DNA of 64,000 nucleotides, from the NCBI GenBank assembly GCA_965216755.1, contig CBDCGL010000011.1, positions 4,179,482-4,243,481 on the forward strand, given 5' to 3'. This document shows positions 1 through 64,000 of this stretch, piece by piece. This DNA comes from Alphaproteobacteria bacterium. Its GTDB lineage: Bacteria > Pseudomonadota > Alphaproteobacteria > UBA7887. Both the position numbers and the translations under genes were made by a program. How positions within the stretch are numbered: position 1 is the stretch's first letter; every line of letters starts with the position of its first letter. The notes under the pieces were generated by a model. That model was given only the letters and a program-made list of their open reading frames with translations, had not been told where the DNA came from and did not search any database.

Positions 1-1106
1 AGTGCCGGTTGCTTTCCGTGCAGTGCGCCATAGGAGATGCGCAGTTCGACCTCTCCCACGTCGGTGAATTTGATGGCATTTCCCACCAAATTATTGAGCA
101 CCTGGCGGATTCTCGTCGGGTCGCCATTTACGATAGCCGGCACATCGGGCGCGACTTCAGCAGACAGCCGCACCTTCTTTTCTTGCGCAAGCGGTTCAAA
201 CATGCGCAGCACCCGATTCACGATATCATCGACGCTGAAATCAATTCTTTCCAGTTGCATCAACCCCGCGGACAAACGTGAAAAATCGAGAATATCGTTG
301 ATCACACCCAAAAGGTCGTGGGATGCGTCTTTCATGTTTACGCAGTAGCTTTTTTGCGTTGGATCCAGGTCCGTGTTGGCGAGCAATTCGTTCATGCCAA
401 TGATGCTGTTCATGGGCGAGCGCATCTCGTGGGTCATTGTTGCGAGAAATCGCTCTTTAGCTTTGACCGCGTCATTTGCGTTCTCGAGCGCGTCGCGTAG
501 CTGCATCGCCAAATCTTCGGAAGAAATGCGATAGGCAATCGACCGCTTAAGCGCGACATGGAACTCATTTGATGCATTGATCAGGAATCCCAAATACGCC
601 AGCACCAAGACCCCGAGTACGATCGCCATCTCTTGACCGCTGGACAGCATGGTCACGGCCAATGGCCCCAACATTGTAATGCCGAACCAAATCGACGATG
701 CCAGAAAGCCGGTGAATAGCACCAGGGCGCCGGCCGCGACCCCGTTACATGTCATGACGAGAAACGCCTGATGTTCGGGCCCGACGTGATGAAAACAGGT
801 CGCCGCCAACAGCGCGGTCGGAAGTGCTTGGCAGATTGCGGCGACCAGGTGGAATCGTCGCCACTTCGCGGCACCCTGGTCCGCCGGCGAGGCGCCACGA
901 AACGCATGAACAAGTAACAAGGGCACGCCGCTGACCAACAGATATGCGACCGCCCACGAGACCAAAGTCTCCAGCGGCACCTCGTGCCAGAGTACGTACA
1001 AGACGGCGCTGATAATCAGCGGCACGGCCAGAACGCCGGTGGCGTTCTGGCGAAAAACGATGTCGGCGAGCGTGCCATTGATGCGCCGGTCATCAACGAG
1101 CCTCAT
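1..1106 (-). CDS. Sensor histidine kinase, truncated at its C-terminus by the window edge. It has an N-terminal multi-TM sensor region followed by HisKA and HATPase_c.
   Basis: The minus-strand translation from the ATG at 1106 reads MRLVDDRRING..., followed by about six hydrophobic helices. The H-box TMTHEMRSPMNSIIGMNELL and the N-box NLVGNAIKFT follow, and the ORF runs off the window at position 1. Confidence 0.8.
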   Translation of the reverse strand, partial: MRLVDDRRINGTLADIVFRQNATGVLAVPLIISAVLYVLWHEVPLETLVSWAVAYLLVSGVPLLLVHAFRGASPADQGAAKWRRFHLVAAICQALPTALLAATCFHHVGPEHQAFLVMTCNGVAAGALVLFTGFLASSIWFGITMLGPLAVTMLSSGQEMAIVLGVLVLAYLGFLINASNEFHVALKRSIAYRISSEDLAMQLRDALENANDAVKAKERFLATMTHEMRSPMNSIIGMNELLANTDLDPTQKSYCVNMKDASHDLLGVINDILDFSRLSAGLMQLERIDFSVDDIVNRVLRMFEPLAQEKKVRLSAEVAPDVPAIVNGDPTRIRQVLNNLVGNAIKFTDVGEVELRISYGALHGKQPA

Positions 1107-1434
1107 GCTCTCTGGCAGTCCTTCCGCCGATTTCGTCTGTCGCATTGGGGCCTCGCGCGGCGACATCTCTTATGTTTTTTAGTTTGGGCCGAAGGCCAAT
1201 TACCTGATCGTGTTTAGCATCCGGCCGGTTAATAGGGCGTTAGGGCCAAAGTTATTGGGTTGTTATGATTGGTATCTGTCGTATTCGTGCGAATACGATA
1301 GATCGTTTGAATACGCCGCGCCGGTTGCGCGTATCAGCTCAATCGCTCCAAATCTGAACCTCGGATGAACGCCCTGTTCAGCGCTGATTCAGCTTGTCCG
1401 TGGCCAACTTGGCCATTGGTCAAGGAGAACGGCT

Positions 1435-1773
1435 ATGAAGGGAGCAGTCCGCCTGGCTTTCGGCATCGTCATGACGGTGCTGACGATCACCGCCGTGGCG
1501 CAGCCCGCGTCCGCCCACGATTGGCACAGCGGCCTGGCATTGAAGTGGTATACGCCAGGGCTGGGACTTTGGTTGTATCAACCGCCATGGCCCCGCCATG
1601 GCTACGGGCCGCCAGCGACCTACTACGACCCGCCGCGGCGGTGGCATGCGCCACCCCGCCCCCACCATCGCTTCAAGCGGTGGCCCGGGCCCTCACCACG
1701 CTGGCATCGTCGTCACTTTCGGCCTTGGCATAAGCCATGGCCCCACCGCTGGCGCCGCTTTCGCCACTATTAG
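1435..1773 (+). CDS. Small secreted Pro/Trp/His/Arg-rich protein of unknown function.
   Basis: An ATG at 1435 follows an AAGGAG Shine-Dalgarno sequence. The signal peptide ends AQPASA-HD, and the mature region is dominated by P, W, H and R (for example PRWHRRHFRPWHKPWPHRWRRFRHY). Confidence 0.55.
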   Translation: MKGAVRLAFGIVMTVLTITAVAQPASAHDWHSGLALKWYTPGLGLWLYQPPWPRHGYGPPATYYDPPRRWHAPPRPHHRFKRWPGPSPRWHRRHFRPWHKPWPHRWRRFRHY

Positions 1774-1779
1774 CCGGCG

Positions 1780-2547
1780 TTAGTGATCCTCAAGAAGTGA
1801 TCCAAATCCGACAATTTTGTCGGCGATGCCAAGTTCGCGCAGGCGGTGCCAATAGGTCGCGGCATTGATCGCGATCACCGGTTTGGCCAACCATTTCTCG
1901 GCCTCCGCCGCAAGGCGCATCGCCGAAAGGTTGGTGCCGACTTGAACCAGGGCATCGACGTCATCTGAGTCTATGTTCCGCATGGTCTCGCGCAAGTCAT
2001 CCTCGGAAACTTCGGCGATGGCCACGGGGCTTGGACAGCGCAGGCCGATGAGGCGAACCACATTGAATCCACAATCGGAAAAGAAACGAGTCACTTGCGC
2101 ATCGGCGATCGGTTGGTACGGCGAAATCACGGCGATACGCGTCGCCCCATAGAGTCGGAGCGCGGCGGCGGCCGCAAATGAACCGGCCGTGACCGGCACG
2201 CCGGCGTGGTCGGCAAGCTCTTGTCGCCGCTTTGCTGACGCGTCAAGTCCGCCCCAAAACATGTGGGACGACATGCCCATCATCAGATAGTCGGGTGCGC
2301 AGGTGAGGCACCGGTCGACAGCACCCAGAAGCTCTCGGCCAATGGTATCCATCAGTGCTTTGAAATCATCGTCGTTTCGAATCGGCATGTTCGCGACCAT
2401 GATGCGGCCGAAATGGTTGGCCACACCACGTGGCCGCATGTCGTCGAAGTCCGGTTGAACTACCGTATTGGTTGACGGCGCGACGACCGCGATTTTGGCC
2501 CGCCAACCCAGCGCATCGGCGCTGCGTGCAACAGCTTCGGGGTTCAT
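1780..2547 (-). CDS. Asp/Glu/hydantoin racemase family protein, most like the maleate isomerase / arylmalonate decarboxylase group.
   Basis: The ORF is 1780-2691. The internal start MNPEAV at 2547 has an AAGGA Shine-Dalgarno sequence and removes the overlap with the divergent gene at 2669. The KIAVVAPSTNTVVQPDF opening and two conserved Cys regions fit the racemase fold. Confidence 0.55.
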   Translation of the reverse strand: MNPEAVARSADALGWRAKIAVVAPSTNTVVQPDFDDMRPRGVANHFGRIMVANMPIRNDDDFKALMDTIGRELLGAVDRCLTCAPDYLMMGMSSHMFWGGLDASAKRRQELADHAGVPVTAGSFAAAAALRLYGATRIAVISPYQPIADAQVTRFFSDCGFNVVRLIGLRCPSPVAIAEVSEDDLRETMRNIDSDDVDALVQVGTNLSAMRLAAEAEKWLAKPVIAINAATYWHRLRELGIADKIVGFGSLLEDH

Positions 2548-2668
2548 CGCGGTGTCCTTTCCGGTCGTGGCGGCAGGCCTTGGGTGGCGACGGATAAAGC
2601 GATAGTCTGGGCATCGTGCATATGCCGACAACGATCCTATCGGATCCAGCCGAGGACGGGTTTTTGAA

Positions 2669-3079
2669 ATGGACGACGCGTATCCCGACATTGTCGAATC
2701 GTTACGGGCTTATTTTGATGGGTTTTACTACAGCGACGTGGCGCAACTGAAAACCATCTTTCATCCGGCTTGCCACCTTTACACGGCGACCGACGGGCCG
2801 TTGCAGGATGATGACATGGACGCGGTCTATGCCCGCGTCGCCGGGCGTACGGCGCCGGCTGCAAATCGCCAGAAACGGTTGGACCGGATCTTGTCAGTCG
2901 ATCATTCGGGTCCGGAATCGGCACTCGCGAAAGTACAGATCGCCATCGGCGAGAAGCTGTTCACCGACTATTTGACGATGTTGAAGATCGGTGGTCGTTG
3001 GCAAATCATATCAAAGACCTACACCTATGTGCCGATTGCGGTCGAGGTCGAAGACGCGGGCAGTGTCGCCGCCGAATAG
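2669..3079 (+). CDS. NTF2-like protein of the putative lumazine-binding / SnoaL-like family.
   Basis: The protein is 136 aa. Its N-terminal pattern YFDGFYYSDVAQLKTIFHPACHL is typical of NTF2-like, Lumazine_bd_2-type proteins. Confidence 0.55.
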   Translation: MDDAYPDIVESLRAYFDGFYYSDVAQLKTIFHPACHLYTATDGPLQDDDMDAVYARVAGRTAPAANRQKRLDRILSVDHSGPESALAKVQIAIGEKLFTDYLTMLKIGGRWQIISKTYTYVPIAVEVEDAGSVAAE

Positions 3080-3086
3080 GCCGATT

Positions 3087-3575
3087 TTAGTCGTGTTCGT
3101 CCGGCGTTAGCCGATAGCGAAAATCGCAATGGTCGGCGCCGGACATGATGGTTTGTGTTCGGGTCAGCTTAATGCGGGGATTGTAGCCTGTACAAAAGGC
3201 GCCATCGCGGCCGCAGGATAGAATGGCGCCGATATCTTCGAGGCCCATGTCACGATACATCTCGGCGTAGCGGCACCGCGTCACGTTAAAGGCGAAGTGC
3301 TCGTCGTCTTGTTCGAGGATGTCGATGTTAAGTGCATCATCGGCCTGCCATTGGGGCAAAAGGGCGGCAAAGCCCGCCAGATCGTTGGCGACCGTTTGTC
3401 GTGCCGCATGCGCGCGGCCATGATCGACCGCATTGCGGACGATCGCCCTTTGCAAAATGGCCTGAGCCTGTTCGGGTCCCAATGCGGCGGACATTTCCTC
3501 GTAGATCGGCCGAATAACATTGGCCTCGATACGGCGCCGCGACAGGATCGGAAGGTCGTCAATGCTGTGGGTCAT
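3087..3575 (-). CDS. Small conserved protein, possibly an L-2-amino-thiazoline-4-carboxylate hydrolase-like family member.
   Basis: The ORF is a clean 162 aa with no signal peptide. The family assignment comes from recalled motif similarity only. Confidence 0.35.
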   Translation of the reverse strand: MTHSIDDLPILSRRRIEANVIRPIYEEMSAALGPEQAQAILQRAIVRNAVDHGRAHAARQTVANDLAGFAALLPQWQADDALNIDILEQDDEHFAFNVTRCRYAEMYRDMGLEDIGAILSCGRDGAFCTGYNPRIKLTRTQTIMSGADHCDFRYRLTPDEHD

Positions 3576-3649
3576 GGCAAACTAGATTTGGATTTAGCCC
3601 GATGTTCGCACGCCAGAGTATGATCGATCGTAGCCAATAGGACCACGCC

Positions 3650-4411
3650 ATGGATCTTGGACTCAACGGCAAACGCGCGATCGTGACAGGTGGATCGCGG
3701 GGCATCGGCCGCGCGATCGCCGAAACATTGGCGCGCGAAGGCTGCGCGGTCGGCCTTTGTGCACGCGGCGCGGACGGCGTCGAAGACGCCGTCCGTGCAT
3801 GTGAAGCCCTTGGCCAGCATGCCCTTGGCGCTGCCGTGAATGTCGCCGATGGTGCGGCGCTGCAAGGCTGGATCGCAGAAACCGCGGAGAGTCTGGGCGG
3901 TCTTGACGTACTCGTCTGCAATGCCAGCGCCTTGGCCACCGCACAAACCGATGCCGCGTGGCAAAAGGGTTTCGCGACCGACATTATGGGCACCGTGCAC
4001 GCGGTCGAGGCGGCGCTGCCTTTTCTGAAGCGCGGCGATGGCGGCGCCATCGTCGCGATCGCCAGCACGGCCGCGTTGGAAATCTATTCCGGCTCGCGCC
4101 CGTATAGCGCGGTGAAAGCGGCACTGATCAACTATGTCGCCGGTCTGAGCGCGACGCTTGGGCAAGATCATATTCGTGCCAATAGCGTTTGCCCCGGCGC
4201 GACCTATTTCCCGGGCGGCGTCTGGGCGCGGGCCGAGACCGAGAACCCGGACGCGTACCAGGCGTTGGTCGGTCGCGCTGCCCTTGGCCGAATGGCCGGG
4301 CCGGAAGAAATCGCGCGGGCCGCCGTATTTTTGGCCAGTCCCGCCGCGAGTTTCATCACCGGCGCGAACTTGGTGGTCGACGGCGGTCTGACCCATCGTG
4401 TGCAATATTGA
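3650..4411 (+). CDS. SDR family NAD(P)-dependent oxidoreductase.
   Basis: It carries the TGGSRGIGRAIA Rossmann motif and NASA plus Y-x3-K catalytic residues (YSAVKAAL), and is 253 aa. Confidence 0.85.
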   Translation: MDLGLNGKRAIVTGGSRGIGRAIAETLAREGCAVGLCARGADGVEDAVRACEALGQHALGAAVNVADGAALQGWIAETAESLGGLDVLVCNASALATAQTDAAWQKGFATDIMGTVHAVEAALPFLKRGDGGAIVAIASTAALEIYSGSRPYSAVKAALINYVAGLSATLGQDHIRANSVCPGATYFPGGVWARAETENPDAYQALVGRAALGRMAGPEEIARAAVFLASPAASFITGANLVVDGGLTHRVQY

Positions 4412-4532
4412 GGGCTTGGCCAAGCGATCGGTCGCGCGTGACAGCATTGCCGAAGCGACCGAAACGGTGTACCCGCTAGAACCGTCGGCGCCGTCGGGTC
4501 GGCGAAGTAGAACGCGCAACGGAGCAATCTTT

Positions 4533-4778
4533 ATGGCAGATGACACAAAAAATGACGACGGTCGTGAACGGATTACAGTTCTGGCCAAGGAATTTACGCC
4601 TGCTGCAATGGAGTACCATCGCCGGCGCATGGGCAATCAAGGCTATTCATTGGCGGCGCCGATTACAGCCCACAAGGTTTTTGTTATTGAAGGGCCGGGC
4701 GAGCCGACCCCGTTGCTTGGCGGCGAAGAGTATTTCGCTGCAACTTTTATTCGCAAATCGCCGGACGATGAAGATTGA
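4533..4778 (+). CDS. Small hypothetical protein of 81 aa.
   Basis: An ATG at 4533 follows a GGAG Shine-Dalgarno sequence. The protein is acidic and has no TM segment. The longer ORF reported from 4398 has no ribosome-binding site. Confidence 0.4.
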   Translation: MADDTKNDDGRERITVLAKEFTPAAMEYHRRRMGNQGYSLAAPITAHKVFVIEGPGEPTPLLGGEEYFAATFIRKSPDDED

Positions 4779-4864
4779 AACGTGTGATTCAGCCGAATTG
4801 CCTCCGGCAGACCGTTGACGGCGCAGGAATGTGGTCCGCAGCGGTCGTGAGCGTGTGAATTGCG

Positions 4865-6127
4865 ATGGACGGCGCGCAGCCACCAACCGGTTCTGCTGAC
4901 AAACCGACTCTGCGGCGCAGCCTGTCTTTGCCGCTGCTCGTCCTGTTTGGACTGGGCACGACCATCGGAGCCGGTATTTATGTGTTGCTGGGCGAGGTCG
5001 TCGGGCGCGCTGGGGTCTTCGCCGCGGTAGCGTTTTTGGTTGCATCGGTACTCGCCGGAATCAGCGGTTTCAGTTTCGCGGAGCTGTCAGCGCGTTTTCC
5101 GCGCAGTGCGGGCGAAGCGCTCTACGTGCGTCATGGCCTAAATTCGCGGACATTGGCATTGGTGGTTGGGCTGATGGTGGTCTTTGCCGGCTCGGTGTCG
5201 TCGGCGGCCATCGTCCACGGGTTTGCCGGTTATGCGCGTGAGGTGGTCGACCTTCCCCGCGACCCCATCGTTGTCGCGGCTATAATCGCGCTGGGCGCCG
5301 TGACCGTGTGGGGTATACGAGAGTCTGTTTCTTTGGCGGCGATCCTGACGGCATTCGAAATCGCCGGATTGGTGCTGGTGATTGGCGCCGGCGCGTGGGC
5401 GGTGAGTACTCACGGGCCGGTTGTCCAGACCGAGACATTCAGCTCCTTAGGCGCGGCGGGGCTGGGCATTGGCAGTGCCGCCGTTTTGGCGTTTTACGCG
5501 TTTATTGGGTTCGAGGATCTGGTCAACGTTGCCGAAGAGGTTCGCGACGTGGAACACGCCATGCCACGGGCCATCCTCTGGACGCTGGCGGCGACCCTGG
5601 TCCTGTATGTCGCTGTCGCGTTGGTGGCTGTCGCGGTGGCGCCGATCGATGGATTGCGCGCCAGTGAGGCCCCGCTTGCCTACGTATTTGTCATGGCCAG
5701 CGGGCGTTCCGGCGCGGTGATCGTTGCGATCGGGCTGTTTGCGGTGGTCAATGGGGCGCTGATCCAAATGATCATGGCGTCGCGTGTGCTTTATGGGCTG
5801 TCGGCTTTGGGTTGGTTACCGGGGCCGTTCGGTCGGATTTACCCGCGCACCCGTACGCCTGTCGTTGCGACAGTGTTTGTTGTCGGCGTTATGACAGTGC
5901 TCGCGCTGTGGTTGCCGCTGGTACGGTTGGCTGAATTGACGTCGATCGCGACGTTGATAATTTTCACGCTCGTCAATCTGGCACTTTGGCGACTCAAGCG
6001 CCAGGCTGTGCCGGCGGACGCCGCAACCGCCCGGCCGCGCTTCACGGTGCCGATTTGGGTGCCGGTTCTGGGCAGCATTGTCAGCGCGGGATTCGTCGTA
6101 TACGGGGTTTGGGCTTACCTGTTGTAA
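4865..6127 (+). CDS. APC-family amino acid permease.
   Basis: The 420-aa protein has about 12 TM helices and the FGLGTTIGAGIYVLLGEV signature of the amino acid/polyamine/organocation superfamily. Confidence 0.8.
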   Translation: MDGAQPPTGSADKPTLRRSLSLPLLVLFGLGTTIGAGIYVLLGEVVGRAGVFAAVAFLVASVLAGISGFSFAELSARFPRSAGEALYVRHGLNSRTLALVVGLMVVFAGSVSSAAIVHGFAGYAREVVDLPRDPIVVAAIIALGAVTVWGIRESVSLAAILTAFEIAGLVLVIGAGAWAVSTHGPVVQTETFSSLGAAGLGIGSAAVLAFYAFIGFEDLVNVAEEVRDVEHAMPRAILWTLAATLVLYVAVALVAVAVAPIDGLRASEAPLAYVFVMASGRSGAVIVAIGLFAVVNGALIQMIMASRVLYGLSALGWLPGPFGRIYPRTRTPVVATVFVVGVMTVLALWLPLVRLAELTSIATLIIFTLVNLALWRLKRQAVPADAATARPRFTVPIWVPVLGSIVSAGFVVYGVWAYLL

Positions 6128-6872
6128 GGCAGAAACCGTTGCCAGTGCCATTCCGCTTGCCGGTTCGCGCAATCCGGGTTCGCATTTCGCCAGTCACCTG
6201 CCCGCCACGGACGGCAAGCCGAACATGGCGCGGCAAGCGCTCAGCGGCCCGCGAAAACGCCCGCCGTGCCATATCGCCAACGGTCAAAACCGTTTTGATG
6301 TCGGCACGCTGACGAAACATCTGGTCGCGCGCCGGCCTGGGCGGACGCGAGTCTATGTCGCAGCGCACGAGTGCCCGGCGCCGGTTGGTGCGCCGAAATC
6401 GTACGCCGCTAGGACGCGGTACCTGGGGCGACCCAGCACGCGTATGATTGTAGGAGCCGGGCGGCAAGCACAACCAGTGCTCCATACGATCTGGCATTTC
6501 GTTAGTCTGGTTTCAGTATGCATGCGGTGCAAGGGGGGCATCGCGCGGCGACGGAACGTTGACCCAGCGGCTGCTACCCCTGAATGGCAATTGGCGAGAA
6601 TTTTCGAAAAATACCTATAATATTGATGGAGCGGTAACTAGATACTGTATAACATAGACATGATCGTTATAACATTTCTAAATTGGCTTGGTGGGCGCGC
6701 CAATTGAGTCCAAAACGGTGCCGTGACAATTTTGGGGCGACCACGATTTGCAGTGGCAAAGGGCCTGTCCACGCGTGAACAATGCTGGCGATGAAGATTC
6801 GGGGCGTCGCTCGCTCGATTGCCGAGAATAGCTCGATCGCCGAGAAAAGAAGGTCAGGAAAGCTTTACACCT

Positions 6873-7655
6873 ATGTATGTTCACCCGCTCGGTTGGGACG
6901 CAGCGCCCGCCCGGGAAGCGTATGATCGACAGCAATCTCTGGTGCCGGGATTGTTGCCAGAATATTTTGTTGCCCGGGCCGACACGGAAGACCTGTTGCG
7001 GCAATGTTTCGCGCTCCGATATCAGGTCTATTGTATTGAGAACCAGTTTGAGGATCCGACCGTAAACGTTGCTGGGTTGGAATCCGATATTTATGACGAG
7101 CAAGCGGTTCACGCGCTGGTTATTCATGTCAAGACTGGCATTCCAGTCGCGACCATAAGGCTTATCCTGCCGGTTGCTGCGGATAATCGGACATTGCCCT
7201 TTTTTGACGTGTGCGATCACCTGCGATTTGAAGATTTTTGTATCGCGGCGGGCGAACTCGGAGAGATGTCGCGGTTCGCAATCGGCAAGGCTGCGCGACG
7301 ATTGTCCATGCCGGCCTCAAACGAGCAAGAGCGGGTCGCGCTGGATCCGTTGGGGCGTCTGCGGACGGATGGTCGAATTGCGCCGACCGTCGGGTTGGCG
7401 AGCGCGGTCGTTCGGCTTTGCGTGGAGAACAATGTTCATTACGTTTGCGGTTTGAGCAGTCGCGGTGTTCTCCGGCGCATGGGAGCCCTGGGGATCAAGT
7501 TTGACACCATTGGGCCGGAGGTCGATCATCATGGTTTGCGGTATCCGACCATGACGAATGTGGCCAAGCTCTTGGATGAGACCGCGCGCCTACAACCGGA
7601 CGTTTGGCGCCTTATGTCGTGCGATGGCACGTTACGGAATGTCTTGCATCGGTAA
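6873..7655 (+). CDS. Exosortase/PEP-CTERM system-associated acyltransferase (N-acyl amino acid synthase-like, autoinducer-synthase-related GNAT fold).
   Basis: The motif LRYQVYCIENQFED and the overall length of about 260 aa match the PEP-CTERM-associated acyltransferase family. The ATG at 6873 is preferred over the TTG at 6819. Confidence 0.55.
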   Translation: MYVHPLGWDAAPAREAYDRQQSLVPGLLPEYFVARADTEDLLRQCFALRYQVYCIENQFEDPTVNVAGLESDIYDEQAVHALVIHVKTGIPVATIRLILPVAADNRTLPFFDVCDHLRFEDFCIAAGELGEMSRFAIGKAARRLSMPASNEQERVALDPLGRLRTDGRIAPTVGLASAVVRLCVENNVHYVCGLSSRGVLRRMGALGIKFDTIGPEVDHHGLRYPTMTNVAKLLDETARLQPDVWRLMSCDGTLRNVLHR

Positions 7656-7729
7656 GACATCACGGCTGTGACTCTGGCAATGTTTCGTGTGAGAAGCTTT
7701 TCGGTAAGTCTGTACTGTAAAACGCAGGT

Positions 7730-9424
7730 TTGTCAGTTGGTAACTTCGCCAGTCGAAACCACTGTGGAAATCCAGTGAGTGATCCCATCCCTGCTGCCGC
7801 CTTGCCGGAAAGTCCACGGTTTGTCGACTTGGCTCGTGCCATCGCGCATTGGCGGCGCCGTTTGGGTGACGACGCGGTTCTCGTTGAATCGGCCTGCCGT
7901 CCGTATGAGGCCAATTGCATAGGCTTGCGGCGCTCGATACCCGTTGTTCTGCGGCCGCGTGATGAAACGCAAGTTCGCGACGTTGTCCGAATTGCCAAGC
8001 AATGCAAGGTTTCGATTTACCCGATCAGCACCGGAAAGAATTGGGGCTATGGGGCGGCCTTGCCGACGGCCGAGCGCTCGGTCGTGGTCGATTTGTCGCG
8101 GATGCGCCGGATAAAGGCGATGGAGCCCGAGCTTGGTTTGGTGACTGTTCAACCCGGAGTGACGCAAGGCGACTTGCGGCAATATTTGGATAGGCACAAC
8201 TTGCCGTTTATGGTTCCCGTGACCGGTGCGGGGCCGTCCTGCAGCTTGGTTGGGAATGCGCTTGAGCGCGGCTATGGGATTACACCGCACACCGATCATT
8301 TTCTGGCGGTTCGGTCATTGCGTGCGGTCTTACCCGATGGCCGCGTGTACCAGTCGGCACTGACCGAAGCGGGCGGTGCCCTGGTTGATGGCGCCCACAA
8401 GTGGGGTGTTGGACCTTATCTCGACGGATTGTACAGCCAGGGCGGTTTTGGTGTGGTCACGGAGATGACCATTGCATTGGCATCGGTTCCCGAACGTGTC
8501 GATGTGTTCACGATGGCGATAGAGAACGACGATGACTTGGGCGAGATTGTCGATGCCGTTCGCGACTTGCTGCAAAGGTCGGGCGGCGCCATCGGTGGCA
8601 TCAACCTGATGAACCGTTTAAGGCTCCTGTCGATGCTTCAGCCCTATCCCTGGCAACATGTGCCGCCTGGGGGCGTCATCTCAGACAGGTTGGCCGAACG
8701 CCTTGGCCGCGAAGCGCGGTTGCCCGCTTGGATGGGGCTTGGGGCTATTTACGGCGATCACGAGGTGGTTGCGGGGCTTCGCCAAGCAATGCGGCGGCGG
8801 TTCCGCGGGCTCTCGAAAGACGTCAGGTTTGTTTCCCGGCGCAGCCTCCAATTGACCCGATGGATTGGCGGCCGCGTTCCAGGTAGGTTCGGGCGGATCC
8901 TGCGCCAACGCTTTCTCATGGCGTCGGAAATTTTGGGCATTGCGTCCGGCGTCCCGAGTGAAACACCACTTCGGCTTGCATACTGGAAATCGGCGACGCC
9001 GATTCCAACCATGGGATCGTTGGATCCCGCGCGAGACGGATGTGGCATTGTTTGGTTTGCGCCACTGGTGCCGATGCGGTCGCGGGACGTCCGCAAGTAC
9101 GTCGCGTTGGTCGGCGATGTGTGTCGGGGCTACGGGGTCGAGCCGCTAATTACCCTGACAACTGTTTCGAACCAGTGTTTCGACAGTACGATTCCGATTT
9201 TGTTTCAAGGCGACGATGGGGGCGAAACAGCGCGCCGCTGCTATGAAGACTTGTTTTCAGCATGTCAAAAGCACGGATATCTGCCCTATCGGATGAATGC
9301 GGGCTCGATGCCCTTATATACCGGCAATCGAGAGTCGACATATTGGCATACGGTACAAGAGCTTAAAGCCGCTCTTGATCCGGAGGGCATCTTCTCGCCC
9401 GGACGATACGCGCCGACTTTTTAG
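7730..9424 (+). CDS. FAD-binding oxidoreductase with a VAO/PCMH-type FAD_binding_4 domain.
   Basis: It shows the LRPRDETQVRDVVRIAKQCKVSIYPISTGKNWGYG FAD-binding signature and a long C-terminal substrate domain. The start is uncertain, either the TTG at 7730 or the GTG at 7775. Confidence 0.65.
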   Translation: MSVGNFASRNHCGNPVSDPIPAAALPESPRFVDLARAIAHWRRRLGDDAVLVESACRPYEANCIGLRRSIPVVLRPRDETQVRDVVRIAKQCKVSIYPISTGKNWGYGAALPTAERSVVVDLSRMRRIKAMEPELGLVTVQPGVTQGDLRQYLDRHNLPFMVPVTGAGPSCSLVGNALERGYGITPHTDHFLAVRSLRAVLPDGRVYQSALTEAGGALVDGAHKWGVGPYLDGLYSQGGFGVVTEMTIALASVPERVDVFTMAIENDDDLGEIVDAVRDLLQRSGGAIGGINLMNRLRLLSMLQPYPWQHVPPGGVISDRLAERLGREARLPAWMGLGAIYGDHEVVAGLRQAMRRRFRGLSKDVRFVSRRSLQLTRWIGGRVPGRFGRILRQRFLMASEILGIASGVPSETPLRLAYWKSATPIPTMGSLDPARDGCGIVWFAPLVPMRSRDVRKYVALVGDVCRGYGVEPLITLTTVSNQCFDSTIPILFQGDDGGETARRCYEDLFSACQKHGYLPYRMNAGSMPLYTGNRESTYWHTVQELKAALDPEGIFSPGRYAPTF

Positions 9425-9821
9425 CCGACACTTGGCGGATGCGGTCTGTACATAGACCACATCGCGCCTGTGTTGGTCGTCCACACTTCGTCGCATTTAT
9501 CCAAAATTCGAATGACTTGCGCGCCGTCATATTTTTCGCCGGCACGAACGGCCTTTAGCTCTTATTCACCACTTTTCTCTAGCTTTCTGCGATAGCCGCA
9601 TAGCCGCGGATGCGGCTGTGAGGTGCACCACTTTTGGTGCGCCATTGTGAGTCGGGCTGCCAATGACGGACATATTCATCGTGGGGCGATCAAAACGCCA
9701 AGGCCAATAGCCTGCTGAAGCGGAACCCGCCCATTCCGTTTGAGCACGGGCGATTGATCAAGCCGGGCCATGGGGTGCTGAGGCTGGTGCAATTCTTGAC
9801 AAATTCCCGATCGCGAATGGC

Positions 9822-12320
9822 GTGTTACTGGGGTTGATGATGCGTTTGCCCGCGGTGGCGAAAATCTTCGAGAGGCAAGGCAAACGGCGCGCGGGCGCGG
9901 ACGGCTCGGGGTTTGACAGCGAGATCCGACAAGCGCTGACCCAGCGGCTGTTCAGCGACGTTGCCGGCAATTTCTTCGCCAATTTCCTGAGCGCTGGCGT
10001 TATCGCGGCTGTTTTCTGGAAAACGACCCCGAGTCATTCCCTGGTCGCGTGGTTTGCCTTGTCCCAGGTCATTAATGCCACGGGTGCCCTTGTCGTGATC
10101 GCCTTTCACCGTCGGCAACATCTGCTCGAATTGCGGCAATGGGTCGATGTGTTCTCGGTCTATGTCGCGCTTGACGCGATTATGTGGGGTCTCTCAGCAT
10201 TCATCTTCATAAATGTCGATGACCCCATTCGTGCATCTTTTCTGATTATAAATCTGCTCGCAAATGTGGCCGGTGCAACGACCTCGTTTGTTACATTTCG
10301 GCAAATGTTCATTATTTTCAATACTATTGCTGTATTGATGGTAGGTATAACATTATTGTTTTCTGGGAATCTAATATTTGTTGTCTTGGCCCCGCTATCG
10401 TTAGTTTATTGGTTTATTATGTTTAATCTTGGGACAAGATTTAATAAGAACATTATTACAAGTCTCCGACTTCAATTCGAACTGCAGGAAAGCGAAGCGG
10501 AACTCAAGCAAAGCAGGGATTTCCTGGAAGAGCGTGTCCAGGAACGTACCCACCAACTGAGCGATCTGAACCAGGAACTCTCGAAACGCGAGGCGCTCTA
10601 TCGCGCCGTGGTTGAGGTTCAAAGCGAGCTTCTGTTTCGCTTCACGCCAGCCGGCAACCTGACCTTCGCCAATGAGGCGTTTTGTCGCTTTTTCGGTATT
10701 CCGGCGGCAGCGATTGCCGAATCCAGCCTCGGTCCCGACGGCACGGCCGGTGTTCTGGCAGCCAATACCGCATCACAGCTGAGGGAAATGGCCCAAAACC
10801 TAACGCAAGCGACGCCGGCGGCGACCACCGAATCCCACGGTCCGAGCGCTGATGGCCGCACGCGTTGGTTGTTGTGGACGCTCAAGGGGCTGTTTAACGA
10901 CAACGGCACGGCGGTCGAGTGCCAAGGCGTCGCGATCGACATCACCGAACGCAAGGAAGCCGAACGCCACATCGCCTTCATTGCTCATCACGACGCGCTG
11001 ACCGGCCTGCCCAATCGTCACCTGTTCCGCGAGCGTCTTGAACAAGCGACCGGTGCAGACAGCCACGGCCAGGCCGCCGTTGTCATGCTCGATCTGGACG
11101 GTTTCAAGGAGATCAACGACTCGCTCGGACACGTCAATGGCGACGTCTTGCTGTGCCAGGCCGCCAGCCGCATTCAAAACTATTGCGGCACCGATGCGAC
11201 GGTGTCGCGACTTGGCGGCGACGAATTCGGCGTGATCATGCGCAACGTTGAATCCGACGATGCTGTAGCTATCATTGTTGAGCGTATTATTCAACAACTA
11301 GAGATGCCGATCGAGATCGAAGGACATTGGGTCCGCGTTGGCGCCAGCGCCGGCATCGCCATGTATCCCGGTGACGCGACGCTGCCCGACCAACTGATCA
11401 AGAATGCTGATTTGTCTTTGAATCGGGCAAAAGAACGGGGCCGGGCCACATACGTTTTCTACTCCAGCGATTTGGCCATGGAAGCCGAGCGCCGCATCCG
11501 CATCATTACAGGCTTGCGCCACGCGCTGGAAAGTGACGCGCTCGACCTAGCCTTTCAACCGAAGATACGGATCGAAGATGGTAAGGTCGTCGGCAGCGAA
11601 GCGCTGGTCCGCTGGACAGACAAAATCGAAGGGCCGATTTCGCCTGCCGAGTTCATTCCGATCGCGGAGACCGCCGGGCTCAGCGTTCCGATTGGCGATT
11701 GGGTTGTGCGCAATGTGTGTCGGCAACTGGCCGCGTGGCGCGACGCGGGCCATCCTTTGTTGCCAGTCTCCGTAAATCTCTCGGCCGTTCAGTTTTCGGA
11801 CCAAAAATTACTTAGTAAAGTAAATGATGCGCTTTCGGATTATCAGGTCGCGCCACACATCATCGAATTCGAAATCACCGAAACCGCGCTAATGACCGAT
11901 ATGGCGCAGGCGTTGGAAACCATGGAGGCTTTGGTCGGCATCGGGTTCAAATTGTCGATCGATGACTTTGGCGTTGGATATTCTTCATTTGGCTATCTGC
12001 GTTCCATGCCGGTGTCGGTCATCAAGATCGATCGAACGTTCGTCAGCGATGTGGTGCAGAACGAGGAAAGCCACGCCATTTTGCGCGCGATGATCGATTT
12101 GGGCCACAGTCTGGGCTTGCGCGTCTTGACAGAAGGCGTTGAGACGCTTGAGCAATACGTGGTTTTGGAAGCCATCGGCTGCGACATGGTGCAAGGATAT
12201 TTCACCGGACGGCCGGCGCCGGCCGAACAGTTTATGGCAGCGACGGAGGCACGTGGTTTCAGCGAGCCGGGTCACACCATGGCGGTTGCGTCGACCACCA
12301 AATTGTTGATGCACAGCTAA
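9822..12320 (+). CDS. Membrane-anchored c-di-GMP turnover protein with tandem GGDEF and EAL domains.
   Basis: About six N-terminal TM helices are followed by a coiled coil and a PAS-like region. The diguanylate cyclase motif RLGGDEFG is intact, and the EAL signatures EALVRW, DDFGVGYSS and KIDRTFV are present. The start is either the GTG at 9822 or the ATG at 9837. Confidence 0.85.
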   Translation: MLLGLMMRLPAVAKIFERQGKRRAGADGSGFDSEIRQALTQRLFSDVAGNFFANFLSAGVIAAVFWKTTPSHSLVAWFALSQVINATGALVVIAFHRRQHLLELRQWVDVFSVYVALDAIMWGLSAFIFINVDDPIRASFLIINLLANVAGATTSFVTFRQMFIIFNTIAVLMVGITLLFSGNLIFVVLAPLSLVYWFIMFNLGTRFNKNIITSLRLQFELQESEAELKQSRDFLEERVQERTHQLSDLNQELSKREALYRAVVEVQSELLFRFTPAGNLTFANEAFCRFFGIPAAAIAESSLGPDGTAGVLAANTASQLREMAQNLTQATPAATTESHGPSADGRTRWLLWTLKGLFNDNGTAVECQGVAIDITERKEAERHIAFIAHHDALTGLPNRHLFRERLEQATGADSHGQAAVVMLDLDGFKEINDSLGHVNGDVLLCQAASRIQNYCGTDATVSRLGGDEFGVIMRNVESDDAVAIIVERIIQQLEMPIEIEGHWVRVGASAGIAMYPGDATLPDQLIKNADLSLNRAKERGRATYVFYSSDLAMEAERRIRIITGLRHALESDALDLAFQPKIRIEDGKVVGSEALVRWTDKIEGPISPAEFIPIAETAGLSVPIGDWVVRNVCRQLAAWRDAGHPLLPVSVNLSAVQFSDQKLLSKVNDALSDYQVAPHIIEFEITETALMTDMAQALETMEALVGIGFKLSIDDFGVGYSSFGYLRSMPVSVIKIDRTFVSDVVQNEESHAILRAMIDLGHSLGLRVLTEGVETLEQYVVLEAIGCDMVQGYFTGRPAPAEQFMAATEARGFSEPGHTMAVASTTKLLMHS

Positions 12321-12331
12321 TTATGTCTCAC

Positions 12332-13567
12332 CTAGGCTGGCTCGCCGACAGTGTCCTCGACGCGGCAGTTCGGTTCGGGTGCGATCTGGCCCAATCGCTC
12401 GACAATCTCTAAACCATCGACACCACCCCGGGCGGCCACCACGTTCATGGTCACATGTTGGGAGGCTGAGTCGATCGTTGCCGGTCCCGTTGGCGTGTCA
12501 AATGTCAGGCCGCGCAGCCCCGCGATCGTTGGCTCTGGCGCGGCATCGCCGATCCGTCGCCAGGCCGCACGCAGGGCCATCACCGCATTGTAGTGGGTCA
12601 TCGCCAAGTAGCCGATCGGCGTGTCCGCGCCGAACAACCGCCGCACGCGCTGGACGAAACCGGGAACACCCTTTTCTGGGTCCGTGACGGCAAACGGCGT
12701 TGTGGTGTGGATCCGCTCAGCCTGCGCCGGTGTCAGGCGCGCATTCAAGGTCTCGTTATATCCGATCCAACCGATCTGCAGCCGCTCAAGCAGCGCCATT
12801 TCGTCGGCCTGGCGGACAAACTCGCACCCATGGCGGCGCATCACGCAGAACAGCACGACCTCGGCGCCGACTTTGTCAATCCATTTCAGGATCGGGGTGA
12901 AGTCGCGCTCGCCAACGTTGGTTTGGGCTTGGCCCAACACTTCGATATCACGCTCGGCCATGGGAAACCGGATCTGGCGAAACATCGAGGTTTGCCAACT
13001 GGGATACGACCCGACCATGAAATAGCGCTTACCGGCGCCGCCGTCGTCCAGAAACTTTACCAGGCTATGACCATCGTGATTGACGGTCGGGCCGACGGAA
13101 AACAGGGTCGGGTGGCAAAACCGGCCCTCATGGTTGGAGGCATTGACCAGCGGTACTTTGCGGCGGCCCAAATAACGCGCCGCATAGCGTCGGCCGGCCG
13201 AGACCCAGGGGCCGACAAACGCCGCGACACCCTGGTTGTCGATCATGTCATGGCAGACTTTTGGCAAAACCGCCGGGCTGGTGGCGGAGTCGCCATAAAT
13301 CACCTGCAACTCGCGGCCTAGGGCACCGCCGGCCCCATTGATCTCGGCAATCGCGGTTTCGATGCCCATGCGCATCTGCGCGGCATAGGCCTCCGCGTCG
13401 CCGGTCAGAGGCAGCAGGGCACCGATCCGGAGTGGTCCCGGTAGCGCCAAAGCCGGTGCCGCAATGCCAGAGACGCATGCCGCGCCGAGCCCCCGCAGAA
13501 CCGCGCGCCGATTATGGCCGATTGTCGCGGCTCCGCTTCGCAGATATCGCCCGTCATGCCTGCCCAT
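12332..13567 (-). CDS. ABC transporter periplasmic substrate-binding protein of the branched-chain amino acid/amide type.
   Basis: A Tat/Sec-type signal (RRAVLRGLGAACVSGIAAPALA) precedes a type I periplasmic binding fold. The internal start at 13567 is preferred. Confidence 0.65.
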   Translation of the reverse strand: MGRHDGRYLRSGAATIGHNRRAVLRGLGAACVSGIAAPALALPGPLRIGALLPLTGDAEAYAAQMRMGIETAIAEINGAGGALGRELQVIYGDSATSPAVLPKVCHDMIDNQGVAAFVGPWVSAGRRYAARYLGRRKVPLVNASNHEGRFCHPTLFSVGPTVNHDGHSLVKFLDDGGAGKRYFMVGSYPSWQTSMFRQIRFPMAERDIEVLGQAQTNVGERDFTPILKWIDKVGAEVVLFCVMRRHGCEFVRQADEMALLERLQIGWIGYNETLNARLTPAQAERIHTTTPFAVTDPEKGVPGFVQRVRRLFGADTPIGYLAMTHYNAVMALRAAWRRIGDAAPEPTIAGLRGLTFDTPTGPATIDSASQHVTMNVVAARGGVDGLEIVERLGQIAPEPNCRVEDTVGEPA

Positions 13568-13725
13568 GGTCGCCCCATCGATCGCATATGTTTTCCGCCC
13601 GCCAGTCTGCCGGATGCCGTGCGGGGTGAGCAAGCCGATTGCGCCTCAATTCTTTATTCATCTGGCGCTGGCAGCCTAACTGCGGGACCGCACGCAGCGG
13701 TCGCGAGCGAAACACGGAATGCGCC

Positions 13726-14829
13726 ATGGCCAAAGTGCTCACCGACAGCCTTCAAGACCGAATTGCGGATCGGTCGCGCCGCCACATGCGGATCAGCATG
13801 CGCGACCATGGTTGGGTCGTCGCCTATGCCAGCATTTATGTTTTGATCGTCTACGCCTTGGTCTGGGGCAAAGGTCACCAGGTGCCGATCATGTCGTTGG
13901 ACTATGCCGGCATGGCCTTGGTCCCCGTGGTTTTCGCGGTTGCCGCCCTGGCGCTGGGGCATGTCGTCCATCACGTGGCCCATGTCCGGCCGTTCCAGCT
14001 TGGCGCGGTTTGGCGCGCGGTGCGCGACGATGAGCGGTTGACATTGGAGCGGGCCATTTATTGCGCCGTTCCTTTGGTCGTTATCCCTTTTTTTAATAAA
14101 GCCTATTCGACCTTCAAGACCTTGCTTGGCCAATTCCAGCCATACGATTGGGATCCGCAACTGGCGGCATGGGATCAGTGGCTGCATTTCGGCGTGCACC
14201 CGTGGGAATTGCTGCAGCCGTTGCTTGGTTCGCCGCTGATCACGTCGGCCATCAGCTATCTCTATAATTTCTGGTTTGGGCTGATGTTTCTGATCGTCTA
14301 CTGGTTCGTTTTCTCATTGCAGAACCGCGTCCTGCGGATGCGCTATTTGCTCAGCTTTGTGCTGACCTGGTCGCTCTTGGGTAGCCTGGCGGCAGTTTTC
14401 TTCGCGTCCGGCGGGCCCGTCTACTACGGTCATTTTGTCGGCCCCCCCGATCCCTTTGCGCCTTTGATGAGCTATTTGCTCGACGCCGGAGAGGCCTACC
14501 GCAATTGGTCTCTAGAAGCGCAAAACTATCTGTGGCTAATCCACAAGCACGAACTGCTCGATTTCGGCGGGGGTATATCGGCCATGCCCAGCTTGCATGT
14601 TGCCGTCGCCGCGTTGCAGGCGCTCGCCGCCCGTCATGTCAGCCGCCGCATGTGCGCGATCTTGACCATTTATCTGCTCGTGATCATGGTCGGCTCCGTG
14701 CATCTGGGTTGGCACTATGCCATCGATGGTTATGTTTCCTTGATTGCCGTTTTTGTGATCTGGAAGCTGTCCGGACTGGTGATGCGTTGGCATCCGCTGT
14801 CCCGGGCCGACAACACATCCCCCTTATGA
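13726..14829 (+). CDS. PAP2-superfamily integral membrane protein, likely a lipid phosphatase or phosphotransferase.
   Basis: It has multiple TM helices and the PAP2 motifs SMPSLHVA and SVHLGWHYAIDG. The start is taken at the ATG at 13726. Confidence 0.55.
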   Translation: MAKVLTDSLQDRIADRSRRHMRISMRDHGWVVAYASIYVLIVYALVWGKGHQVPIMSLDYAGMALVPVVFAVAALALGHVVHHVAHVRPFQLGAVWRAVRDDERLTLERAIYCAVPLVVIPFFNKAYSTFKTLLGQFQPYDWDPQLAAWDQWLHFGVHPWELLQPLLGSPLITSAISYLYNFWFGLMFLIVYWFVFSLQNRVLRMRYLLSFVLTWSLLGSLAAVFFASGGPVYYGHFVGPPDPFAPLMSYLLDAGEAYRNWSLEAQNYLWLIHKHELLDFGGGISAMPSLHVAVAALQALAARHVSRRMCAILTIYLLVIMVGSVHLGWHYAIDGYVSLIAVFVIWKLSGLVMRWHPLSRADNTSPL

Positions 14830-14891
14830 CTTAAGAAAGCGGCCAAACAGCCCTAATATGGGGGCTCCCGCAATCGGCGCAGGGGGCCGTC

Positions 14892-17363
14892 ATGCCAGCA
14901 GCACAGACACCGCGACCCGAGCAGTTTGAGCAGCTTGGGGCGTTCTACCTTGGGCGGCCGTATGATCTTGGGACCGGACAGGTCGCCGGCGGTCCGCTCT
15001 TATATGACTCTAAGGATCTGACAACACACGCCGTGTGTGTTGGCATGACCGGCAGCGGCAAAACCGGCCTCTGCGTCTCGTTGCTCGAGGAAGCTGCCCT
15101 CGATGGAATTCCGACCCTCGCCATCGACCCGAAAGGTGATCTCGGCAATCTCTTACTGACCTTTCCAAAGTTGACCGCCCAAGATTTCGCGCCGTGGATC
15201 GATCCCGACGAAGCCGTGCGCAAGGGCATGACCGTGGCCGAGCGCGCGGCCGCCGTCGCCGCGCTTTGGAAAAAAGGTCTGGCCGCCTGGGGCCAAGACG
15301 GCGCGCGGATTGGGAAATTGCGCGACGCAGCTGATTTCGCCATCTATACGCCCGGCAGTGATGCCGGCATTCCGGTTTCGGTCTTGCGTTCGTTTGCCGC
15401 ACCGCCGGTTGCCGTGCGCGACGACGGTGATGTGTTTCGCGAACGGGTCGGGGCGACGGTCGCCGGCCTCCTGGCCATGCTCGGTATTGACGCCGATCCT
15501 GTGCAAAGCCGCGAACATGTGCTGTTGGCGAACATCCTTGATCACGCCTGGCACGCGGGCCGTGATCTGACCATCGAATCGCTGATTCGGGATGTACAGG
15601 CGCCGCCGTTCGACAAAGTGGGGATGTTGGATCTTGAAACGGTTTACCCGTCGAAAGATCGCATGGGTCTGGTCATGGCCATCAACAATCTATTGGCGTC
15701 GCCCGGTTTCAGCGCTTGGCGCGATGGCGTGCCGCTGGACATGCAAAGCCTATTGTGGACGCAAGACGGGCGCCCCCGCATTGCAATCATATCGATTGCG
15801 CATCTGAATGATGCTGAGCGCATGTTTATCGTCACCATGCTTCTCAACGAAATGGTGTCGTGGATGCGCAGCCAAAGTGGCACCACCAGTCTGCGGGCGC
15901 TGCTGTACATGGATGAGGTGTTCGGCTATATGCCGCCAACGGCGAACCCGCCGTCGAAAACACCCATGTTGACGCTCATGAAACAGGCCCGAGCCTACGG
16001 TGTCGGCGTTGTCCTGGCGACACAGAACCCGGTTGATTTGGACTACAAAGGCTTGTCAAACGCGGGCACTTGGTTCCTTGGGCGTTTGCAAACCGAACGC
16101 GATAAGTTGCGCGTTCTCGACGGGCTGGAAGGCGCGTCGGCCGCGTCCGGTGCGACGTTCGATCGCGCGCGGGTGGAGACGATTTTGTCAGGATTGGCCA
16201 GCCGTGTTTTCTTGATGAACAACGTCCATGAAGACGCGCCGATCCTTTTTCACACGCGCTGGGCAATGTCCTATTTGCGCGGACCGCTGATCCGCGATCA
16301 GATCAAAGCGCTGATGGCGGGCCGGGCTAAAGCATCAGCACATCCAACGACCGTCGCCGAACCCGAACCGGCGGGTCGGCAAGACCGCGGCAGTGGCACG
16401 TTGCCTATCGTTCCCTCCGTGGCCGCCGAACGTTTTGCCGCGGCTGATTTGGCCGCGCCGGCCGATGCGAATTTATTGTATCGCCCGGCGCTTTTGGGCT
16501 TTGCCGATGTGCACTATGTCAATGCACGGGCGAAGGTCGATACATGGCGCAAGGTGGTGCGCCTTGCCCATTTGCGTGGGGCGGCGCACAATGTTTGGGG
16601 CGATGCGCTTTCCGTTGCGCCCGATGCCCTGCGTCTCGAAGAGGCGCCGCGCGACGGTGCGCGATTTGCGACATTGCCGGCACGTGCCGGTCGCGAGAAA
16701 GTGTATCCGTCGTGGCAGAATGCGCTGCGTCTGGCCATTTATCGCGACTGCGCATTGACTTCATGGAACTGCAAGGTGTTGAAATTAACTTCAACGCCAG
16801 ACGAGAACGAGCGCGCATTCCGCGTTCGCGTCCGTGACGCGGCCCACGAAACGCGTGACTTGGCGATCGAAAAGTTGCGCAACAAATACGCGCCGAAACT
16901 GGCGCGGCTTGAGGAACGCATCCGCAAAGCCGAGGCGCGGATCGCCCGCGAAGCATCGCAATACTCGCAGCAGAAGGTCCAAACCGCGATTTCGATCGGA
17001 GCCACTGTTTTGGGCGCCTTGTTTGGCCGCAAACTGGGCAGTGCGTCGACGGTGGGCCGGGCGACAACCGCGGCACGCGGGGCCAGCCGGGCGGCGCGCG
17101 AACGCCGCGACGTTGCACGCGCGCGCGAAGATCGCGATGCGCTGGAGCGGCAACTCGCCGACTTGTCTGATCGTTTCGACGAAGACGCACGCGCGCTACG
17201 CGAGAAATTTGACCCCGACAACCTCGATATTCGGGAGCGAGCCGTGCGACCACGTAAAGCGGACATCACGATTGAGGCGCTGCATTTGGTGTGGTTGCCA
17301 TGGTGGGTCGACGATGCCGGCGTCGCGCAACCGGCCTATGATTTGGGTGAGGTCGCGTCATGA
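14892..17363 (+). CDS. HerA/FtsK-type P-loop NTPase of the DUF853 / YjgR-like family, carrying a roughly 300-aa coiled-coil C-terminal extension.
   Basis: An AGGGGG Shine-Dalgarno sequence precedes the ATG at 14892. The Walker A is VGMTGSGKTG, followed by IDPKGDLGN, the Walker B LLYMDEVFGY and ATQNPVDLD. The C-terminal third is predicted coiled coil. Confidence 0.7.
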   Translation: MPAAQTPRPEQFEQLGAFYLGRPYDLGTGQVAGGPLLYDSKDLTTHAVCVGMTGSGKTGLCVSLLEEAALDGIPTLAIDPKGDLGNLLLTFPKLTAQDFAPWIDPDEAVRKGMTVAERAAAVAALWKKGLAAWGQDGARIGKLRDAADFAIYTPGSDAGIPVSVLRSFAAPPVAVRDDGDVFRERVGATVAGLLAMLGIDADPVQSREHVLLANILDHAWHAGRDLTIESLIRDVQAPPFDKVGMLDLETVYPSKDRMGLVMAINNLLASPGFSAWRDGVPLDMQSLLWTQDGRPRIAIISIAHLNDAERMFIVTMLLNEMVSWMRSQSGTTSLRALLYMDEVFGYMPPTANPPSKTPMLTLMKQARAYGVGVVLATQNPVDLDYKGLSNAGTWFLGRLQTERDKLRVLDGLEGASAASGATFDRARVETILSGLASRVFLMNNVHEDAPILFHTRWAMSYLRGPLIRDQIKALMAGRAKASAHPTTVAEPEPAGRQDRGSGTLPIVPSVAAERFAAADLAAPADANLLYRPALLGFADVHYVNARAKVDTWRKVVRLAHLRGAAHNVWGDALSVAPDALRLEEAPRDGARFATLPARAGREKVYPSWQNALRLAIYRDCALTSWNCKVLKLTSTPDENERAFRVRVRDAAHETRDLAIEKLRNKYAPKLARLEERIRKAEARIAREASQYSQQKVQTAISIGATVLGALFGRKLGSASTVGRATTAARGASRAARERRDVARAREDRDALERQLADLSDRFDEDARALREKFDPDNLDIRERAVRPRKADITIEALHLVWLPWWVDDAGVAQPAYDLGEVAS

Positions 17364-18061
17364 CGGCGCGTGATCCGGGCGCGACGCCCGTCAAAATGAC
17401 CTATTTTTCTGATGTCTTGTGTATTTGGGCGTATTGCGCCGAGGCCCGCGTCGCGGAAGTGAAGGCACAATTCGGCGACAACGTTGCCATTGACTATCGG
17501 TTTTGCGAGATCTTCGCTGACACCGCCACGCGCGTCGGCCAAGGCTGGGAGGCGCGTGGCGGATATGACGCATTTGGCGCCCATGTGCATGAAGTGGCGG
17601 CCAAATTTGGCCATGTGACCGTCCATCCGGAGCTGTGGATCAAGGTGCGGCCGGCATCGTCGGCCAGTGCCCATATGTTTCTGAAGGCGATCGGTTTATG
17701 GCAGGCGACGAAGGCGCCTGCTCCTACACCCGGGGTGTTGGAGCAGGCTGCGTGGGCCGTGCGGCTTGCTTTCTTCCGCGATGGGCGCGATATCGCGACC
17801 CGCACCACGCAAAACGCTATCGCAGACGAGCTCGAATTGCCCGTTGATGCAATCAATGTGTTTATCGACAACGGCGGGGCGATGGCGGCCTTGTGGCATG
17901 ACCATCAAGCCGCCGAGCACTTTCGAATCGAAGGCAGCCCGACATTCTTGCTCAATGACGGCCGCCAAAAGCTCTATGGCAACGTTGGTTATCGTGTCAT
18001 CGAAGCCAATTTGCGTGAACTGCTCAGCGCGCCCGACGCGGCGCAGGCGAGTTGGTGTTGA
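17360..18061 (+). CDS. DsbA-like thioredoxin-fold protein with a degenerate CxxC, related to the HCCA-isomerase / DSBA-like family.
   Basis: The ATG overlaps the upstream TGA as ATGA. A GGTGAGG Shine-Dalgarno sequence is present. The N-terminal YFSDVLCIWAYC and the protein length fit the DSBA-like family. Confidence 0.6.
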   Translation: MTARDPGATPVKMTYFSDVLCIWAYCAEARVAEVKAQFGDNVAIDYRFCEIFADTATRVGQGWEARGGYDAFGAHVHEVAAKFGHVTVHPELWIKVRPASSASAHMFLKAIGLWQATKAPAPTPGVLEQAAWAVRLAFFRDGRDIATRTTQNAIADELELPVDAINVFIDNGGAMAALWHDHQAAEHFRIEGSPTFLLNDGRQKLYGNVGYRVIEANLRELLSAPDAAQASWC

Positions 18062-18080
18062 AGACCAGCTGGGCGAGCGC

Positions 18081-18557
18081 CTACGCGTCGGCGAGCGCGA
18101 TGACGAAACGAGGCAGGCGGCGGCCGGGAATGGACGCCGATGGCGACTCGCCGGCGCGCACGCAGCCCATGCGCGCGTAAAACCCGGCCGCGTTGGGATC
18201 CGAATCGATCGTCAGTTGTTTGACGCCGGCGCGGTGGGCCTGGTTTGTCAAATGCCGGAAAAGGGCGGCCCCGACGCCCCGGCCAATTTGACTCGGTTCC
18301 ACAAACAGGGCGGCAACCTCGGCCATATCCGGCGCGGTCAGGTCCAGGCTGTAGTAGCCTATGGGGCGGCCGTCCCGCTCGGCTACGAAAACGGTTTCTG
18401 TCGCCAGGCGGGCGGGCGTGATCGTCAATTCCGCGCGGGATCTTGCCATGAAGTCGGCGTCATAGCCCCAATGGGCCTTTGATGCCAAACCGAGGGTCGT
18501 CAGAGGCCCGGCGTCGGCCGTGGTCGCCCGGCGTATGGTGAATTGCGCTAGAGTCAT
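18081..18557 (-). CDS. GNAT family N-acetyltransferase.
   Basis: The motif A region reads QIGRGVGAALFRHL, and the protein is about 160 aa. Confidence 0.65.
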   Translation of the reverse strand: MTLAQFTIRRATTADAGPLTTLGLASKAHWGYDADFMARSRAELTITPARLATETVFVAERDGRPIGYYSLDLTAPDMAEVAALFVEPSQIGRGVGAALFRHLTNQAHRAGVKQLTIDSDPNAAGFYARMGCVRAGESPSASIPGRRLPRFVIALADA

Positions 18558-18582
18558 GTGGTTTGGCCCAAGGATATCGCCG

Positions 18583-19704
18583 ATGGGATGCCCGCTCAAA
18601 TTGTCCGGCCTTGTACTGTTGACGTTGCTTTTATCGCCGGTTGCCGCGCGCGCGGATTCACCGACGCCGCCGGATGTCCGGCTCCCCGCCGGCCATGTCA
18701 GCTTGATCGCCGTGGGGCCCCCGGAAGAAATCGCCGGTTCGTTTGCCCGCCTGTTTCACTACCGATTGTACCTGCCGGCCGACTACCACGCCGCGGCGCC
18801 AGCGCGCTATCCGGTGATGTTCATCGCCTCGCCAAGTGGCCATGCGTCCATGGGCGCCATGGCGGCGCGTTTGCGGCGTGACCGCTGGGTGGTCGTTATG
18901 TTGGTCGAGTCGCGCAACGGTTCGAACGATTGGATGCCCAATTTCCTGGCCGCCCATGATGACGTGATGGGCCGTGTGCGCGTTCATCCTGACATGAAGT
19001 TCTGTACCGGATTGTCCGGCGGCGCGCGCGTATGCAGCGTCTATCCCGGAATGCGCAGCGGGTTTCGCGGCCTGGTCCTACAGGCTGCGGGCTTGTGGAG
19101 CCCGCGCATTTTTGCCGATGGCGCCAACCGGGATTTGGTCATCTACGGCACGTTCGGTGCCTTCGATTTCAATCTCAAATTTGCCCGCCAAGTGCGGCGC
19201 GCGATCCCGCCCGGTGCGCGCGGGCTGGCCGAGGTCTGGGATGGCGGCCACGCTTGGGCGCCGCCCGAAGTATTTGATCGCGCCATGGATTGGGTCGAAG
19301 ACGCTGTCTTTTTGCGCGGCGGTCTGCGCGCCGACCATCGTGATCTGGACCGCTGGTACCTCGACAATCGGCTGGCCGCTTTCGAACGCCTTGCCAACGA
19401 CCCGACCCTGGCGGTGGCGACCATGGCCGACCGGTTGCTCCGGTTTGCCGCCCATCGCCGTCTTGACTTGGATCCATCTATCGCCGGCATGTTGAGGTCG
19501 GCGGCCGATCGTCGGACCGCGGCTGATCGCGCGGCGCAATCATATTATCGGCTCTTGATAGGAGAGCAGGGGCTGCGTGGAAATGGGTTACCGGTGATCG
19601 CCGATCAATATCAGGCCCTGAGTGACCGGTTTCCAAAGACCGATTTTGGTCGGCGCGCCGGCCAGCGGGCGCGGGCCCTTGCCTTTGAAACGGGTCGTCG
19701 ATGA
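18583..19704 (+). CDS. Secreted hypothetical protein, possibly with an esterase/lipase-like fold.
   Basis: An ATG at 18583 follows an AAGGA Shine-Dalgarno sequence. A signal peptide is present, and no confident family assignment could be made. Confidence 0.4.
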   Translation: MGCPLKLSGLVLLTLLLSPVAARADSPTPPDVRLPAGHVSLIAVGPPEEIAGSFARLFHYRLYLPADYHAAAPARYPVMFIASPSGHASMGAMAARLRRDRWVVVMLVESRNGSNDWMPNFLAAHDDVMGRVRVHPDMKFCTGLSGGARVCSVYPGMRSGFRGLVLQAAGLWSPRIFADGANRDLVIYGTFGAFDFNLKFARQVRRAIPPGARGLAEVWDGGHAWAPPEVFDRAMDWVEDAVFLRGGLRADHRDLDRWYLDNRLAAFERLANDPTLAVATMADRLLRFAAHRRLDLDPSIAGMLRSAADRRTAADRAAQSYYRLLIGEQGLRGNGLPVIADQYQALSDRFPKTDFGRRAGQRARALAFETGRR

Positions 19705-19865
19705 TCGAATAGCCGTGGACCCGACCTGTCGATTGGCATTGGCGCGACGATCGGTCATAATTGCGTCGAGCCCGTGGGGACTTCTGGACGCGGACAAGAG
19801 GCCTGGCGCGTTAACGAACGTGCGCCGCGCTTGTGGCGGTGCAGGTAGATGCCGGAGTCCGCGGA

Positions 19866-20453
19866 ATGAGAACTCAGATCATATGCGATATTGCAGCCTT
19901 TGCTGGCGCCTGGACGAAGGCGCTGCGCGTTGGCCGTCGTGGCCATGTGGCCGTCATGCTGGTGACAACTCTAACGATTGGCGGCTGTCAGATTCAGATG
20001 GGCGTCTATGCCGGCTTGACAGAGAGCGATCGGTTGATCATGGCTGACGCGACGCAGCAGGCCTTAGATAACAATCGGACTGGCGAAAGCACCAACTGGT
20101 CCAATGACGAAACCGGCCATTTGGGCACGATCACACCAACCGCGACGCGCAAGTCCTCGGCCGGTGAGGATTGCCGTGGCTATCAAGAAACTTTCACGAT
20201 CGACGGTGAGACCCAACGTGGCGATGGCATTGCTTGCCGCACGGCCAACGGGGTCTGGGAAACCATTGATCTGCGCTATGCCCGCCGCGGCGACCATTAC
20301 GATCCATATGGTTATCCGTACTACTGGTACCCTCCTTACGACTATTGGCCGCCGGATATATTTTATCGGCATCATTTATGGTTTGGTCACCACCGTCGCT
20401 ATCATAACAGGCACGGTGCGACATTCGGCTTCCATTTTGGCCATTATTTCTAG
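19866..20453 (+). CDS. Lipoprotein with a surface-antigen-like central region and a Tyr/Trp/His/Pro-rich C-terminal tail.
   Basis: The lipobox is LTIGGC. The central region reads CRGYQETFTIDGETQRGDGIACRTANGVWE, and the tail reads YPYYWYPPYDYWPPDIFYRHHLWFGHHRRYHNRHG. Confidence 0.5.
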   Translation: MRTQIICDIAAFAGAWTKALRVGRRGHVAVMLVTTLTIGGCQIQMGVYAGLTESDRLIMADATQQALDNNRTGESTNWSNDETGHLGTITPTATRKSSAGEDCRGYQETFTIDGETQRGDGIACRTANGVWETIDLRYARRGDHYDPYGYPYYWYPPYDYWPPDIFYRHHLWFGHHRRYHNRHGATFGFHFGHYF

Positions 20454-20698
20454 GGGTTAGCGGAGACACGGGCGTTGAGATTGTGCGTTATGCACAAAGT
20501 AAGGGAGCTAAAAAAGGTCTGCCACTTGCGGCAAATTTTCTTGTCACCTGGATCAATGAGGAGTCGACTCACTCAAATCGGTGTCATAAAATGGATATCA
20601 ATGATCGCTGATCGGGCTTTCGCCCAATAAGGTCTGGCTGGTGGTCTATTGGTTCTAGGACGCTCGTTTTTTCGGAGTGTGCGTCTCCTATCGACAAA

Positions 20699-20733
20699 GC
20701 CGCCTGGGTGTGAGTGCCCAGGCGGCGTTTTTC
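20699..20733 (+). terminator. Rho-independent terminator hairpin.
   Basis: The stem GCCGCCTGGG pairs with CCCAGGCGGC around the loop tgtgagtg, and GTTTTT follows. It lies about 250 bp downstream of the nearest plus-strand gene end. Confidence 0.6.
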
Positions 20734-20858
20734 GTTGGGCAAGTGGTCCATGCTGGCTTGCTTGCGTGGCGGCGACGCATTGGTCAAGATCACAGATATA
20801 GCTGTTCGCGCTATCCTGCCGCCGCCCGCTCGAATGACGGACGCTGGTACCGGCACCT

Positions 20859-22898
20859 ATGGCGCTGATCAGCAAAAATTGGGGCTCTCGACAATTCGGC
20901 CCGATGAATCATGGGGAGGACGCACGCGCCATGGAAGCCACGACCGCGCTGCACGAAAAACTCTATCGCACAATGGTGCAAATTCGCGCCTTTGAGGACC
21001 GTACGACCAAATTGTTCAATGACGGTTTCGTCAAAGGCACGGCCCACAGTTATATGGGCGAGGAAGCGGTGGCGGCCGGCGCGTGCGCCGCATTGCGTGA
21101 GGACGATTATATCGCCAGCTATCACCGCGGCCATGGCCATTGCATCGCCAAGGGCGCCGATCTCAATCTGATGATGGCGGAACTCATGGGCCGCGACACC
21201 GGCTATTGCCGGGGTCTTGGTGGCTCGATGCACATCGCCGACCTTAAGCTCAATATTCTCGGCGCCAATGGCATCGTCGGCGCCGGTATGCCGCTGGCGA
21301 CGGGCGCCGGATTGGCGGCGCGCATTCGCGACTCGGACCAGGTGTCGATCGCCTTTTTCGGCGATGGCGCCAGCAGCCAAGGGGTTTTCCACGAATCGCT
21401 GAACTTGGCCAAGGTCTGGAAACTGCCGGTTATTTTTATTTGTGAAAACAACCAATACGGCTTGTCGACCGCGTTCAAGAATATATCCGCGGTGGATCGG
21501 GTCTCGACGCGGTCGACCGCCTACGACGTGCCGGGAACGACCGTTGATGGCAATGATGTATTGGCCGTGCACGAAGCTGTCAGCGCTGCCGTGGTGCGGG
21601 CCCGTTCGGGTGAGGGGCCGAGTTTGATCGAAGCGCTGACCTATCGCTGGGGCCAACACAGCATGCGCGCAAACCTGCCCGATCCGCGTGCGGACAAGGA
21701 AATCGAGCAATGGATGGCCCGTGATCCGATCCCGCGCTTCGAGGATGTGCTCGAAGAGCGCAAGATCTTAAGCCGCGCGCGCATGGATGAGATCAAGGCC
21801 GAGGCAGAAGTCGCTATGGACTCGGCCGTTGCGTTTGGTGAGAAAAGCCCGGAGCCGACGGTCGCGATGATGGAACAGGCCGTGTACGCGCCCCATGTGC
21901 TGCACAATGCACCGCCGGCCGAAGGCCGCAGCTTGAGCTTTCCCGACGCCCTGAATGAAGCCATGCGCCAGGAGATGGCGCGCGACGAGAGTGTCTTTTT
22001 GATGGGCGAGGATGTGGGAAAAACCGGCGGTATCTTCACCGTGTCGAAGGGCTTGCTCGACGAATTCGGGCCCGAGCGCGTGCGCGACACACCGATTGCC
22101 GAGGCGACCTTCTCGGGCGCCGGCGTGGGCGCCGCGATCGCCGGCATGCGCCCGGTCGTCGAAGTCCAGATCTTCGACTTCGTCAGCCTGATGATGGACA
22201 TGATCGTCAACCAGGCGGCCAAGTTCCGCTACATGCTGGGCGGTAAGCCGACCGTGCCATTGGTCATCCGCGGCCCGCAAGGTGGCGGCATACGCCTTGC
22301 CGCGCAGCATTCGCAAAGCCTGGAAGCCTGGTTTACCCATGTGCCGGGCTTGGTGGTGGTGGCACCATCGACGCCCTACGACGCCAAGGGCTTGCTGACC
22401 GCCGCAATCCGTGACGACAACCCGGTGATTTTCTTGGAGCACAAGCTGCTCTATCTCGGCCAAACCGGCCCGGTCCCGGAAGATCCCTACGCGATTCCGC
22501 TGGGCAAGGCTGACGTCAAACAAGAGGGCACCGACGTCACCATTGTTGCGACCCAAATGATGGTGCATCGTGCCTTGGCGGCCGCCAACGATCTGGCCCG
22601 CGCCGGGATCAGCGCGGAGGTGATCGATCCGCGTACTTTGGTACCCCTGGATCTTGACACCATCGTGGCCTCGGTGCGCAAGACCAATCGGGTCGTGATT
22701 GCGCATGAGGCGGTTAAACGCGGCGGCTATGGCGCGGAGATCTCGGCGCAGATCACCGAGAACGCCTTTGATTATTTGGACGCGCCGATTGTCCGGGTTG
22801 GCGCCCGTGCTGTGCCGATGCCTTACAATGACGAGCTGGAACGGTCGGTGATCCCAACCCAGCAGGACATTGTCGACGCCGCCAAGGGCTTGTTCTAG
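20859..22898 (+). CDS. Fused alpha/beta E1 component of a thiamine-diphosphate-dependent 2-oxoacid (pyruvate/acetoin/branched-chain) dehydrogenase.
   Basis: The N-terminal half has the E1-alpha TPP-binding region (GDGASSQGVFHESLN). The C-terminal half is E1-beta transketolase-like (FLMGEDVG... RDTPIAE). Together they make 679 aa. Confidence 0.8.
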   Translation: MALISKNWGSRQFGPMNHGEDARAMEATTALHEKLYRTMVQIRAFEDRTTKLFNDGFVKGTAHSYMGEEAVAAGACAALREDDYIASYHRGHGHCIAKGADLNLMMAELMGRDTGYCRGLGGSMHIADLKLNILGANGIVGAGMPLATGAGLAARIRDSDQVSIAFFGDGASSQGVFHESLNLAKVWKLPVIFICENNQYGLSTAFKNISAVDRVSTRSTAYDVPGTTVDGNDVLAVHEAVSAAVVRARSGEGPSLIEALTYRWGQHSMRANLPDPRADKEIEQWMARDPIPRFEDVLEERKILSRARMDEIKAEAEVAMDSAVAFGEKSPEPTVAMMEQAVYAPHVLHNAPPAEGRSLSFPDALNEAMRQEMARDESVFLMGEDVGKTGGIFTVSKGLLDEFGPERVRDTPIAEATFSGAGVGAAIAGMRPVVEVQIFDFVSLMMDMIVNQAAKFRYMLGGKPTVPLVIRGPQGGGIRLAAQHSQSLEAWFTHVPGLVVVAPSTPYDAKGLLTAAIRDDNPVIFLEHKLLYLGQTGPVPEDPYAIPLGKADVKQEGTDVTIVATQMMVHRALAAANDLARAGISAEVIDPRTLVPLDLDTIVASVRKTNRVVIAHEAVKRGGYGAEISAQITENAFDYLDAPIVRVGARAVPMPYNDELERSVIPTQQDIVDAAKGLF

Positions 22899-23740
22899 TT
22901 CGCTGCGGTTTCATCTAGCGCGGCGTCGAGGCCGCGCAAATAGCCGATCGCGCGTGCCGCGCGCGCGGCGCCGTCCGGCTCGTAAATAAACGGCTCGACC
23001 GCGATGACGCCGTCGTAGCCATTGCGCCGCAGTGCGCTCAATATGGCGGCGAAATCGTCGCAACCCTGTCCGGGCGCTTTTTTGTTGGTGTCGTTGACTT
23101 GGATGTGGCGAATGTGGCCGGTTGGCAACCAACGATCGATCACTGTCGGCAGCGGGTCGGTTTCGGCGATACCGCTGGAACAGGTGTCGATCATGGTTGC
23201 CATAGCCGGGCTGTCGACCGCCTCGACCATGGCGACGGCATCAGCGATTGTGTTGATAAAGTTGGTTTCGCGTGACGCCAATGCCTCAATGCAATAGGTG
23301 ATGCCGGCTTGCGCCGCACTGTCGGCGATCGCCGCGAATGTATCTCGTGCGCGCGCCCAATAGGCCTGCGGGTCGCCGTCGGATGGGACATGACGTGCCG
23401 GCGGCGAGCCATGAACCATGATTTTGGCCCCTAGGTCGGCGCTCAATCCGATTAGCCTTTGCAGGACCGCGATGGTTCGCGCGCGCAAATCATCGTCGGT
23501 GCTATGGATCGACAGGCCCGGAGGCGTTACCAACAGCCAGTGCAAACTGACAATCTCAAGACCCACGTCCGAGGCCGCCCGGCGGATCGTCGCACGTTCA
23601 CTGGCGGGCATCAGGTGCGGCGTCTCGCCCAATGTGAAGGGGGCCAACTCGATTGCGTCATAGCCGACCGCCGCCGCAAACGCGCACTGGTCGGCGAACG
23701 GCAGATCGCGGATCACTTCGTTGCAAAGCGCGTATTTCAT
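22895..23740 (-). CDS. Sugar phosphate isomerase/epimerase with a xylose-isomerase-like TIM barrel.
   Basis: The protein begins MKYALCNEV. Its ATG overlaps the tctA stop as ATGA. The upstream in-frame extension of ORF 22895-24511 was rejected. Confidence 0.65.
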   Translation of the reverse strand: MKYALCNEVIRDLPFADQCAFAAAVGYDAIELAPFTLGETPHLMPASERATIRRAASDVGLEIVSLHWLLVTPPGLSIHSTDDDLRARTIAVLQRLIGLSADLGAKIMVHGSPPARHVPSDGDPQAYWARARDTFAAIADSAAQAGITYCIEALASRETNFINTIADAVAMVEAVDSPAMATMIDTCSSGIAETDPLPTVIDRWLPTGHIRHIQVNDTNKKAPGQGCDDFAAILSALRRNGYDGVIAVEPFIYEPDGAARAARAIGYLRGLDAALDETAAN

Positions 23741-25260
23741 CAGTTCGAATCCCGGGTGCGGCGCAACGGTATCAGCCAGCGGCCGATGTTGCGGCGCAGT
23801 GCTGGGAAACTGAGCAAGATGGTCAACAACGTGACGGTTGCCAAGACCGCACAGATGGGTCGGGTGAGAAAGGGCGTGATGTCGCCGTCGGTCAGGACCA
23901 GGCCGCGGCGCAAGCTTTTGTCCAGGATTTCGCCCAGCACAATGCCCAGCACAAGGGGCGCCATGGGATAGTTCATTTGGCGTAATGCAAAGCCGAGCAA
24001 GCCGAAGCCCAGCATGACCCAAATGTCGAAGATACGGCTGGCGATGGCGAACGACCCAATCGTGCATAGCACGAAAATGACCGACATCAGGTGGGCCCGC
24101 GACACTTGCAGGACCATCAACAGCAGGCGCGTCAAGATTAGCCCGTAGAACAGGATCGCCAAACTGGCGAGAAAGATCATAGCCACCACTTCGTACACGA
24201 ATGTGGGCGATTCGATCATGATCAACGGGCCGGGCCGCACCCCGTGAATGAACATGGCGGCCAGCAACACCGCCGCGGGCGCCGAGCCCGGCACGGCCAG
24301 GGTCAGTACCGGAATGATCGCGCCCGGCACGGCGGCGCTGTTGCCGGTTTCCGCGGCCATCAAACCATCCACGGAACCGCTGCCGAATTGGTCGCGTTCC
24401 TTGCTGGTGCGCCGCGCCGCCGCGTAGGACGCCCAGGCGCCCATGTCCTCCCCGACGCCGGGGATCAGGCCCATCATGGTGCCGATCACGCCGGACCGCA
24501 GGATCGTCCAACGATAGTGCAGCACTTCGCCGAGACGGGGCAGAACGGAATCCATCTTGCCGCGCACCGTTTCATAGGCGCGGCTTTGCATGACCACGAG
24601 GATTTCAGCAAAGCCAAACGCGCCCACCAGGGCGGGCAGCAGACCGAAACCACCCGCCAGATCCGTGACCCCGAAACTAAAACGTTCATAGGCATGAATG
24701 CCTTCCATGCCCACGGTTGCCAGAAGCAGACCCAAGAAACCCGCCAACCACCCCTTGAGAGGATCTCCAAGCGCGGTCAAGTGGCCGGAAATCACAATGC
24801 CGAACAGCGCCAGCCAAAAGAATTCGTAAGCGCCGAAGGCGAGCGCGAAGTCGGCCAAGATCGGCGCCAACACCGCCAGAAATACCATGCCGATCAGCGT
24901 GCCGATGACGGATCCTGAGGTCGCGATACCCATTGCGCGCCCGGCGCGCCCACTGCGCGCCAGCGGGAAACCATCCAATGTTGCGGCGGCGCTCGCGGGC
25001 GTGCCCGGGATGTTGAGCAAAATCGCGCTGCGGCTGCCGCCATAGATGGCACCGACATACATGCAGATCAGGATCAGAATCGCATCGCCGGCTTCCATGC
25101 GGAAGGTCAGCGTGGTCATCAGCGCGACGCCAAGCGTCGCGGTCAAGCCGGGCATCATGCCGACGGTAATGCCCAGCAAAGTTGCCCACAGCACGCTGAA
25201 CAGCGGCGACCAATGCATAAGGGCCGCCAGCGCCGCGATCAATTGTCCCAGCCCTTCCAT
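23740..25260 (-). CDS. tctA: Tripartite tricarboxylate transporter permease, large subunit TctA.
   Basis: The 506-aa polytopic membrane protein shows a typical TctA pattern (GLIPGVGE, etc.). Confidence 0.85.
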   Translation of the reverse strand: MEGLGQLIAALAALMHWSPLFSVLWATLLGITVGMMPGLTATLGVALMTTLTFRMEAGDAILILICMYVGAIYGGSRSAILLNIPGTPASAAATLDGFPLARSGRAGRAMGIATSGSVIGTLIGMVFLAVLAPILADFALAFGAYEFFWLALFGIVISGHLTALGDPLKGWLAGFLGLLLATVGMEGIHAYERFSFGVTDLAGGFGLLPALVGAFGFAEILVVMQSRAYETVRGKMDSVLPRLGEVLHYRWTILRSGVIGTMMGLIPGVGEDMGAWASYAAARRTSKERDQFGSGSVDGLMAAETGNSAAVPGAIIPVLTLAVPGSAPAAVLLAAMFIHGVRPGPLIMIESPTFVYEVVAMIFLASLAILFYGLILTRLLLMVLQVSRAHLMSVIFVLCTIGSFAIASRIFDIWVMLGFGLLGFALRQMNYPMAPLVLGIVLGEILDKSLRRGLVLTDGDITPFLTRPICAVLATVTLLTILLSFPALRRNIGRWLIPLRRTRDSN

Positions 25261-25266
25261 GGCAGG

Positions 25267-25767
25267 CTAGGGCAATCGAACCAGAAACACGTAGCGAAAG
25301 ACCAGCGTGACGATGACGGCGACGATGACGGCCTGGACCAGGGCGGTCGTCGTGAGTCGAGTCAAATCGCGGCGCGAGGCGCCGCGCCGATACGCGAAAA
25401 CGACGATGAAGGCAAAGACGAACAGGCCGGTTGCCAACCAAAACGGCAGCGTTCCGACCAGCCCGGCCGCGTAGCCGATGGTCAGGCCGAGCGTGATAAG
25501 CACCCGCTGCGCGGCCGGCGTGCGGACCAATGTACCGGTCCCGGCCCAGGGATTGCCAATGCGCCAACCGCCGCGCCGTGCAGCGCGTAGGGTGAGCAGC
25601 AATCCCAACGCCAGAATCATGACGCCAAGCAGGCCCGGCACGATCCCCGGCACCGTGTAGGGATTGACGGACAGATGCGCGAAGCGCGGCATGCGCAAGG
25701 ATTCGAATAGCGCAAACAGGCCGAGCCCGAAAAACAGGAGGCCGGTGACGAAATCCGCGCGGGCCAT
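25267..25767 (-). CDS. tctB: Tripartite tricarboxylate transporter small subunit TctB.
   Basis: The 166-aa protein has four TM helices and sits between tctC and tctA. Confidence 0.75.
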   Translation of the reverse strand: MARADFVTGLLFFGLGLFALFESLRMPRFAHLSVNPYTVPGIVPGLLGVMILALGLLLTLRAARRGGWRIGNPWAGTGTLVRTPAAQRVLITLGLTIGYAAGLVGTLPFWLATGLFVFAFIVVFAYRRGASRRDLTRLTTTALVQAVIVAVIVTLVFRYVFLVRLP

Positions 25768-25770
25768 GCT

Positions 25771-26778
25771 TTAAGGCTTCGGTATGCCCGCGTCCTCGGG
25801 CGACATCACAGTGCGGCCGGCAGCATGCAACATCCAGGCGTCGGCTTGTACAGTCGGATAGACTTCATCGTGGGCCTTTTCACCATAGAACGGCGCAAAC
25901 ACCGTGCCCCGTTGCTTGGCATATGCCTGCAGCGCCGCTGAATTGGCGATCTTGTCCTGCCAGATCGTATCGAACGTGGCGATGACGTCCGGTGGGATAT
26001 CGTGCGGCACGAAGATGCCGAAATGGGTCAAGGTGTTGGGAATTTCACCGACCCAGTCGCTGACTGGTGGCAAGGTTCCCAGGCCCTCCATCGCGACCGG
26101 CTCGTTGGCGGCAACGGCCAATATGCGCAGGCGGCCGGCGCGCGCCATTTCGATCTGTTCGGTCGAAAGTTGGGTCGTGACCTCAGTTTCCCCTGCCACC
26201 GTGGCGATTACGGCAGGATTGCCGCCATCATAGCTGACGTGGCGATATTGCAGGTCAGCGGCTTGGGCGATGGCTTCCATGGTGGAATGGCCGGAAGATC
26301 CCACGCCCGCGGTGGCGACCGAGATCTCGCCGGGCCGTGCGCGCATGGCGTCGACCAAGTCGGCCATGGTCTGGTAGGGCGTGTCGGGATTGACACCGAC
26401 CAAGCTTGGCGTGACCACATCCAGGTAAAGGAGCCAATCTTCAATGTTCGTATCGAACAGCCCGGTCAGCTTATAGGTGCCGAGCATTTTGGCGCCGCCC
26501 GCGGTCCAGGTGTAACCGTCATGGGGCGCCTGCCAGGTGTTCTTTTTGCCGATCGAACCGGACGCACCGGGCTGATTGACCACGACAATTTTCTGACCGA
26601 GGGCGGTTTCAAGCTCGCCCGCCAGGACGCGGGTCACCTGGTCGGTCGAGCCGCCGGCGGCCCAGGGCACGATTATCGTGATTGGTTTGGTCGGCTGCCA
26701 TGGCAGATCATCGGCCAAAGCGGCACCGCCGAGGATGACGACCGCCAACGCGGCGCAAACAACTTTGAATCCGTGCAT
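25771..26778 (-). CDS. tctC: Tripartite tricarboxylate transporter substrate-binding protein (TctC / Bug family).
   Basis: The start at MHGFKVV has a GAGGGAGA Shine-Dalgarno sequence. A signal peptide is present, and the Bug-family pattern (AGGSTD, VNQPGASGSIG) is clear. Confidence 0.8.
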   Translation of the reverse strand: MHGFKVVCAALAVVILGGAALADDLPWQPTKPITIIVPWAAGGSTDQVTRVLAGELETALGQKIVVVNQPGASGSIGKKNTWQAPHDGYTWTAGGAKMLGTYKLTGLFDTNIEDWLLYLDVVTPSLVGVNPDTPYQTMADLVDAMRARPGEISVATAGVGSSGHSTMEAIAQAADLQYRHVSYDGGNPAVIATVAGETEVTTQLSTEQIEMARAGRLRILAVAANEPVAMEGLGTLPPVSDWVGEIPNTLTHFGIFVPHDIPPDVIATFDTIWQDKIANSAALQAYAKQRGTVFAPFYGEKAHDEVYPTVQADAWMLHAAGRTVMSPEDAGIPKP

Positions 26779-26914
26779 AGCCGATTCTCCCTCTAATTCA
26801 CACGCGCCCGTCAATGCGAAGCATGCCGAGCGCGACGCCGTGCCGTCAAGCGGCTAGCCGACCGCGCTTGGTCGCGCATATCATGGCAATGAGAAAACAA
26901 AGGAGGGCTCGGCC

Positions 26915-27931
26915 GTGACGTCGAACATGCCGAGAATTCAGACGACGGTGGTCGGATCCTACCCGCTGCCCGATTGGTTGGCGGCTAATCCAACCGAGCA
27001 AGCCTTGGACGATGCCGCGCGCGTCGTCATCCACACCCAAGAACATGCCGGTATCGATCTGGTTTGTGACGGCGAACTATATCGGTTCGATGTCAACCAC
27101 CCGGCTACCAACGGCATGATCGAATATTTCTTGCGGCCTATGGCCGGGGTGCGGACGGCGATTCGGTTCGACGAAGCGGTCGCGTATCGGGCGCGCAGCG
27201 ACATGGCGTTTCGCAGCCGCCCGCCTGGCGTCGTTGACGGGCCGATTGAGGCCGGCACGCTCGATTTGCCGGCGGCCTGTGCCCGGGCGCGCGCCCTTGC
27301 CCAAGCCCCATTGAAGTTCACGCTGACCGGGCCGCATATGCTGGCGAAGACGTTGGTGGACAACTACTACAACGACCGTGACGCGTTGGTCGACGCCATC
27401 GCCGATGTGTTGGCCGCCCAAGTGGCTCAGTGCGATGCCGACGTCATCCAGGTCGACGAAGCCAATCTGCCGGGCCACCCGACGGAATGGCCGATGGCGT
27501 CGCGGGCGATCAACAAGGTGCTCGATGCCATCCCGAGCGTGTCAGCGGTGCATTTGTGCTTTGGCAACTATGGGGGGCAGACAATACAAGACGGTACCTG
27601 GGGGCCGTTGCTCGACTATCTAAACAGTCTGCATACTGACCACATCGTTATGGAAAATGCGCGTCGGCCGGCTGAAGAATTGGCTGTTTTTCGGGACCTC
27701 AAACCAGAAATTGGCATGGGGCTTGGCGTGATCGATATCAAACAGACCGAGATCGAAAGCGCCGACGACGTGGCCCGCGCGATCGAGCGCGCCGATACTG
27801 TGATTGGCGCCGGACGGGTGCGCTATATCCACCCGGATTGTGGCTTTTGGATGCTCAAACGCCCAATCGCCGACGCCAAAATCAGAGCGCTCGTCAAGGG
27901 CCGCGACGTGTATGAAGGACGACACGCATGA
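26915..27931 (+). CDS. Cobalamin-independent methionine synthase (MetE) C-terminal-domain-like protein, Meth_synt_2 family.
   Basis: A GTG start at 26915 follows a strong AAGGAGGG Shine-Dalgarno sequence. The 338-aa protein shows the TTVVGSYP opening and the UroD/MetE-like fold pattern. Confidence 0.6.
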   Translation: MTSNMPRIQTTVVGSYPLPDWLAANPTEQALDDAARVVIHTQEHAGIDLVCDGELYRFDVNHPATNGMIEYFLRPMAGVRTAIRFDEAVAYRARSDMAFRSRPPGVVDGPIEAGTLDLPAACARARALAQAPLKFTLTGPHMLAKTLVDNYYNDRDALVDAIADVLAAQVAQCDADVIQVDEANLPGHPTEWPMASRAINKVLDAIPSVSAVHLCFGNYGGQTIQDGTWGPLLDYLNSLHTDHIVMENARRPAEELAVFRDLKPEIGMGLGVIDIKQTEIESADDVARAIERADTVIGAGRVRYIHPDCGFWMLKRPIADAKIRALVKGRDVYEGRHA

Positions 27932-28087
27932 AACTGAAACGCGTCGAATGTATCGCCATCGTCGCCGCCTGTTGGTCACTTACGGGGCGGAGATGTCGCT
28001 GGCCATGACCAGCTTTGGTGGGTGTATAGACCGTGCCTTCACACCCACGGGTCACCCGCGGACGCGCTCCGTGGGGCAGAAAGTGCG

Positions 28088-28912
28088 CTAAACCAGCGCG
28101 GCGAAGCGTTCCTTGGCAATGCGGACAACCTCTTCGGGATCGCGCTGCCACCAGTTGTTCTGAGAGAAGATCTCCACTTCGATCGGTCCGTCATAACCGG
28201 CCGCGTCGATCCAAGACCGAATGCGCGCGATATCGATGACGCCGTCACCCATCATGCCGCGATCCAACAAGAAATCGGTCGTCGGCACCAGCCAGTCGCA
28301 AACGTGAAAACCGAGAATGCGGTCTTTGCCGGCGCGGGCGATCTGGCGTTCCAAGGTGGGATCCCACCAGACGTGATAAACATCGACCGCGACGCCCACG
28401 CCATCGCCCAACGCGTCGCAAAGGTCCAAGGCGTGCGACAGCGTGTTGATACAGGTGCGGTCGGCGGCATACATCGGATGCAGCGGCTCGATGGCCAGTG
28501 GCACGCCGGACGCGCGGGCATGGGGCAGGATCGCCGCCAGTCCGTCGGCGATCATGGCGTGGGCACCGGGTAGATCCTTGGAGCCCTTGGGCAAGCCGCC
28601 GCCCAAAATCACCAAACACCGCGCGCCGATTGTGGCGGCCTCATCAATTGCACGCTTATTGTCATCAATCACGGCTTGGCGTCCCGCCGCGTCGGCAGCC
28701 GGGAACATGCCGCCCCGGCAGACGCTTGAGGCCGAAAGGCCGGCATCGCGAATGCGCATCCCCGCTTGGTCAACGCCGCACGCGGCCAGCTGATCGCGCC
28801 ATGGTGCGACCCATCGAATGCCCGCGGTGGCACAACCGTCGATAGCCGCCGGGGCATCCCACTTCATACGTGTGGTGGCAAAATTCCATGACAGCCGCGT
28901 GCTGTTGGCCAT
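28088..28912 (-). CDS. Sugar phosphate isomerase/epimerase with a xylose-isomerase-like TIM barrel.
   Basis: The 274-aa protein is the last gene of a tight minus-strand operon. Confidence 0.6.
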   Translation of the reverse strand: MANSTRLSWNFATTRMKWDAPAAIDGCATAGIRWVAPWRDQLAACGVDQAGMRIRDAGLSASSVCRGGMFPAADAAGRQAVIDDNKRAIDEAATIGARCLVILGGGLPKGSKDLPGAHAMIADGLAAILPHARASGVPLAIEPLHPMYAADRTCINTLSHALDLCDALGDGVGVAVDVYHVWWDPTLERQIARAGKDRILGFHVCDWLVPTTDFLLDRGMMGDGVIDIARIRSWIDAAGYDGPIEVEIFSQNNWWQRDPEEVVRIAKERFAALV

Positions 28913-28915
28913 CGT

Positions 28916-30337
28916 TCAAACCTCTTCCGATAACATCGGTCGCAAGCTCGACCAATCCGGCAACGCTGCGGTTGCGAATCCGGGACATGCGAGCGAGCCG
29001 ATCGCCAATTCGCCGTGGCGAATGTTTATGCGCACTGGTCCATCCTGCTGATGATAGAGGTCGCCGTGCGCGGCCAAAAATTGCTGTTGTTCGTGTTCCG
29101 GCGCGGCGCCCATTCCGTTCGCATAGTGATGACCATTGCGCTCGACATGACGGCAACCGATCATCGCCGCCAAGGCCAAATCCTGCTGTACGCAAATACC
29201 GGCTTGGGTCGACAAATCCTCGGCCGACATGAAATAGGTGTCGCGGCCGGACTCGCTATTCCAATGGGCGCAACGGGCGCGGTTCAAGAACGATTTGTAG
29301 AGACCCTTACAGCCCTTCGACGACACGCCGTGATAGCCGAGCGCGCGGGCGCGAGGAAATATATCCAAGGATTCATCGGACTCGTCAATAATCACCGGCT
29401 TGCCGATAGTGAGATCGGAAATATCAATTTCCAACGCGACATTGCGGGAAACCGGTTGCTCAACAAATAGAATCGAATCGTACAAACGGCGCAACGCCGG
29501 CGTGGCGCGCATCACAGCCATCAATTCTTCAATGCCAGACAGATCATTATATTGCTCATTACCGTCGAGTGTTGAGTGATACGTCTCCCCGCTTTGGTCC
29601 AACACCTCGGCGATTTGTGTCAGCCGTTCGACGTCTGCTTTAAAATCACCGCCAACCTTGATCTTGAAAAATCTCTGGCCGTATGCGCTGACCACCTGAT
29701 CCAGGGTTTCCGGCAAGCCATCATTGACTGACGACTCGCTGGCCGACAATGGGTCGACAAGGCCGACCGTGTGTCGGGGAATTATGGTCGCCGGCGGGTG
29801 TATCGTTCCAAGCAGGCCATCAATATCGAATCCAGCCAAATCCGTGCTCAGCGCGCCGACCGACAGCCCAGCGATGTTGGCGGCCATGCCCTCAAAAACA
29901 GACACATCGGCGAGACGACACACCGCGTCCAGGATGGCCCTGTCAAGGACCGCCGGGCCATAGCAAGACACCAACGGGTTCAAACCACGCGCCGCACCGG
30001 CTGCGATCTGGTCGCGATAGCAAGCTTGATAAAGGCCAAAGGGCGTCTGCCAACCGGCGCTTTGATAGGCGTCGGTCGCCAGCCGCAGTGCGGTGCGCAA
30101 CTGGCGTTCGTTGTCGGCGTCGGTCAGGGCCGGGTTTTTGTCGAACCATTTCGGCACCAGCAACTCGGCGGCCACGCCGCTTGATTCGCGGTTCTGTTCA
30201 TCGCGTACCCGAACGCGCACAAACGCCTGCTTCGCTTCGGTGAGAATGATCACGCCAAATCGAAACGGAATCCTCAGCCGCACGTCGCGTTCGGCAAAGG
30301 CGACGTCGTCGACCGTGATGCGCGGCGCGGCGCTCAA
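28916..30337 (-). CDS. Enolase-superfamily (mandelate racemase / muconate lactonizing enzyme-like) protein.
   Basis: A KIKVGG K-x-K motif is present within 473 aa. Only 4 bp separate it from the upstream gene. Confidence 0.5.
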   Translation of the reverse strand: MSAAPRITVDDVAFAERDVRLRIPFRFGVIILTEAKQAFVRVRVRDEQNRESSGVAAELLVPKWFDKNPALTDADNERQLRTALRLATDAYQSAGWQTPFGLYQACYRDQIAAGAARGLNPLVSCYGPAVLDRAILDAVCRLADVSVFEGMAANIAGLSVGALSTDLAGFDIDGLLGTIHPPATIIPRHTVGLVDPLSASESSVNDGLPETLDQVVSAYGQRFFKIKVGGDFKADVERLTQIAEVLDQSGETYHSTLDGNEQYNDLSGIEELMAVMRATPALRRLYDSILFVEQPVSRNVALEIDISDLTIGKPVIIDESDESLDIFPRARALGYHGVSSKGCKGLYKSFLNRARCAHWNSESGRDTYFMSAEDLSTQAGICVQQDLALAAMIGCRHVERNGHHYANGMGAAPEHEQQQFLAAHGDLYHQQDGPVRINIRHGELAIGSLACPGFATAALPDWSSLRPMLSEEV

Positions 30338-30340
30338 AGC

Positions 30341-31507
30341 TTATTGCGCCACGCCGTGGACGGCGAGCATCGATTTCATGCGATCGCTCGCCAGTTCTGG
30401 ATCGCGCAAGAGATTTGCGGCATCGGCCAGACGAAACAACTCGGCCAGGTGCAGCAGCGACCGGGCACTTTGTTGACCCCCGACCATGACGAAATGATCT
30501 TGATGGCCGTTGAGCCAAGCCATGAAGACAACGCCCGTTTTGTAGAAACGCGTCGGCGCTTTGAATATGTGGCGCGACAGGGGTACGGTCGGCGCCAGCA
30601 ACGCGTGAAAACTGCCACGTTCATTATTCGCAAGCGCATCGAGTGCGGCGGACGCCGCCGGCGCGATGGGATCAAAGATTCCCAGCAAGGCATCGCTATA
30701 GCCAACCGTATCGCCATCAATCAGCTCGGCATAATTGAAATCATCGCCCGTATACATGCGAACACCTTCGGGCAGTCGGCGACGCATGGCGATTTCTTTG
30801 TCTTTGTCCAGCAGCGAAACCTTGATGCCGTCGACTTTGTCGGCGTGGGCCCCGATCACATCCAGGCAAACGTTCATGGCGTCCATGTGATCGGCGTGGC
30901 CCCAATAGCCTTCAAGAGCGGGGTCGAACATTTCGCCCAACCAATGGATAATAACGGGTCTTGCGACTTGGCCCAAGATCCGGTCATAGACCTGGACATA
31001 GTCATCGGGCCCTTGAGCACAGGCGGCCAATGCACGGCTTGCCATCAAAATGATATCGCCGCCCAGCGATTCGATGAACGCGACTTGTTCCTCGTATGCC
31101 GCCACAACCGCGTCGAGCGTCAGGTCGCCGTTTGGCTGGACATGGTCGGTTCCGGCGCCCGAAGCAATGCGCGCGCCAGGGACGGTCTTGGCCGCTTCAA
31201 GACTCCGCCGGATCAGCTCACGGCTGGTTTGCCAATCGAGCCCCATGCCGCGCTGGGCCGTATCCATGGCTTCCGCCACGCCTAAACCCAAATCCCAGAG
31301 CTGGTGGCGATAGGCGATCGTCGTGTCCCAATCCAATGCGGGTTCAAGCCATGGATCGACGTCGGCGCGTGAATCCGCGACCACATGCGCCGCCGAATAC
31401 GCCACGCGGTTAAAAGGACGGTTGGAGCGGACCGGAAAGGCGCGCGGCTGGCGCAAGGTGAACGGCGCCAAATCGCCATTTTCAGTCGGCAGATTAATCG
31501 TTGTCAT
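30341..31507 (-). CDS. DUF993-family protein.
   Basis: The 388-aa soluble protein is conserved next to Gfo/Idh/MocA and TIM-barrel isomerase genes. Confidence 0.45.
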   Translation of the reverse strand: MTTINLPTENGDLAPFTLRQPRAFPVRSNRPFNRVAYSAAHVVADSRADVDPWLEPALDWDTTIAYRHQLWDLGLGVAEAMDTAQRGMGLDWQTSRELIRRSLEAAKTVPGARIASGAGTDHVQPNGDLTLDAVVAAYEEQVAFIESLGGDIILMASRALAACAQGPDDYVQVYDRILGQVARPVIIHWLGEMFDPALEGYWGHADHMDAMNVCLDVIGAHADKVDGIKVSLLDKDKEIAMRRRLPEGVRMYTGDDFNYAELIDGDTVGYSDALLGIFDPIAPAASAALDALANNERGSFHALLAPTVPLSRHIFKAPTRFYKTGVVFMAWLNGHQDHFVMVGGQQSARSLLHLAELFRLADAANLLRDPELASDRMKSMLAVHGVAQ

Positions 31508-31516
31508 CGGTTATCC

Positions 31517-32668
31517 CTATCTCTCCAGTTCGGGCAAATCGATCCAGCGCCGCTCGCGCCAACTTTGCAAGGCGGCCTCCGCCAACTGCACGCCCTTGGC
31601 ACCGGCGCGTAAATCCCAGGGAAACGGCGTGTCATCACACACATGGCGCAAGAACTGTGCCCATTGCGCCTTGAACGCGTTATCGTCATCGAGCGTATCC
31701 GGCACAACCTGCCAGCCGGCAAAGTGGTCAATTGTCGATGGCACGTCCGGGTTCCAAACCGGCTTGGGCGTGGTCGCGCGTGGCTGAACACGACAGTCGC
31801 GTAAGCCTGCAACGGCCGTCCCATGTGTCCCGTCGACTTGGATCGTCAGCAAATCGTCGCGGCGCACGCGTACTGCCCAGGAACAGTTGAAATGGGCGAT
31901 CACGCCGTCGGCAAGTTGAAACGTCATATAGGCGGCGTCATCGGCGGTGGTGTGATAGGGCACGCCATTTTCGTCCCACCGTTCGGCGATGTGGGTCGCG
32001 CCCAAACAACTCACCGCTTCGACAGGGCCAATCGTGTTGTCGAGCACATAGCGCCAATGGGGCGCCATATCCAAAATGATGCCGCCGCCATCTTCGGCCC
32101 GATAATTCCACGACGGCCGTTGGGCTGGCTGTAAATCGCCCTCAAACACCCAGTAGCCGAATTCACCGCGCACCGACAGGATTTGGCCAAGCAAACCGGA
32201 ATCGCGAACCAGCTTCAATTTTCGTAAGCCCGGCAACCACAGTTTATCTTGCACGACACCATGTTTGACGCCCGCGTCGTGCGCGGCGCGATAAACGTCG
32301 AGCGCATCGGCAAGAGTGGCCGCAACCGGCTTCTCGCAGTAGATGTGCTTGCCGGCGGCGATCGCCCGGCGCAGCAGCTCGGCGCGCATGAGAGTCGCCG
32401 CGGCGTCGAAAAAGACGCCGAAATCGGGTTCGCTCAGCGCGGCGTCCAAATCGGTCGTCCAGCGCCTGATGTTGTGGGCCTTGGCGAGTGCCGCCAGCTT
32501 GGTTTCGTTACGCCCCACCAGCAGGGGGTCGGGAATGACCCGCGAACCGTCGGCAAGCGGTACGCCGCCGCTATCCCGAAGGGCCAGGATTGAACGCACC
32601 AAATGCTGATTCATGCCCATGCGCCCGGTCACGCCGTGCATGATGATGCCGAGTTTCTTGGCGGTCAT
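31517..32668 (-). CDS. Gfo/Idh/MocA family NAD(P)-dependent oxidoreductase.
   Basis: The N-terminal Rossmann fold (LGIIMHGVTGRMG) and the Gfo/Idh/MocA C-terminal pattern are both present. Confidence 0.75.
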   Translation of the reverse strand: MTAKKLGIIMHGVTGRMGMNQHLVRSILALRDSGGVPLADGSRVIPDPLLVGRNETKLAALAKAHNIRRWTTDLDAALSEPDFGVFFDAAATLMRAELLRRAIAAGKHIYCEKPVAATLADALDVYRAAHDAGVKHGVVQDKLWLPGLRKLKLVRDSGLLGQILSVRGEFGYWVFEGDLQPAQRPSWNYRAEDGGGIILDMAPHWRYVLDNTIGPVEAVSCLGATHIAERWDENGVPYHTTADDAAYMTFQLADGVIAHFNCSWAVRVRRDDLLTIQVDGTHGTAVAGLRDCRVQPRATTPKPVWNPDVPSTIDHFAGWQVVPDTLDDDNAFKAQWAQFLRHVCDDTPFPWDLRAGAKGVQLAEAALQSWRERRWIDLPELER

Positions 32669-32694
32669 GGTGTCTCCCTAAAGCGCGCTGCGTA

Positions 32695-33756
32695 TTAGTT
32701 TAGCCAACGACCCAAGTTGTCGGCGACAAAGGCGTCGTCGTTCAGGTCGGGATAAGCCCCGCAGACCCGAGTGATTTCCTCGCCCTGACCTGGACTGAGT
32801 GTTTCATCAGGGTCCAAGCACCAAATGCCATCCAACAGCCCTTGTCGGCGCAGTATCTCATGGCATCCTGCGATACAGCCGCGAAAATTGTTGCGGACAT
32901 CGAAAATCGCGCCGTTGGCATCGGTCCAGCGGCTGTCCAGAGCGAGCAGGTCGCCATCGATCCGACCCGTGTCAACGGCGCCGTGCAGGCGTTCCAGCAG
33001 TGCGACGGCGCTGTGGGTCCAGACACCCCACTGGCCAAGCAGGCCACCGCGTATGCGGACACTGACGGGCCGCTGATTCCGCATCGTGACAAACGGCGTC
33101 AGCAAGTCCAGTACAATATGGTCGTCATTGCCGGTATAGAGACTGATGCGATCCTCGGCGCCCGCCTCGATGACCCCGCGCACGACATCGACTGTCCGAT
33201 AGCGATTGAATGGCGCGATCTTGATGGCAATCACATTGTCAATAGAGGCGAAGCGACGCCAAAACGAAACCGCCAATACAACGCCGCCCACCGCCGGCTG
33301 CAAATAGAAACCCACCAACGGCATTGCCGCCGCAAGGCGCGCGCAATGATCGATCATGTCATCCTCGCTTGCGCCATGGAACGCTGCCATGCTGACCATG
33401 CCGGCATGGTAGCCGTGTGCACGCGCGATCTCGGCTTCGGCCAGCGCCTGCGCGGTGCGTCCAGCCAAACCGGCGATCATCAGCAGCGGGCGATCGGTCC
33501 ACGCCGTCGCGGTTTCAGCAGCGTGGCGCAAGACCGTCTCGTAGAGACCGGCTTCCCGGATCGCGAACTGTGTGGCGTGCACGCCGACCGCCAAGCCACC
33601 GGCGCCGGCATCCAAGTAATAGCGTGTCAGCGCCCGTTGCCGCCTTTCATCCAATTTGCGGTCAGCCGTCAGTGCCAAGGGATGCGCGGGAATGACCGTG
33701 CCGGCACGCAGCAGCACGCGCACCGACGCTGGGATGTTATCTATATTGAGTGGCAT
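32695..33756 (-). CDS. Dihydrodipicolinate synthase (DapA/NAL) family protein.
   Basis: The 353-aa protein is the first gene of the five-gene operon. The family assignment comes from overall sequence pattern only. Confidence 0.5.
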   Translation of the reverse strand: MPLNIDNIPASVRVLLRAGTVIPAHPLALTADRKLDERRQRALTRYYLDAGAGGLAVGVHATQFAIREAGLYETVLRHAAETATAWTDRPLLMIAGLAGRTAQALAEAEIARAHGYHAGMVSMAAFHGASEDDMIDHCARLAAAMPLVGFYLQPAVGGVVLAVSFWRRFASIDNVIAIKIAPFNRYRTVDVVRGVIEAGAEDRISLYTGNDDHIVLDLLTPFVTMRNQRPVSVRIRGGLLGQWGVWTHSAVALLERLHGAVDTGRIDGDLLALDSRWTDANGAIFDVRNNFRGCIAGCHEILRRQGLLDGIWCLDPDETLSPGQGEEITRVCGAYPDLNDDAFVADNLGRWLN

Positions 33757-33844
33757 GGATCATCGATATTACGAAGTAACTGATTGGTTACTTTAGTGTG
33801 CGTGTATCGTGTCGTCAAGCTTAGCTCCAGCGATATCGAATCAA

Positions 33845-34795
33845 CTAGCCAAATTCTGGTCCGGCGACGGCAAAGGTCAATTCGGGCCGACCGGGAACCA
33901 AATCGGAATTGGTCATGCGCGCGAACTGTCGCACTGGCTCGAAACCCGCGCCGGCCAAATCGGTGTGCAACACGGTTTGTTGATCGCAAACATCGATGAC
34001 AACCGAGCCATCGCACCGGGCCGCAGCCTCTCTCATAAGCGCTTGAGCGACCGGTGCCGACTCGGCGATCAGCGGTCCGATGTGCATGGCCCGGCGACCG
34101 TCGCGCGCGCAGGCCAACGCGACCACTTTTCCGTCGCGCGTGGCGACCATGGCTTGGGCAGGGCGGCGCCGACAGAAATCCGCGATGACGCGCCGGCGCG
34201 GTGCACCAAAGGCCAAGCCGTCGACAGCCACGGCTTGAGCCAAATGACTTTCCGACATCGGCGCCACGATTTCCGCCATGCCGGTCGGCAAAGGCGCGAA
34301 GTCCAACGCCTCGCTGTTTGCGCGCATACGAGTGAACGTCCACATCTCGCGAAACCCAAGCGGCCGATAGGTTGGTTGTCCCAGAGACGTCGCGTCCAGC
34401 ACCGCTTTGCGGCGCCAGCGCGTCAAGCATTCGAGGCACTGTAAGACAAGCCGTGTTGCAATGCCGCGCCGGCGCCAACGGGCGCTCACCAGCACCATGC
34501 TGATCCATGCAAAATCGCTACCGTAGGGCACCACCAGGGCGCTGGCGATTGCTGTACCGTCGGTTGCGAAAATGCCGAATCCGCCGCCAAGCCCCAGCAT
34601 CAGACGCCAATCTGATACGGTCTGGTTCCAGCCGGCTTCGTCGGACAGTGCGATCAGACTGGCGGCGTCGGCGCCTGAGAGAGGCCGGTGAACAAAAGAG
34701 GCCGGCAGATCAGAATCGGCCGTCACGCGACTCATACGCCGTCGGCTTGCCATAGCTGGGTCGGTCATGGGTGACCCAGTCGGCGGTCCATTCAA
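33845..34795 (-). CDS. GNAT family acetyltransferase with two GNAT-like halves.
   Basis: Motif A reads WRRRGIATRL. The start is ambiguous, with four in-frame Met codons between 34735 and 34795. Confidence 0.55.
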   Translation of the reverse strand: MNGPPTGSPMTDPAMASRRRMSRVTADSDLPASFVHRPLSGADAASLIALSDEAGWNQTVSDWRLMLGLGGGFGIFATDGTAIASALVVPYGSDFAWISMVLVSARWRRRGIATRLVLQCLECLTRWRRKAVLDATSLGQPTYRPLGFREMWTFTRMRANSEALDFAPLPTGMAEIVAPMSESHLAQAVAVDGLAFGAPRRRVIADFCRRRPAQAMVATRDGKVVALACARDGRRAMHIGPLIAESAPVAQALMREAAARCDGSVVIDVCDQQTVLHTDLAGAGFEPVRQFARMTNSDLVPGRPELTFAVAGPEFG

Positions 34796-35747
34796 TCAGA
34801 CGCGCGGTGGCAACAATCGGATTGCCGAACATGCGCGCCGCGCGATCGCCGTTCATCACCCAGGCGCTGTCGGCTTCGGCATAGGCAAAAATCGGTGCGT
34901 TGCCGATTAGGGCGCCGAAAGCTTGGGCCAGGGCGCGGATACTGACGATTTCAGGAGACGTGATATTGAGCGGCGCGGTCGGCTGCGTGCAGTGGTTCAA
35001 TGCCCGTAAGATCTGGCTGCTCGCATCGCCTTGCCAGATGATCGATACATGGCCGGTGGTCAAGTCGATAGGTTGCCGATCGCGCACTTTGCACGCGATT
35101 TCGTGGAACACGCCATACCGCATGTCGATGGCGTAGGCCAAACGAATGAGCCGACCGGCATTGCCGTAGCGCGCCGAGGCATGTTGGAACATGCGTTCGC
35201 GGCCAAGGCAGCCATTGGCATATTCGCCGGGCGGTGCCGGCACAAGATCTTCGGTTGCGCCGCCGCCGGCCACCGGAGAAAACGGATAAACGCAGAGCGT
35301 TGAAAACGCGACGACCCGCGACCCGCGAAATATTTCCGCCACCATTGCCGGCACAAGCACATTCATGGCCCAGCTGAACGGCTCGTCACCGGTGGTCCCA
35401 AACTTGCGGCCCGCCATGAAAATGACGTTGGCAAGGCGCGGTAAGGCGGCGAGCTGATCTTGGTCCAGCAAATCGCAGGCGATCGTCTCAATGTTCCACG
35501 ATTCCAACCGCGAGCGCAGCTGCGGATCCGTGAAGCGCGCGACGCCAACAACCCGCTTGTCGGGTGCGGCGCGCTTGGCCAGACGCGCCAGTGTCGGGCC
35601 GACCTTGCCGGCGACGCCGAGAATAAGCAGATCGCCATCCAACGTCGCCAGGTCGTCGATCAAGGCCTGGCTCGGCCGCGACAGCAACTCTTCCAGCGCA
35701 TCGACGCTTTCGATTCGGTCCGGTAGCGTTTCGGCAGAAAGCAACAT
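34710..35747 (-). CDS. NAD-dependent epimerase/dehydratase family protein, paralog A.
   Basis: It shows the Rossmann motif ILGVAGKVGPTL and 3-beta-HSD/epimerase-like architecture, and is about 55% identical to the neighbouring gene. Confidence 0.6.
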   Translation of the reverse strand: MLLSAETLPDRIESVDALEELLSRPSQALIDDLATLDGDLLILGVAGKVGPTLARLAKRAAPDKRVVGVARFTDPQLRSRLESWNIETIACDLLDQDQLAALPRLANVIFMAGRKFGTTGDEPFSWAMNVLVPAMVAEIFRGSRVVAFSTLCVYPFSPVAGGGATEDLVPAPPGEYANGCLGRERMFQHASARYGNAGRLIRLAYAIDMRYGVFHEIACKVRDRQPIDLTTGHVSIIWQGDASSQILRALNHCTQPTAPLNITSPEIVSIRALAQAFGALIGNAPIFAYAEADSAWVMNGDRAARMFGNPIVATARLIEWTADWVTHDRPSYGKPTAYESRDGRF

Positions 35748-35749
35748 GG

Positions 35750-36781
35750 TCAAAACACGCCGTCGCGCACGGCGAAATGTGTTGGTTTGTCGATGGTCGC
35801 GCCGCCGCGCGCGATCCAATCGGCGGTCCAATCGATCATGCGCCGCAGCGGCACGGATGGATAGCCGAATAACCGCGCGGCTTGGCTGGTGTTTACCAAC
35901 CATGCATCGGTGGCTTCGCGGCCGCTCAAGACCGGCTCTTTGTCAAAGGCCGCGCCAAATACATGCGCCAGCCAACGCACCGACACCGTTTCCGGGCCGC
36001 TGATGTTCAGCGGCGCGATCGGCGTTGTGCAGTGACCGAGCGCGCGCAAGGCTTGGCTCGCCGCATCGCCTTGCCAGATGACATTGACATGGCCCGTGGT
36101 GAGGTCCACCGGTCGACCTTCGAAGACCGCCTTGGCCACGTCGTGCAGCACGCCATACCGCATGTCGATGGCGTAGTTCAAACGCAGCAACCGCCCCGAC
36201 GTTCCATGGCGTGCCGAGTGAAATTGGAAGAGTCGCTCGCGGGCGACGCACGACCATCCATAGTCGCCGGGTGGCGGTTCGAGTGCTGTGGCTTCGGTCG
36301 CACCGCCACTCCCAACATCAACATACGGATAAACGCAACCGGTTGAAAAGGCGACGATGCGCGATTCGCGGAATGCGTTGGCGACCATTGCGGCAACCCG
36401 CGCGTTTGTCGCCCATGTTTCGCCAGGGCCTTGAGCCGAACCGAATTTCCGCCCCGCCATGAAGATGACGTTTGCCACTTTCGGCAGCGATCGCAATTGT
36501 TCGCCATCGGCAAGATCGCACACGATAGTCTCGATTCCGGACTCCTCCAGGGCGCTCCGGGTTCGTCCGTCCGTGAACCGGGCAACGCCCAACACATGCT
36601 TGCGCGGCGCCGCCTGCTTTGCCAATTGCGCCAATGTCGGTCCGATTTTGCCGCCGACGCCGAGGATCAGAATGTCGCCGTCGATCGCGTCTAGCTCGGC
36701 GGTCAAGGTCGACGATGGCCGGGACAGAACCCGATCCAGTTCCACTTCGGATTTCAGTGTGTCGGGCAGGGCATCTGTCAT
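35750..36781 (-). CDS. NAD-dependent epimerase/dehydratase family protein, paralog B.
   Basis: It carries ILGVGGKIGPTL and is a tandem duplicate of the gene at 34710-35747. Confidence 0.6.
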   Translation of the reverse strand: MTDALPDTLKSEVELDRVLSRPSSTLTAELDAIDGDILILGVGGKIGPTLAQLAKQAAPRKHVLGVARFTDGRTRSALEESGIETIVCDLADGEQLRSLPKVANVIFMAGRKFGSAQGPGETWATNARVAAMVANAFRESRIVAFSTGCVYPYVDVGSGGATEATALEPPPGDYGWSCVARERLFQFHSARHGTSGRLLRLNYAIDMRYGVLHDVAKAVFEGRPVDLTTGHVNVIWQGDAASQALRALGHCTTPIAPLNISGPETVSVRWLAHVFGAAFDKEPVLSGREATDAWLVNTSQAARLFGYPSVPLRRMIDWTADWIARGGATIDKPTHFAVRDGVF

Positions 36782-37152
36782 CGTCGGGTGTCTGCGCGTT
36801 ATGTGGCTGTTCTGGTCGACATAACACCATAAGCGATCGTGTGCATGACGATTTTTGAAATCCCGGCGCAGCTTCAGGTGGAGAACCGCGCGCACTGACC
36901 AGCCGCGCCGTGTCATGCCTTCTTATTCTGGCGCCGATTGGCTGATATGGACCATTGACATGGTTGGGCCACGCTTACAAACTTGCCATATCCTGCCGCG
37001 TCAGTGGGATATGGGAAGTCACGTGTACTGGTGCGGCGGCGGTGCAAATGCGATCTTGTTGTCGCTGTCTTGGCGTTAAAGAAGCAATGTCGGTCGTTCG
37101 GCTGAGATGGTTTTTGGGTCGCGTAAGTGAGGCTTGTTAGGGAGGATAATTT

Positions 37153-38967
37153 ATGATTGGGCGTAAGACACGGGGCATCGCCTACGGTCTCGCAGGCGCG
37201 AGCTTGCTGACCTTGGCCATGGCTCTGCCCGCGACCGCACAAACGGTCACGACAGACGACGCTTTGTTGAATGCCGATGCGAACCCGGCGAACTGGGTGA
37301 CCGTCGCGCAGAATTACAAATCGCATCGTTATTCGGCTCTCGATGAAATCAACAAGGATAACGTTGGTGACTTGAAACTGGCCTATGCGCTGTCACTTGG
37401 TGGATCCGACGGCGGCGGTTTCTGGCAATATGGCAATATCGAAGGCACGCCGCTGGTCGAAGACGGCATTATGTATATGCCCAACGGCTGGAGCGAGCTG
37501 TTCAAGATCGACTTGCGTAAAGCCGGTCAAGGCCCGGACATGGTCGAATGGATCTTTGATCCGGCGGTCGATAAGGACTGGGCGGGCAACGTGACCTGCT
37601 GCGCGATCAACAATCGCGGTGTCGGCTTATATCAAGACGGCGTCATCATCAGCACTCTGGATGGCCGGATGATCCGCGTTTCCAAGGACACCGGTGAGGC
37701 TGTTTGGGAAACGCAATTGGCAGATCCGGCGATTGCCGAAACCGTCACGGTCGCCCCGCTGATCGTCAAGAATATGGGCATTACTGGTGTTTCGGGCGCT
37801 GAATACGGCATTCGTGGTTGGATCGCCGCCGTTGATTTGGACTCCGGCAAAGAAAAGTGGCGCCGTTACACGGTACCTGGGCCGGGCGAAGCTGGCTTTG
37901 ACACCTGGAAAGACGACTACGACGCCTGGATGACCGGCGGTGGTTCATCCTGGCAGACCGGTTCGTACGATCCAGATCTCAATTTGGTCTATTGGGGCGT
38001 CGGCAATCCGGGCCCCGACTGGGACAATGACTATCGTCCCGGCGATAACCTCTACACCAGCGGCATGATTGCGGTTAACGCCGACACCGGTGAGATCGAG
38101 TTCCACTTCCAGTACACGCCCAACGATCCGTATGACTATGACGGCATCAATGAGCAGGTTCTGGTTGACGCGGTTGTTGGCGGTGAAGAGCGTAAAGCGA
38201 TCATCCACGCCGACCGTAATGGCTTCTTCTATGCCATCGATCGCAGTGACGGCAAATTTATCTACGGTCTGCCGTTCGTGAAAGAGGTCAACTGGACCCG
38301 TGGTCTGGACAAGGTCACCGGCTTGCCGCTCGACTATGACGCCAGCCGCGACGTTCAGGTTTACATCGCCGAACGGACGCCGAATCGGACCAACAAGTCG
38401 GCCACGTTCTGCCCGAACCTGATGGGTGGCAAGAACTGGATGCCGATTTCCTACAGTCCGAAGACCAACATGGCCTATGTGCCGACCATTGAAAGTTGCA
38501 TCACGGTCAATAACGAGGAAGAAGTTCCGGGTCCGGACGGCTCCTACGTGTTGCGTGAGTGGTTCTCGGGCGGCATGCCGGATGTGACCACTGCCCAAGG
38601 TTCCGATGGCAGTGATCTGGCCGGTAGCCTGACCGCGATCGATATCGCCAATGGCCGTATCGTGCGCAAAGTCGACACCCGTTATCCGCTGATGGCCGGC
38701 GTTCTGTCGACCGGTGGTGGTTTGGTGTTTGTCGCACAGCACGAAGGCAAATTCTGCGCCTTTGACGACGAGTCACTCGATGAACTGTGGTGCTTCCACA
38801 CCAATACGCTGATGGACGCGCCGACCATGAGCTTCGGCGTTGACGGCAAGCAATATATCGCCGTTGCGTCCGGCGGCTGGGGCACCGTTCCGACTTACTT
38901 TGCCCCGTCGGTTCCGGGTCTTGAGAAGGTCAAGCCTGGCAACATCCTGTGGGTATTCGCGCTCTAA
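37153..38967 (+). CDS. xoxF: PQQ-dependent methanol/ethanol-family (type I) alcohol dehydrogenase with the lanthanide-type active site, XoxF/ExaF-like.
   Basis: A GGAGGA Shine-Dalgarno sequence precedes the ATG. A signal peptide is present. The protein has the vicinal Cys pair CC, the PQQ beta-propeller Trp-docking pattern, and a D-Y-D motif (NDPYDYDG) where calcium enzymes have D-Y-A. Confidence 0.8.
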   Translation: MIGRKTRGIAYGLAGASLLTLAMALPATAQTVTTDDALLNADANPANWVTVAQNYKSHRYSALDEINKDNVGDLKLAYALSLGGSDGGGFWQYGNIEGTPLVEDGIMYMPNGWSELFKIDLRKAGQGPDMVEWIFDPAVDKDWAGNVTCCAINNRGVGLYQDGVIISTLDGRMIRVSKDTGEAVWETQLADPAIAETVTVAPLIVKNMGITGVSGAEYGIRGWIAAVDLDSGKEKWRRYTVPGPGEAGFDTWKDDYDAWMTGGGSSWQTGSYDPDLNLVYWGVGNPGPDWDNDYRPGDNLYTSGMIAVNADTGEIEFHFQYTPNDPYDYDGINEQVLVDAVVGGEERKAIIHADRNGFFYAIDRSDGKFIYGLPFVKEVNWTRGLDKVTGLPLDYDASRDVQVYIAERTPNRTNKSATFCPNLMGGKNWMPISYSPKTNMAYVPTIESCITVNNEEEVPGPDGSYVLREWFSGGMPDVTTAQGSDGSDLAGSLTAIDIANGRIVRKVDTRYPLMAGVLSTGGGLVFVAQHEGKFCAFDDESLDELWCFHTNTLMDAPTMSFGVDGKQYIAVASGGWGTVPTYFAPSVPGLEKVKPGNILWVFAL

Positions 38968-39030
38968 GGAACGGACTTGACTCGCGGCGTCGCGCGAAAG
39001 CGGCGTAGCGGGTCACGACGGTCAACAAAA

Positions 39031-39067
39031 AGGGGCGGTCTCAATCGGGGCCGCCCTACTTTTTTGT
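39031..39067 (+). terminator. Bidirectional rho-independent terminator.
   Basis: The stem GGGCGG pairs with CCGCCC, with an A-run upstream and a T-run downstream. Confidence 0.6.
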
Positions 39068-39084
39068 TCGTTGTCCGGAGTTAT

Positions 39085-39166
39085 GGTGACGGTTTACTAA
39101 ATGTACTATTTGTTGTGTGTTTGTGCGACATGGCGCAACATATGGTGTATTTAGTAAACTGTCACC
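39085..39166. repeat. AT-rich 82-bp element bounded by 18-bp near-perfect inverted repeats.
   Basis: GGTGACGGTTTACTAAAT at 39085-39102 and ATTTAGTAAACTGTCACC at 39149-39166 are reverse complements with one mismatch. The region is about 35% GC in a genome of about 64% GC. Confidence 0.7.
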
Positions 39167-39182
39167 GTAATTGGAAACGGCC

Positions 39183-39845
39183 CTAACTGCTGTCGGCCTT
39201 TCGCCACACCTCGAAGCGCGTCGCGCTGACCATTTCGGGGCCATCTTCACCAAACGTGCGATAGAAATTTGTCCACAGTTCGACGGTGCGATTGCCCAGA
39301 TCCTTGCGGCAATGGTCGTTCATGTAGACGCCGCCGATCGGTTGCGCCTCGCCCGATGGCGGCTCGGTTTCGCATGTCCAACCGCCTTGTCCAAATCGAA
39401 ACTTGACGATGCGGCCCAGCTGCCGGGCGCGGCGCTTGTGATACTCCCGCTCGCCTGGATCGGTCACCGCGCGCAGAGCCTCGACGACGCCACCATCAGT
39501 AAACAGCAAAGACAAGATAATCGGATGGCCTGCGACCGCCGTTCCTTCGAGGTCTTCGTATACGACCTCCGAGTCATCATACTGGAACGCCACTTCGTGA
39601 AGCCCGTGTTGGTCTTTGGGGCAGGCGGCGAAATCCGCCCATCCGGCGATCGGTTCGCCGGGCGCGCTGCCATTGTTGCCACAGGCGAAATTCAGATATC
39701 CTTCTTTAGGTAGCTCCGCAACTGTTAGTCCAGTTGTAAACATGCGAATATCGCCCTGTGCCGGGGCTTCGCCGATGTCCGCGGTGGTCGCCATCAGCGC
39801 CGCTGCACAGGCTATCCCGGCGCGTCTGCCCCATATTTTCGCCAT
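39183..39845 (-). CDS. Secreted hypothetical protein.
   Basis: The 220-aa protein has a signal peptide and several Cys. No family was recognised. Confidence 0.45.
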   Translation of the reverse strand: MAKIWGRRAGIACAAALMATTADIGEAPAQGDIRMFTTGLTVAELPKEGYLNFACGNNGSAPGEPIAGWADFAACPKDQHGLHEVAFQYDDSEVVYEDLEGTAVAGHPIILSLLFTDGGVVEALRAVTDPGEREYHKRRARQLGRIVKFRFGQGGWTCETEPPSGEAQPIGGVYMNDHCRKDLGNRTVELWTNFYRTFGEDGPEMVSATRFEVWRKADSS

Positions 39846-39908
39846 GCCTGCTTCTCCTGTCGATGGCTCTATTTCTTTTTGGTTTGTGCCGGCTCCGAAA
39901 TCTTGGCG

Positions 39909-40253
39909 TTATTCTTTGCTCAGACTGAGTATGTAGCCGACGACATTATCGAGATCCGTCCCTTTCAATTCAAAGGACTCGTCCGGCCAGTGCGGCACCG
40001 CCAACGCCGCTTTCAAGGGTTCCAAAGCTTGCAAAGCCGGGTCCCCAGCAATCATCACGAGAGAAAGGGCCGGCGTTGCTGTGTCGCTTGCCGCAGTTTG
40101 TCTAGCCGGTTTGATGCCCGGGGCTTCGTGGCAGGAAATACAGCGTTCCGCCACCAAACCCTTGGCGGCGTCGATATCGGCCGACATGAACGCCATGACG
40201 CTCGACGTGCACAACATAAGGCAGCCCCATCCGCCAATCAACACCCGCGGCAT
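39909..40253 (-). CDS. Mono-heme class I c-type cytochrome.
   Basis: It has a signal peptide, a CISCH heme-binding site, and a C-terminal helix DLDNVVGYILSL typical of class I cytochromes c. Confidence 0.65.
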   Translation of the reverse strand: MPRVLIGGWGCLMLCTSSVMAFMSADIDAAKGLVAERCISCHEAPGIKPARQTAASDTATPALSLVMIAGDPALQALEPLKAALAVPHWPDESFELKGTDLDNVVGYILSLSKE

Positions 40254-40362
40254 GTCGGCCTCCTGTTGGTTTTCTTGACGCGGCATCGACCATCGCCACG
40301 ACACCGCTGGACATGGGCGCGACTGGCCGTGGAAACAAGGGCCGTGGCGCACTGTTCCGCCA

Positions 40363-40887
40363 TCAGTTTTCGGGCTCGGGCGTCCACGAATCAGCCCGTT
40401 GTTCTGCTTTGGCGATTTCCTCCGCAGTTAGAAACTCACGCAATACCTCTAGATGTCCTTCCGCGCCGGTTCGACCCTGCCGGCTGGCAATCAAGAACCA
40501 TTTGTAGGATTCGACAAAGTCCTGTTTGACGCCAAACCCCTCATCCAGCATGAAGCCAAGATTTGTCATCGCCTCTGCAAAGCCCTGTTCGGCGGCGCGC
40601 CGATACCATTTGACAGCTTCGACGTGACTCGCGGGAACCCCGCGGCCCTTGCGGTACATGAACCCGATGTTGTTTTGCGCTTGCGGATCGCCGGCCTTCG
40701 CCAGCGGCAGCCAAGCGTTGAAAGCCGTTTCATAGTCGCGCTTGGCGTAGGCTTCGTTGCCGGCCTCGAATTCGCCGGCTGCCCAGGTCGGCGTGCTAAG
40801 CAGCACGATTCCGATCGCCACGTTTATTGCTGGCCCGGCAATCCAATGGACAAGCTTCATGGTCAGAATGATCATCCTTCCTCTCAC
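40363..40887 (-). CDS. Sel1-repeat (TPR-like) periplasmic protein.
   Basis: Sel1 consensus repeats are present (AQNNIGFMYRKGRGV, AMTNLGFMLDEGFGV). Confidence 0.65.
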   Translation of the reverse strand: MRGRMIILTMKLVHWIAGPAINVAIGIVLLSTPTWAAGEFEAGNEAYAKRDYETAFNAWLPLAKAGDPQAQNNIGFMYRKGRGVPASHVEAVKWYRRAAEQGFAEAMTNLGFMLDEGFGVKQDFVESYKWFLIASRQGRTGAEGHLEVLREFLTAEEIAKAEQRADSWTPEPEN

Positions 40888-40890
40888 GAC

Positions 40891-41448
40891 TCAGTGGCCG
40901 CCACCGCCGCCACCACCACCAGCGGATTCAAGGTCGCGGCACATGCGGGATTTGCCAAAGAAGATCGCACAATCGCTTTGTAACAGCGCGTTATCCCGAC
41001 CCTCGAAATGATCGATAATAAACGAGGCGACGTTGGAAATCTGCCGGGCCGATAATAGGTTCCGAGACTTCCCAGGCATATCATCCGCGCCTAAATCTTC
41101 CTTGGTGAGGCCTTCGTAGCATTCGTAAGCTTCGTACGCTTCCTTGCGATGGTATGGCATGCCGGTCGCGGGCCGGCCGCAGGCGATGACCTCAATCAGT
41201 TGCTTTTTTGTCAGGAAATTTTCGCGGAAGTTGATTGGTGTGCCGCCGTATCCGGGGCCACCCATACCGTGCCATTTGTGGCATACAATGCATCCCGACT
41301 TTTTGTATACCGATGCGCCTGGATGTCCCGCTTGCGGTTGCGCAAATGCCAAATGACTCAATCCGACCGACAATGTTACAAATGCTGCGACGCTCAGGGA
41401 TAGTAAATGCCAAGTTGGCCGCGTTCTTGGCCACTTTCCATTATTCAC
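40891..41448 (-). CDS. c-type cytochrome with a poly-Gly-His C-terminal tail.
   Basis: It has a signal peptide and a CIVCH heme site, and ends ...ESAGGGGGGGGH. Confidence 0.6.
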   Translation of the reverse strand: MNNGKWPRTRPTWHLLSLSVAAFVTLSVGLSHLAFAQPQAGHPGASVYKKSGCIVCHKWHGMGGPGYGGTPINFRENFLTKKQLIEVIACGRPATGMPYHRKEAYEAYECYEGLTKEDLGADDMPGKSRNLLSARQISNVASFIIDHFEGRDNALLQSDCAIFFGKSRMCRDLESAGGGGGGGGH

Positions 41449-41669
41449 GTTTCTTCTCCCTCCAAGCTCTTTTTATTATCTTAAGCCCTGATAGAGCCCA
41501 CGACCTGTGCCGAAACGTCATACCACAGGTCGTGACGCAGCCGAAATAAGGCCCCATTACGTCTAACCCCCGCGCGTTCGCGTCCAGGGTCGGATTCTGG
41601 CTGCAATATTACTGGTGGCACCGCGGTTCGCAAGATTCAAGGCCTTCGGCAACGATGCTGCCGGCCCAA

Positions 41670-43010
41670 TCAATCGCACGTGGCGCCGGCCATACCGTCC
41701 GAAATCCACGCGACACTGTCTGTGCCGTCGGGCGGGTTCACGCAGGCGGCCGGGTAGCGAATGACATCTACAATGGTTGGTGCGCCGGTTTCAGGATTGC
41801 GCATGAACGTGCCATAGGCCGTGCTTGTGATCGCCTGATGGCCACCGCCGATGGCCATATCGACTGTCGTACCCAAGCCCTCGAAAGTGAGATACTCAAA
41901 GGCATCAATAACCGCGTCTGTGGTCGGCAGGCTGTCGCCGCCTGCGGCCTTTTCATAGGCCGCCTTAAGGCCAAGCAACGCTTGCGCCATCTGATAGGCT
42001 GGATAGGTCGGCGGTGTGCCATATGCCGCATCAAAGCCCTCACGGAACCATTGGTTCAGCGGTGTGTCGTCGGCAAAGACGCCATAGGGGCCGCGGCCGC
42101 CGATCACCACACCTTCGGGCATGCGGTCACCGAGCAAATACATCATCGTCTCGCCCGTGCTCAGCACCAAAGTGGCGGTATCGTGCAACCCGCGAGCGCC
42201 GGCTTGGTTGATGAACGCCTCCAGGTCGCCGCCCCAAAGACTGGTATGGATGGCCTCAGCACCACTGATCAGCAGTGCCGAGATCTCTGCATTGTATTGC
42301 CCGGCAAACAGTTTCGGCCATTGTTCGGTGGCGACCTCCATGCCGGGATTAAGGGCGTCCATGGTCAGCGCGTAATCGCGCCAGGAATCCTGGCCCCAGG
42401 CGTAGTTTTGATTGATACCGGCATGGCGTTTGATGTCCGGTGCGCGGTCAAGCACATAGCGCGCCGCCGCGATGCCATCCATGGCCGCGTGTGCCGCTGT
42501 GCGAAAGACATAGCGATAGTCGCGCTCTTCGAAGATGCGCGGCGTCCCACAATCGAAAAACACGGTGAGCGTCTTCAGTTCCTCGGCGATGGGCGCGACG
42601 CCCAGGCAGCTGCCACTGGAGATATAGCCGACCACGGCATCGACACCGCGCCGCTGGACGAGGTTGCGAAACTCGGTCACCTGTTTGGTCGTCCCGCCGG
42701 CTTCGTCAATCAGGATCATCTCAAGGTTGGCCCCCTTGATCCCCGGCGTGTCATACGGCGCCGGCACGGTGCCCACATTGAGTGCCTCGACGATCATGCT
42801 AGCGGCATTCGCCGCCGGCACACCAAACGGGCCTGCCGCAGGGCCTGAAAGAAAGGTAACGACCCCGATTTTCAGGGTTTCGGCGCGTACGGCAGGCGCA
42901 AGCGCGGACACCAGGGTCAGAAGCGCCAATACCAACGCAGCATGTGTGAATTTGCCGATGCGTGGGAAGACCACGCTGGGCTTTCTATGTGGGGAATTCA
43001 ACGCTTTCAT
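41670..43010 (-). CDS. ABC transporter substrate-binding protein of the LivJ / amide-urea type I family.
   Basis: The start at MKALNSPH has a GAGGG Shine-Dalgarno sequence. A signal peptide and the Peripla_BP_6-like pattern are present. Confidence 0.65.
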   Translation of the reverse strand: MKALNSPHRKPSVVFPRIGKFTHAALVLALLTLVSALAPAVRAETLKIGVVTFLSGPAAGPFGVPAANAASMIVEALNVGTVPAPYDTPGIKGANLEMILIDEAGGTTKQVTEFRNLVQRRGVDAVVGYISSGSCLGVAPIAEELKTLTVFFDCGTPRIFEERDYRYVFRTAAHAAMDGIAAARYVLDRAPDIKRHAGINQNYAWGQDSWRDYALTMDALNPGMEVATEQWPKLFAGQYNAEISALLISGAEAIHTSLWGGDLEAFINQAGARGLHDTATLVLSTGETMMYLLGDRMPEGVVIGGRGPYGVFADDTPLNQWFREGFDAAYGTPPTYPAYQMAQALLGLKAAYEKAAGGDSLPTTDAVIDAFEYLTFEGLGTTVDMAIGGGHQAITSTAYGTFMRNPETGAPTIVDVIRYPAACVNPPDGTDSVAWISDGMAGATCD

Positions 43011-43017
43011 CCCGCCC

Positions 43018-43608
43018 TCAACTTTCTGGCGGCGGGTCTTTTGGCGCCAGAATCGGATCGGGCCGATCGAAAAACGTGTATTTGGACTGTGGTGCATGTT
43101 CACCCGGCTTTCTCGGCCGTCGCTCGCTAACTCCGATTTGTCGCGCGCCCTCGACGACCCGGACCTTGGCTTCCTCTACCTCGCGATGAGTCTCGCGGGA
43201 ATAAGGCAGCCGGTATGCGCGCGGTTCTTGATCGGGCTGCAACCGCGTGTCGACGGCACCGGGCGTGTAGACGTCGCTTTCCTCGACCGGCCCACCCGGC
43301 AATTCCATAACCCACAGAATGATCGCGCCCGAGGTCTGCGCGGCTTCGTTCGGTTCGTTGATGACGGCATAAACCAACTCAAAACGATCAGGCAGGCCGG
43401 CGTTGGTCGGCCAGCCGCTGATCTGGCGGATAGATGCAAACTCGACGAAAAAAAAGCCGATCGTGAGCACGATCGCGGCCGCTTTGATCCACCAGCGGAG
43501 CCGCGCCCAAATCAAGATCGCAAGCAGAATGACCGCCAATAAGACGTAGGCGGCGACCAGTTCCAGCTCGCCCAGGGCATATGGCTGTAGGCGGTCGAAA
43601 AAACTCAC
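43018..43608 (-). CDS. Membrane protein of unknown function with a Pro-rich C-terminal tail.
   Basis: It has two N-terminal TM helices and a C-terminal PDPILAPKDPPPES region. Confidence 0.4.
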   Translation of the reverse strand: MSFFDRLQPYALGELELVAAYVLLAVILLAILIWARLRWWIKAAAIVLTIGFFFVEFASIRQISGWPTNAGLPDRFELVYAVINEPNEAAQTSGAIILWVMELPGGPVEESDVYTPGAVDTRLQPDQEPRAYRLPYSRETHREVEEAKVRVVEGARQIGVSERRPRKPGEHAPQSKYTFFDRPDPILAPKDPPPES

Positions 43609-43610
43609 GG

Positions 43611-44237
43611 CTACGTATTCCCGTAAAGATCTTTGGGCAGGGTGTTGATGTTGGTCAGGTCGCCGGTCGGCGTCAGGGTGAAACGGACGGCCGTGATCTC
43701 GTCACCCTGACCGCGGAGCTCCACTGTTTCGTAAAAGACCACTTTGACGATCGGGTTGACTTTTTCCACTTTGACCGTGACGGGAATCGGCGGATTGCGG
43801 ACACTGCTGTTCTCCAGGTCCCCGGGGTCGTAGGCATACATGTGTACGTTGACGACAAATTCACCCGGAACGATGCCGCGGATTGTCGCAACCTCTTGAT
43901 TGAGCGGATTGAGCACTGTGGCGCCGTTGACGGTAATCACATCACGCGTGGTGCCCGTATCATCACGATCCAAATGCATCAGCCCGGCTTCTTTCGCGGC
44001 GTACCAAATCAAATTGCCGCCGGGATCCTGTATCCAGGTGTCAACATCCGACGGATTGCCGTCCGGCCAGGTCACGGTGATCAGAACCTCGGCCTTGGTT
44101 TCAATCGTCCCGGTCTTGGCAATCGGGTTCATGAAGATCAGAGCAACAGCAAACATAAACACGAAGCCGATGAGCGCATTGAATAGCAGATCGGTGAACG
44201 CGTCCGCGTTTTCGCGCCGGTGCTCTCTACGCCGCAT
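43611..44237 (-). CDS. ExbD/TolR-like protein with an enlarged periplasmic domain.
   Basis: A single TM helix reads AFTDLLFNALIGFVFMFAVAL, as in ExbD. It overlaps the upstream MotA/ExbB-like gene by 11 nt. Confidence 0.45.
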   Translation of the reverse strand: MRRREHRRENADAFTDLLFNALIGFVFMFAVALIFMNPIAKTGTIETKAEVLITVTWPDGNPSDVDTWIQDPGGNLIWYAAKEAGLMHLDRDDTGTTRDVITVNGATVLNPLNQEVATIRGIVPGEFVVNVHMYAYDPGDLENSSVRNPPIPVTVKVEKVNPIVKVVFYETVELRGQGDEITAVRFTLTPTGDLTNINTLPKDLYGNT

Positions 44238-45069
44238 GGCGTGTCTCGGTCGAATCTGTCTGCTCGAGCGCCGGTACCACATAGACCTCGGTGATCTCGG
44301 TGGTCATAGAGATCACCTCATCCGTGCTGCCTTCAAGAAAAAAGTACTGTAATTTCAATAGCATTCCGCCGATCAGACCGCACAAGGTCGTGTACAGCGC
44401 GACGGCCATGCCCGACGACATGGACGACAACACTTGGCGCATCGACGCCACGTCAATGGCCTCGACCGCGGCCAGCGGGCCGAGCATCAAGATGAACCCT
44501 ACCACTGTGCCGAGCAGGCCCAAACGCAGCATCATGTCGGATATGAAAAAACCAATTTCCTGAGGGCCTTTAAGTCGGTCCTCAAATGCCTTCAACAGCA
44601 AAGTCTGGTCGAGCTTGCCGACCCCGATGCCGGCTTTCACGATCAAATCTCGAACATGTTCAGTGAACGCGCAGGCGCGCAAATCGGTTTTGTCCCCGAC
44701 CGTGACGCGATCGCCCGCAACGCTGTAGGCCGGTGCGTTTTTGGCGATTTGATCGGCGCCCAAACCGGTCAAATTGAGCTGTCGCGAAATAAACAGAATT
44801 TGGACCATGCAATGGATCGACGTGATCACATACAGCAAGGTAATGGCAATGGAGATGTAGCTCTTGTCGCTTTCAAAGACCTTGCCGACCAAGCCGTAGG
44901 TCCACGCGATCACGAACGCGAACAGGGCGACGCCGGTCAAGATCATCCATTTGAGAAGCAGTTGATGGTGCTTTTCAATACCAAACAAGCGCCACAGGCT
45001 GAACGGCTGTACTGCCACGATCTCACTCCAACGCCGTGACCGCTTAATCGGCCAGTGGCTTCCAGACAA
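44227..45069 (-). CDS. MotA/TolQ/ExbB proton-channel family protein.
   Basis: TM helices show the channel signature LGLLGTVVGF ... MAVALYTTLCGLIGG. Confidence 0.6.
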   Translation of the reverse strand: MSGSHWPIKRSRRWSEIVAVQPFSLWRLFGIEKHHQLLLKWMILTGVALFAFVIAWTYGLVGKVFESDKSYISIAITLLYVITSIHCMVQILFISRQLNLTGLGADQIAKNAPAYSVAGDRVTVGDKTDLRACAFTEHVRDLIVKAGIGVGKLDQTLLLKAFEDRLKGPQEIGFFISDMMLRLGLLGTVVGFILMLGPLAAVEAIDVASMRQVLSSMSSGMAVALYTTLCGLIGGMLLKLQYFFLEGSTDEVISMTTEITEVYVVPALEQTDSTETRHAA

Positions 45070-45192
45070 AGCAATGCAGACTGCGCGTGGCCCAAACCGT
45101 TCGCAAACGACCTGGGCGGCGCGCAGCGCCAGAGGCTATTACAGCTGCGCGTGGGCATCAAGCCGACCCTGAGGCCAGGCCGGCATGTGACG

Positions 45193-45651
45193 TCAATCCA
45201 TATTCGGAGCGTTGAAATCCCAGCAGCGCGATCCTTGACGTTGGCCAGCGGCCAGCGAGCCGGTTGTGCCGGTCTGGAAATCGCGGACGAGTTTTAGCGC
45301 TTCGTAGTGGCAATGGCGGGGGATGTGATCGCGCTGCAGCTTCTGATGATGCTGTTTCGCAGCGCGTATTCCCGCTTGGTCAGCCAACATCAGCCAGACA
45401 TACGCCGATATCACGTCTTTTTGTACGCCGGTGCCGTTGGCCAGCATCAAACCAAGTTGGTATTGCGCCTTGGCATCACCGGCCAAAGCGGCTTCGCGCC
45501 AATGCTGGTGCGCGGCCGGGTAATCCCGTGCATCATAGGCTTCCTGGCCGGCGTCGAAATCAGCCATGGCCGCGGTGGGCAGCGCCAGACCGGCGCACAA
45601 TGCCGCCACAATGCGGTATCTCCGTAGGGTGTGCAGAGGCTTGCTCACCAT
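45193..45651 (-). CDS. Sel1-repeat periplasmic protein.
   Basis: It has a signal peptide and Sel1 repeats (AQYQLGLMLANGTGV). Confidence 0.6.
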   Translation of the reverse strand: MVSKPLHTLRRYRIVAALCAGLALPTAAMADFDAGQEAYDARDYPAAHQHWREAALAGDAKAQYQLGLMLANGTGVQKDVISAYVWLMLADQAGIRAAKQHHQKLQRDHIPRHCHYEALKLVRDFQTGTTGSLAAGQRQGSRCWDFNAPNMD

Positions 45652-45738
45652 TGCTTCGCCTGTCCGTTGTCTGATCCCATGCCTGACGTGCCCATTGTGT
45701 TTGGCAATTTCAAGTCGCTTGCCCGCCAACAGGCTTGG

Positions 45739-46722
45739 TCAATAGGCCGGCGTCGCGGAATCCAAATCCTCGGCCTCATACTGGCGAAACAGCGTAAACA
45801 TGGACCGTTGGAACTCAATCTGCACGGTTTCCAGTTGCTTGTATTGGTCCAAGTTCGCCTCGCCGATGCTCTCGGCCAGCGTGTCGCCGCGCCGCGCCGC
45901 GGCCTGCGCATAGTCGCGCAGGAATCCCAGATAGTCGCGCAGATCGGCGAGCTCATCGGGATCGTTCACCATCGGGCCATGACCGGGAACCAGGCGTCGC
46001 CACCGCATGGTGGCAATCCTGTCCAGATGCTGTAGCCACACATCGATATTGGCATGCGGCACGGATGGCGCGCGATTGCGAAACACCAGGTCGCTGGCAA
46101 AAAGGGTTTCCGTGGCCTGGTCGAAGACGACCAAATCGCCAGGTGTATGACCGAATTCGAACGGCGTCACGCGGACGATGCGGTTGCCCAAGTTAAACGT
46201 CTTTTCCCGCCACGTGGTCTGGGTTGGGCGCACAATCTTCAGGCGCGAGGTCCACTGATTGCCGATCACCACGGTCATGAAGTTCAGCACCGCTTCGCCA
46301 TCGCGGGCCAACAACGGCGCGGCATTGCGATGCATCAACACCGGCGTATTGATCTTCTTGAACGCGGCCATGCCATAGGAATGATCGAAGTGGTGGTGCG
46401 TCACCACGGCCTGACGGATGGGTTTGTCGGTGATCGATCGGATCACCCGGATGAGCTCCTCGGCGTAATACTGGGTGGGTCCGGTATCGACCACCAGCAC
46501 CGCGTCGTCGCCGACGATGAAAGCAATATTGACGACGTTGCCGCCGTTGCGCGGGGTCAGTTGTTCTTGCAAGCCCCACAAAACGTAAACGCCTGGGGCG
46601 ACTTCATCCGGCGATAGACCGTAGGTTGAACCGCGCGCCCAGGCTGCGCCCATAAAGGCGGTGTAAATGAACAGCCCAACGACAAGCAATTGTGCCACGG
46701 CAAAACGTAGCGGTTGTTTCAT
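45739..46722 (-). CDS. MBL-fold metallo-hydrolase, candidate quinoprotein relay system zinc metallohydrolase.
   Basis: A signal or TM segment precedes an HHHFDH motif. The gene lies between a SoxYZ-like gene and a Sel1 gene near the PQQ dehydrogenase. Confidence 0.55.
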   Translation of the reverse strand: MKQPLRFAVAQLLVVGLFIYTAFMGAAWARGSTYGLSPDEVAPGVYVLWGLQEQLTPRNGGNVVNIAFIVGDDAVLVVDTGPTQYYAEELIRVIRSITDKPIRQAVVTHHHFDHSYGMAAFKKINTPVLMHRNAAPLLARDGEAVLNFMTVVIGNQWTSRLKIVRPTQTTWREKTFNLGNRIVRVTPFEFGHTPGDLVVFDQATETLFASDLVFRNRAPSVPHANIDVWLQHLDRIATMRWRRLVPGHGPMVNDPDELADLRDYLGFLRDYAQAAARRGDTLAESIGEANLDQYKQLETVQIEFQRSMFTLFRQYEAEDLDSATPAY

Positions 46723-46766
46723 ACCACCGCGCTTTCTTTCTTGGTCAGACGCACCCGATGGTCAAT

Positions 46767-47573
46767 TTACCACTCGAACGCTGGCGACTCGAACTCCAGG
46801 CCTTTGTTGTCGCGTGCGCGCACTTGGACGTTCTGCTTTAGCTCCGGCATGTCGACCGTGATGATCGGGTCAGAGGCCATGGCCGCCCGCGTTACAACTT
46901 CCATCACGACACCGTCGCTATCCGTGACTTCGACCTTTTCGACGTAATACGCTTCTATCAGGTCACCATCGTCGCCGACGGCAAATCCGGTATCCATCGG
47001 GTGCACAATACGAAATTTCAGCCGCTCTTGCCCGTCGCGGTCATATTTGCGCACCGCAATGTCACCGAGCATCCGGTTGCCTTCGGAGTCGACGGTCCAA
47101 TCGCCGGGTACCGAACAGCCGCCCGGGGTCAACACGTTCACCCACTGAGAGCCGATATGCCACACGCCGTCATCGGTTTTTACGCCGGCACGAACGGCGG
47201 TCGACATTTCCAGGCGAATCTTAAGGCCGAGCGATTCGATCGACCGATGTGGCATCAGTCGGGCGATATGCTGGATCGGGTTATTTTCCGCCACAACCAT
47301 GATTTCGGTGACGGTGCCAAGCTCAGGCGACAAATAAATGGCCAGCGGTACATCCGCGCTGTCTTCGACGTCTTGCGGCAAAATCACCTCAACGCCATCG
47401 TCGAAAATGACATCGCCATCCGCGTAAAACGTCTCGCGCACGTCCGGCCAAACCGGTGTGTCCAGCGGGTCAACCAAGAAATTTTGCGCATTGGCCACGC
47501 TGCCAAATGTTGCCGGCACCAAGATACCGCACATCAACCATCGTAAATGTCTGCGCATAAGTGTCACCCTCAA
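46767..47573 (-). CDS. Secreted SoxY/SoxZ-like fusion protein, candidate quinoprotein dehydrogenase-associated carrier.
   Basis: It has a signal peptide and a mid-protein GGC motif (TPGGCSV) that resembles the SoxY carrier Cys, followed by a SoxZ-like beta region. Confidence 0.4.
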   Translation of the reverse strand: MRVTLMRRHLRWLMCGILVPATFGSVANAQNFLVDPLDTPVWPDVRETFYADGDVIFDDGVEVILPQDVEDSADVPLAIYLSPELGTVTEIMVVAENNPIQHIARLMPHRSIESLGLKIRLEMSTAVRAGVKTDDGVWHIGSQWVNVLTPGGCSVPGDWTVDSEGNRMLGDIAVRKYDRDGQERLKFRIVHPMDTGFAVGDDGDLIEAYYVEKVEVTDSDGVVMEVVTRAAMASDPIITVDMPELKQNVQVRARDNKGLEFESPAFEW

Positions 47574-47834
47574 TACAGGTCTGCCGCGGCAATGACCGCG
47601 TGGGCGCTATTCCGCAACGCTGATCACCGTGACGCCGATCGATTAGCCGAGCCAATCGTAAGGATATACAGATCCGCCGCAGCTGGGTCAAATTGCAGAC
47701 CCGGAAAAACCAAGGATTCGTCTAGGATTTTAGGACCGGTACCGTACCATGATCGCAGGGATGCGGGTACGTGAAATCGCATGTTCGGCGGTGGATCCGA
47801 AAGCCCACCCGCCGAGCATGCGGGATATCCCTCG

Positions 47835-48671
47835 TCAGCGGGCGCGCTTCAGGGCTGCCGTCGACAAGTCATTTTCCGAGATGCCGGTACGGAACTCATA
47901 GCCGTCATAGGCGAGTTCGGTGCGCTTGCCGGTTTGATGATTGATCATTTCCATTCGGTTTGGGCGCCAATACTGATCGAGATACTGCACGTAATCTTCG
48001 AAGGTCAGTGTTTTCAGCAGATCGTCCTTGCGGTCATAGAAATCGACTTTGATGATTCGATACTCTGCTTGATCGATCCAGGCGACCCGCCGGGTATACC
48101 CTGAATGTTCGTAAAGCGGATATTGTTCGACCACGAAGCAGTTGAAGTCGCCACAAGGTTCGTCGCGCAACCATTTATACGTGTATTTGCCAACCTCTTG
48201 AGATGACAGATCTTCATAGGCGAACTCGCTGCCGACAAACGGCCCAGATTTGTTGGCGGATGATATTCTTTTGACGCGCTTTAGGGCCGGCAAATAGAGC
48301 CATTGGTCGTCAGGGTCGGTTATATGGGTGAAGCTCAGGAAGGCCGTACCTTTGACATCCGCCGGACGATCAAACACGGTCAGGCTCTTGTCACCTTGGG
48401 CGCGGTCCGGCACTTCCAGAGTCTTGATGCGCAGTTCGCGGGTGCTGGTTTCCCCTTGACGGTTGTGCAAGACCATTCGCAGCGTCACTTCGGAATCGCC
48501 AAAACCGGCGTCGCGCAAGTCGGCTTCCTCCGCAATTGCCAGCCCTTTTTCCTCCGGCGTTTGTGCGCTGGCAATATGTGCCCCGCCCAACGCCAGGGCC
48601 ACGGCGCCAATGGCGACGCGCGCTTGCCTAAACAGGCGCTGTGACGGAATCGGGTTTTTCTTGAGGTACAT
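47835..48671 (-). CDS. Outer-membrane lipoprotein-sorting (LolA-like) family protein.
   Basis: It has a signal peptide and is the partner gene of the RND/MMPL transporter. It overlaps the RND gene end by 44 nt. Confidence 0.55.
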   Translation of the reverse strand: MYLKKNPIPSQRLFRQARVAIGAVALALGGAHIASAQTPEEKGLAIAEEADLRDAGFGDSEVTLRMVLHNRQGETSTRELRIKTLEVPDRAQGDKSLTVFDRPADVKGTAFLSFTHITDPDDQWLYLPALKRVKRISSANKSGPFVGSEFAYEDLSSQEVGKYTYKWLRDEPCGDFNCFVVEQYPLYEHSGYTRRVAWIDQAEYRIIKVDFYDRKDDLLKTLTFEDYVQYLDQYWRPNRMEMINHQTGKRTELAYDGYEFRTGISENDLSTAALKRAR

Positions 48672-50985
48672 GCTGTTCTCTCTCCATGGTGATCAAAACA
48701 GGCGGTAGGAAAAGGAAATCGGCCAACAGCGCGAAGCCGATGGTGATCGCGGTCAGCAAGCCCATCCAGGCGTTGAGCATGAAGGTGGATTGCGACAACA
48801 CCAAGAACCCGGCTATTAGCACGACCGACGTCACCCACAAGGCCGTCCCCACCGTGTGGAAGGCGTAGCGGACCGAGTCCGACGGGCTGGCGTCGCGTTC
48901 GCGACGTGCGCGCAAATACTTGCTCAAGAAGTGAATGGTGAAGTCGACAACAATGCCCAGGCTCATCGCCGTCACAATCGAAATGGCAACATTGGCTTCG
49001 CCGACGATCAAGCCCCACAAACCGAACGCCATCAACGCCGGCACTAGATTGGGGAATAGGCTGATCACGCCAAATTTGACCGATCGCAACGCCAGGATGA
49101 GCGACAGCGAAATAAGAATAAGCGCCGCGGTGGTCCCGAACAGCATGCTCTCGATGTTTCGTTTCGAGATGTAGGCGAACATGACGAAGGAGCCGGTTGC
49201 CGAACTGCGCATATGTTCGGGCGCATTGGCAGCCAGCCACGCATCCGCGCGCCCCGTTAACGCGCGCACTTCGCGCGTGCTGATGGCGTCCGTGGTGATC
49301 ACCAACCTAGCCGCCGACTTATCGACATTGACCTGGTTGTTCAAGTCCAGCCCATAGGGCAGGGACATCTCATAGAGCAATAAATATTGCGCGGCCAATT
49401 GACGATCATCGGGCAAGCGATACCAATCTTGATCGTCGCCATGCATGCTCTTGTTCAGACGCTTCATGATATCGGTCAAGCTGTTGACGTGCACGACACC
49501 CGGTTGCTCTCGATACCAATTGGCGAACGCCTCCAGCACCGCGAGATATTCCGGATCCGCGACGCCGCCGCTGTCTTTGGCCGCCAGCGAGTATTCCACC
49601 GCATAGATCCCCGACAGCTTCTCAGCTGCAAAATCGGTATCCGCGCGAAATTCGATGGCCGGATCGAAATACTGAACAAACCGGTCGTTGAGATCGATAC
49701 GCGGGATAAACGCCGCAAGGCCAATAATCAAAAGTCCGATGACGACGATTAACGGCGTCCGACGGGCGACGACAAATTCCGCTAAGCGATCCATGGCTGT
49801 CGTTTGCGCGCCTTTGCGCACCCGCACCCGCATTGGCATGATGTCCAGGAACACAGGCAGAAAGAAGACCGAATAAACGTAGGCCGCTACGACCCCCATT
49901 GCCGTGATATTGCCCAGATGCGCGAATGGTGGGGCGTCGCTGGCGTTCATGCTCAGAAAGCCGATCACGGTGGTCAAGCTTGTCAGGAACACCGGCTGCA
50001 TATTGAGGCGCAGCGATTCAACAATCGCATCGCGTTTGGTCGCGCCGCCACGCATTTCCGCCAGCATGGTCACCAAAATGTGCACACTGTCGGCAATCGC
50101 CAGCGTCATGATGATGATCGGCGCGCTGGCACTGGGCGCCGTGAGCGGGATGTTGAGCCACCCGGCCAGCCCCATCGCCGAGCCGGCGGAAAAGATGATG
50201 ATCAACACCGTGCCGAGCGTGCCGGCCGTCGAGCGGAACAACAGCGCGATCGCCAGCACGATAATGCCAAACATAATCGGGATCAGGGTTGCTGAATCGC
50301 GTTGGCTCGACTCCGGGAAGGCATTGTTGAGCATGACGATCCCGGTCAAGTAAATCCGGACTTCGGGATATTGTGCTTCAATCTTGGCGGCAAGCTCGCG
50401 GGCGAAATGGGCGGCCTTGGGCACCTCGGCGATTTCTTTGCCGGGCAATTGCAGGGTGACGTTGACCGCCGTCACGTCGGTTGTCTCGCGAATGAGGCGA
50501 TCGCGCAGCAAAGGTTCGGCCAATGCGATGTCGCGTGCAGCCGCGATTTCGTCCGGCGTCCGCGCCCCCGCGTTTTGAACAAGATCGGCGACCACCAAGT
50601 CGTCGCCGTCAGCGGCGGTGTGTTGGTAGTTGGTGAGCGAATCAACCCGGATCGAGTATGGGACTTGCCATGCCTCTTCGGTCAGCGTTTCCACTGCCGC
50701 CAAAGTTTGCGGCGTGAAGACGTCTTCGTCGCGCGGTGCAATCACGAAAAGAATGTTGTCATTCTTGGTGTAGCGTGCCTGCAAGGCCTCGAAGGCCTGC
50801 AATTGTGGGTTTTCGTCGCTGAAGAAAACCCGGTAATTGTTGACGAAAATCAGCCGCTGCGCGCCCATGAATGTGGCGACAACCATTACCAAAGTTAGCG
50901 CTAAGACGATCCATCGCCATCGCAAAATGGTTTGGGCGTAAGAAACGGTCAGTCGGTCGGCGCGCGATAGTTCGCTTTTAGCCAT
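48628..50985 (-). CDS. RND-superfamily exporter of the MMPL / HpnN-like family.
   Basis: Twelve TM helices and two large periplasmic loops make up 785 aa. The start at MAKSEL lies 2 nt after the tetR stop. Confidence 0.75.
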   Translation of the reverse strand: MAKSELSRADRLTVSYAQTILRWRWIVLALTLVMVVATFMGAQRLIFVNNYRVFFSDENPQLQAFEALQARYTKNDNILFVIAPRDEDVFTPQTLAAVETLTEEAWQVPYSIRVDSLTNYQHTAADGDDLVVADLVQNAGARTPDEIAAARDIALAEPLLRDRLIRETTDVTAVNVTLQLPGKEIAEVPKAAHFARELAAKIEAQYPEVRIYLTGIVMLNNAFPESSQRDSATLIPIMFGIIVLAIALLFRSTAGTLGTVLIIIFSAGSAMGLAGWLNIPLTAPSASAPIIIMTLAIADSVHILVTMLAEMRGGATKRDAIVESLRLNMQPVFLTSLTTVIGFLSMNASDAPPFAHLGNITAMGVVAAYVYSVFFLPVFLDIMPMRVRVRKGAQTTAMDRLAEFVVARRTPLIVVIGLLIIGLAAFIPRIDLNDRFVQYFDPAIEFRADTDFAAEKLSGIYAVEYSLAAKDSGGVADPEYLAVLEAFANWYREQPGVVHVNSLTDIMKRLNKSMHGDDQDWYRLPDDRQLAAQYLLLYEMSLPYGLDLNNQVNVDKSAARLVITTDAISTREVRALTGRADAWLAANAPEHMRSSATGSFVMFAYISKRNIESMLFGTTAALILISLSLILALRSVKFGVISLFPNLVPALMAFGLWGLIVGEANVAISIVTAMSLGIVVDFTIHFLSKYLRARRERDASPSDSVRYAFHTVGTALWVTSVVLIAGFLVLSQSTFMLNAWMGLLTAITIGFALLADFLFLPPVLITMEREQHVPQEKPDSVTAPV

Positions 50986-50987
50986 GG

Positions 50988-51593
50988 CTATCTCGCTTTC
51001 AAGCTTCCCAAATAGTGGATCAAACCGGCGACGCAAGCCTCGATAACGTCTGGCCGCCGTGACGCCTTGATGGCGCCGATGCTGCCCTCCACAGCGGCAA
51101 TGAAAAAGGTAGCGGTTTGTGTCGGATCGATGTCTGGGCGCACCTCTCCGGCGTTCTGGCCTTCCGCGATGGCTTCGGCTAGGCGTCTCTGCCAGATCGT
51201 GAATACATCACAAAGATGCGCCCGAAACTCGTCGTCAATCGGCGACATCTCTTGGGCCAAATTGTTCAACGGACAGCCGAGCGCCACGGTTTCCGGTGTT
51301 GCTTCTGCCGCAGCCGCCTTGACCCGTGCGATGAGGGAATCGATGACACCGCCACCGGTCGACGGCGCCTCCAGCCAGTCGGCGAGCACGCGGTCGGCGA
51401 TCACCTCGTCTATGACCGCCAATCCGAGATGTCGCTTGGTCGGAAAATGATGATAAAGGGCTCCCTTTGTCACCCCCGTCCGCGCCAAGATCTCGGTCAT
51501 GCTCGCGGCCTGAAATCCCTTTCGATGGATCTCGTGGAACGCCGCATCCAACAGGGCTTGTCGGGTGGCTTGTGGATTGTAGGCAGCGGGCAT
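50988..51593 (-). CDS. TetR/AcrR family transcriptional regulator.
   Basis: The HTH region reads ATRQALLDAAFHEIHRKGFQAASMTEILARTGVTKGALYHHF. The start at 51593 is chosen by alignment logic, and the ORF extends to 51680. Confidence 0.7.
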   Translation of the reverse strand: MPAAYNPQATRQALLDAAFHEIHRKGFQAASMTEILARTGVTKGALYHHFPTKRHLGLAVIDEVIADRVLADWLEAPSTGGGVIDSLIARVKAAAAEATPETVALGCPLNNLAQEMSPIDDEFRAHLCDVFTIWQRRLAEAIAEGQNAGEVRPDIDPTQTATFFIAAVEGSIGAIKASRRPDVIEACVAGLIHYLGSLKAR

Positions 51594-51744
51594 GGAACCA
51601 AAGCGTATACATTCATACCTGTCGGTATGATTCATCAGAACACGATGTCCGTCAATCGGATTACGAAATGGTGAAGTCAAACGCGCATGTCAGGCGGCCA
51701 AGAAAGCGCGTCTAGGGCCGGTTGGCCAACTTCAGCTGTGGGAC

Positions 51745-52031
51745 ACCGTGGTCAACCGCGCATCGCCCGTTCGGGCGATGGCTGACGACTGTGGGGGCGG
51801 TCAACGGATCATCGCCCGTTCGGGCGATGGTTGACGACTGTGAGGGCGGTCAACGGATCATCGCCCGTTCGGGCGATGGTTGACGACTGTGAGGGCGGTC
51901 AACGGATCATCGCCCGTTCGGGCGATGGTTGACGACTGTGAGGGCGGTCAACGGATCATCGCCCGTTCGGGCGATGGTTGACGACTGTGAGGGCGGTCAA
52001 CGGATCATCGCCCGTTCGGGCGATGGTTGAC
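51745..52031. repeat. Tandem array of about 5.8 copies of a 49-bp unit, each holding two inverted repeats.
   Basis: The unit GGTCAACGGATCATCGCCCGTTCGGGCGATGGTTGACGACTGTGAGGGC repeats with period 49, starting at 51799, 51848, 51897, 51946 and 51995, with a degenerate first copy near 51750. Each unit holds the palindrome ATCGCCCG-TT-CGGGCGAT and a GTTGAC/GTCAAC pair. No spacers separate the copies. Confidence 0.9.
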
Positions 52032-52032
52032 C

Positions 52033-53211
52033 TTAGTACCTTCGAACTGCCCCTTTGTTTTCCAATGAACCAATCACGGGGACGCCGAGCACAGCTTCGG
52101 CGACTTCCGGTCGCTCCACGCGGTGATTGAAATACTGCCGCAAAAAGGCGATCAGTAGCGATAGGACGAAGCCGCCGATCATGGCAATCTTTATGTAAAA
52201 GATGCGCGAGTGATTGGGCCGTGCAGGCGCCGAGGCATATTCGATGATCTGCACGTTGATGAGATTTTCGGGTACTGCCTCGCGGGCACGCTCTTGCTCG
52301 TAGCGGTCTCGATAGTCCAAAAAGATCGTCTCTTGAGCACTGATCCGGACGTTCAGATCGTTGATGGTTGATTGCCGTGACTCAAGCCCGCGCAAATCGC
52401 GGTTGCGCGCAGTCAGTTCGGTTTCCTGCGCGGTGATCGAATCAGTGATGGCCGTCACACGCGGATGGTCATTGGAATAAAGCGACAAAAGCTCCGATCG
52501 TTCGGTGTTGAGCGTTGCAATGCGATCACGAATGCGGCCCACTTCCCGAAGCAGTTCGGCCTTGGCTTCTTCGGGCGAGGTCACCGAATGTTCGGCCATA
52601 TAATCCGACAGCAACTGCCGCAGCCGATCCAATTCGATCGAGGCCTCCTCCAGCTTGGTCTCGAAATATTTGCTTGCGCCGCGCGAGTTCACCAACGAGC
52701 TGCGATAAGCGATATACGACTCCGTCACCGCATTGACGATTAGCATGGCCAAGTTCGGATCACGACTGCCATAAGAAATTGTCATGATGTTCGAATCGAC
52801 GATGGGTTTGATCTTGATATCGTCGGTGAGATTCTCAATCCAGGCTTCGCGCGGCGGCACGGCCGTACGCAAGCCCAAGCGTTCCATGAGTGACGGCTTC
52901 TCGGCGCCCAACGGGTTGCCGCTGTCACCGGCATTCTGTGGAATGAATTCATCGACAACGGCTTCGATCACCGGTCGCGACCGAACAATCTCGATCTCGG
53001 TGTTCATGGCTTCAGCCATTTCCGGAACGGTCGTCAGTGGCCCGGTGATAATCGGTGCTTTGGTCCGTTCAACCAAAACCGTGCCGCTGGCGATATAGGC
53101 GGGCGGCCTGAAATAGGTCAGTACGGTTACGATCGCGACCACAAACACCCACCAGCCGAGGATGCTGCTCTTATAGCGAAACAGAAACCATAGAATGTCG
53201 CGTTTGGTCAT
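52033..53211 (-). CDS. Polysaccharide chain-length determinant / co-polymerase (Wzz/GumC/EpsF-like), without a kinase domain.
   Basis: Two TM helices flank a long coiled-coil periplasmic domain in 392 aa. The motif near the C-terminal TM (GGFVLSLLIAFLRQY) is present. Confidence 0.7.
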   Translation of the reverse strand: MTKRDILWFLFRYKSSILGWWVFVVAIVTVLTYFRPPAYIASGTVLVERTKAPIITGPLTTVPEMAEAMNTEIEIVRSRPVIEAVVDEFIPQNAGDSGNPLGAEKPSLMERLGLRTAVPPREAWIENLTDDIKIKPIVDSNIMTISYGSRDPNLAMLIVNAVTESYIAYRSSLVNSRGASKYFETKLEEASIELDRLRQLLSDYMAEHSVTSPEEAKAELLREVGRIRDRIATLNTERSELLSLYSNDHPRVTAITDSITAQETELTARNRDLRGLESRQSTINDLNVRISAQETIFLDYRDRYEQERAREAVPENLINVQIIEYASAPARPNHSRIFYIKIAMIGGFVLSLLIAFLRQYFNHRVERPEVAEAVLGVPVIGSLENKGAVRRY

Positions 53212-53303
53212 CGTGTCAGCTCTGGCTGTTTGTGCTTGCCTAAATCGAATTTACGGCATCGCCAATTCCGTCGTCTCGCTCGGCGCGGCGTTCTATTTGG
53301 CCA

Positions 53304-54524
53304 TCAATAGAAAAAACTCGGAATTGGGAAATCTCTCTTGTTCAAAACCACACTGCTCAACGTCAGCGTGGCGTTGCTCAGCTCGTCGCGTAGCCGCTCG
53401 ATCGCTTGGACGGTCGTGCGTTGGGTATCGATCACCAAAATCACCTGTGTTGAAACACTGGCCCAACGATAAGGCGTGTCCGTGCTTAGGGCGCCTGCAT
53501 CCACAACAACAACGTCATAGCGATTGCGTAAGTTCTCAAATGTATCCGACCAACCGTTTTCATAAGGAAAGCGGCCGTCCGCGCCATTGGCCAACGCCAT
53601 CGCGTCGACGCCCCAATTGTCGATTTTAATGACGTTATCGTCATCGACGAGATTCGCCGGATCTTTGATCGGCGTCGGTCCACTACCCGGCAAACGCTGG
53701 GTCAGCCGATTGCCGTTTTCGGCCGCATCCACCAACAAGATTCGGTCGTCGCCGTTGCGTGCAAACGAGCGAGCCAGCCCACCGGCGACCGTTGACACGC
53801 CTTCGCCGGGCGTGCGGGATGTCAGCACGATCACAATCGCGCCACGCCGCTCGCTGTAATCATTTGCCGCAGCAATTATCCGTAGCCGAATTGAATCAAA
53901 AACTTTCTCGATCCGCTGAACGCGTCGGCTGACGCGACGCGGGCGCGACCGCTCCCGACGGCTGGGCGCAATCTTCTTGGTCCGCAGGTCAATTCCCGCT
54001 GCCGCTTCGGTGTCGCGGCTCCTTGTCGGTGTCGAAGGCACCTCGGCCACGAGTCCCTGACCGCTGCCGGGTTCGGTCGCGAACGGTTTGATCGTCGGAC
54101 GTTCTGCCACCAACGGCTTGGTCGCGCGGCCATTGGGTTTTTCATCGCCCGACGCCGCAGTCGTCTTCAACTCAGGGCGCTCGGCAATCAGTGGTGTCGG
54201 TGCATCGCTACGCTGTTTTTTTTCAGGTTTCGTTTGGGAACTATCGAATTGCGCGAGAATGCGGGCAACGCGCAGATCGCCGGCTTGGCGCGATTTGTTG
54301 CAATTGGCGTGGACGAGCGCGAAGTTGGCAGGTTCGTCCTTACCGCCCTCGCGAATTGGTTCAACATGCTCGATATGCAGCGACGCGTCGTCGTTATCGG
54401 TCGCCTCGGCAACATCGATCGGCTTGCCGCACAAATAACAGGTGCCGTTTTGGCGATTCGCTAGCCCTTGAACAAGGTCTTTGCGCTCAGATCCAGAAAG
54501 GCCTTTTAGGTACTGAGATCCCAT
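53304..54524 (-). CDS. Fusion protein with an N-terminal HNH endonuclease motif, a low-complexity linker, and a C-terminal BY-kinase/ParA-like P-loop domain whose Walker A is degenerate.
   Basis: The HNH motif reads CYLCGKPID...LHIEHVEPIREGG...NFALVHANCNKSR. The C-terminal IVLTSRTPGEGVSTVAGG is the BY-kinase Walker A with Lys replaced by Val. YDVVVVDAGAL is Walker-B-like. It is a single 406-aa ORF. Confidence 0.6.
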   Translation of the reverse strand: MGSQYLKGLSGSERKDLVQGLANRQNGTCYLCGKPIDVAEATDNDDASLHIEHVEPIREGGKDEPANFALVHANCNKSRQAGDLRVARILAQFDSSQTKPEKKQRSDAPTPLIAERPELKTTAASGDEKPNGRATKPLVAERPTIKPFATEPGSGQGLVAEVPSTPTRSRDTEAAAGIDLRTKKIAPSRRERSRPRRVSRRVQRIEKVFDSIRLRIIAAANDYSERRGAIVIVLTSRTPGEGVSTVAGGLARSFARNGDDRILLVDAAENGNRLTQRLPGSGPTPIKDPANLVDDDNVIKIDNWGVDAMALANGADGRFPYENGWSDTFENLRNRYDVVVVDAGALSTDTPYRWASVSTQVILVIDTQRTTVQAIERLRDELSNATLTLSSVVLNKRDFPIPSFFY

Positions 54525-54945
54525 CTGTCGCCCTTAGTCCACGCTCTTGCCGTCTTTTTTGAGCGTTTGTGTGTTCCACGCCGCAGCTTGTCGCCTCATG
54601 CCGCCATCGTTGCGGCGTGCACAAAGCGCCAGGCGCGGACGCCCCAATTCAATTTCGTCTCGGCGACAGCGATACCCCACCACCTTCGGCCGTAAGGGCT
54701 CGAAGACCGCTAACACCGGCATGTTTGCTTCTGCATATCAGAAGCTCAGCTTCGGTCGCCACGGCATAACTCTGGGCACTCCCAGTCTGTCATCCAATCG
54801 GCCCAACGATGACAAGCCGGCCCGTGCCTTCTTGCAACAGCATCCAGAGTATCGCCCAGGTTGGATGCTACCAGCAATTTGCTTGTTCTTATCGCACACC
54901 CTGCTACGCCGCACAATGAAACTAATCCGCAATAGTCCGACCAGA

Positions 54946-55977
54946 CTATGACGCCGACGGCGCGATTGGGCGGTCCAAAACCTGTGTTTGTGGGGGCCGT
55001 GATGATGTCGCCAGATGCCTTTCCCATTCCAGCGCCGTGCGCACGATATGTCCCAAATCATCATATTGTGGCTGCCAACCCAGCGTTTTCCTTATGCGGC
55101 TATTATCAGCGATAAGCGCTGGTGCATCGCCGGCGCGCCGCGCGTGTTCGTGCACCGGAAAATCGATCCCGGCTACCCGTTTCACTGCCGCAATTACCTC
55201 ACGCACGCTGGCACCATGGCCGTAGCCACAGTTTAAAACTGCCGAATCACCGCCCCGGTCCAAATATTCCAAAGCATCAACATGGGCCTGCGCCAAGTCG
55301 TCGACATGAATATAGTCGCGAATACAAGTGCCGTCGGGCGTATCATAATCGGTGCCAAAAATAGCCATGTTCGGTCGTTTTCCGACAGCCACCTCGCACG
55401 CCACTTTGATCAGATGGGTCGCGTCGGCGGTTGCTTGCCCAACTCGGCCCATGGCATCCGCGCCGGCCACGTTGAAATAGCGCAAACTGATGAAGCGCAG
55501 CGCGGTCGCCGCAGCCAGATCCATGATCATCCGTTCGCTCATCATTTTCGAGGCGCCATATGGGTTGATCGGCTGTAGCAGGGTATCTTCATCGATCAGT
55601 GAGGCCTCGGGTATGCCGTAGACGGCTGCGGTCGACGAGAACACGATCTTGCCGATCCCAAATCGGTCGCACAGGCGCAGCAGAGCCAAAGTATTGGCCG
55701 TATTGTTGTTGTAATATTTCAGTGGATCGCGAACCGATTCCGGCACGACGATATGGGCCGCCATGTGGCAGACGGCATCGAAACTCTGCGCGTCCAGCAG
55801 CTTCCCAAGGCGGGTCGCATCGGCAATGTCACCCTCCACCAGGGTGCCTTGGGTCACCGCCCAAGCGTGCCCGGTCGAAAGATTGTCATAAGTGACGACT
55901 TCATGCCCGGCCTCTGCCAGACGAATGAGAATGTGGCTGCCGATATAGCCCGCGCCGCCGGTCACCAAAATACGCAT
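54946..55977 (-). CDS. galE: UDP-glucose 4-epimerase.
   Basis: It carries the VTGGAGYIGSH Rossmann motif and the YGASK catalytic Y-x3-K within 343 aa. Confidence 0.85.
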   Translation of the reverse strand: MRILVTGGAGYIGSHILIRLAEAGHEVVTYDNLSTGHAWAVTQGTLVEGDIADATRLGKLLDAQSFDAVCHMAAHIVVPESVRDPLKYYNNNTANTLALLRLCDRFGIGKIVFSSTAAVYGIPEASLIDEDTLLQPINPYGASKMMSERMIMDLAAATALRFISLRYFNVAGADAMGRVGQATADATHLIKVACEVAVGKRPNMAIFGTDYDTPDGTCIRDYIHVDDLAQAHVDALEYLDRGGDSAVLNCGYGHGASVREVIAAVKRVAGIDFPVHEHARRAGDAPALIADNSRIRKTLGWQPQYDDLGHIVRTALEWERHLATSSRPPQTQVLDRPIAPSAS

Positions 55978-56016
55978 GTCGCTATTCTCCGAAGACTTCT
56001 TTCGGCCCTGTTTGAC

Positions 56017-57198
56017 TTAGCGCGTGCGCCAAGCGGCGATCAGATCGCGCGCAGCGTTTTCCATTCGAAACGCCAATTTCGATCGCTGTAAAGTGAGCGC
56101 CGATCGGTATTCCTGGTCGGTGGCCAACCGCCGTTTATGAAACGTGTCTCCGTGCAGAAAATCGACAACCGCTGCGCCCGTGTGTAAGCCATGCACAATA
56201 CCCAAATAGTCGCATAGCAAGCCGATGCTGACATCCTTGTGCGGGCTTCGCATAAGCCCCCACTGGTAACAGTAAATGCGACGGTCAAAGACGAAATTGT
56301 AAATGTAACCAATGGGTTTGGGCCCGGCACGTACACGCAAAAGCTGAATCTCACCTGCCGCGAAGCGCCGATTGACGAGATCAGCGTGGAATTGGCGAAA
56401 CCAGGGGGATTCGAGCGACGTCGAAAAGCCCCGATCTTGCCAATCCGCCAAATGAAGGTTCGCAAGTTCCGACAGATAGGTCTGCGCCTCGGGCAAGGTC
56501 GCGGCCGTGTCGATGCTGAGGGCGCCATTCTGTTCGACCATCTTCCGCGATTTGCGCAGATGACGGCGCGTCTTCTTGCCCAAAAGCGCCTCAAAATCGC
56601 CACCCGACGCGCGCACTTTGTCGAGGTCGACGATGTGGCTCGTCAGGTCGCGGGATACCAGGCCAGGCGCCTGCAACGCTGCGGCGTGTTGGACATAGTG
56701 GGGCGCCACGCCTGACAACTGGATCTCGTCCCATTCGCCTTGTTGTAGGCCTGCCACCAGCCGCGTAATGGCGGCCCGCTCAATCGTCAGAGCGCCGACG
56801 TCTTGGGTCAGAAAGCCGTTATGCTCGATGGTTAGACGGTCGTACGGCATCGTCCCCGTCTCATGAAGATGGAGGCGACGAGACGAGATCAAACTGCGGC
56901 GCCGCAGGCGTTTTTCAACAAGGATTCCCAGACCGACGGTCCGGTCCCGGTGATGCACACGCAAAACCAGCAGTCGCAACGCGGCCGGAATGTGTGCCAG
57001 CCAGCATTCGATCCAACTCCAGGACTGGAAAAAGCTGGGTTGGCCCTGGCATTGCAAGTTCTGCCAAGAATTGGCCAAGTCGCCAACATCCGTCAGCGGC
57101 ATCAGCTCAGCATGCAGCTCATCCAGCGCAATAGTGGCCGGCCTGCTATCCGCTTGGGTGGTATCTCTTAGAACTGTGTTCGTATTCGAAACCATCAT
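56017..57198 (-). CDS. FemAB-family / BioF2-like acyltransferase associated with exopolysaccharide loci (PEP-CTERM-system FemAB-related type).
   Basis: The 393-aa protein has the Acetyltransf_6-like two-lobed pattern. It lies between galE and wza. Confidence 0.5.
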   Translation of the reverse strand: MMVSNTNTVLRDTTQADSRPATIALDELHAELMPLTDVGDLANSWQNLQCQGQPSFFQSWSWIECWLAHIPAALRLLVLRVHHRDRTVGLGILVEKRLRRRSLISSRRLHLHETGTMPYDRLTIEHNGFLTQDVGALTIERAAITRLVAGLQQGEWDEIQLSGVAPHYVQHAAALQAPGLVSRDLTSHIVDLDKVRASGGDFEALLGKKTRRHLRKSRKMVEQNGALSIDTAATLPEAQTYLSELANLHLADWQDRGFSTSLESPWFRQFHADLVNRRFAAGEIQLLRVRAGPKPIGYIYNFVFDRRIYCYQWGLMRSPHKDVSIGLLCDYLGIVHGLHTGAAVVDFLHGDTFHKRRLATDQEYRSALTLQRSKLAFRMENAARDLIAAWRTR

Positions 57199-57451
57199 AT
57201 TAGATAATGGGGTCGCCGCTTGGCGCGGACGAGCCGCCGCGGTGCTTGGAATACCTGATGTTGTTAGTCCCCAACGGGGTCAGTGTCTGACGAGTGACGT
57301 AATATGGCAAGAGCCCTTGCCACGAACGCGCCCGTTATGGGCCATTTTGGGCGGCGTGGTGTGCTGAGCCAGGCCCCGACCGCAGTTTGCGACTTGGCCT
57401 TGGATGGCCGCGTGCGGTGTCAGTTAACTTTTTGAAATGATTGCGATTTGA

Positions 57452-57489
57452 CCGAAAAATAAGGTCCGGCACAGTTGCTGTGCCGGACC
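57452..57489 (-). terminator. Rho-independent terminator downstream of the Wza-like gene.
   Basis: On the minus strand, GGTCCGGCACAG pairs with CTGTGCCGGACC around the loop gcaa, and TTATTTTT follows. Confidence 0.7.
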
Positions 57490-57514
57490 CATATGATGAA
57501 GCCGTTTGTTCGGT

Positions 57515-58537
57515 CTAGTCGTTTAAGTCATAGGTCAAGCCGAAGCCGGCGTTGAGGCTGAACGGCAGCATGTTCTTGATGTACTGCTCGATCCACAGAT
57601 TCGCCTCGGCGATGCCGGACGGCGGAACCACAACGATATCTTGCGGTATCAACTGAAAACTGGCGCCGTTCGGCGTGCCGCCGTCCGGCGACTTGCGCAA
57701 ATTGAAACGCCAGTGGCTGTGCGTGCCGTCGTTGTTGAAACGTATTACCCGTACATCGCGGGGCGACGCCGTTGGCAAATAGCCCCCGGCGGCAGCGATG
57801 GCCATAAACGGATTGAAGGGGCGCGTATATTCGACGCCAATCGGGTTGACCACTTCGCCAACCACGTAGACCAGAGGAATGGCGCGCTCGGTGAGATTGA
57901 CTGTCGCCTCGACCCGGCCGCCAAATTCACGTTCATAGGCGCTTCGCACGTCGGTCTGAACGTCGACGAGCGCCCTGTTGGCCATAATCGGGTCGATATA
58001 GGGCAGGGACAACATGCCCGAATCGGAGACCACAACGCTAAGCGGCAAATTGCCAAATCCCGAATCCAAGCCCATCAAACGCTCAAGCCGGCGATCGCCC
58101 TGTTCCACGACAACTGCGACCTGTGACGTGCGAATCCCCCGGCTCCGGTAGGCGCTGGCCAGGTCTCGGCCAAGCGCATCGACCGATTTGCCGGCCGCCC
58201 GCACGCTGCCGACAACCGGCAGTGATATGTGCCCGTCTGGCAGGACAACGATGCCCGTGGTAGTCAGATTGTCGTGCTCCGCGACGCTGACCGCGAGCAC
58301 GTCATATACGTTGATGAGATAGCGCTGAGTCTCGACCTCGGTGTTGCGGTAATAGCGCACTTCCAGCCGGTCGCCGGGTCTGAGATTAAGCGACTGTGCG
58401 GCAGCATCATTGGCCGCCATGGCTGATTCCGGAGAGCTCGCCGCGCCGCGTGGCGCCGGCGGATAAGCCTTAGTGGCGCAAGCCCCTAATAGCAAGGCTG
58501 AACATAAGGCTATCGCCTTGATTGTAAAGGAATGCAT
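57515..58537 (-). CDS. Polysaccharide export outer-membrane lipoprotein (Wza/GumB/EpsE-like, Poly_export + SLBB).
   Basis: The lipobox is LLLGAC. The polysaccharide export signature PGDRLEVRYY and SLBB-like repeats are present. Confidence 0.75.
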   Translation of the reverse strand: MHSFTIKAIALCSALLLGACATKAYPPAPRGAASSPESAMAANDAAAQSLNLRPGDRLEVRYYRNTEVETQRYLINVYDVLAVSVAEHDNLTTTGIVVLPDGHISLPVVGSVRAAGKSVDALGRDLASAYRSRGIRTSQVAVVVEQGDRRLERLMGLDSGFGNLPLSVVVSDSGMLSLPYIDPIMANRALVDVQTDVRSAYEREFGGRVEATVNLTERAIPLVYVVGEVVNPIGVEYTRPFNPFMAIAAAGGYLPTASPRDVRVIRFNNDGTHSHWRFNLRKSPDGGTPNGASFQLIPQDIVVVPPSGIAEANLWIEQYIKNMLPFSLNAGFGLTYDLND

Positions 58538-59329
58538 GGATACTCCGTCCGTTCCGACTACGTAACTGCGTCAAATTCCGGCAGACTCGCCGCAACGGCA
58601 ACACCGTTGACGAAAGCACTTTGCGCTAACCGGAAACATGGTCCCCAAGAAAGAACGATACCGTGAAGGGTGAGTGTAGGCACGCAACGCGCCCGCGGCC
58701 AAGCCCTGTCGCGTTCTTTGCACGCGATGCTAGGGTGTGACGCGAATGCCGCAGCCAATATAGACGGAAATTCCCGCATACCTTCCCTGTTCGCCGTAAG
58801 TGGCCAACCTACCCCTCTTTTGTATCAACGGCGCCGTCCGATCGCTTGCAGCGATTCCCTAGACAATCACCGTGTCCAGCCTTGTTTCGGCTAGATCACA
58901 GATAACTTAACATTAACAAGCTTTTGTGTCACCCTTGTCCAATGTCGCCGGGTCCTTATCAAGGGTTCGTCGATGCCGCGCACCGGATCCCGGTACGGAC
59001 AATTGGTGAATCGCAGGATTAGCTATGGTGCCGATGACGACATCGCGCGCATGCCGGCTGTCGGTTCAACTGTGCCATTCGCGCCGCACTCTGCGCCGTC
59101 TCCTCCCATCCTCGCCGATCATTTTGTCACGCAATTATCACAACACGAGCGACGCAAGCAGGCGAATCATTTTGTTAGACGCGGGTAGCGATTCGAAACA
59201 CAGTCGCTCATGAGGGGCGACACGAGCAGCGGGCGCGAAAGACCGAAAGGGGTAGGCCGGTCGCGAATGCCCATAGGCGGTGTTTAGGTCGTGGCAAGCG
59301 TGATTGCTGGTTGATTTGAGAGAAATCCT

Positions 59330-59458
59330 GTGACTTTCGAAATTCCTGGCCGCTTGTGCAGCGAGCAAGTGAAAGCGTCCACGACGATTGTTCTGATGGT
59401 CGTGGCAAGCGCTGCGATTTGGTCGGCCCTGGTCGTGATTGGCGCGATCATTTTCTAA
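59330..59458 (+). CDS. Candidate 42-aa single-TM peptide.
   Basis: A GTG at 59330 sits 6 nt after GAGAGA. A hydrophobic helix reads TTIVLMVVASAAIWSALVVIGAIIF. It lies in a 1.1-kb gene-free leader upstream of the wza operon. Confidence 0.2.
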   Translation: MTFEIPGRLCSEQVKASTTIVLMVVASAAIWSALVVIGAIIF

Positions 59459-59642
59459 CGCAATTGCCGACGTTGAAACGTACCGCTTGAGAGTCTGTTC
59501 GCCGAAGCGAAGCAGTCATTTATCCGGCTTCGCGAACGAGCTTGCGTGGGCGCGGCGCGTCTGAAGATCGCGATCCGGCAGCCGTGTAGAATGCGCCAAA
59601 GAGCGGGCGCACAATGTCGGCGCACAGTCTACCGCAAATCGT

Positions 59643-61178
59643 TTAGCCGTTCGGCGGATTTCGGTCACCGTCACTGGGTGCGCTCTTGTGCGTGGCGAGC
59701 CAAGTGCGGGCTTGGCTTTGGGCACTGTCGCGCTGGGCGGCCGACAACAGCGGTGCGCTCTTGGCGATATTCCGAGTGGCGCGGTTGCGCACCGCGCTGA
59801 GGTCGTCAGCCAGCGCGGCGGCGATATGCCACCATTTGTTCGCGCGCACGGTGTCTTGTGCGACGCCATGGCCCTTCAAGTACAAGACGCCAAGATTATG
59901 CTGCGATTCGACATGACCTTGCTCGGCGGCACGACGATACAGTCGGGCAGCGGCCCGATAGTCTTGGCCAACGCCTTGACCAAGATAGTAGAGTGTGGCG
60001 AGCGCGTGCTCGGCCTGCGGAAGGCCCACGTTCGCGGCGCGTTGGAACCATTGCGCGGCGACACTTGGATCGGCTGGAACACCCTGGCCATTTTCATAGA
60101 GCCCGCCGAGATTGTATTGGGCGATAGCCGATCCTTGTTCGGCGGCTTGGCGATACCAAAACGCCGCCGCGGCGAGGTCCCGGTCGACGCCATGTCCCAA
60201 CGCATGCATGACGCCGAGAAAGTTTTGCGCGGTCGGATCACCGTCCTGCGCGAGCAACTCAAAAGCGCGGATCGCGCGGCCATGGTCTTGGGAATGATAG
60301 GCCGCGAAAGCATCGTCAAGGCCCTTGTCCCGGTCCTCTTTGCCCTTTGCGCCCCGGCCCGGCCCAGGTCCAGCGACCGCTGCCCCAGTCGCAGGCAAAG
60401 GCGACGAAGACGTCGTAGCGCCGTGCGTTGCCGTGACGGCGACGGCGTTGTCCGGTAAAGCCAGCACGCACGCGGCGCCGCGCGTCTTGAGTTGTGCGCA
60501 AATATGGCGTGCGCGCCGCTCATCGAGCGGCCCGGCGCGAACCCTGTGAATCTGGAAATTATTCGAGATCCCGTCACGCACGAATGTCTCGATTCCGGCG
60601 AACAGGTCGGCGTGCTTTTCCACCAATCCGCGTCGCAGATTTTCTGCTGGCGCGCGACCTGATCTGAATGCGCCCAATTGGATTTCGTAGCGCGGTGCCG
60701 CACGCGGCTGCGGCGGCGGTTCTTTCAGGCTTGGTCGTTCGGCCGGGACAGAACTGGACCGGGCAATCGTCGGCATTTGCCGGGCGTGCTGTGGCAAATT
60801 TCCTGGCGTCGGGATCGCGGGCGGCGCGGCGATCGAGTTCTTGCGGATACGCGTCCGTTGGAGCAAGTCAAGGACGTTGCGATGGCCCCACACGGCGGCC
60901 ATCGTGGCAGGTGTCTCACCAAATTGGTTGGTCGCTTCGACTTCGGCGCCATGGGCAATCAAGATGCCGACAATTTCGGTAAAGCCACTGGACGCTGCGA
61001 CGTGCAAGGGCGTGTTGCCGTCGTGGCTCCGTGAGTCGACCGGGAGCCCAGCGCTGATAAGTTCGCGCACCCGGTCGGCATCGCCGGCGCGGGCGGCATC
61101 ATGCAACGGGCCGGCTCGCGCCGCCGAAATCGTCAGTATGATTACCCACAGAAAGATGCCGTACCGAATCATTCGCAC
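59643..61178 (-). CDS. Secreted multi-domain protein with ankyrin repeats, a SPOR (peptidoglycan-binding) domain and Sel1 repeats.
   Basis: It has a signal peptide and ankyrin repeats (GNTPLHVAASSGFTEIVGILIAHGAEV). The SPOR-like region begins YEIQLGAFRSGRAPAENL, and at least four Sel1 repeats follow. Confidence 0.65.
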   Translation of the reverse strand: MRMIRYGIFLWVIILTISAARAGPLHDAARAGDADRVRELISAGLPVDSRSHDGNTPLHVAASSGFTEIVGILIAHGAEVEATNQFGETPATMAAVWGHRNVLDLLQRTRIRKNSIAAPPAIPTPGNLPQHARQMPTIARSSSVPAERPSLKEPPPQPRAAPRYEIQLGAFRSGRAPAENLRRGLVEKHADLFAGIETFVRDGISNNFQIHRVRAGPLDERRARHICAQLKTRGAACVLALPDNAVAVTATHGATTSSSPLPATGAAVAGPGPGRGAKGKEDRDKGLDDAFAAYHSQDHGRAIRAFELLAQDGDPTAQNFLGVMHALGHGVDRDLAAAAFWYRQAAEQGSAIAQYNLGGLYENGQGVPADPSVAAQWFQRAANVGLPQAEHALATLYYLGQGVGQDYRAAARLYRRAAEQGHVESQHNLGVLYLKGHGVAQDTVRANKWWHIAAALADDLSAVRNRATRNIAKSAPLLSAAQRDSAQSQARTWLATHKSAPSDGDRNPPNG

Positions 61179-61369
61179 TGTTGCTTCAGGGCGCCCGGCG
61201 CACTTTGTGGCGGATTGCTGTCCTTGGCAAGCGCAACCATTTGCACACGCAGCAAATAGTTCTTGGTGCTGTCATCAGCCGAATCGGTGGTGGCGGTCGG
61301 GACGTAATGCCATGCGTCCGAAGTCATTGCGACTTTGTCGGATTATTGGTAAGAAAAACCTGCAAAAAA

Positions 61370-61405
61370 AAGCCGCGCCACGAAGGTGCGGCGCGGCCCG
61401 AGGGA
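61370..61405 (-). terminator. Terminator-like hairpin with a T-run, read on the minus strand, with no obvious CDS upstream of it.
   Basis: The stem GCCGCGCC pairs with GGCGCGGC. On the minus strand it is followed by TTTTTTTT. Confidence 0.4.
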
Positions 61406-61646
61406 GGGAGGAAAAGCCCGATTGGGCAAGCATGCTACTAACGAAATAAATATCGACGATATACTGATTAATACAAGCTCCAGTCTTTCGGTCTGGGGCT
61501 TTTCTGTATCAGTGTCGTATTTTCGCAACAGCAAAAGTCGTTATTCTCAGTATCTTACAAATTCTCAAATTGATCTTTCAAGTTCTGACAGAATTGGTTT
61601 GTCAAGCATTATCCAACGTGTACAAGTTCATTTTTGCGAGATCGAT

Positions 61647-62045
61647 ATGGTCAAAAATGACACGGAAAGCGGCGCATTTGTCGCGCATATCGTGGAGCTA
61701 CTGTCGGTGGTCGGCAATGTCCGCGCCAAGCGGATGTTTGGCGGCCATGGCATTTTTCTCGATGACATGATGTTTGCACTAATTGCCGACGATGTTTTAT
61801 ATCTAAAAGCGAACGGACAAACGGCGGCGGCATTTGAATCGGCGGGGGCCGAGCCCTTTGTTTATACGGGCAAAGGTAAGCCAGTCACCATGTCCTATTG
61901 GAGCGCACCGGACGGCACGCTGGACAACGCGGTCGATATTGAGCCTTGGGCGCAGCTGGCCGTGGCGGCGGCGCGGGCGGCGAAAGCGGCCAAGCCAAAT
62001 AAGGCGTCGAAACCAAAATCGAAACGAAAATCGGCGAAACCGTAG
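61647..62045 (+). CDS. TfoX/Sxy N-terminal-domain protein.
   Basis: The N-terminal pattern reads VRAKRMFGGHGIFLDDMMFALIADDVLYLK. A Lys/Ala-rich basic tail follows. Confidence 0.6.
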   Translation: MVKNDTESGAFVAHIVELLSVVGNVRAKRMFGGHGIFLDDMMFALIADDVLYLKANGQTAAAFESAGAEPFVYTGKGKPVTMSYWSAPDGTLDNAVDIEPWAQLAVAAARAAKAAKPNKASKPKSKRKSAKP

Positions 62046-62064
62046 CTCTGGGCTGCGCCGTTCG

Positions 62065-63645
62065 TCATGTTACAAGAGCCGCCAGAGTCTGGGTATGATC
62101 GGCTTGGTCCGCGGGTTTGTCCCACCGGATTCGGTGAATGCGGGGGAAACGCAGCGCCAGGCCGGACTTGTGCCGTTTCGATTGGTGAACCGAATCAAAC
62201 GCGACCTCCAGAACAAGTTCGGCCGTAACGGCGCGGACCGGGCCAAATCTCTCGACTGTGTGCTGACGCACCCATTTATCCAATTGGCGTAGTTCTTCGT
62301 CAGTGAAGCCGAAATAAGCTTTGCCGACCGGCACCAGTTCCTTGCCGCCGTCTGCGGCCGTCCGCCAGCAACCAAACGTGTAGTCCGAATAGAATGATGA
62401 TCGTTTGCCATGGCCGCGTTGGGCGTACATCAACACGCAATCAGCGGTGAGCGCATCGCGCTTCCATTTAAACCACGGACCTTTCGGGCGTCCCGTCACG
62501 TACGGGCTCTGGCGGTGTTTCAGCATCAAGCCCTCGATGCCGTTGACCCGTGTCTCTGCGCGCAATCCGGCCAACGCATGCCAGTTGTCAAAGGGAACCA
62601 ATGGCGAAATATCCATTCGCGACGGTTGCATTTGGGCATACCACTGTTCCAGTTGCGCGCGCCGTTGTTCAAATGACTGGCCGCGCAGGTCTGCATCACC
62701 CCAAAACAGTATGTCGTAGAGTCGCACATGGGCGGGCAATTCATCGCGCATGCGCGCCGACACGCGCTTGCGGCCAAGCCGTTGTTGGAGATCGTTGAAC
62801 GGTGCAGGGGTGCCGTCATGGGCGACCAGAAGTTCGCCGTCCAGAACGGCATCGAAACACAGCACTTCGACAATATCGGGGAACGCGTTGCTGATATCGT
62901 CGCCCGCCCGCGAAAAGACGCGCGCGGCGTCGGCCCGCCCCACCAGCTGTACGCGGATGCCGTCCCACTTCCACTCGGCCAGATAGTCGGCGGGATCAAG
63001 ATTGGCGAGATCTTTTTCAGCCAATGGATTGGCCAACATCAACGGCCGAAACACCGCGTGATCTGCGATGTCGGGCCGGCCGCCGCGCCCCTCCAGCCAG
63101 GCAAACAGTGGCGTGTAGGGGGGCGCCAGGCCGTGCCAAATTTCTTCGATGTCGGCAACCGGCTTATTGCCAAACATGGCCAGGCTGGTCTTGGCCAGGC
63201 GTGAGGAAATGCCGACGCGCAAGCCGCCGGTCATCAGTTTCAACAAGGCAAATCGGCCACTTGCGTCAAGCTCATCGAGCCAGCCTTCAATGAGAGCCGC
63301 GACCTCGGTTCGTTTGGCGCCCTGCAAGGCCTCAACCACGGTCGCCAAGCTGGGTGGATTTCGCGTTGTCGCGCCAGGTGGCCATATCAATGCGGCTGTT
63401 TCCGCCAAGTCTCCGACGAAATCGTAAGACAGCGCAAATAGCTCGGCCGCAACGCGGGTACTGACAAGCTCTCGGATGACGCGTGGCGTCGCATGGCCCA
63501 ATCTCAGCTCGCGGGTCAAAATCGCCAGTCCATAGCCACGGTCCGGGTCGGGTGTGTCCGCGAAATACCTCCTGAGCAAGCCGAGTTTGGCGTTGCGTCC
63601 CGGCGTAAAAACCAAGCGTTCCAGCAATGCGGCGAATGGCTTCAT
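62065..63645 (-). CDS. ATP-dependent DNA ligase of the ligase-associated DNA-damage-response (Lig/cisplatin-damage-response) type.
   Basis: It shows adenylation motif I (KWDGIR), motif III/IV patterns, and an OB domain within 526 aa. Confidence 0.75.
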   Translation of the reverse strand: MKPFAALLERLVFTPGRNAKLGLLRRYFADTPDPDRGYGLAILTRELRLGHATPRVIRELVSTRVAAELFALSYDFVGDLAETAALIWPPGATTRNPPSLATVVEALQGAKRTEVAALIEGWLDELDASGRFALLKLMTGGLRVGISSRLAKTSLAMFGNKPVADIEEIWHGLAPPYTPLFAWLEGRGGRPDIADHAVFRPLMLANPLAEKDLANLDPADYLAEWKWDGIRVQLVGRADAARVFSRAGDDISNAFPDIVEVLCFDAVLDGELLVAHDGTPAPFNDLQQRLGRKRVSARMRDELPAHVRLYDILFWGDADLRGQSFEQRRAQLEQWYAQMQPSRMDISPLVPFDNWHALAGLRAETRVNGIEGLMLKHRQSPYVTGRPKGPWFKWKRDALTADCVLMYAQRGHGKRSSFYSDYTFGCWRTAADGGKELVPVGKAYFGFTDEELRQLDKWVRQHTVERFGPVRAVTAELVLEVAFDSVHQSKRHKSGLALRFPRIHRIRWDKPADQADHTQTLAALVT

Positions 63646-64000
63646 GCGCTGTCTTCGTCAAAGCCAATCAGCGACAGCGCTTCCGCATCGAGACCACGGG
63701 ATCGCGCGTGAAAGACCAGCGCATCCTCACGGCCATGGGTGACCCAAACACGTGGCGCGGCAACATCGTCGAGCGTCGCGGTCAATTCATCCCAATCGGC
63801 ATGATCTGAGATCACCATCGGCAATTCGACGCCGCGTTGGCGGGCGCGTTGGCGGACACGCAACCAACCAGATGCGGCGGCGATGACCGGATCGGGCAAG
63901 TCGCGCGCCCAGCGATCCGCGGTCGCCGACGGTGGGCTCAGCACGATCGCACCGGCCAGATCGTGCTTGTTGGCGGCGGTGACGGGCTTCAAAGCGCCCA
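63642..64000 (-). CDS. C-terminal part of a ligase-associated DNA-damage-response exonuclease (MBL/beta-CASP-like). The N-terminus lies beyond the window.
   Basis: It overlaps the ligase start by 4 nt. The C-terminal pattern reads VISDHADWDEL...VWVTHGRED, and the ORF runs off the window edge. Confidence 0.5.
   Translation of the reverse strand, partial: GALKPVTAANKHDLAGAIVLSPPSATADRWARDLPDPVIAAASGWLRVRQRARQRGVELPMVISDHADWDELTATLDDVAAPRVWVTHGREDALVFHARSRGLDAEALSLIGFDEDSA

Follow-up and report, generated by a model that had tools for sequence, protein, structure and literature searches.

The question raised by this locus is whether three adjacent genes, encoding a PAP2 membrane protein, a long HerA-type ATPase and a DsbA-like protein, constitute a molecular system of their own or simply lie next to each other. 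A functional module of this kind had been proposed in a first-pass annotation of the window, that is, the whole stretch of 64,000 nucleotides of alphaproteobacterial DNA that was analysed. The gene identities advanced there (a PAP2 protein, a DsbA fold and, between them, a HerA/FtsK-type ATPase extended by a long C-terminal region) were borne out by Pfam, NCBIfam, PADLOC, PDB and Foldseek searches.

Organisation of the locus

Three co-oriented ORFs on the + strand were confirmed at positions 13726-14829, 14892-17363 and 17360-18061. The ORF, Pfam and hydropathy data indicate for the first one (13726..14829) a PAP2_3-family integral membrane protein of 367 aa, whereas the second (14892..17363) encodes a P-loop ATPase of 823 aa assigned to the HerA/FtsK superfamily by its profile matches and its PDB sequence and structure matches. 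The third (17360..18061) corresponds to a DsbA-fold protein of 233 aa, probably cytoplasmic and FrnE-like, as suggested by Pfam DSBA and by weak PDB sequence matches. A spacer of 62 nt separates the first two genes (14830..14891, +), with a Shine-Dalgarno-like GGGGG run 7 nt upstream of the ATPase ATG, and neither promoter-like or terminator-like sites nor Rfam matches were found inside it. As had been pointed out initially, the stop of the ATPase gene overlaps the start of the DsbA-like gene as ATGA (17360..17363, +), and because of this overlap the two genes are probably co-transcribed here. Very tight junctions are common in the window, where 13 of the 33 same-strand ORF pairs show gaps of 9 nt or less, so that the ATGA overlap alone is no more than chance gives. 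In this regard, the junction reflects local genome compaction and not a conserved functional partnership. The block is bounded on the left by a divergent gene for a periplasmic-binding protein (12332-13633, - strand) and on the right by a convergent GNAT gene (18081-18599, - strand). Clustered at 90% identity, each of the three proteins stands as a singleton and, consequently, the persistence of the arrangement is not traceable in close relatives.

The PAP2 membrane protein

Membership of the first protein in the Pfam family PAP2_3 (PF14378) is clear (E 1.9e-25, 90.2 bits against a cut-off of 27), and a crude hydropathy analysis gave about 7 hydrophobic segments and a polytopic topology. The exact 367-aa protein, with the same ATG start, is already on record. 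To judge from its sequence, this would be a polytopic membrane enzyme of the lipid phosphatase/phosphotransferase type.

A HerA/FtsK-type ATPase

The 823-aa protein does contain the complete P-loop core originally attributed to it, and its four named motifs are all invariant in 24 homologues. Walker A (GMTGSGKTG, residues 51-59; 15042..15068, +), which fits the GxxGxGK[ST] pattern, is flanked in the sequence and in the homologue alignment by two invariant cysteines, C49 and C61, and IDPKGD follows at residues 78-83. The sequence and the same kind of alignment place Walker B (YMDEVFGY, residues 339-346; 15906..15929, +) with invariant D341 and E342, in a stretch (LLYMDE, 336-342) that fits the hhhhDE pattern; as for Walker A, the fit is family-invariant. 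A sensor-strand motif, ATQNPVDLD (residues 376-384; 16017..16043, +), is read in the sequence and aligns with HerA and YjgR, and three invariant residues of the family, R398, R403 and R407, are candidate arginine fingers.

Profile searches place this core at the level of the superfamily. The Pfam matches to DUF87 and HerA_C (E ~1e-5 to 1e-6) extend over some 45 residues around Walker A, with DUF87 (26.3 bits) restricted to residues 40-88, and HerA_C (PF05872) exceeding its 22-bit cut-off with 25.6 bits, yet in an alignment that comprises just 43 of the 502 profile positions (21-63). PADLOC gave weak matches (E ~1e-11) to HerA models, which are partial and fall in the Walker B-sensor region, and to mad8 (residues 43-394). 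The N-terminal domain thus finds, although weakly, the HerA/DUF853 profiles expected for it, together with HerA and DotL in the PDB sequence search and with HerA, DotL, TrwB and VirB4 as the top Foldseek matches (E 1e-5 to 2e-3, probability 1.0) of a predicted full-length AF2 model whose core is of low confidence (pLDDT 69.7). Altogether, motifs and matches make this protein a member of the HerA/FtsK superfamily of P-loop ATPases. HerA sensu stricto was ruled out by the partial character of the DUF87 and HerA matches, the lack of a nuclease or effector partner at 80 loci and in the window and the absence of an N-terminal HAS-barrel, since only some 45 residues lie ahead of the Walker A strand, a stretch for which the AF2 model has two short strands. 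The initial DUF853/YjgR-like label holds as a relationship at the superfamily level only, as far as sequence comparison goes, whereas membership in that family was discarded in view of a similarity that is local only, a length of 823 aa against an architecture of ~500 aa and an extra module. The homologues of the ATPase are strongly conserved (57-64% identity across phyla), and the family as a whole is very large, widespread, highly conserved, normally encoded alone and uncharacterised.

By homology, the ATPase most likely forms a ring, in which ATP hydrolysis would take place where subunits meet (Walker A K57, Walker B D341/E342) and a polymer might be pulled or remodelled through the central pore.

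The C-terminal module

Residues 500-823 of the ATPase (16389..17363, +) make up a family-specific module of 324 aa, on the evidence of AF2 and of profile and structure searches. The coiled-coil extension of roughly 300 aa described at the outset is therefore real as an extension, but its architecture in the AF2 model is different: a beta-sheet subdomain combined with a single long hairpin of helices, an antiparallel coiled coil with helices at ~640-710 and 719-772. The suggested AlphaFold check gave a confident fold for this region (pLDDT 86.2), but structure searches of PDB and BFVD returned nothing better than E 0.01, and no Pfam match was obtained either. Moreover, the module is found, also C-terminally, in 2509 representative proteins.

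The homologue alignment, the AF2 model and hydropathy define a motif at the tip of the hairpin, TAISIGATVLGALFGRK (residues 698-714; 16983..17033, +), which is hydrophobic and Gly-rich and is followed by a basic Gly/Ser/Thr-rich loop. Residues S701, G703, L707, G708, A709, L710, G712 and R713 are invariant. Mean Kyte-Doolittle hydropathy of the tip is 1.7 over 15 residues, and the highest 19-residue window in the whole ATPase reaches 1.43, under the transmembrane cut-off of 1.6. In the ring envisaged above, each subunit would contribute its C-terminal beta-sheet and a coiled-coil hairpin of ~130 residues, and we infer that the invariant, basic-flanked tip may dock the ring onto a membrane or a partner.

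A DsbA-fold protein with one active-site cysteine

Pfam DSBA (PF01323) matches residues 15-216 of the third protein (E 5.9e-11, 42.9 bits against a cut-off of 25.6), which belongs to a DsbA-like family with more than 3000 homologues. Neither a signal peptide nor a lipobox was detected in this protein, whose N-terminus, MTARDPGATPVKMTYFSD, has no hydrophobic leader, and a periplasmic DsbA is ruled out by this absence. An alignment of 15 homologues over the active-site region YFSDVLCIWAY (residues 15-25; 17402..17434, +) revealed that C21 is invariant, that the second CxxC position is occupied by Ala (C21-I-W-A24) and that C26, at +5, varies. The degenerate CxxC noted previously (C-IWAY-C) is present in the sequence and a CxxC active site is indeed missing, the motif being CxWA with one cysteine, but the second cysteine of that reading is the variable one. 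The invariant cysteines of the family are C21 and C233, the last residue of the protein, which belongs to an invariant C-terminal ASWC seen in the sequence and in the homologue alignment (residues 230-233; 18047..18058, +).

The best matches in the PDB sequence search, weak ones (E 0.007), correspond to FrnE of D. radiodurans, whose C-terminal tail becomes disulfide-bonded to the active-site Cys22 and contributes to its regeneration (PMC8945050). The protein of the window is probably a cytoplasmic FrnE-like thiol enzyme with C21 as its single active-site cysteine (CxWA) and, by analogy with the FrnE tail, C233 could be the resolving or regenerating cysteine for C21.

Conservation of the neighbourhood

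Homologues of the ATPase were matched in at least 598 species genomes, and the best 80 of them, species-level loci with 51-63% identity and from many phyla, were searched within 6 kb of the ATPase gene (tblastn, E<=1e-3; HMM/phmmer, E<=1). No PAP2 or DsbA-like gene was found by either approach (0/80 loci). Clustering of the neighbours at the 80 loci did not yield a conserved family beyond lineage-level synteny, and the proposed check on the gene neighbourhood of this ATPase family consequently ended with no recurring neighbour. Nuclease, Sir2 and DUF4297 partners were likewise missing at the 80 loci as well as in the window. PAP2 and DsbA-like genes were absent, too, from the loci of two ATPase homologues (63-64% identity), the closest for which a locus could be retrieved.

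On the side of the DsbA-like family, an ATPase or PAP2 gene adjoined none of the 86 loci, among which the ORF was called in 77, with at least 1 kb of upstream DNA in 45 of these and at least 2.5 kb in 23, many contigs being short. Three contexts inspected singly showed no partners either. One DsbA-like homologue occurs directly after lipid-methyltransferase genes. For the PAP2 protein, no ATPase or DsbA-like partner was found at 3 homologous loci (two distinct contexts), where the next gene is convergent. The functional module of HerA-type ATPase and DsbA-like protein, with or without PAP2, is refuted by this absent co-occurrence (0/80 ATPase, 0/86 DsbA-like and 0/3 PAP2 loci), the first of the refuting outcomes that the first-pass annotation had itself named.

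Alternative explanations

Since these families were never found together in the sampled genomes, the adjacency looks like a local accident and not like a new molecular system. We consider it likely, for the explanation as a whole and including the mechanistic proposals made above, that three independent genes came to be adjacent by chance in one genome, with no dedicated system behind them. A lineage-specific operon, in which the three proteins came to serve a single envelope, lipid or redox-stress unit, is an unlikely alternative, for which the shared strand, the 62-nt gap, the ATGA overlap and the operon-like boundaries set by divergent and convergent genes would speak. The DsbA-like protein might then keep C49/C61 reduced, or the ATPase might act at the membrane beside the PAP2 enzyme, in keeping with the invariant cysteines around Walker A, the membrane location suggested by the hydrophobic hairpin tip and the lipid-methyltransferase genes just upstream of one DsbA-like homologue. 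However, there is no recurrence at 80, 86 and 3 related loci, tight junctions are frequent in the window, and the ATPase cysteines are kept in hundreds of genomes that have no adjoining DsbA-like gene.

It is very improbable that the locus represents a HerA-based anti-phage defence like Sir2-HerA or DUF4297-HerA, with the C-terminal module of the ATPase or the neighbouring genes as effector. The weak PADLOC matches to HerA models and mad8 go in this direction, and the hydrophobic tip could in principle have a membrane activity, but every match stays far below its family threshold (NCBIfam HerA_antiphage, 25 bits where 800 are required), the nuclease, Sir2 and DUF4297 partners are absent at the 80 loci, and conservation at 57-64% identity across phyla is stronger than is typical of immune genes. 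Moreover, the flanking genes are metabolic, housekeeping or signalling ones, with no defence-island context or signature. We give equally little credence to a mobile island that delivered the three genes together as cargo, even if the nearest relatives of the three proteins (48-65% identical) come largely from other phyla or metagenomes and all three are singletons. Integrase, tRNA, flanking direct or inverted repeats and any GC shift or skew discontinuity are absent from the block, there is no travelling unit because the three families are unlinked elsewhere, and the searches gave no close relative of this genome, which may simply be poorly sampled.

Chance adjacency being the preferred reading, the three-gene arrangement is overall an ordinary juxtaposition. 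The interest that remains lies in an uncharacterised ATPase family with its own C-terminal module and in a DsbA-like protein whose one-cysteine site and ASWC end recall the FrnE tail. A more ambitious proposal places the novelty in the ATPase family itself and not in the operon: an undescribed class of stand-alone HerA/FtsK-type ring ATPases, present in hundreds of bacterial species of many phyla, where the unique C-terminal beta-sheet/coiled-coil hairpin, with its invariant hydrophobic tip, would anchor the motor at the membrane or be a built-in effector and, optionally, C49/C61 would act as a redox switch, which a co-translated FrnE-like one-cysteine DsbA protein could reset in this one lineage. 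We regard this proposal as unlikely.

Comparison with known systems

The PAP2 protein resembles the PAP2_3 (PF14378) phosphatases/phosphotransferases in its Pfam domain above the gathering score and its polytopic membrane topology, whereas its closest homologue is 48% identical and the neighbours of its homologues are unrelated. For the ATPase, the best PDB sequence and structure match is HerA, known from archaeal/bacterial HerA-NurA and from Sir2-HerA and DUF4297-HerA, with which it shares the RecA-like P-loop core, Walker A, Walker B (DE) and a TQNP-type strand, and presumably a ring translocase as well. In contrast to HerA, it has no N-terminal HAS-barrel, its Walker A starts at residue 51 and DUF87 covers ~49 residues; its family has no nuclease or Sir2 partner (80 loci) and carries instead its own 324-aa beta/coiled-coil module. 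YjgR/DUF853 of E. coli (Pfam HerA_C, PDB 11kk) is also a stand-alone, uncharacterised HerA-clade ATPase, and hhalign and BLASTP show that it has in common the region from Walker B to QNP and Walker A with a D-x-KGDL stretch (41% over 39 aa). The similarity is weak, however (PDB phmmer E 0.074; hhalign probability 66% over 116 columns), and YjgR, with 500 aa, lacks the C-terminal module.

A comparable fold similarity is predicted with TrwB, DotL/IcmO and VirB4 (TM-score relative to target 0.41-0.52). Between Walker A and Walker B, the ATPase also shares with type IV coupling proteins and VirB4 an insertion that is mainly alpha-helical, and weak TraD and CedB matches point in the same direction, although the ATPase of the window differs from TrwB, DotL and VirB4 in having no N-terminal transmembrane anchor, a different C-terminus and no conjugation or T4SS genes nearby. 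Regarding FrnE, a cytoplasmic DsbA-family oxidoreductase, the protein of the window has a DsbA fold with no signal peptide and a cysteine-bearing C-terminal tail as well, whereas its active site is a one-cysteine C-I-W-A against CPWC in FrnE, and its tail ends in a single terminal Cys (ASWC) against CxxxxC.

Layout of the three-gene block

Three consecutive ORFs on the forward strand encode a PAP2_3 membrane protein of 367 aa (13726-14829), a HerA/FtsK-type ATPase of 823 aa (14892-17363) and a DsbA-like protein of 233 aa (17360-18061). The first-pass annotation read them as a possible new module joining a HerA-type motor to a DsbA-like protein and perhaps to the PAP2 protein, and its description of the ORFs, the ATGA overlap and the ATPase motifs proved accurate. 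The ATG of the ATPase is preceded by a 62-nt spacer carrying a GGGGG run, and its TGA overlaps the ATG of the DsbA-like gene within the ATGA. The exact proteins are all on record from the same 4.85 Mb contig, each a singleton at 90% identity. A divergent periplasmic-binding-protein gene borders the block upstream and a convergent GNAT gene downstream, in surroundings of signalling or metabolic genes. The gaps between genes contain no Rfam elements, and no promoters or terminators above background were detected in them.

Some features of these surroundings deserve a mention. The GNAT gene (18081-18599, reverse strand) and a 394-aa ORF without Pfam match (18520-19704, forward strand) overlap head-to-head by ~80 nt when taken as longest ORFs, and the true start codon of one of them probably lies further in. 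A single 679-aa ORF (20859-22898) fuses the E1 alpha (E1_dh) and E1 beta (Transket_pyr + Transketolase_C) parts of a 2-oxoacid dehydrogenase, and at 6819-9424 an Acetyltransf_5 gene (N-acyl amino acid/autoinducer synthase-like GNAT) is followed on the same strand by a 564-aa FAD_binding_4 oxidase.

Genomic neighbourhoods of the three families

If real, the proposed module would give HerA-type motors a partner of a new kind. Scanning species-representative genomes gave at least 598 stretches that encode a relative of the ATPase, and the best 80 were taken with 6-kb flanks. Neither the PAP2 nor the DsbA-like protein of the window had any tblastn match in these best 80 loci, where searches of the flanking ORFs with an HMM of the DsbA-like family and with phmmer for PAP2 also gave nothing, even at E<=1. 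When the same flanking ORFs were clustered all-against-all, no neighbour proved to be conserved: the genes directly on either side of the ATPase vary in family, strand and distance. The loci of two of the closest ATPase homologues (63-64% identity) lack both partners. A DSBA-domain gene found 1.5 kb from one of these two, P0003, lies on the other strand and is of the cysteine-less HCCA-isomerase type, not orthologous to the one in the window (BLASTP E 0.8), and was dismissed as a coincidence.

The reciprocal sampling covered 86 loci of the DsbA-like family; the DsbA-like ORF was called in 77, of which 45 reach 1 kb or more upstream. No ATPase or PAP2 gene was found near the DsbA-like gene in the 86 loci, nor any conserved neighbour across them. 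The product of the first gene belongs clearly to PAP2_3, scoring 90 bits where the cut-off is 27, and has about seven hydrophobic segments. Its best homologue reaches 48% identity, and the named ones come from Magnetovibrio, a hint of an alphaproteobacterial host; in the inspected loci the PAP2 gene has neither partner beside it and is followed by a convergent gene. The first-pass annotation had made co-occurrence of ATPase homologues with a DsbA-like gene the test of its module. Such co-occurrence was seen in none of the sampled loci, and this absence of the partner genes around ATPase, DsbA-like and PAP2 homologues alike speaks against the module by its own measure.

We consider it likely that the three genes were brought together by a fortuitous, lineage-specific juxtaposition. 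The main rival explanation, a functional operon restricted to this lineage, seems to us rather improbable, and the overlap between the ATPase and DsbA-like genes is in itself unremarkable, since gaps of at most 9 nt or overlaps occur in 13 of the 33 same-strand neighbouring ORF pairs of the window. Other readings were rejected: PADLOC and PHROG matches, which could point to a defence system or to a phage, are weak and only partial, and nothing around the block speaks for a mobile island, tRNA genes, flanking repeats and a GC shift all being absent. Without a real module the locus itself is ordinary, and as its ATPase already appears in the databases as 'ATP-binding protein' or 'DUF87 domain-containing protein', it is a member of a kind already known.

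A few neighbours of the ATPase do recur (uvrA, a small membrane protein and a small Gly-rich protein), which we read as lineage synteny. The uvrA gene lies 1-3 kb upstream of the ATPase orthologue in ten Nitrospirota loci (L019, L023, L030, L033, L034, L041, L050, L051, L060 and L076), three of them with uvrC close by, an arrangement seen in no other phylum among the sampled ATPase loci. The Gly-rich protein (77-158 aa), the sole recurrent same-strand neighbour beyond one lineage in the sampled loci, is encoded right after the ATPase in 5 + 3 loci (L029, L030, L038, L048 and L070, at about 8.4-9.2 kb; L024, L025 and L073). A 17-kDa-antigen/glycine-zipper protein is encoded 1.8 kb downstream of the block (19833-20453), and a counterpart 39-45% identical to it directly follows the 63%-identical ATPase of locus L168 (7245-7745), the only such case among 83 ATPase loci; the glycine-zipper gene near both ATPases is probably residual synteny or a coincidence.

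A remote HerA/FtsK-type ATPase with a distinct C-terminal module

The catalytic core of the ATPase is complete, and the four motifs quoted in the first-pass annotation (residues 51-59, 78-83, 339-346 and 376-384) are unchanged in 24 out of 24 homologues. Matches to DUF87 and HerA_C (DUF853) cover only ~45 residues around Walker A, and those to NCBIfam and PADLOC models fall far under the family thresholds. Sequence matches in the PDB comprise HerA proteins and DotL (E 1e-6 to 1e-3), with YjgR at E 0.07; compared with E. coli YjgR, the Walker A/KGDL segment is 41% identical over 39 aa and the Walker B-QNP region aligns with an hhalign probability of 66%. Foldseek matches of an AF2 model, whose core is weak (pLDDT 69.7), were HerA, DotL, TrwB and VirB4. 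Altogether, this is a HerA/FtsK-superfamily ATPase only remotely related to the named families, which, going by its superfamily, would act as a ring NTPase/translocase as its relatives do. The insertion between Walker A and Walker B is mostly helical in the model. Two cysteines, C49 (15036-15038) and C61 (15072-15074), flank the P-loop and are invariant in the same 24 homologues from several phyla, a pattern from which a redox-sensitive pair or redox switch is conceivable.

The family exceeds 8000 clusters at 90% identity, and full-length conservation of 57-64% extends across Gemmatimonadota, Planctomycetota, Nitrospirota, Acidobacteriota, Chloroflexota, Myxococcota and others. Our literature searches found no published functional data on YjgR or on this family.

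The module at residues 500-823 is modelled with confidence (pLDDT 86) as an antiparallel coiled-coil hairpin (~70 + 55 residues) projecting from a curved beta-sheet. The tip of the hairpin carries an invariant SxGxxxLGALxGRK motif followed by a basic Gly/Ser/Thr-rich loop; it is hydrophobic, averaging 1.7 on the Kyte-Doolittle scale across 15 residues, but falls short of the length of a transmembrane helix. Pfam holds no match to the module, and structural searches of PDB and BFVD gave no significant hits, only generic coiled-coil hairpins. In a representative library it always occurs at protein C-termini, in matches that are mostly N-terminally truncated fragments and so do not tell whether it exists without the ATPase. 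As a best guess, six of these hairpins would dock the ATPase ring to the membrane or to a partner.

The DsbA-like protein

The third protein has the DsbA fold (PF01323, 42.9 bits) without a signal peptide, and its best PDB sequence matches, all weak, are to Deinococcus radiodurans FrnE. The family comprises more than 3000 homologues. An alignment of 15 of them showed that YFSDxLCxWAY (17402-17434) is invariant, with only the first of the two usual CxxC cysteines kept, and that C26 of the window protein is not conserved; the C-terminal ASWC (18047-18058), whose Cys is the last residue, is equally invariant. In FrnE, a C-terminal CxxxxC tail reaches the active site of the neighbouring molecule, where a Cys244-Cys22 disulfide forms, and this tail is required for efficient regeneration (PMC8945050). 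By analogy, C233 would probably be the thiol that resolves or regenerates C21. In loci L084 (3549-5660) and L085, one DsbA-like homologue starts 1-2 nt after methyltransferase and PEMT (phospholipid methyltransferase) genes, the one instance of a lipid-related context.

Comparison with known systems

Novelty is confined to the family level, where it lies in the C-terminal module without database match and in the CxWA...ASWC variant of DsbA. The ATPase falls outside HerA sensu stricto, DUF853/YjgR, the T4CP/VirB4 families and any PADLOC defence family; it lacks the HAS-barrel that HerA has, and would work as a HerA/FtsK-type motor without belonging to any of them. Very large, highly conserved, partner-less and carrying an unmatched C-terminal module, this family may be useful to specialists in the structure and function of HerA-like motors, as a clean case in which to ask what such a motor does 'solo'. 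The same may hold for the widespread, cytoplasmic DsbA-like family with its one-cysteine CxWA and invariant terminal Cys, which, by analogy, may represent the regenerating C-terminal tail of FrnE in a one-cysteine form and would extend the idea known from that protein.

Follow-up and report, generated by a model that had tools for sequence, protein, structure and literature searches.

What is a row of near-identical 49-bp palindromic repeats doing between a Wzz-like chain-length gene and the promoter of a tetR gene in an alphaproteobacterial genome? An earlier note on this DNA implied that the array was functionally tied to the TetR regulator, which heads an operon with an RND transporter and a LolA-like protein. 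We analyzed the array together with the 64-kb stretch in which it lies (64,000 nucleotides, hereafter the window). The explanation that we favor, and consider reasonably probable, is that the array is a locally amplified, REP-like stem-loop minisatellite in the 3′ untranslated region of the wzz-like gene, with any function most likely exerted at the RNA level.

Extent and periodicity of the array

Tandem Repeats Finder (TRF) run on the whole window described the array as having a period of 49 bp and 5.8 copies (a copy number read from one assembly), with 97% matches, zero indels, and a score of 529. Each of the remaining tandem repeats in the window scored at most 48. The previously reported unit of 49 bp in about 5.8 head-to-tail copies was thus reproduced and is statistically unambiguous. 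The start reported at that time, 51745, lies 5 nt to the left of the TRF boundary at 51750, which is immaterial. The array contains six hairpins and five linkers, all in direct orientation (Table 1).

Using an exact-copy search, we found four full copies with 100% identity to the consensus (51799-51994), followed by a terminal partial copy of 37 nt that was also identical to the consensus (51995-52031). Together, these give perfect periodicity over 233 bp. The copies had been described as essentially identical, which holds for these 233 bp but not for the edge copy next to tetR (51750-51798), which differs from the consensus at 5 of 49 positions. Recent slippage or unequal exchange typically leaves identical internal copies beside a diverged edge copy, and the earlier proposal of recent expansion or concerted evolution fits this arrangement. 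Three of the five changes in the diverged copy are adjacent to one another and may represent a single event. Immediately to the left of the array, the short match CTGTGGG may be a relic of one more linker.

Each unit carries a palindrome, which had been given as 8+2+8. It was found in all six units, but its true extent is 9+2+9 (CATCGCCCG TT CGGGCGATG). All six occurrences of the 18-nt sequence ATCGCCCGTTCGGGCGAT in the 64-kb window fall within the array, 49 bp apart; 0.25 matches were expected by chance, and 12 matches were reached in none of 100 shuffles. The second inverted pair noted before, GTCAAC/GTTGAC, was also recovered, as an outer pair in the unit.

At one edge, the array indeed abuts the Wzz-like gene, as only 1 nt lies between its end at 52031 and the stop codon (52035..52033, minus strand). 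At the other edge, the distance to tetR is 156 nt when the homolog-backed start (ATG 51593) is used and 114 nt with the start of the source annotation (ATG 51635), in keeping with the approximately 150 bp stated earlier. The period of 49 is not a multiple of three, and, as read from the sequence, TGA interrupts two of the unit's three reading frames on the minus strand. The only coding potential consisted of ORFs of 30-53 aa made by the repeat itself, which gave no family hits. The array is non-coding.

Table 1. Coordinates of the array, its hairpins, and neighboring features in the window
Feature	Position	Strand	Basis
Tandem array of direct 49-bp repeats (5.8 copies)	51750..52031	− (sense strand of both flanking genes)	TRF, exact-copy search
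Hairpin 1 (in transcription order), truncated unit, 1 nt past the wzz-like stop	51996..52031	−	−23.6 kcal/mol, 97% of ensemble
Hairpin 2, consensus unit	51947..51982	−	RNA fold and identical copy
Hairpin 3, consensus unit	51898..51933	−	Identical copy; consensus fold
Hairpin 4, consensus unit	51849..51884	−	Identical copy; consensus fold
Hairpin 5, consensus unit	51800..51835	−	Identical copy; consensus fold
Hairpin 6, diverged tetR-proximal unit	51751..51786	−	−22.7 kcal/mol, 5 substitutions in unit
Possible degenerate remnant of an extra linker	51736..51749	−	CTGTGGG (51736-51742), 7-nt match to first-copy linker; weak
Promoter-like site for tetR, TTGACG-17-AATCAT	51627..51655	−	Sole promoter-like site in 51400-52300
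Candidate TetR operator TCATACC-TGTC-GGTATGA, core CATAC-N6-GTATG (51614-51629)	51613..51630		Overlaps −10; conserved in L082-L086
Wzz-like (PCP/EpsF-like) chain-length determinant gene, 392 aa, C-terminus intact	52033..53211	−	Pfam Wzz, NCBIfam EpsF partial hits
tetR-family regulator, 201 aa from ATG 51593	50988..51593	−	Pfam TetR_N and TetR_C_13, N-terminal alignment
MMPL/HAE3-type RND transporter gene, start codon uncertain	48628..51036	−	Domain hits; same order in L085
LolA-like lipoprotein-sorting-type gene, third in operon	47835..48671	−	Pfam LolA_like, 220 bits; same order in L085

Predicted structure of the repeat unit

Read on the minus strand, the unit has the order GCCCUCACAGUC–GUCAAC–CAUCGCCC–GAAC–GGGCGAUG–AUCC–GUUGAC–C, which corresponds to a C-rich linker of 12-13 nt and a 14-bp bulged hairpin. 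In this hairpin, a 6-bp outer stem is followed by an 8-bp inner stem with a GAAC loop, and a 4-nt bulge lies on the 3′ side. With a length of 36-37 nt, it is a short GC-rich stem-loop of the kind that characterizes REPs. The outer arms flank the inner palindrome asymmetrically, with an offset of 4 nt on one side and none on the other, which argues for a bulge in a hairpin rather than the symmetry of a protein site on duplex DNA.

The RNA fold of the consensus unit was predicted at −21.2 kcal/mol and made up 92% of the ensemble (z = −4.0). Folded as DNA, the hairpin reached −13 kcal/mol. The RNA fold of the whole array gave z = −9.75. In hairpin 1, G51995 and C52032 add a 15th pair.

The substitutions in the diverged unit fall in the bulge (three), the linker (one), and the outer stem (one); the outer-stem change yields G-U on the minus-strand RNA versus A-C on the plus strand. 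In this one copy, all five leave the minus-strand hairpin paired (P = 0.039 under random substitution), a pattern that points weakly to the transcribed (minus) strand. The minus-strand RNA of the array contains 109 C versus 73 G. A search of Rfam 15 returned nothing at the gathering score. The best match was CC3664, with 26.4 bits against a cut-off of 60, together with miRNA-precursor models, and these sub-threshold alignments, in which bases were paired across different units, are generic hairpin look-alikes.

Search for further copies of the unit

The window represents 1.3% of the 4.85-Mb source genome, and 63.7 kb of it lies outside the array. No unit was detected in this remainder by a pattern search allowing 3 mismatches, by blastn-short, or by an nhmmer profile. 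Comparing the window with itself by BLAST revealed no dispersed repeat family, the sole match being a paralogous gene pair, and no tagged REP-type hairpin family was present within the window.

Beyond the window, we searched for the 21-nt core, with the loop given as NN, in 185,579 species-representative genomes. Only 77 singletons in unrelated taxa were obtained, and in their flanks at most 12 of 28 positions agreed with the unit, as expected by chance. In JGI metagenomes, a 26-mer gave 0 hits and a 21-mer gave 3 unrelated singletons, while viral contigs contained one unrelated match to the core. A blastn search of plasmids and phages gave no match to the unit. As far as the accessible sequence goes, the unit is private to this locus.

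A Poisson estimate indicated that a family of at least 300 units would leave the 63.7 kb empty with P ~0.02. For a family of 20-100 units, 0.3-1.3 copies would be expected there, and zero were seen. The absence of copies therefore speaks against a high-copy family but would agree with a family of 20-100 units. A high-copy genome-wide REP family is unlikely.

Flanking genes and the terminator position

Domain hits agreed with the gene identities proposed before (Wzz-like, TetR, RND, and LolA-like), and all four genes lie on the minus strand. The Wzz-like ORF scored 25.0 bits against Pfam Wzz, just below the cut-off of 25.5, and gave partial NCBIfam hits to EpsF/chain-length models. Its protein aligns to the final residue with nine homologs (…KGAVRRY vs …KRAIRHY), which ruled out that the gene had been truncated by the array. 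The closest Wzz-like homologs are 53% identical and are followed by different downstream genes, and both tetR and the array are missing there. Other exopolysaccharide genes (Poly_export, GNAT/FemAB-like, and epimerase) lie upstream of the Wzz-like gene. A neighboring HNH protein consists of an HNH domain fused to a BY-kinase-like partner of the Wzz-like protein, and no link between it and the array was found.

The tetR start at ATG 51593 is backed by the N-termini of homologs; from ATG 51635, as in the source annotation, the protein would have 215 aa. The start codon of the MMPL/RND gene is uncertain because the listed ORF overlaps the end of tetR. Proteins of the source genome form singleton clusters, the collections contain no second isolate, and the nearest relatives are distant. 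The Wzz-like and TetR proteins share 53-55% identity with those of the closest relatives. For a PQQ dehydrogenase the value is 78%, and its best named matches were uncultured Alphaproteobacteria and Rhodospirillaceae.

No terminator-like site was found in 51400-52300, a region that includes the wzz-tetR gap. The hairpins are followed by GCCCUCAC..., and none is followed by a U-tract; an intrinsic terminator was ruled out on this ground. Canonical terminators occur elsewhere in the window, at 57490..57462 (13-bp stem and T-tract) and 61399..61370 (12-bp stem and T7). The locus L085 carries the same tetR-MMPL-LolA-like operon in the same gene order, and its equivalent position is taken by a canonical terminator in which UUUUGG follows a 14-bp stem. 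Judged by position, the array occupies the slot that a normal terminator fills in the orthologous L085.

A candidate operator at the tetR promoter

The promoter scan of 51400-52300, which covered the sigma-70 consensus only, returned the single tetR site listed in Table 1. The palindrome CATAC-N6-GTATG at this promoter occurs once in the 64-kb window, against 0.01 expected. We found the same motif upstream of the TetR homologs in all homolog loci, which represent three independent locus types (L082/L083, L084, and L085/L086) and encode TetR proteins that are 47-52% identical. In these loci, a TTGACA-type −35 is followed by the motif, and the −10 (CATACT) lies inside its left half-site. Autoregulated TetR operators are classically arranged in this way, as a palindrome overlapping the −10 of the regulator's own promoter. 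CATAC-N6-GTATG is thus a candidate operator for TetR autoregulation.

The 49-bp unit does not contain CATAC-N6-GTATG and is absent from L082-L086, and the tetR −35 hexamer lies 94 nt downstream of the array. With a distinct conserved palindrome at the −10, a unit that lacks the motif, and a distance of at least 94 nt from the −35, the array unit was rejected as the TetR operator. As far as sequence tells, the array is not the TetR operator, and the functional tie implied in the earlier note is not supported. Two of the homologous tetR loci also have short tandem repeats beside the tetR promoter, and the 49-bp unit showed no similarity to these CTGGACGCAG repeats.

Alternative explanations

We weighed several other accounts of the array. 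It could be one grouped cluster of a genome-wide REP family, possibly mobilized by a RAYT-type transposase, which we consider unlikely. A GC-rich 37-nt stem-loop less than 20 bp from the 3′ end of the upstream ORF, between co-directional genes and reiterated with its flank, is what such families look like (PMC3733652). The host also appears to belong to the alphaproteobacteria, the group in which CGTC-type REPs, with 8-9-bp stems starting with AT and 4-5-nt loops, are commonest (PMC3733652). Here, ATCGCCC forms part of the inner stem, the loop closed by this stem has 4 nt, and a CGTC is found on the minus strand immediately 5′ of the hairpin. However, 3-4 nt separate this CGTC from the inner stem and it reaches into the paired outer stem, whereas the tag of the family is terminal and unpaired. 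Families of merely 20-100 units exist (PMC3733652), and with such a family the lack of extra copies in the window would be compatible. Against this account, the core occurred only as unrelated singletons in species genomes, metagenomes, and viral contigs; the head-to-tail arrangement is rare among REPs (PMC3733652); and no transposase is present among the annotated ORFs of the window.

The array might instead be a row of duplex-DNA sites for TetR, another dimeric regulator, or a nucleoid protein, with copy number tuning expression. The perfect 9+2+9 palindrome in each unit is typical of dimeric helix-turn-helix sites, and both the nearby tetR promoter and the tandem repeats at two homologous tetR loci would suit such a role. 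This reading is nevertheless quite improbable, as the different conserved palindrome overlapping the −10 accounts for TetR autoregulation and the unit shares nothing with that palindrome or with the repeats of the homologs. In addition, a spacing of 49 bp was calculated to equal 4.7 helical turns, so that neighboring sites would not lie on the same face of the helix. The nested outer arms, with their uneven offset, suit a hairpin and not a symmetric duplex site, and the substitutions spare pairing rather than any particular half-site. A functional repeated RNA, such as a type III toxin-antitoxin-like antitoxin in 49-nt units, a protein sponge, or a small-RNA precursor, seems highly improbable. 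The units are near-identical and strongly structured, and 49 nt and 5.8 copies are in or just above the ranges of ToxI/CptI/TenpI (31-62 nt and 1.9-5.6 copies; PMC3401426). However, neither flank of the array contains a toxin-like ORF: the downstream gene is tetR, and the small ORFs nearby gave no Pfam or PADLOC hit. Moreover, the sigma-70 consensus scan found no promoter-like site before the array, no terminator follows it, it abuts a stop codon, and its best Rfam match is of the generic hairpin type. An assembly artefact in the copy number or in the entire array is extremely improbable. Short reads do make it difficult to count identical 49-bp units over 282 bp (see PMC3635867 for MIRU loci), but the source is a single 4.85-Mb contig, which suggests long reads or a finished assembly. 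In addition, a mis-join would not be expected to leave a diverged edge copy or clean junctions with an intact stop codon.

Proposed origin and role

Under the favored explanation, a locally amplified stem-loop minisatellite in the wzz-like 3′ untranslated region, a single GC-rich stem-loop would originally have lain just after the wzz-like stop codon. This stem-loop, together with 12-13 nt of adjacent linker, would then have been amplified head-to-tail to give six hairpins, likely by replication slippage or unequal recombination. The amplification may have been recent, or homogeneity may have been maintained. Where neighboring genes run in the same direction, REPs are located no more than 20 bp from the 3′ end of the upstream ORF (PMC3733652), and REP clusters have been described as 'singletons reiterated in tandem along with flanking DNA' (PMC3733652, Di Nocera et al. 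2013).

Transcripts of the wzz-like gene would run into the array and carry it as their 3′ untranslated tail. The stable hairpins of the array (−21 to −24 kcal/mol each) could then block 3′-to-5′ exonucleases, by which the wzz 3′ end would be defined and stabilized. REP/BIME elements are reported to affect mRNA stability and attenuation (PMC3184786; PMC2267715). Judging from base composition, the C-rich single-stranded linkers may also favor factor-dependent (Rho) termination. Either effect would insulate the tetR-MMPL-LolA-like operon, whose own promoter and candidate operator lie 94 nt further on. In favor of this explanation we counted the substitutions that spare pairing, the position next to the stop codon, the terminator slot, and the C-rich RNA. 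The array probably serves as a 3′-end barrier or insulator, or it may simply be neutral.

A more ambitious version would make the array a functional, copy-number-tunable RNA module. It would be a graded Rho-loading/processing platform or a repeated RNA ligand for some protein that sets read-through from the exopolysaccharide operon into the tetR-MMPL-LolA-like operon, with slippage giving heritable switching between coupling states. We regard this as very improbable. The array would matter more only if its copy number tuned read-through from exopolysaccharide genes into the efflux operon. If the favored explanation is true, it is one more intergenic hairpin minisatellite, a possible VNTR typing marker for a poorly sampled alphaproteobacterial lineage, and a tidy example of an amplified 3′ stem-loop in the slot of a relative's terminator. 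The more useful by-product of the analysis is the candidate operator CATAC-N6-GTATG for a widespread, uncharacterized tetR-MMPL-LolA-like operon.

Comparison with known systems

Several known systems resemble the array in part. Like TetR-family operators, it places a perfect palindrome upstream of a tetR gene; unlike them, it is not conserved and lies at least 94 nt off, whereas the site of this clade is CATAC-N6-GTATG on the −10. Like intrinsic terminators, it puts a stable GC-rich hairpin directly past a stop codon at a transcription-unit boundary, but its hairpins have no U-tract after them and number six instead of one. A CRISPR array was rejected, because the 12-13-nt stretch between hairpins is itself repeated identically and 51799-52031 contains no unique sequence.

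Antitoxin arrays of type III toxin-antitoxin systems likewise consist of direct repeats that do not encode protein, and they resemble the present array in the length and number of their units, with 5.5 copies of 36 nt in ToxI and units of 39-57 nt in TenpI (PMC3401426). In those systems, the units are pseudoknots bound by the toxin, whereas the units here are simple hairpins. This locus also lacks a toxin gene and a promoter dedicated to the array, and the array is not separated from the downstream gene by a terminator. The repeats themselves would fit toxIN/cptIN/tenpIN, with 5.8 copies being marginally above the range, but this class was rejected for the toxin gene, terminator, and promoter.

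MIRU-type VNTRs of Mycobacterium tuberculosis are closer in setting. They are 40-100-bp tandem units in the spacers of co-oriented genes, are present in one to five or more copies, are thought to be transcribed with the flanking genes, and are expected to vary in copy number by slippage (PMC3635867). The 49-bp unit, in 5.8 copies between wzz-like and tetR genes that are both on the minus strand, corresponds to this description in size and setting. There is no sequence relationship, however, and a genome carries MIRUs at ~40 loci; a strong hairpin is not among their defining features.

Tagged REPs are defined by many dispersed copies per genome, from tens to thousands (PMC3733652); for the present unit, no dispersed copies were seen in the window, which covers 1.3% of the source genome, or in the databases. 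The unpaired terminal GTAG or CGTC tag of REPs is also missing here: the unit has no GTAG, and its single CGTC, at minus-strand positions 12-15, has three of its four bases inside the paired outer stem GTCAAC. The stem of CGTC-type REPs is 8-9 bp, compared with 14 bp and a bulge in this hairpin, and no RAYT gene lies near the array. REP dimers and BIMEs are mostly inverted, whereas all units here are direct. The E. coli-type BIME, which requires alternating orientation, was rejected, since the six units share the same orientation, bulge side, loop, and linker. What the array does share with REP clusters is the placement of short GC-rich stem-loops between genes of the same direction, a few nt past the upstream ORF, and tandem reiteration together with a piece of flanking DNA (PMC3733652). 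The exopolysaccharide (EPS) gene clusters of Thauera are flanked by REP arrays, and the array described here abuts an EPS chain-length gene. As with REP clusters, it is plausibly transcribed, giving RNA hairpins that could stabilize mRNA or attenuate transcription (PMC3184786, PMC2267715).

A candidate operator of the TetR clade

The palindrome CATAC-N6-GTATG was conserved upstream of the tetR gene of the window and upstream of the TetR homologs of three other loci (L082, L084, and L085). At L085, it was followed downstream by a tetR-MMPL-LolA-like operon, as in the window. From its sequence and placement, this palindrome is a candidate operator of an uncharacterised clade of TetR regulators.

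The source-genome annotation gives a TetR of 215 aa starting at 51635 (minus strand), which lies within the predicted promoter. Alignment with homologs instead supports a 201-aa protein starting at ATG 51593 (minus strand).

Short imperfect tandem repeats were also observed at two homologous tetR loci (L085 and L083), and those of both loci had the core CTGGACGCAG / CTGAGACGCAG in common. No CTGGACGCAG / CTGAGACGCAG repeats were detected in the tetR region of the window, and the short repeats of L085 and L083 showed no relationship to the 49-mer, the tandem unit of the window's array.

Features of the window and of the loci of TetR homologs (L082-L085)
Feature	Location	Strand	Remarks
Palindrome CATAC-N6-GTATG	window 51613-51630		overlaps -10 upstream of tetR
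Palindrome CATAC-N6-GTATG	L085 ~4950-4975		overlaps -10 upstream of TetR homolog
Palindrome CATAC-N6-GTATG	L084 ~4950-4975		overlaps -10 upstream of TetR homolog
Palindrome CATAC-N6-GTATG	L082 ~4875-4900		overlaps -10 upstream of TetR homolog
Imperfect tandem repeat, 16 nt x 3.2	L085 4880-4931		just upstream of -35
Imperfect tandem repeat, 17 nt x 3.8	L083 158-222		leader, operator-to-ATG; same sequence in L082
GATC sites in array	window 51807, 51856, 51905, 51954, 52003
Adjacent paralogous epimerase-family genes	window 34961-35665 and 36001-36708		67% nucleotide identity
Fused SoxY-SoxZ protein	window 46767-47573	minus	268 aa
HNH + BY-kinase/CbiA-like fusion protein	window 53304-54524	minus	406 aa; directly upstream of Wzz-like gene

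GATC content and other genes

GATC was approximately two-fold over-represented in the window, with 484 sites where its base composition predicts 233. One GATC lies in the hairpin bulge of every consensus array unit; the diverged copy has lost it.

The epimerase-family pair was the only dispersed similarity within the window. The SoxY-SoxZ fusion gene lies just downstream of the LolA-like gene, beside the gene of a metallo-beta-lactamase-fold protein.

The protein encoded upstream of the Wzz-like gene has an unusual architecture: residues ~8-100 form an HNH nuclease domain at the N-terminus, and a low-complexity linker of ~100 aa joins this to a BY-kinase/CbiA-like P-loop domain at the C-terminus (residues ~203-399). 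The Walker A motif of the P-loop domain looks degenerate; it reads TPGEGVST, without lysine. At the equivalent gene position, three homologous loci (L079-L081) encode standalone proteins of 210-221 aa rather than a fusion: those of L080 and L081 are CbiA-type, and that of L079 has no Pfam match.

Follow-up and report, generated by a model that had tools for sequence, protein, structure and literature searches.

An open reading frame joining an HNH nuclease domain to a BY-pseudokinase in a polysaccharide export locus: a probable lineage-specific chimera

Genomic context

The window (the whole 64-kb stretch of alphaproteobacterial DNA that was analysed) contains a compact five-gene export module encoding a Wza-like protein, an Acetyltransf_6 protein, GalE, a fusion protein and a polysaccharide co-polymerase (PCP). 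The components of the module are as follows:

57515–58537, minus strand: Wza-like outer-membrane polysaccharide export protein (Poly_export and SLBB)
56017–57198, minus strand: Acetyltransf_6 (FemAB-like GNAT) protein (Pfam PF13480, E = 2.8e-22)
54946–55977, minus strand: UDP-glucose 4-epimerase GalE, encoded upstream of the fusion (TIGR01179, 459 bits)
54525–54945, unstranded: non-coding gap of 421 bp from galE to the fusion ORF, holding a Shine–Dalgarno-like element
53304–54524, minus strand: whole fusion ORF (HNH head, linker and BY-pseudokinase domain), 406 codons, with the stop codon included in the span (ORF list and translation)
52033–53211, minus strand: PCP of the Wzz/PCP-2 type, 392 residues, no kinase domain (partial matches to Pfam Wzz and NCBIfam EpsF/Wzc)

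A strong terminator-like hairpin (57462–57490) follows the Wza-like gene, the product of which is 32% identical to the Poly_export protein preceding the pseudokinase gene in related locus L010. The Acetyltransf_6 type recurs in related exopolysaccharide (EPS) clusters, the same family being present in L008 and L010. The loci of relatives carry Wzy_C proteins, Polysacc_synt flippases, glycosyltransferases and Poly_export proteins. The original prediction of an exopolysaccharide export locus holds for the export genes, but a search of the 64-kb window with proteins of the relatives' loci found no genes for glycosyltransferases (including GT4), Wzx/flippase, Wzy or a priming transferase.

The protein encoded at 52033–53211 is, as predicted, a Wzz-like co-polymerase. 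Hydropathy indicates transmembrane segments at residues ~13–35 and ~335–360, followed by a 35-residue cytoplasmic tail (...VERPEVAEAVLGVPVIGSLENKGAVRRY). Along its entire length, it shares 53% identity with the PCP encoded after the pseudokinase gene in L006. In every locus examined (L001–L011), the pseudokinase gene is located in a polysaccharide cluster, directly upstream of a gene for a Wzz-type PCP of ~370–400 residues.

Organisation of the fusion ORF

The predicted coordinates of the ORF are exact, and the strand, which the prediction had not given, is minus. The ORF starts at ATG 54524, with an in-frame TAA three codons upstream and a GGG-containing Shine–Dalgarno-like element ~7 nt upstream. 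Its 406 codons comprise three parts: an HNH domain (~1–105), a Pro/Ala/Thr-rich linker of ~75 residues and a BY-kinase fold (~182–406). The features within the ORF are:

54207–54524, minus strand: HNH nuclease domain, codons 1–106, with homology to the N-terminal part of an HNH family of ~537 residues
54216–54223, minus strand: homopolymer of eight A (A8), codons 101–103 (...PEKKQ...), where HNH homology ends
53982–54206, minus strand: linker, codons 107–181, rich in A, P, T, E and R and predicted to be disordered
53304–53981, minus strand: BY-pseudokinase domain, codons 182–406, confident core 200–406; homologues of 205–270 residues align with 182/200–406
53790–53807, minus strand: P-loop GEGVST (G240-E-G-V-S-T245), with V243 at the lysine position
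53487–53513, minus strand: Walker-B-like VVVVDAGAL (V338-V-V-V-D-A-G-A-L346)

Codon usage favours the frame of the fusion ORF from end to end, and an identical 406-residue protein is recorded in public collections, on a contig of 4.85 Mb. Linker residues ~107–181 found no homologue in any search and have a pLDDT of 30–40 in the AlphaFold2 model. The 421-bp gap upstream of the ORF yielded no Rfam family and no protein remnant; nor did a scan of this gap for one consensus type (sigma-70-like) find a promoter. When neighbour proteins from HNH loci were compared with positions 53900–54960 by tblastn, only chance-level matches were obtained. The surroundings of the fusion gene contain no significant DNA repeats, no insertion-site duplications and no tRNA.

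The HNH head

The HNH motif predicted at the N-terminus is supported by a profile match: Pfam HNH (PF01844) covers residues 29–79 with an E-value of 3.5e-8 and 33.9 bits against a cut-off of 21.4 bits. The motifs are C29xxC32, H50-I-E-H53-V-E-P, GG60-61, N67 and H72-A-N-C75-N76. All four zinc ligands (C29, C32, H72 and C75) are kept, in invariant or near-invariant family columns; according to the family alignment, the catalytic residue H53 (54366–54368) and residues N67 and N76 are also present in such columns. The metal-binding Asp before the catalytic His, found in 79 of 80 family members, is replaced by E52, a change unique to the fusion among the 80 sequences. In the AlphaFold2 model, residues 1–107 (pLDDT 78.8) form strands 49–53 and 68–72, then a helix, which is the arrangement of a beta-beta-alpha-metal fold. 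Foldseek matched the model to Cas9 HNH domains (rmsd 1.7–1.9 Å over ~70 residues) and, further, to the Gme HNH nickase, Cap5 and McrA. Profile and model agree in predicting a genuine HNH fold.

The HNH head has the lowest profile score of the 80 sequences (121.5 bits vs 141.5–165.6) and deviates at six of 28 near-invariant columns, where family members deviate at four at most (median 0); all six changes are conservative. A loop insertion of four residues is also unique to the fusion. Together with D52E, these features may be signs of drift. The retention of the zinc ligands and of the H/N/N residues, with conservative changes only, would also fit a domain still under selection.

The probable source family of the HNH head

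The family to which the head is homologous has 226 relatives across species-representative genomes and was analysed at 80 loci (L012–L091; P0060 is an example). Complete ORFs are 531–548 residues long in 63 of 71 cases, with the HNH domain at the extreme N-terminus, and the proteins are highly conserved and horizontally spread. The large C-terminal region (~430 residues), likewise highly conserved, includes an FDGQHKAAAQ motif and has no known domain; it is presumably needed for targeting or regulation. The family is patchily distributed across bacteria and archaea and often adjoins DNA methylases and restriction helicases, the commonest neighbours being N6/N4 and HsdM methylases and ResIII/SNF2 helicases; such neighbourhoods point to a defence role.

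A tblastn search of the window with the family gave 45–51% identity over 54524–54207. The full-length family profile matches the window at positions 1–103 only (E = 3e-33), and positions 104–537 are absent from the 64-kb window in every frame, by both the full-length profile and tblastn. Since the C-terminal region of ~430 residues is missing, the window holds a fragment, and not a member, of the family. The context of ATG 54524 (stop, G-rich Shine–Dalgarno-like element and ATG-GGA-TCT) resembles that of many full-length family loci. The best explanation is that this horizontally mobile family, unrelated to BY-kinase-like proteins, was the source of the 5′ end of the fusion. The predicted attachment of an HNH domain to co-polymerase machinery is real at the level of the ORF, but it concerns the 5′ fifth of a ~537-residue nuclease gene, not a designed module.

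The BY-pseudokinase half

Searched against PDB, the pseudokinase profile matches VpsO (1.4e-28), as well as CapB, BceF, Etk and Wzc (E-values from 1e-28 to 1e-14). In the Foldseek comparison of the AlphaFold2 model, BY-kinase domains take the first 23 places and the majority of the first 50, the best being those of VpsO, BceF, Wzc, CapB and Etk. The scores remain below those of curated BY-kinase models (TIGR01007, 42.5 vs 108 bits; TIGR03018, 43 vs 231; TIGR03029, 25 vs 314).

GEGVST and DAGAL occur as originally described; in the profile alignment to VpsO, GEGVtT stands opposite GEGKTT and VVDaGs opposite VIDTPP. These altered motifs are not, however, a local degeneration but a family-wide signature. 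The position of the Walker-A lysine is occupied by Val in 53 of 60 sequences and by Lys in none; the P-loop reads GEGV[ST]T, the Walker-B Asp (D342) is invariant and the Walker-A′ Asp is present in 48 of 60. The conserved C-terminal sequence, NKRDFPIPSFFY, has a single terminal Tyr (57 of 60 sequences) and no tyrosine cluster. As the fold is that of a BY-kinase but both the Walker-A lysine and a tyrosine cluster are lacking, the predicted 'pseudokinase scaffold' is the right call. Because the glycine-rich P-loop and two Asp residues, that of Walker-A′ and that of Walker-B, are kept, nucleotide binding without phosphotransfer is possible.

The C-terminal half belongs, as an unexceptional member, to a conserved family of BY-kinase-like proteins that stand alone. 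This family emerges from the analysis as a sizeable, un-modelled group of lysine-less proteins with a GEGV[ST]T P-loop, an invariant Walker-B Asp and a terminal Tyr, the genes of which are strictly paired with genes of kinase-less co-polymerases.

Uniqueness of the fusion

An exhaustive search of 1.84 billion representatives found no second protein with both halves, and a full-text search of the literature found no paper on the HNH/BY-kinase combination, in line with the original view that the arrangement had not been described. The same fusion, for which a survey of orthologous EPS loci had been suggested, was not found in any of them: the pseudokinase stands alone, none of 91 pseudokinase loci has an HNH-family gene nearby, and none of 80 metagenome loci matches the query below residue 163. 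The two families were aligned separately (A3–A7). Conversely, the pseudokinase profile found no more in the 80 HNH loci than two weak P-loop matches, probably of the generic ParA/MinD type.

Every window protein tested is a singleton at 90% identity, and no close relative of the genome was found in the collections searched. A comparison of the close pseudokinase alignment (A1) with genome contigs confirmed no relative, the genome apparently lying outside that collection. As a singleton in a genome of this kind, the fusion offers nothing that shows selection for it.

Origin and possible role of the fusion

The fusion is probably a chimera specific to this lineage: its pseudokinase would act as a scaffold for the co-polymerase, and its HNH head would be a probable passenger; an evolutionary accident, rather than a new system, is the most likely description. 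The 3′ half would encode a normal stand-alone BY pseudokinase, the partner of the kinase-less PCP-2 whose gene follows immediately downstream. From the analogous pairs EcpK/EpsV, HfsB/HfsA and CapB/CapA, we infer that it is positioned at the cytoplasmic face of the membrane, binds the C-terminal tail of the PCP and organises the oligomeric state of the co-polymerase without tyrosine phosphorylation; a scaffold function of the whole pseudokinase family may be proposed on the same grounds. The 5′ end would derive from an HNH nuclease gene, contributing its native start codon and ~105 codons, exactly one complete HNH domain. In the proposed rearrangement, ~430 codons were lost and the fragment was joined in frame to the pseudokinase via ~75 disordered linker codons. 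Severed from the rest of its parent protein, the HNH head would be a tolerated passenger of reduced or no activity, which the flexible linker keeps at a distance from the scaffold; it probably has no working role in the export machine.

How much of the ORF is translated bears on this reading. The ORF may be real and yet yield mainly a short pseudokinase from an internal start, the HNH–linker part being translated rarely or never, although this seems rather unlikely. An AGGGA precedes the internal GTG at codon 159, codon usage is ambiguous in segment 159–204 and most members of the pseudokinase family are 205–270 residues long. The failure to find a sigma-70-like promoter in the 421-bp gap upstream of ATG 54524 points the same way, but the scan covered one consensus type and co-transcription with galE may apply. 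Moreover, ATG 54524 keeps the native start context of the HNH family, and ribosomes starting there meet no stop between 54524 and 53304. Such a silent ORF would be compatible with a chimeric origin, with no fusion protein of consequence.

It is unlikely that the joint ORF arose through an error of sequencing or assembly, or through a frameshift of very recent date, with a true A-run of 7 or 9, an HNH pseudogene remnant of ~105–111 codons, a pseudokinase translated from an internal start and no fusion protein. The A8 run lies exactly where HNH homology ends, and a simulated one-base change to A7 or A9 brings a stop after 105 or 111 residues; the joint ORF therefore depends on A8. Errors of homopolymer length are common in long-read assemblies, and the contig measures 4.85 Mb. 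Internal TTG/GTG codons (L138, V139, V159 and V162) could give a short product of 245–269 residues, close to the 254–268 residues of homologues P0003, P0004, P0007 and P0009. With A8, however, the Q-R-S after the run aligns with N-R-S of the family, and A7 and A9 match no better. Codons 107–158 and 107–181 are at the 21st and 12th percentile of the codon usage of native genes, a level reached by 0 of 617 and 0 of 312 open off-frame control windows, respectively; the linker is thus within the native-gene range and above every control, and the frame continuing from the HNH part looks coding. Public gene calls also give the same 406-residue protein.

A functional, neofunctionalised fusion, in which the pseudokinase would anchor an active HNH nuclease at the cytoplasmic base of the Wza/PCP complex, is improbable. 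In its favour, the HNH domain is complete and keeps every zinc and catalytic residue, its changes at conserved columns are conservative only, and small HNH domains, such as the structurally matching Gme HNH, are able to nick DNA alone. The breakpoint coincides with a domain boundary and codon usage in the linker is native-like, which could indicate a selected fusion and is a point against the passenger reading. Against a functional fusion stand the occurrence of the fusion as a singleton among ~15 billion predicted proteins, the two families never being adjacent elsewhere, the loss of the further ~430 conserved residues of the parent family, the unique D52E at a metal-binding position, the lowest score in the family and the want of a precedent in the literature searched. 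A newly born function of this kind in a single lineage, that of an active metal-dependent HNH nuclease membrane-tethered to a polysaccharide machine, is very improbable; if true, it might, for example, cut incoming phage DNA at the envelope or link DNA release or processing with matrix production. A chimeric assembly join is unlikely, since the HNH piece has same-strand EPS genes to either side of it, and there is no repeat at the junction.

If the fusion protein of the preferred lineage-specific chimera is made, it would represent natural domain accretion, in which an export scaffold has acquired part of a mobile defence nuclease, and would serve studies on the emergence and tolerance of new architectures. 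As a single unreplicated fusion, it carries little weight as evidence for a new biological system.

Comparison with known systems

Residues 1–~105 of the fusion align with the ~537-residue HNH family from the first Met (MGSQYL vs MGSLYL), at 41–52% identity, and share the CxxC...H...N...HxxCN pattern and the DLRVARILA helix. The fusion differs in having the first fifth only, in being the most divergent of the 80 sequences and in carrying D52E and the 4-residue insertion. The neighbourhoods of the family's genes vary, abound in methylases and helicases and are never EPS clusters.

BcsQ, a lysine-less MinD/ParA-type protein of cellulose secretion, is a P-loop protein that organises a polysaccharide secretion machine in a non-catalytic manner. 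It belongs to the same broad P-loop superfamily and gives weak profile matches to the window domain (E ~1e-5), but is related far more distantly than the BY-kinases, functions in a synthase-dependent system, not one of the Wzx/Wzy type, and lacks a PCP partner.

The catalytic BY-kinases (VpsO, CapB, BceF, Etk and Wzc) have the P-loop, Walker-A′ and Walker-B at the same positions, and the tail of the window's PCP resembles the CapA/Wzc linker peptide. In contrast to these kinases, the window protein has Val for the Walker-A lysine and DAGAL for DTPP, in its family one conserved terminal Tyr takes the place of the tyrosine cluster, and the domain scores far under the NCBIfam cut-offs.

The closest likeness in organisation is to the bipartite BY-pseudokinase/PCP-2 subfamily, for which EcpK/EpsV and HfsB/HfsA, together with a scaffold model, have been published (PMC12004946); the match to this subfamily means that the C-terminal half is not novel. 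As with EcpK, the window has a stand-alone-type BY-kinase fold without a catalytic lysine or a tyrosine-rich tail, an adjoining Wzz-type PCP-2 with a cytoplasmic C-terminal tail and no kinase domain, and a polysaccharide export cluster with a Wza-like protein and no phosphatase gene nearby. EcpK is reported to lack all three Walker motifs, whereas the window's family keeps the P-loop, Walker-A′ and the Walker-B Asp. The family further differs from the EcpK pair in its gene order, pseudokinase then PCP, and the window's copy alone bears an N-terminal HNH domain and linker.

Genomic context of the fusion ORF

A single 406-codon ORF encodes an HNH domain together with a BY-pseudokinase, and the original prediction of such a protein in an exopolysaccharide export locus stands overall. 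An in-frame TAA at three codons and a G-rich Shine–Dalgarno-like element about 7 nt before the start precede its ATG at 54524. The ORF belongs to the following group, all on the same strand:

57515–58537 (−), Wza-like Poly_export/SLBB gene
57462–57490 (−), strong terminator-like hairpin (13-bp stem with nine G-C pairs, followed by a T-run), directly 3′ of the Wza-like gene
56017–57198 (−), Acetyltransf_6 gene
54946–55977 (−), galE, upstream of the fusion ORF across a 421-bp gap
53304–54524 (−), fusion ORF
52033–53211 (−), Wzz-type polysaccharide co-polymerase (PCP) gene of 392 codons, 92 bp downstream of the fusion ORF

The hairpin points to transcription of the Wza-like gene apart from the acetyltransferase, galE, fusion and PCP genes. 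No glycosyltransferase, Wzx (flippase), Wzy or priming transferase gene was found by Pfam over 28–64 kb or by tblastn with the proteins of related clusters over all 64 kb, so the window holds only a compact export module, short of a complete biosynthetic locus. This is unlike all the related pseudokinase loci (L001–L011), whose clusters carry Poly_export, Wzy_C, flippase, glycosyltransferase and Acetyltransf_6 genes. Either the biosynthetic genes are located at another place in the 4.85 Mb genome, or the export module is a remnant.

The other genes of the window are unrelated, with TetR, MMPL and LolA-like genes on one flank and genes for an Ank/Sel1/SPOR protein, TfoX and DNA ligase on the other. 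The Ank/Sel1/SPOR gene (59643–61178, (−)), about 1.1 kb from the Wza-like gene, encodes a 511-residue protein of unusual architecture, with ankyrin repeats, a peptidoglycan-binding SPOR domain and four Sel1 repeats. Eleven of the 13 window proteins looked up are present in a collection of about 15 billion proteins (the exact sequences of the other two are absent), and each is the sole member of its 90%-identity cluster, except for one 51-residue fragment; the source genome thus has no close sequenced relative in that collection.

The BY-pseudokinase domain

The closest relatives of the window protein (P0002–P0004) are 45–48% identical to it and keep GEGVST and VDAGAL exactly. Among 60 diverse family members (27–46% identity to the window protein), the position of the Walker-A lysine is occupied by Val in 53, Thr in four and Ala, Ile or Cys in one each, and by Lys in none. 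No member deviates at G242, at the Walker-B Asp D342 or at P402; the Walker A′ residue D266 is Asp in 48 of the 60, and a terminal Tyr (C-terminal LY(R)) is found in 57. The replacement of the Walker-A lysine and the altered Walker-B-like motif described originally are borne out, and the C-terminal domain, judged by its sequence, is a pseudokinase at the family level.

In a comparison with solved structures, the family profile matches BY-kinase domains first (VpsO, 1.4e-28; CapB, BceF, Etk, Wzc), then MinD, ParA and BcsQ, with GEGVtT opposite GEGKTT and VVDaGs opposite VIDTPP. For the full protein, AlphaFold2 gives a model that is confident over residues 200–406, and BY-kinase domains make up this model's top 23 structural matches and most of the top 50. 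Scores against curated BY-kinase models fall far under the cut-offs, and neither Pfam nor NCBIfam has a model covering the lysine-less family.

The HNH head and the related HNH family

The N-terminal region is indeed an HNH domain. Pfam HNH matches residues 29–79 with 33.9 bits (curated threshold 21.4), and NCBIfam and PADLOC give sub-threshold matches to the HNH parts of IscB, Cas9 and PtuB. An AlphaFold2 model of residues 1–107, built with family sequences as input (mean pLDDT 78.8), shows a hairpin-plus-helix core, as expected. In the PDB it is matched best by Cas9 HNH domains (rmsd 1.7–1.9 Å over about 70 residues), the Gme HNH nickase, CBASS Cap5 and McrA. The family alignment shows that the zinc ligands C29, C32, H72 and C75 and the catalytic H53, N67 and N76 are all retained.

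A scan of species-representative genomes gave 226 relatives of the HNH part, 80 loci of which were retained; 63 of their 71 complete ORFs are 531–548 residues long. Examples are:

L012:10001–11611, the reference member
L037:10001–11605
L025:2869–4479

These ORFs begin with MGSLYL (MGSQYL in the window). Full-length members are 56–87% identical to the reference member across MAGs of very different phyla, including archaea, a spread that rests on MAG assignments and may be exaggerated by binning. No neighbouring gene is conserved around the 80 loci; the genes met most often nearby encode N6/N4 and HsdM DNA methylases and ResIII/SNF2 helicases, and from this gene context we infer that the nuclease is horizontally mobile and belongs to restriction/defence neighbourhoods. 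The C-terminal ~430 residues have no Pfam match and no PDB sequence match; they contain an invariant FDGQHKAAAQ motif, reminiscent of DGQHR/DndB-type motifs. The family is a candidate uncharacterised single-gene defence nuclease. At three loci (L017:3795–3851, L025:2824–2880, L039:9956–10012), assigned to an unclassified bacterium, a Methanocellaceae archaeon and an Atribacteria MAG, the DNA is nearly identical, including 45 nt before the start codon, a sign either of mis-binned contigs or of horizontal transfer in the very recent past.

The full-length family profile matches the window ORF at profile positions 1–103 only (E 3e-33), and the rest of it matches nothing in six frames of the 64-kb window, in agreement with tblastn; the window therefore has just the first fifth of such a gene, native start included. 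Of 80 sequences, the head scores lowest against the profile (121.5 vs 141.5–165.6 bits), and it is at most 52% identical to any member, whereas the members' own nearest neighbours are typically at 79%. It has Glu before the catalytic His (Asp in 79 of 80 members), a 4-residue loop insertion unique in the family and deviations, all conservative, at six of the 28 columns conserved at ≥95% (members: leave-one-out maximum 4, median 0). This divergence is consistent with drift after loss of the parent function as well as with descent from an unsampled divergent subfamily.

Origin of the fusion

Searched exhaustively with phmmer, 1.84 billion representative proteins gave two clean sets of matches: proteins of about 205–270 residues matching residues ~200–406, and proteins with HNH at their own N-terminus matching residues 1–~105 (45–52% identity). 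None other than the query matches both halves, and the linker (~107–181), predicted to be disordered by AlphaFold2, has no homologue in this search. Query residues before 163 are unmatched in all 80 metagenome loci kept from 317 confirmed relatives. The 91 pseudokinase loci (565 kb) contain no gene of the HNH family, and across the 80 HNH loci the pseudokinase profile finds just two weak P-loop matches, probably of generic ParA/MinD type. A literature search found no HNH/BY-kinase fusion, so the arrangement is undescribed, as predicted, but it is a one-off.

We consider it probable that a pseudokinase gene received, as an in-frame graft, the 5′ portion of a mobile nuclease gene, the nuclease head probably being a passenger. 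The fusion might instead be silent, with translation from an internal start; in-frame TTG/GTG codons at 138, 139, 159 and 162 could yield a short product of homologue-like length, although this reading is unlikely. Somewhat less likely again is a homopolymer artefact. An A8 run (54216–54223, codons 101–103) marks the end of the HNH homology, and simulated removal or addition of one A there shortens the ORF to 111 or 105 residues; however, residues past the run still align with the HNH family (QRS vs NRS) and the downstream frame looks coding, for which reasons the fusion frame is considered genuine. Codon-usage log-odds favour the ORF's frame over its whole length. The linker lies at the 12th–21st percentile of native in-frame windows, a value that none of the stop-free off-frame control windows (n = 312–617) reaches, and the HNH part is lower, at the 6th percentile, as expected for acquired DNA. 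A tethered nuclease kept by selection, as opposed to a passenger head, is the least probable reading.

The pseudokinase–PCP pair and known systems

In every related locus examined (L001–L011), the lysine-less gene is directly followed by a Wzz-type PCP gene of about 370–400 residues; the window PCP is 53% identical to that of L006 over its full length. It is predicted to have two transmembrane segments and, on the cytoplasmic side, a 35-residue tail (...VERPEVAEAVLGVPVIGSLE...), which we take to resemble the peptide with which CapA/Wzc docks onto its kinase domain.

It has been proposed that PCP-2 proteins include a third subfamily, independent of phosphorylation, in which a stand-alone BY pseudokinase scaffolds a kinase-less PCP-2, with EcpK/EpsV, HfsB/HfsA and cases from earlier sequence surveys as examples (PMC12004946). 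The window arrangement matches this subfamily. The original designation as a putative pseudokinase scaffold is right, but it names an already known kind of protein. EcpK is reported to be without any Walker motif (PMC12004946), whereas the present family keeps a glycine-rich P-loop (GEGV[ST]T, window 53790–53807) and both acidic Walker residues; it may bind nucleotide without phosphotransfer, as a non-catalytic switch.
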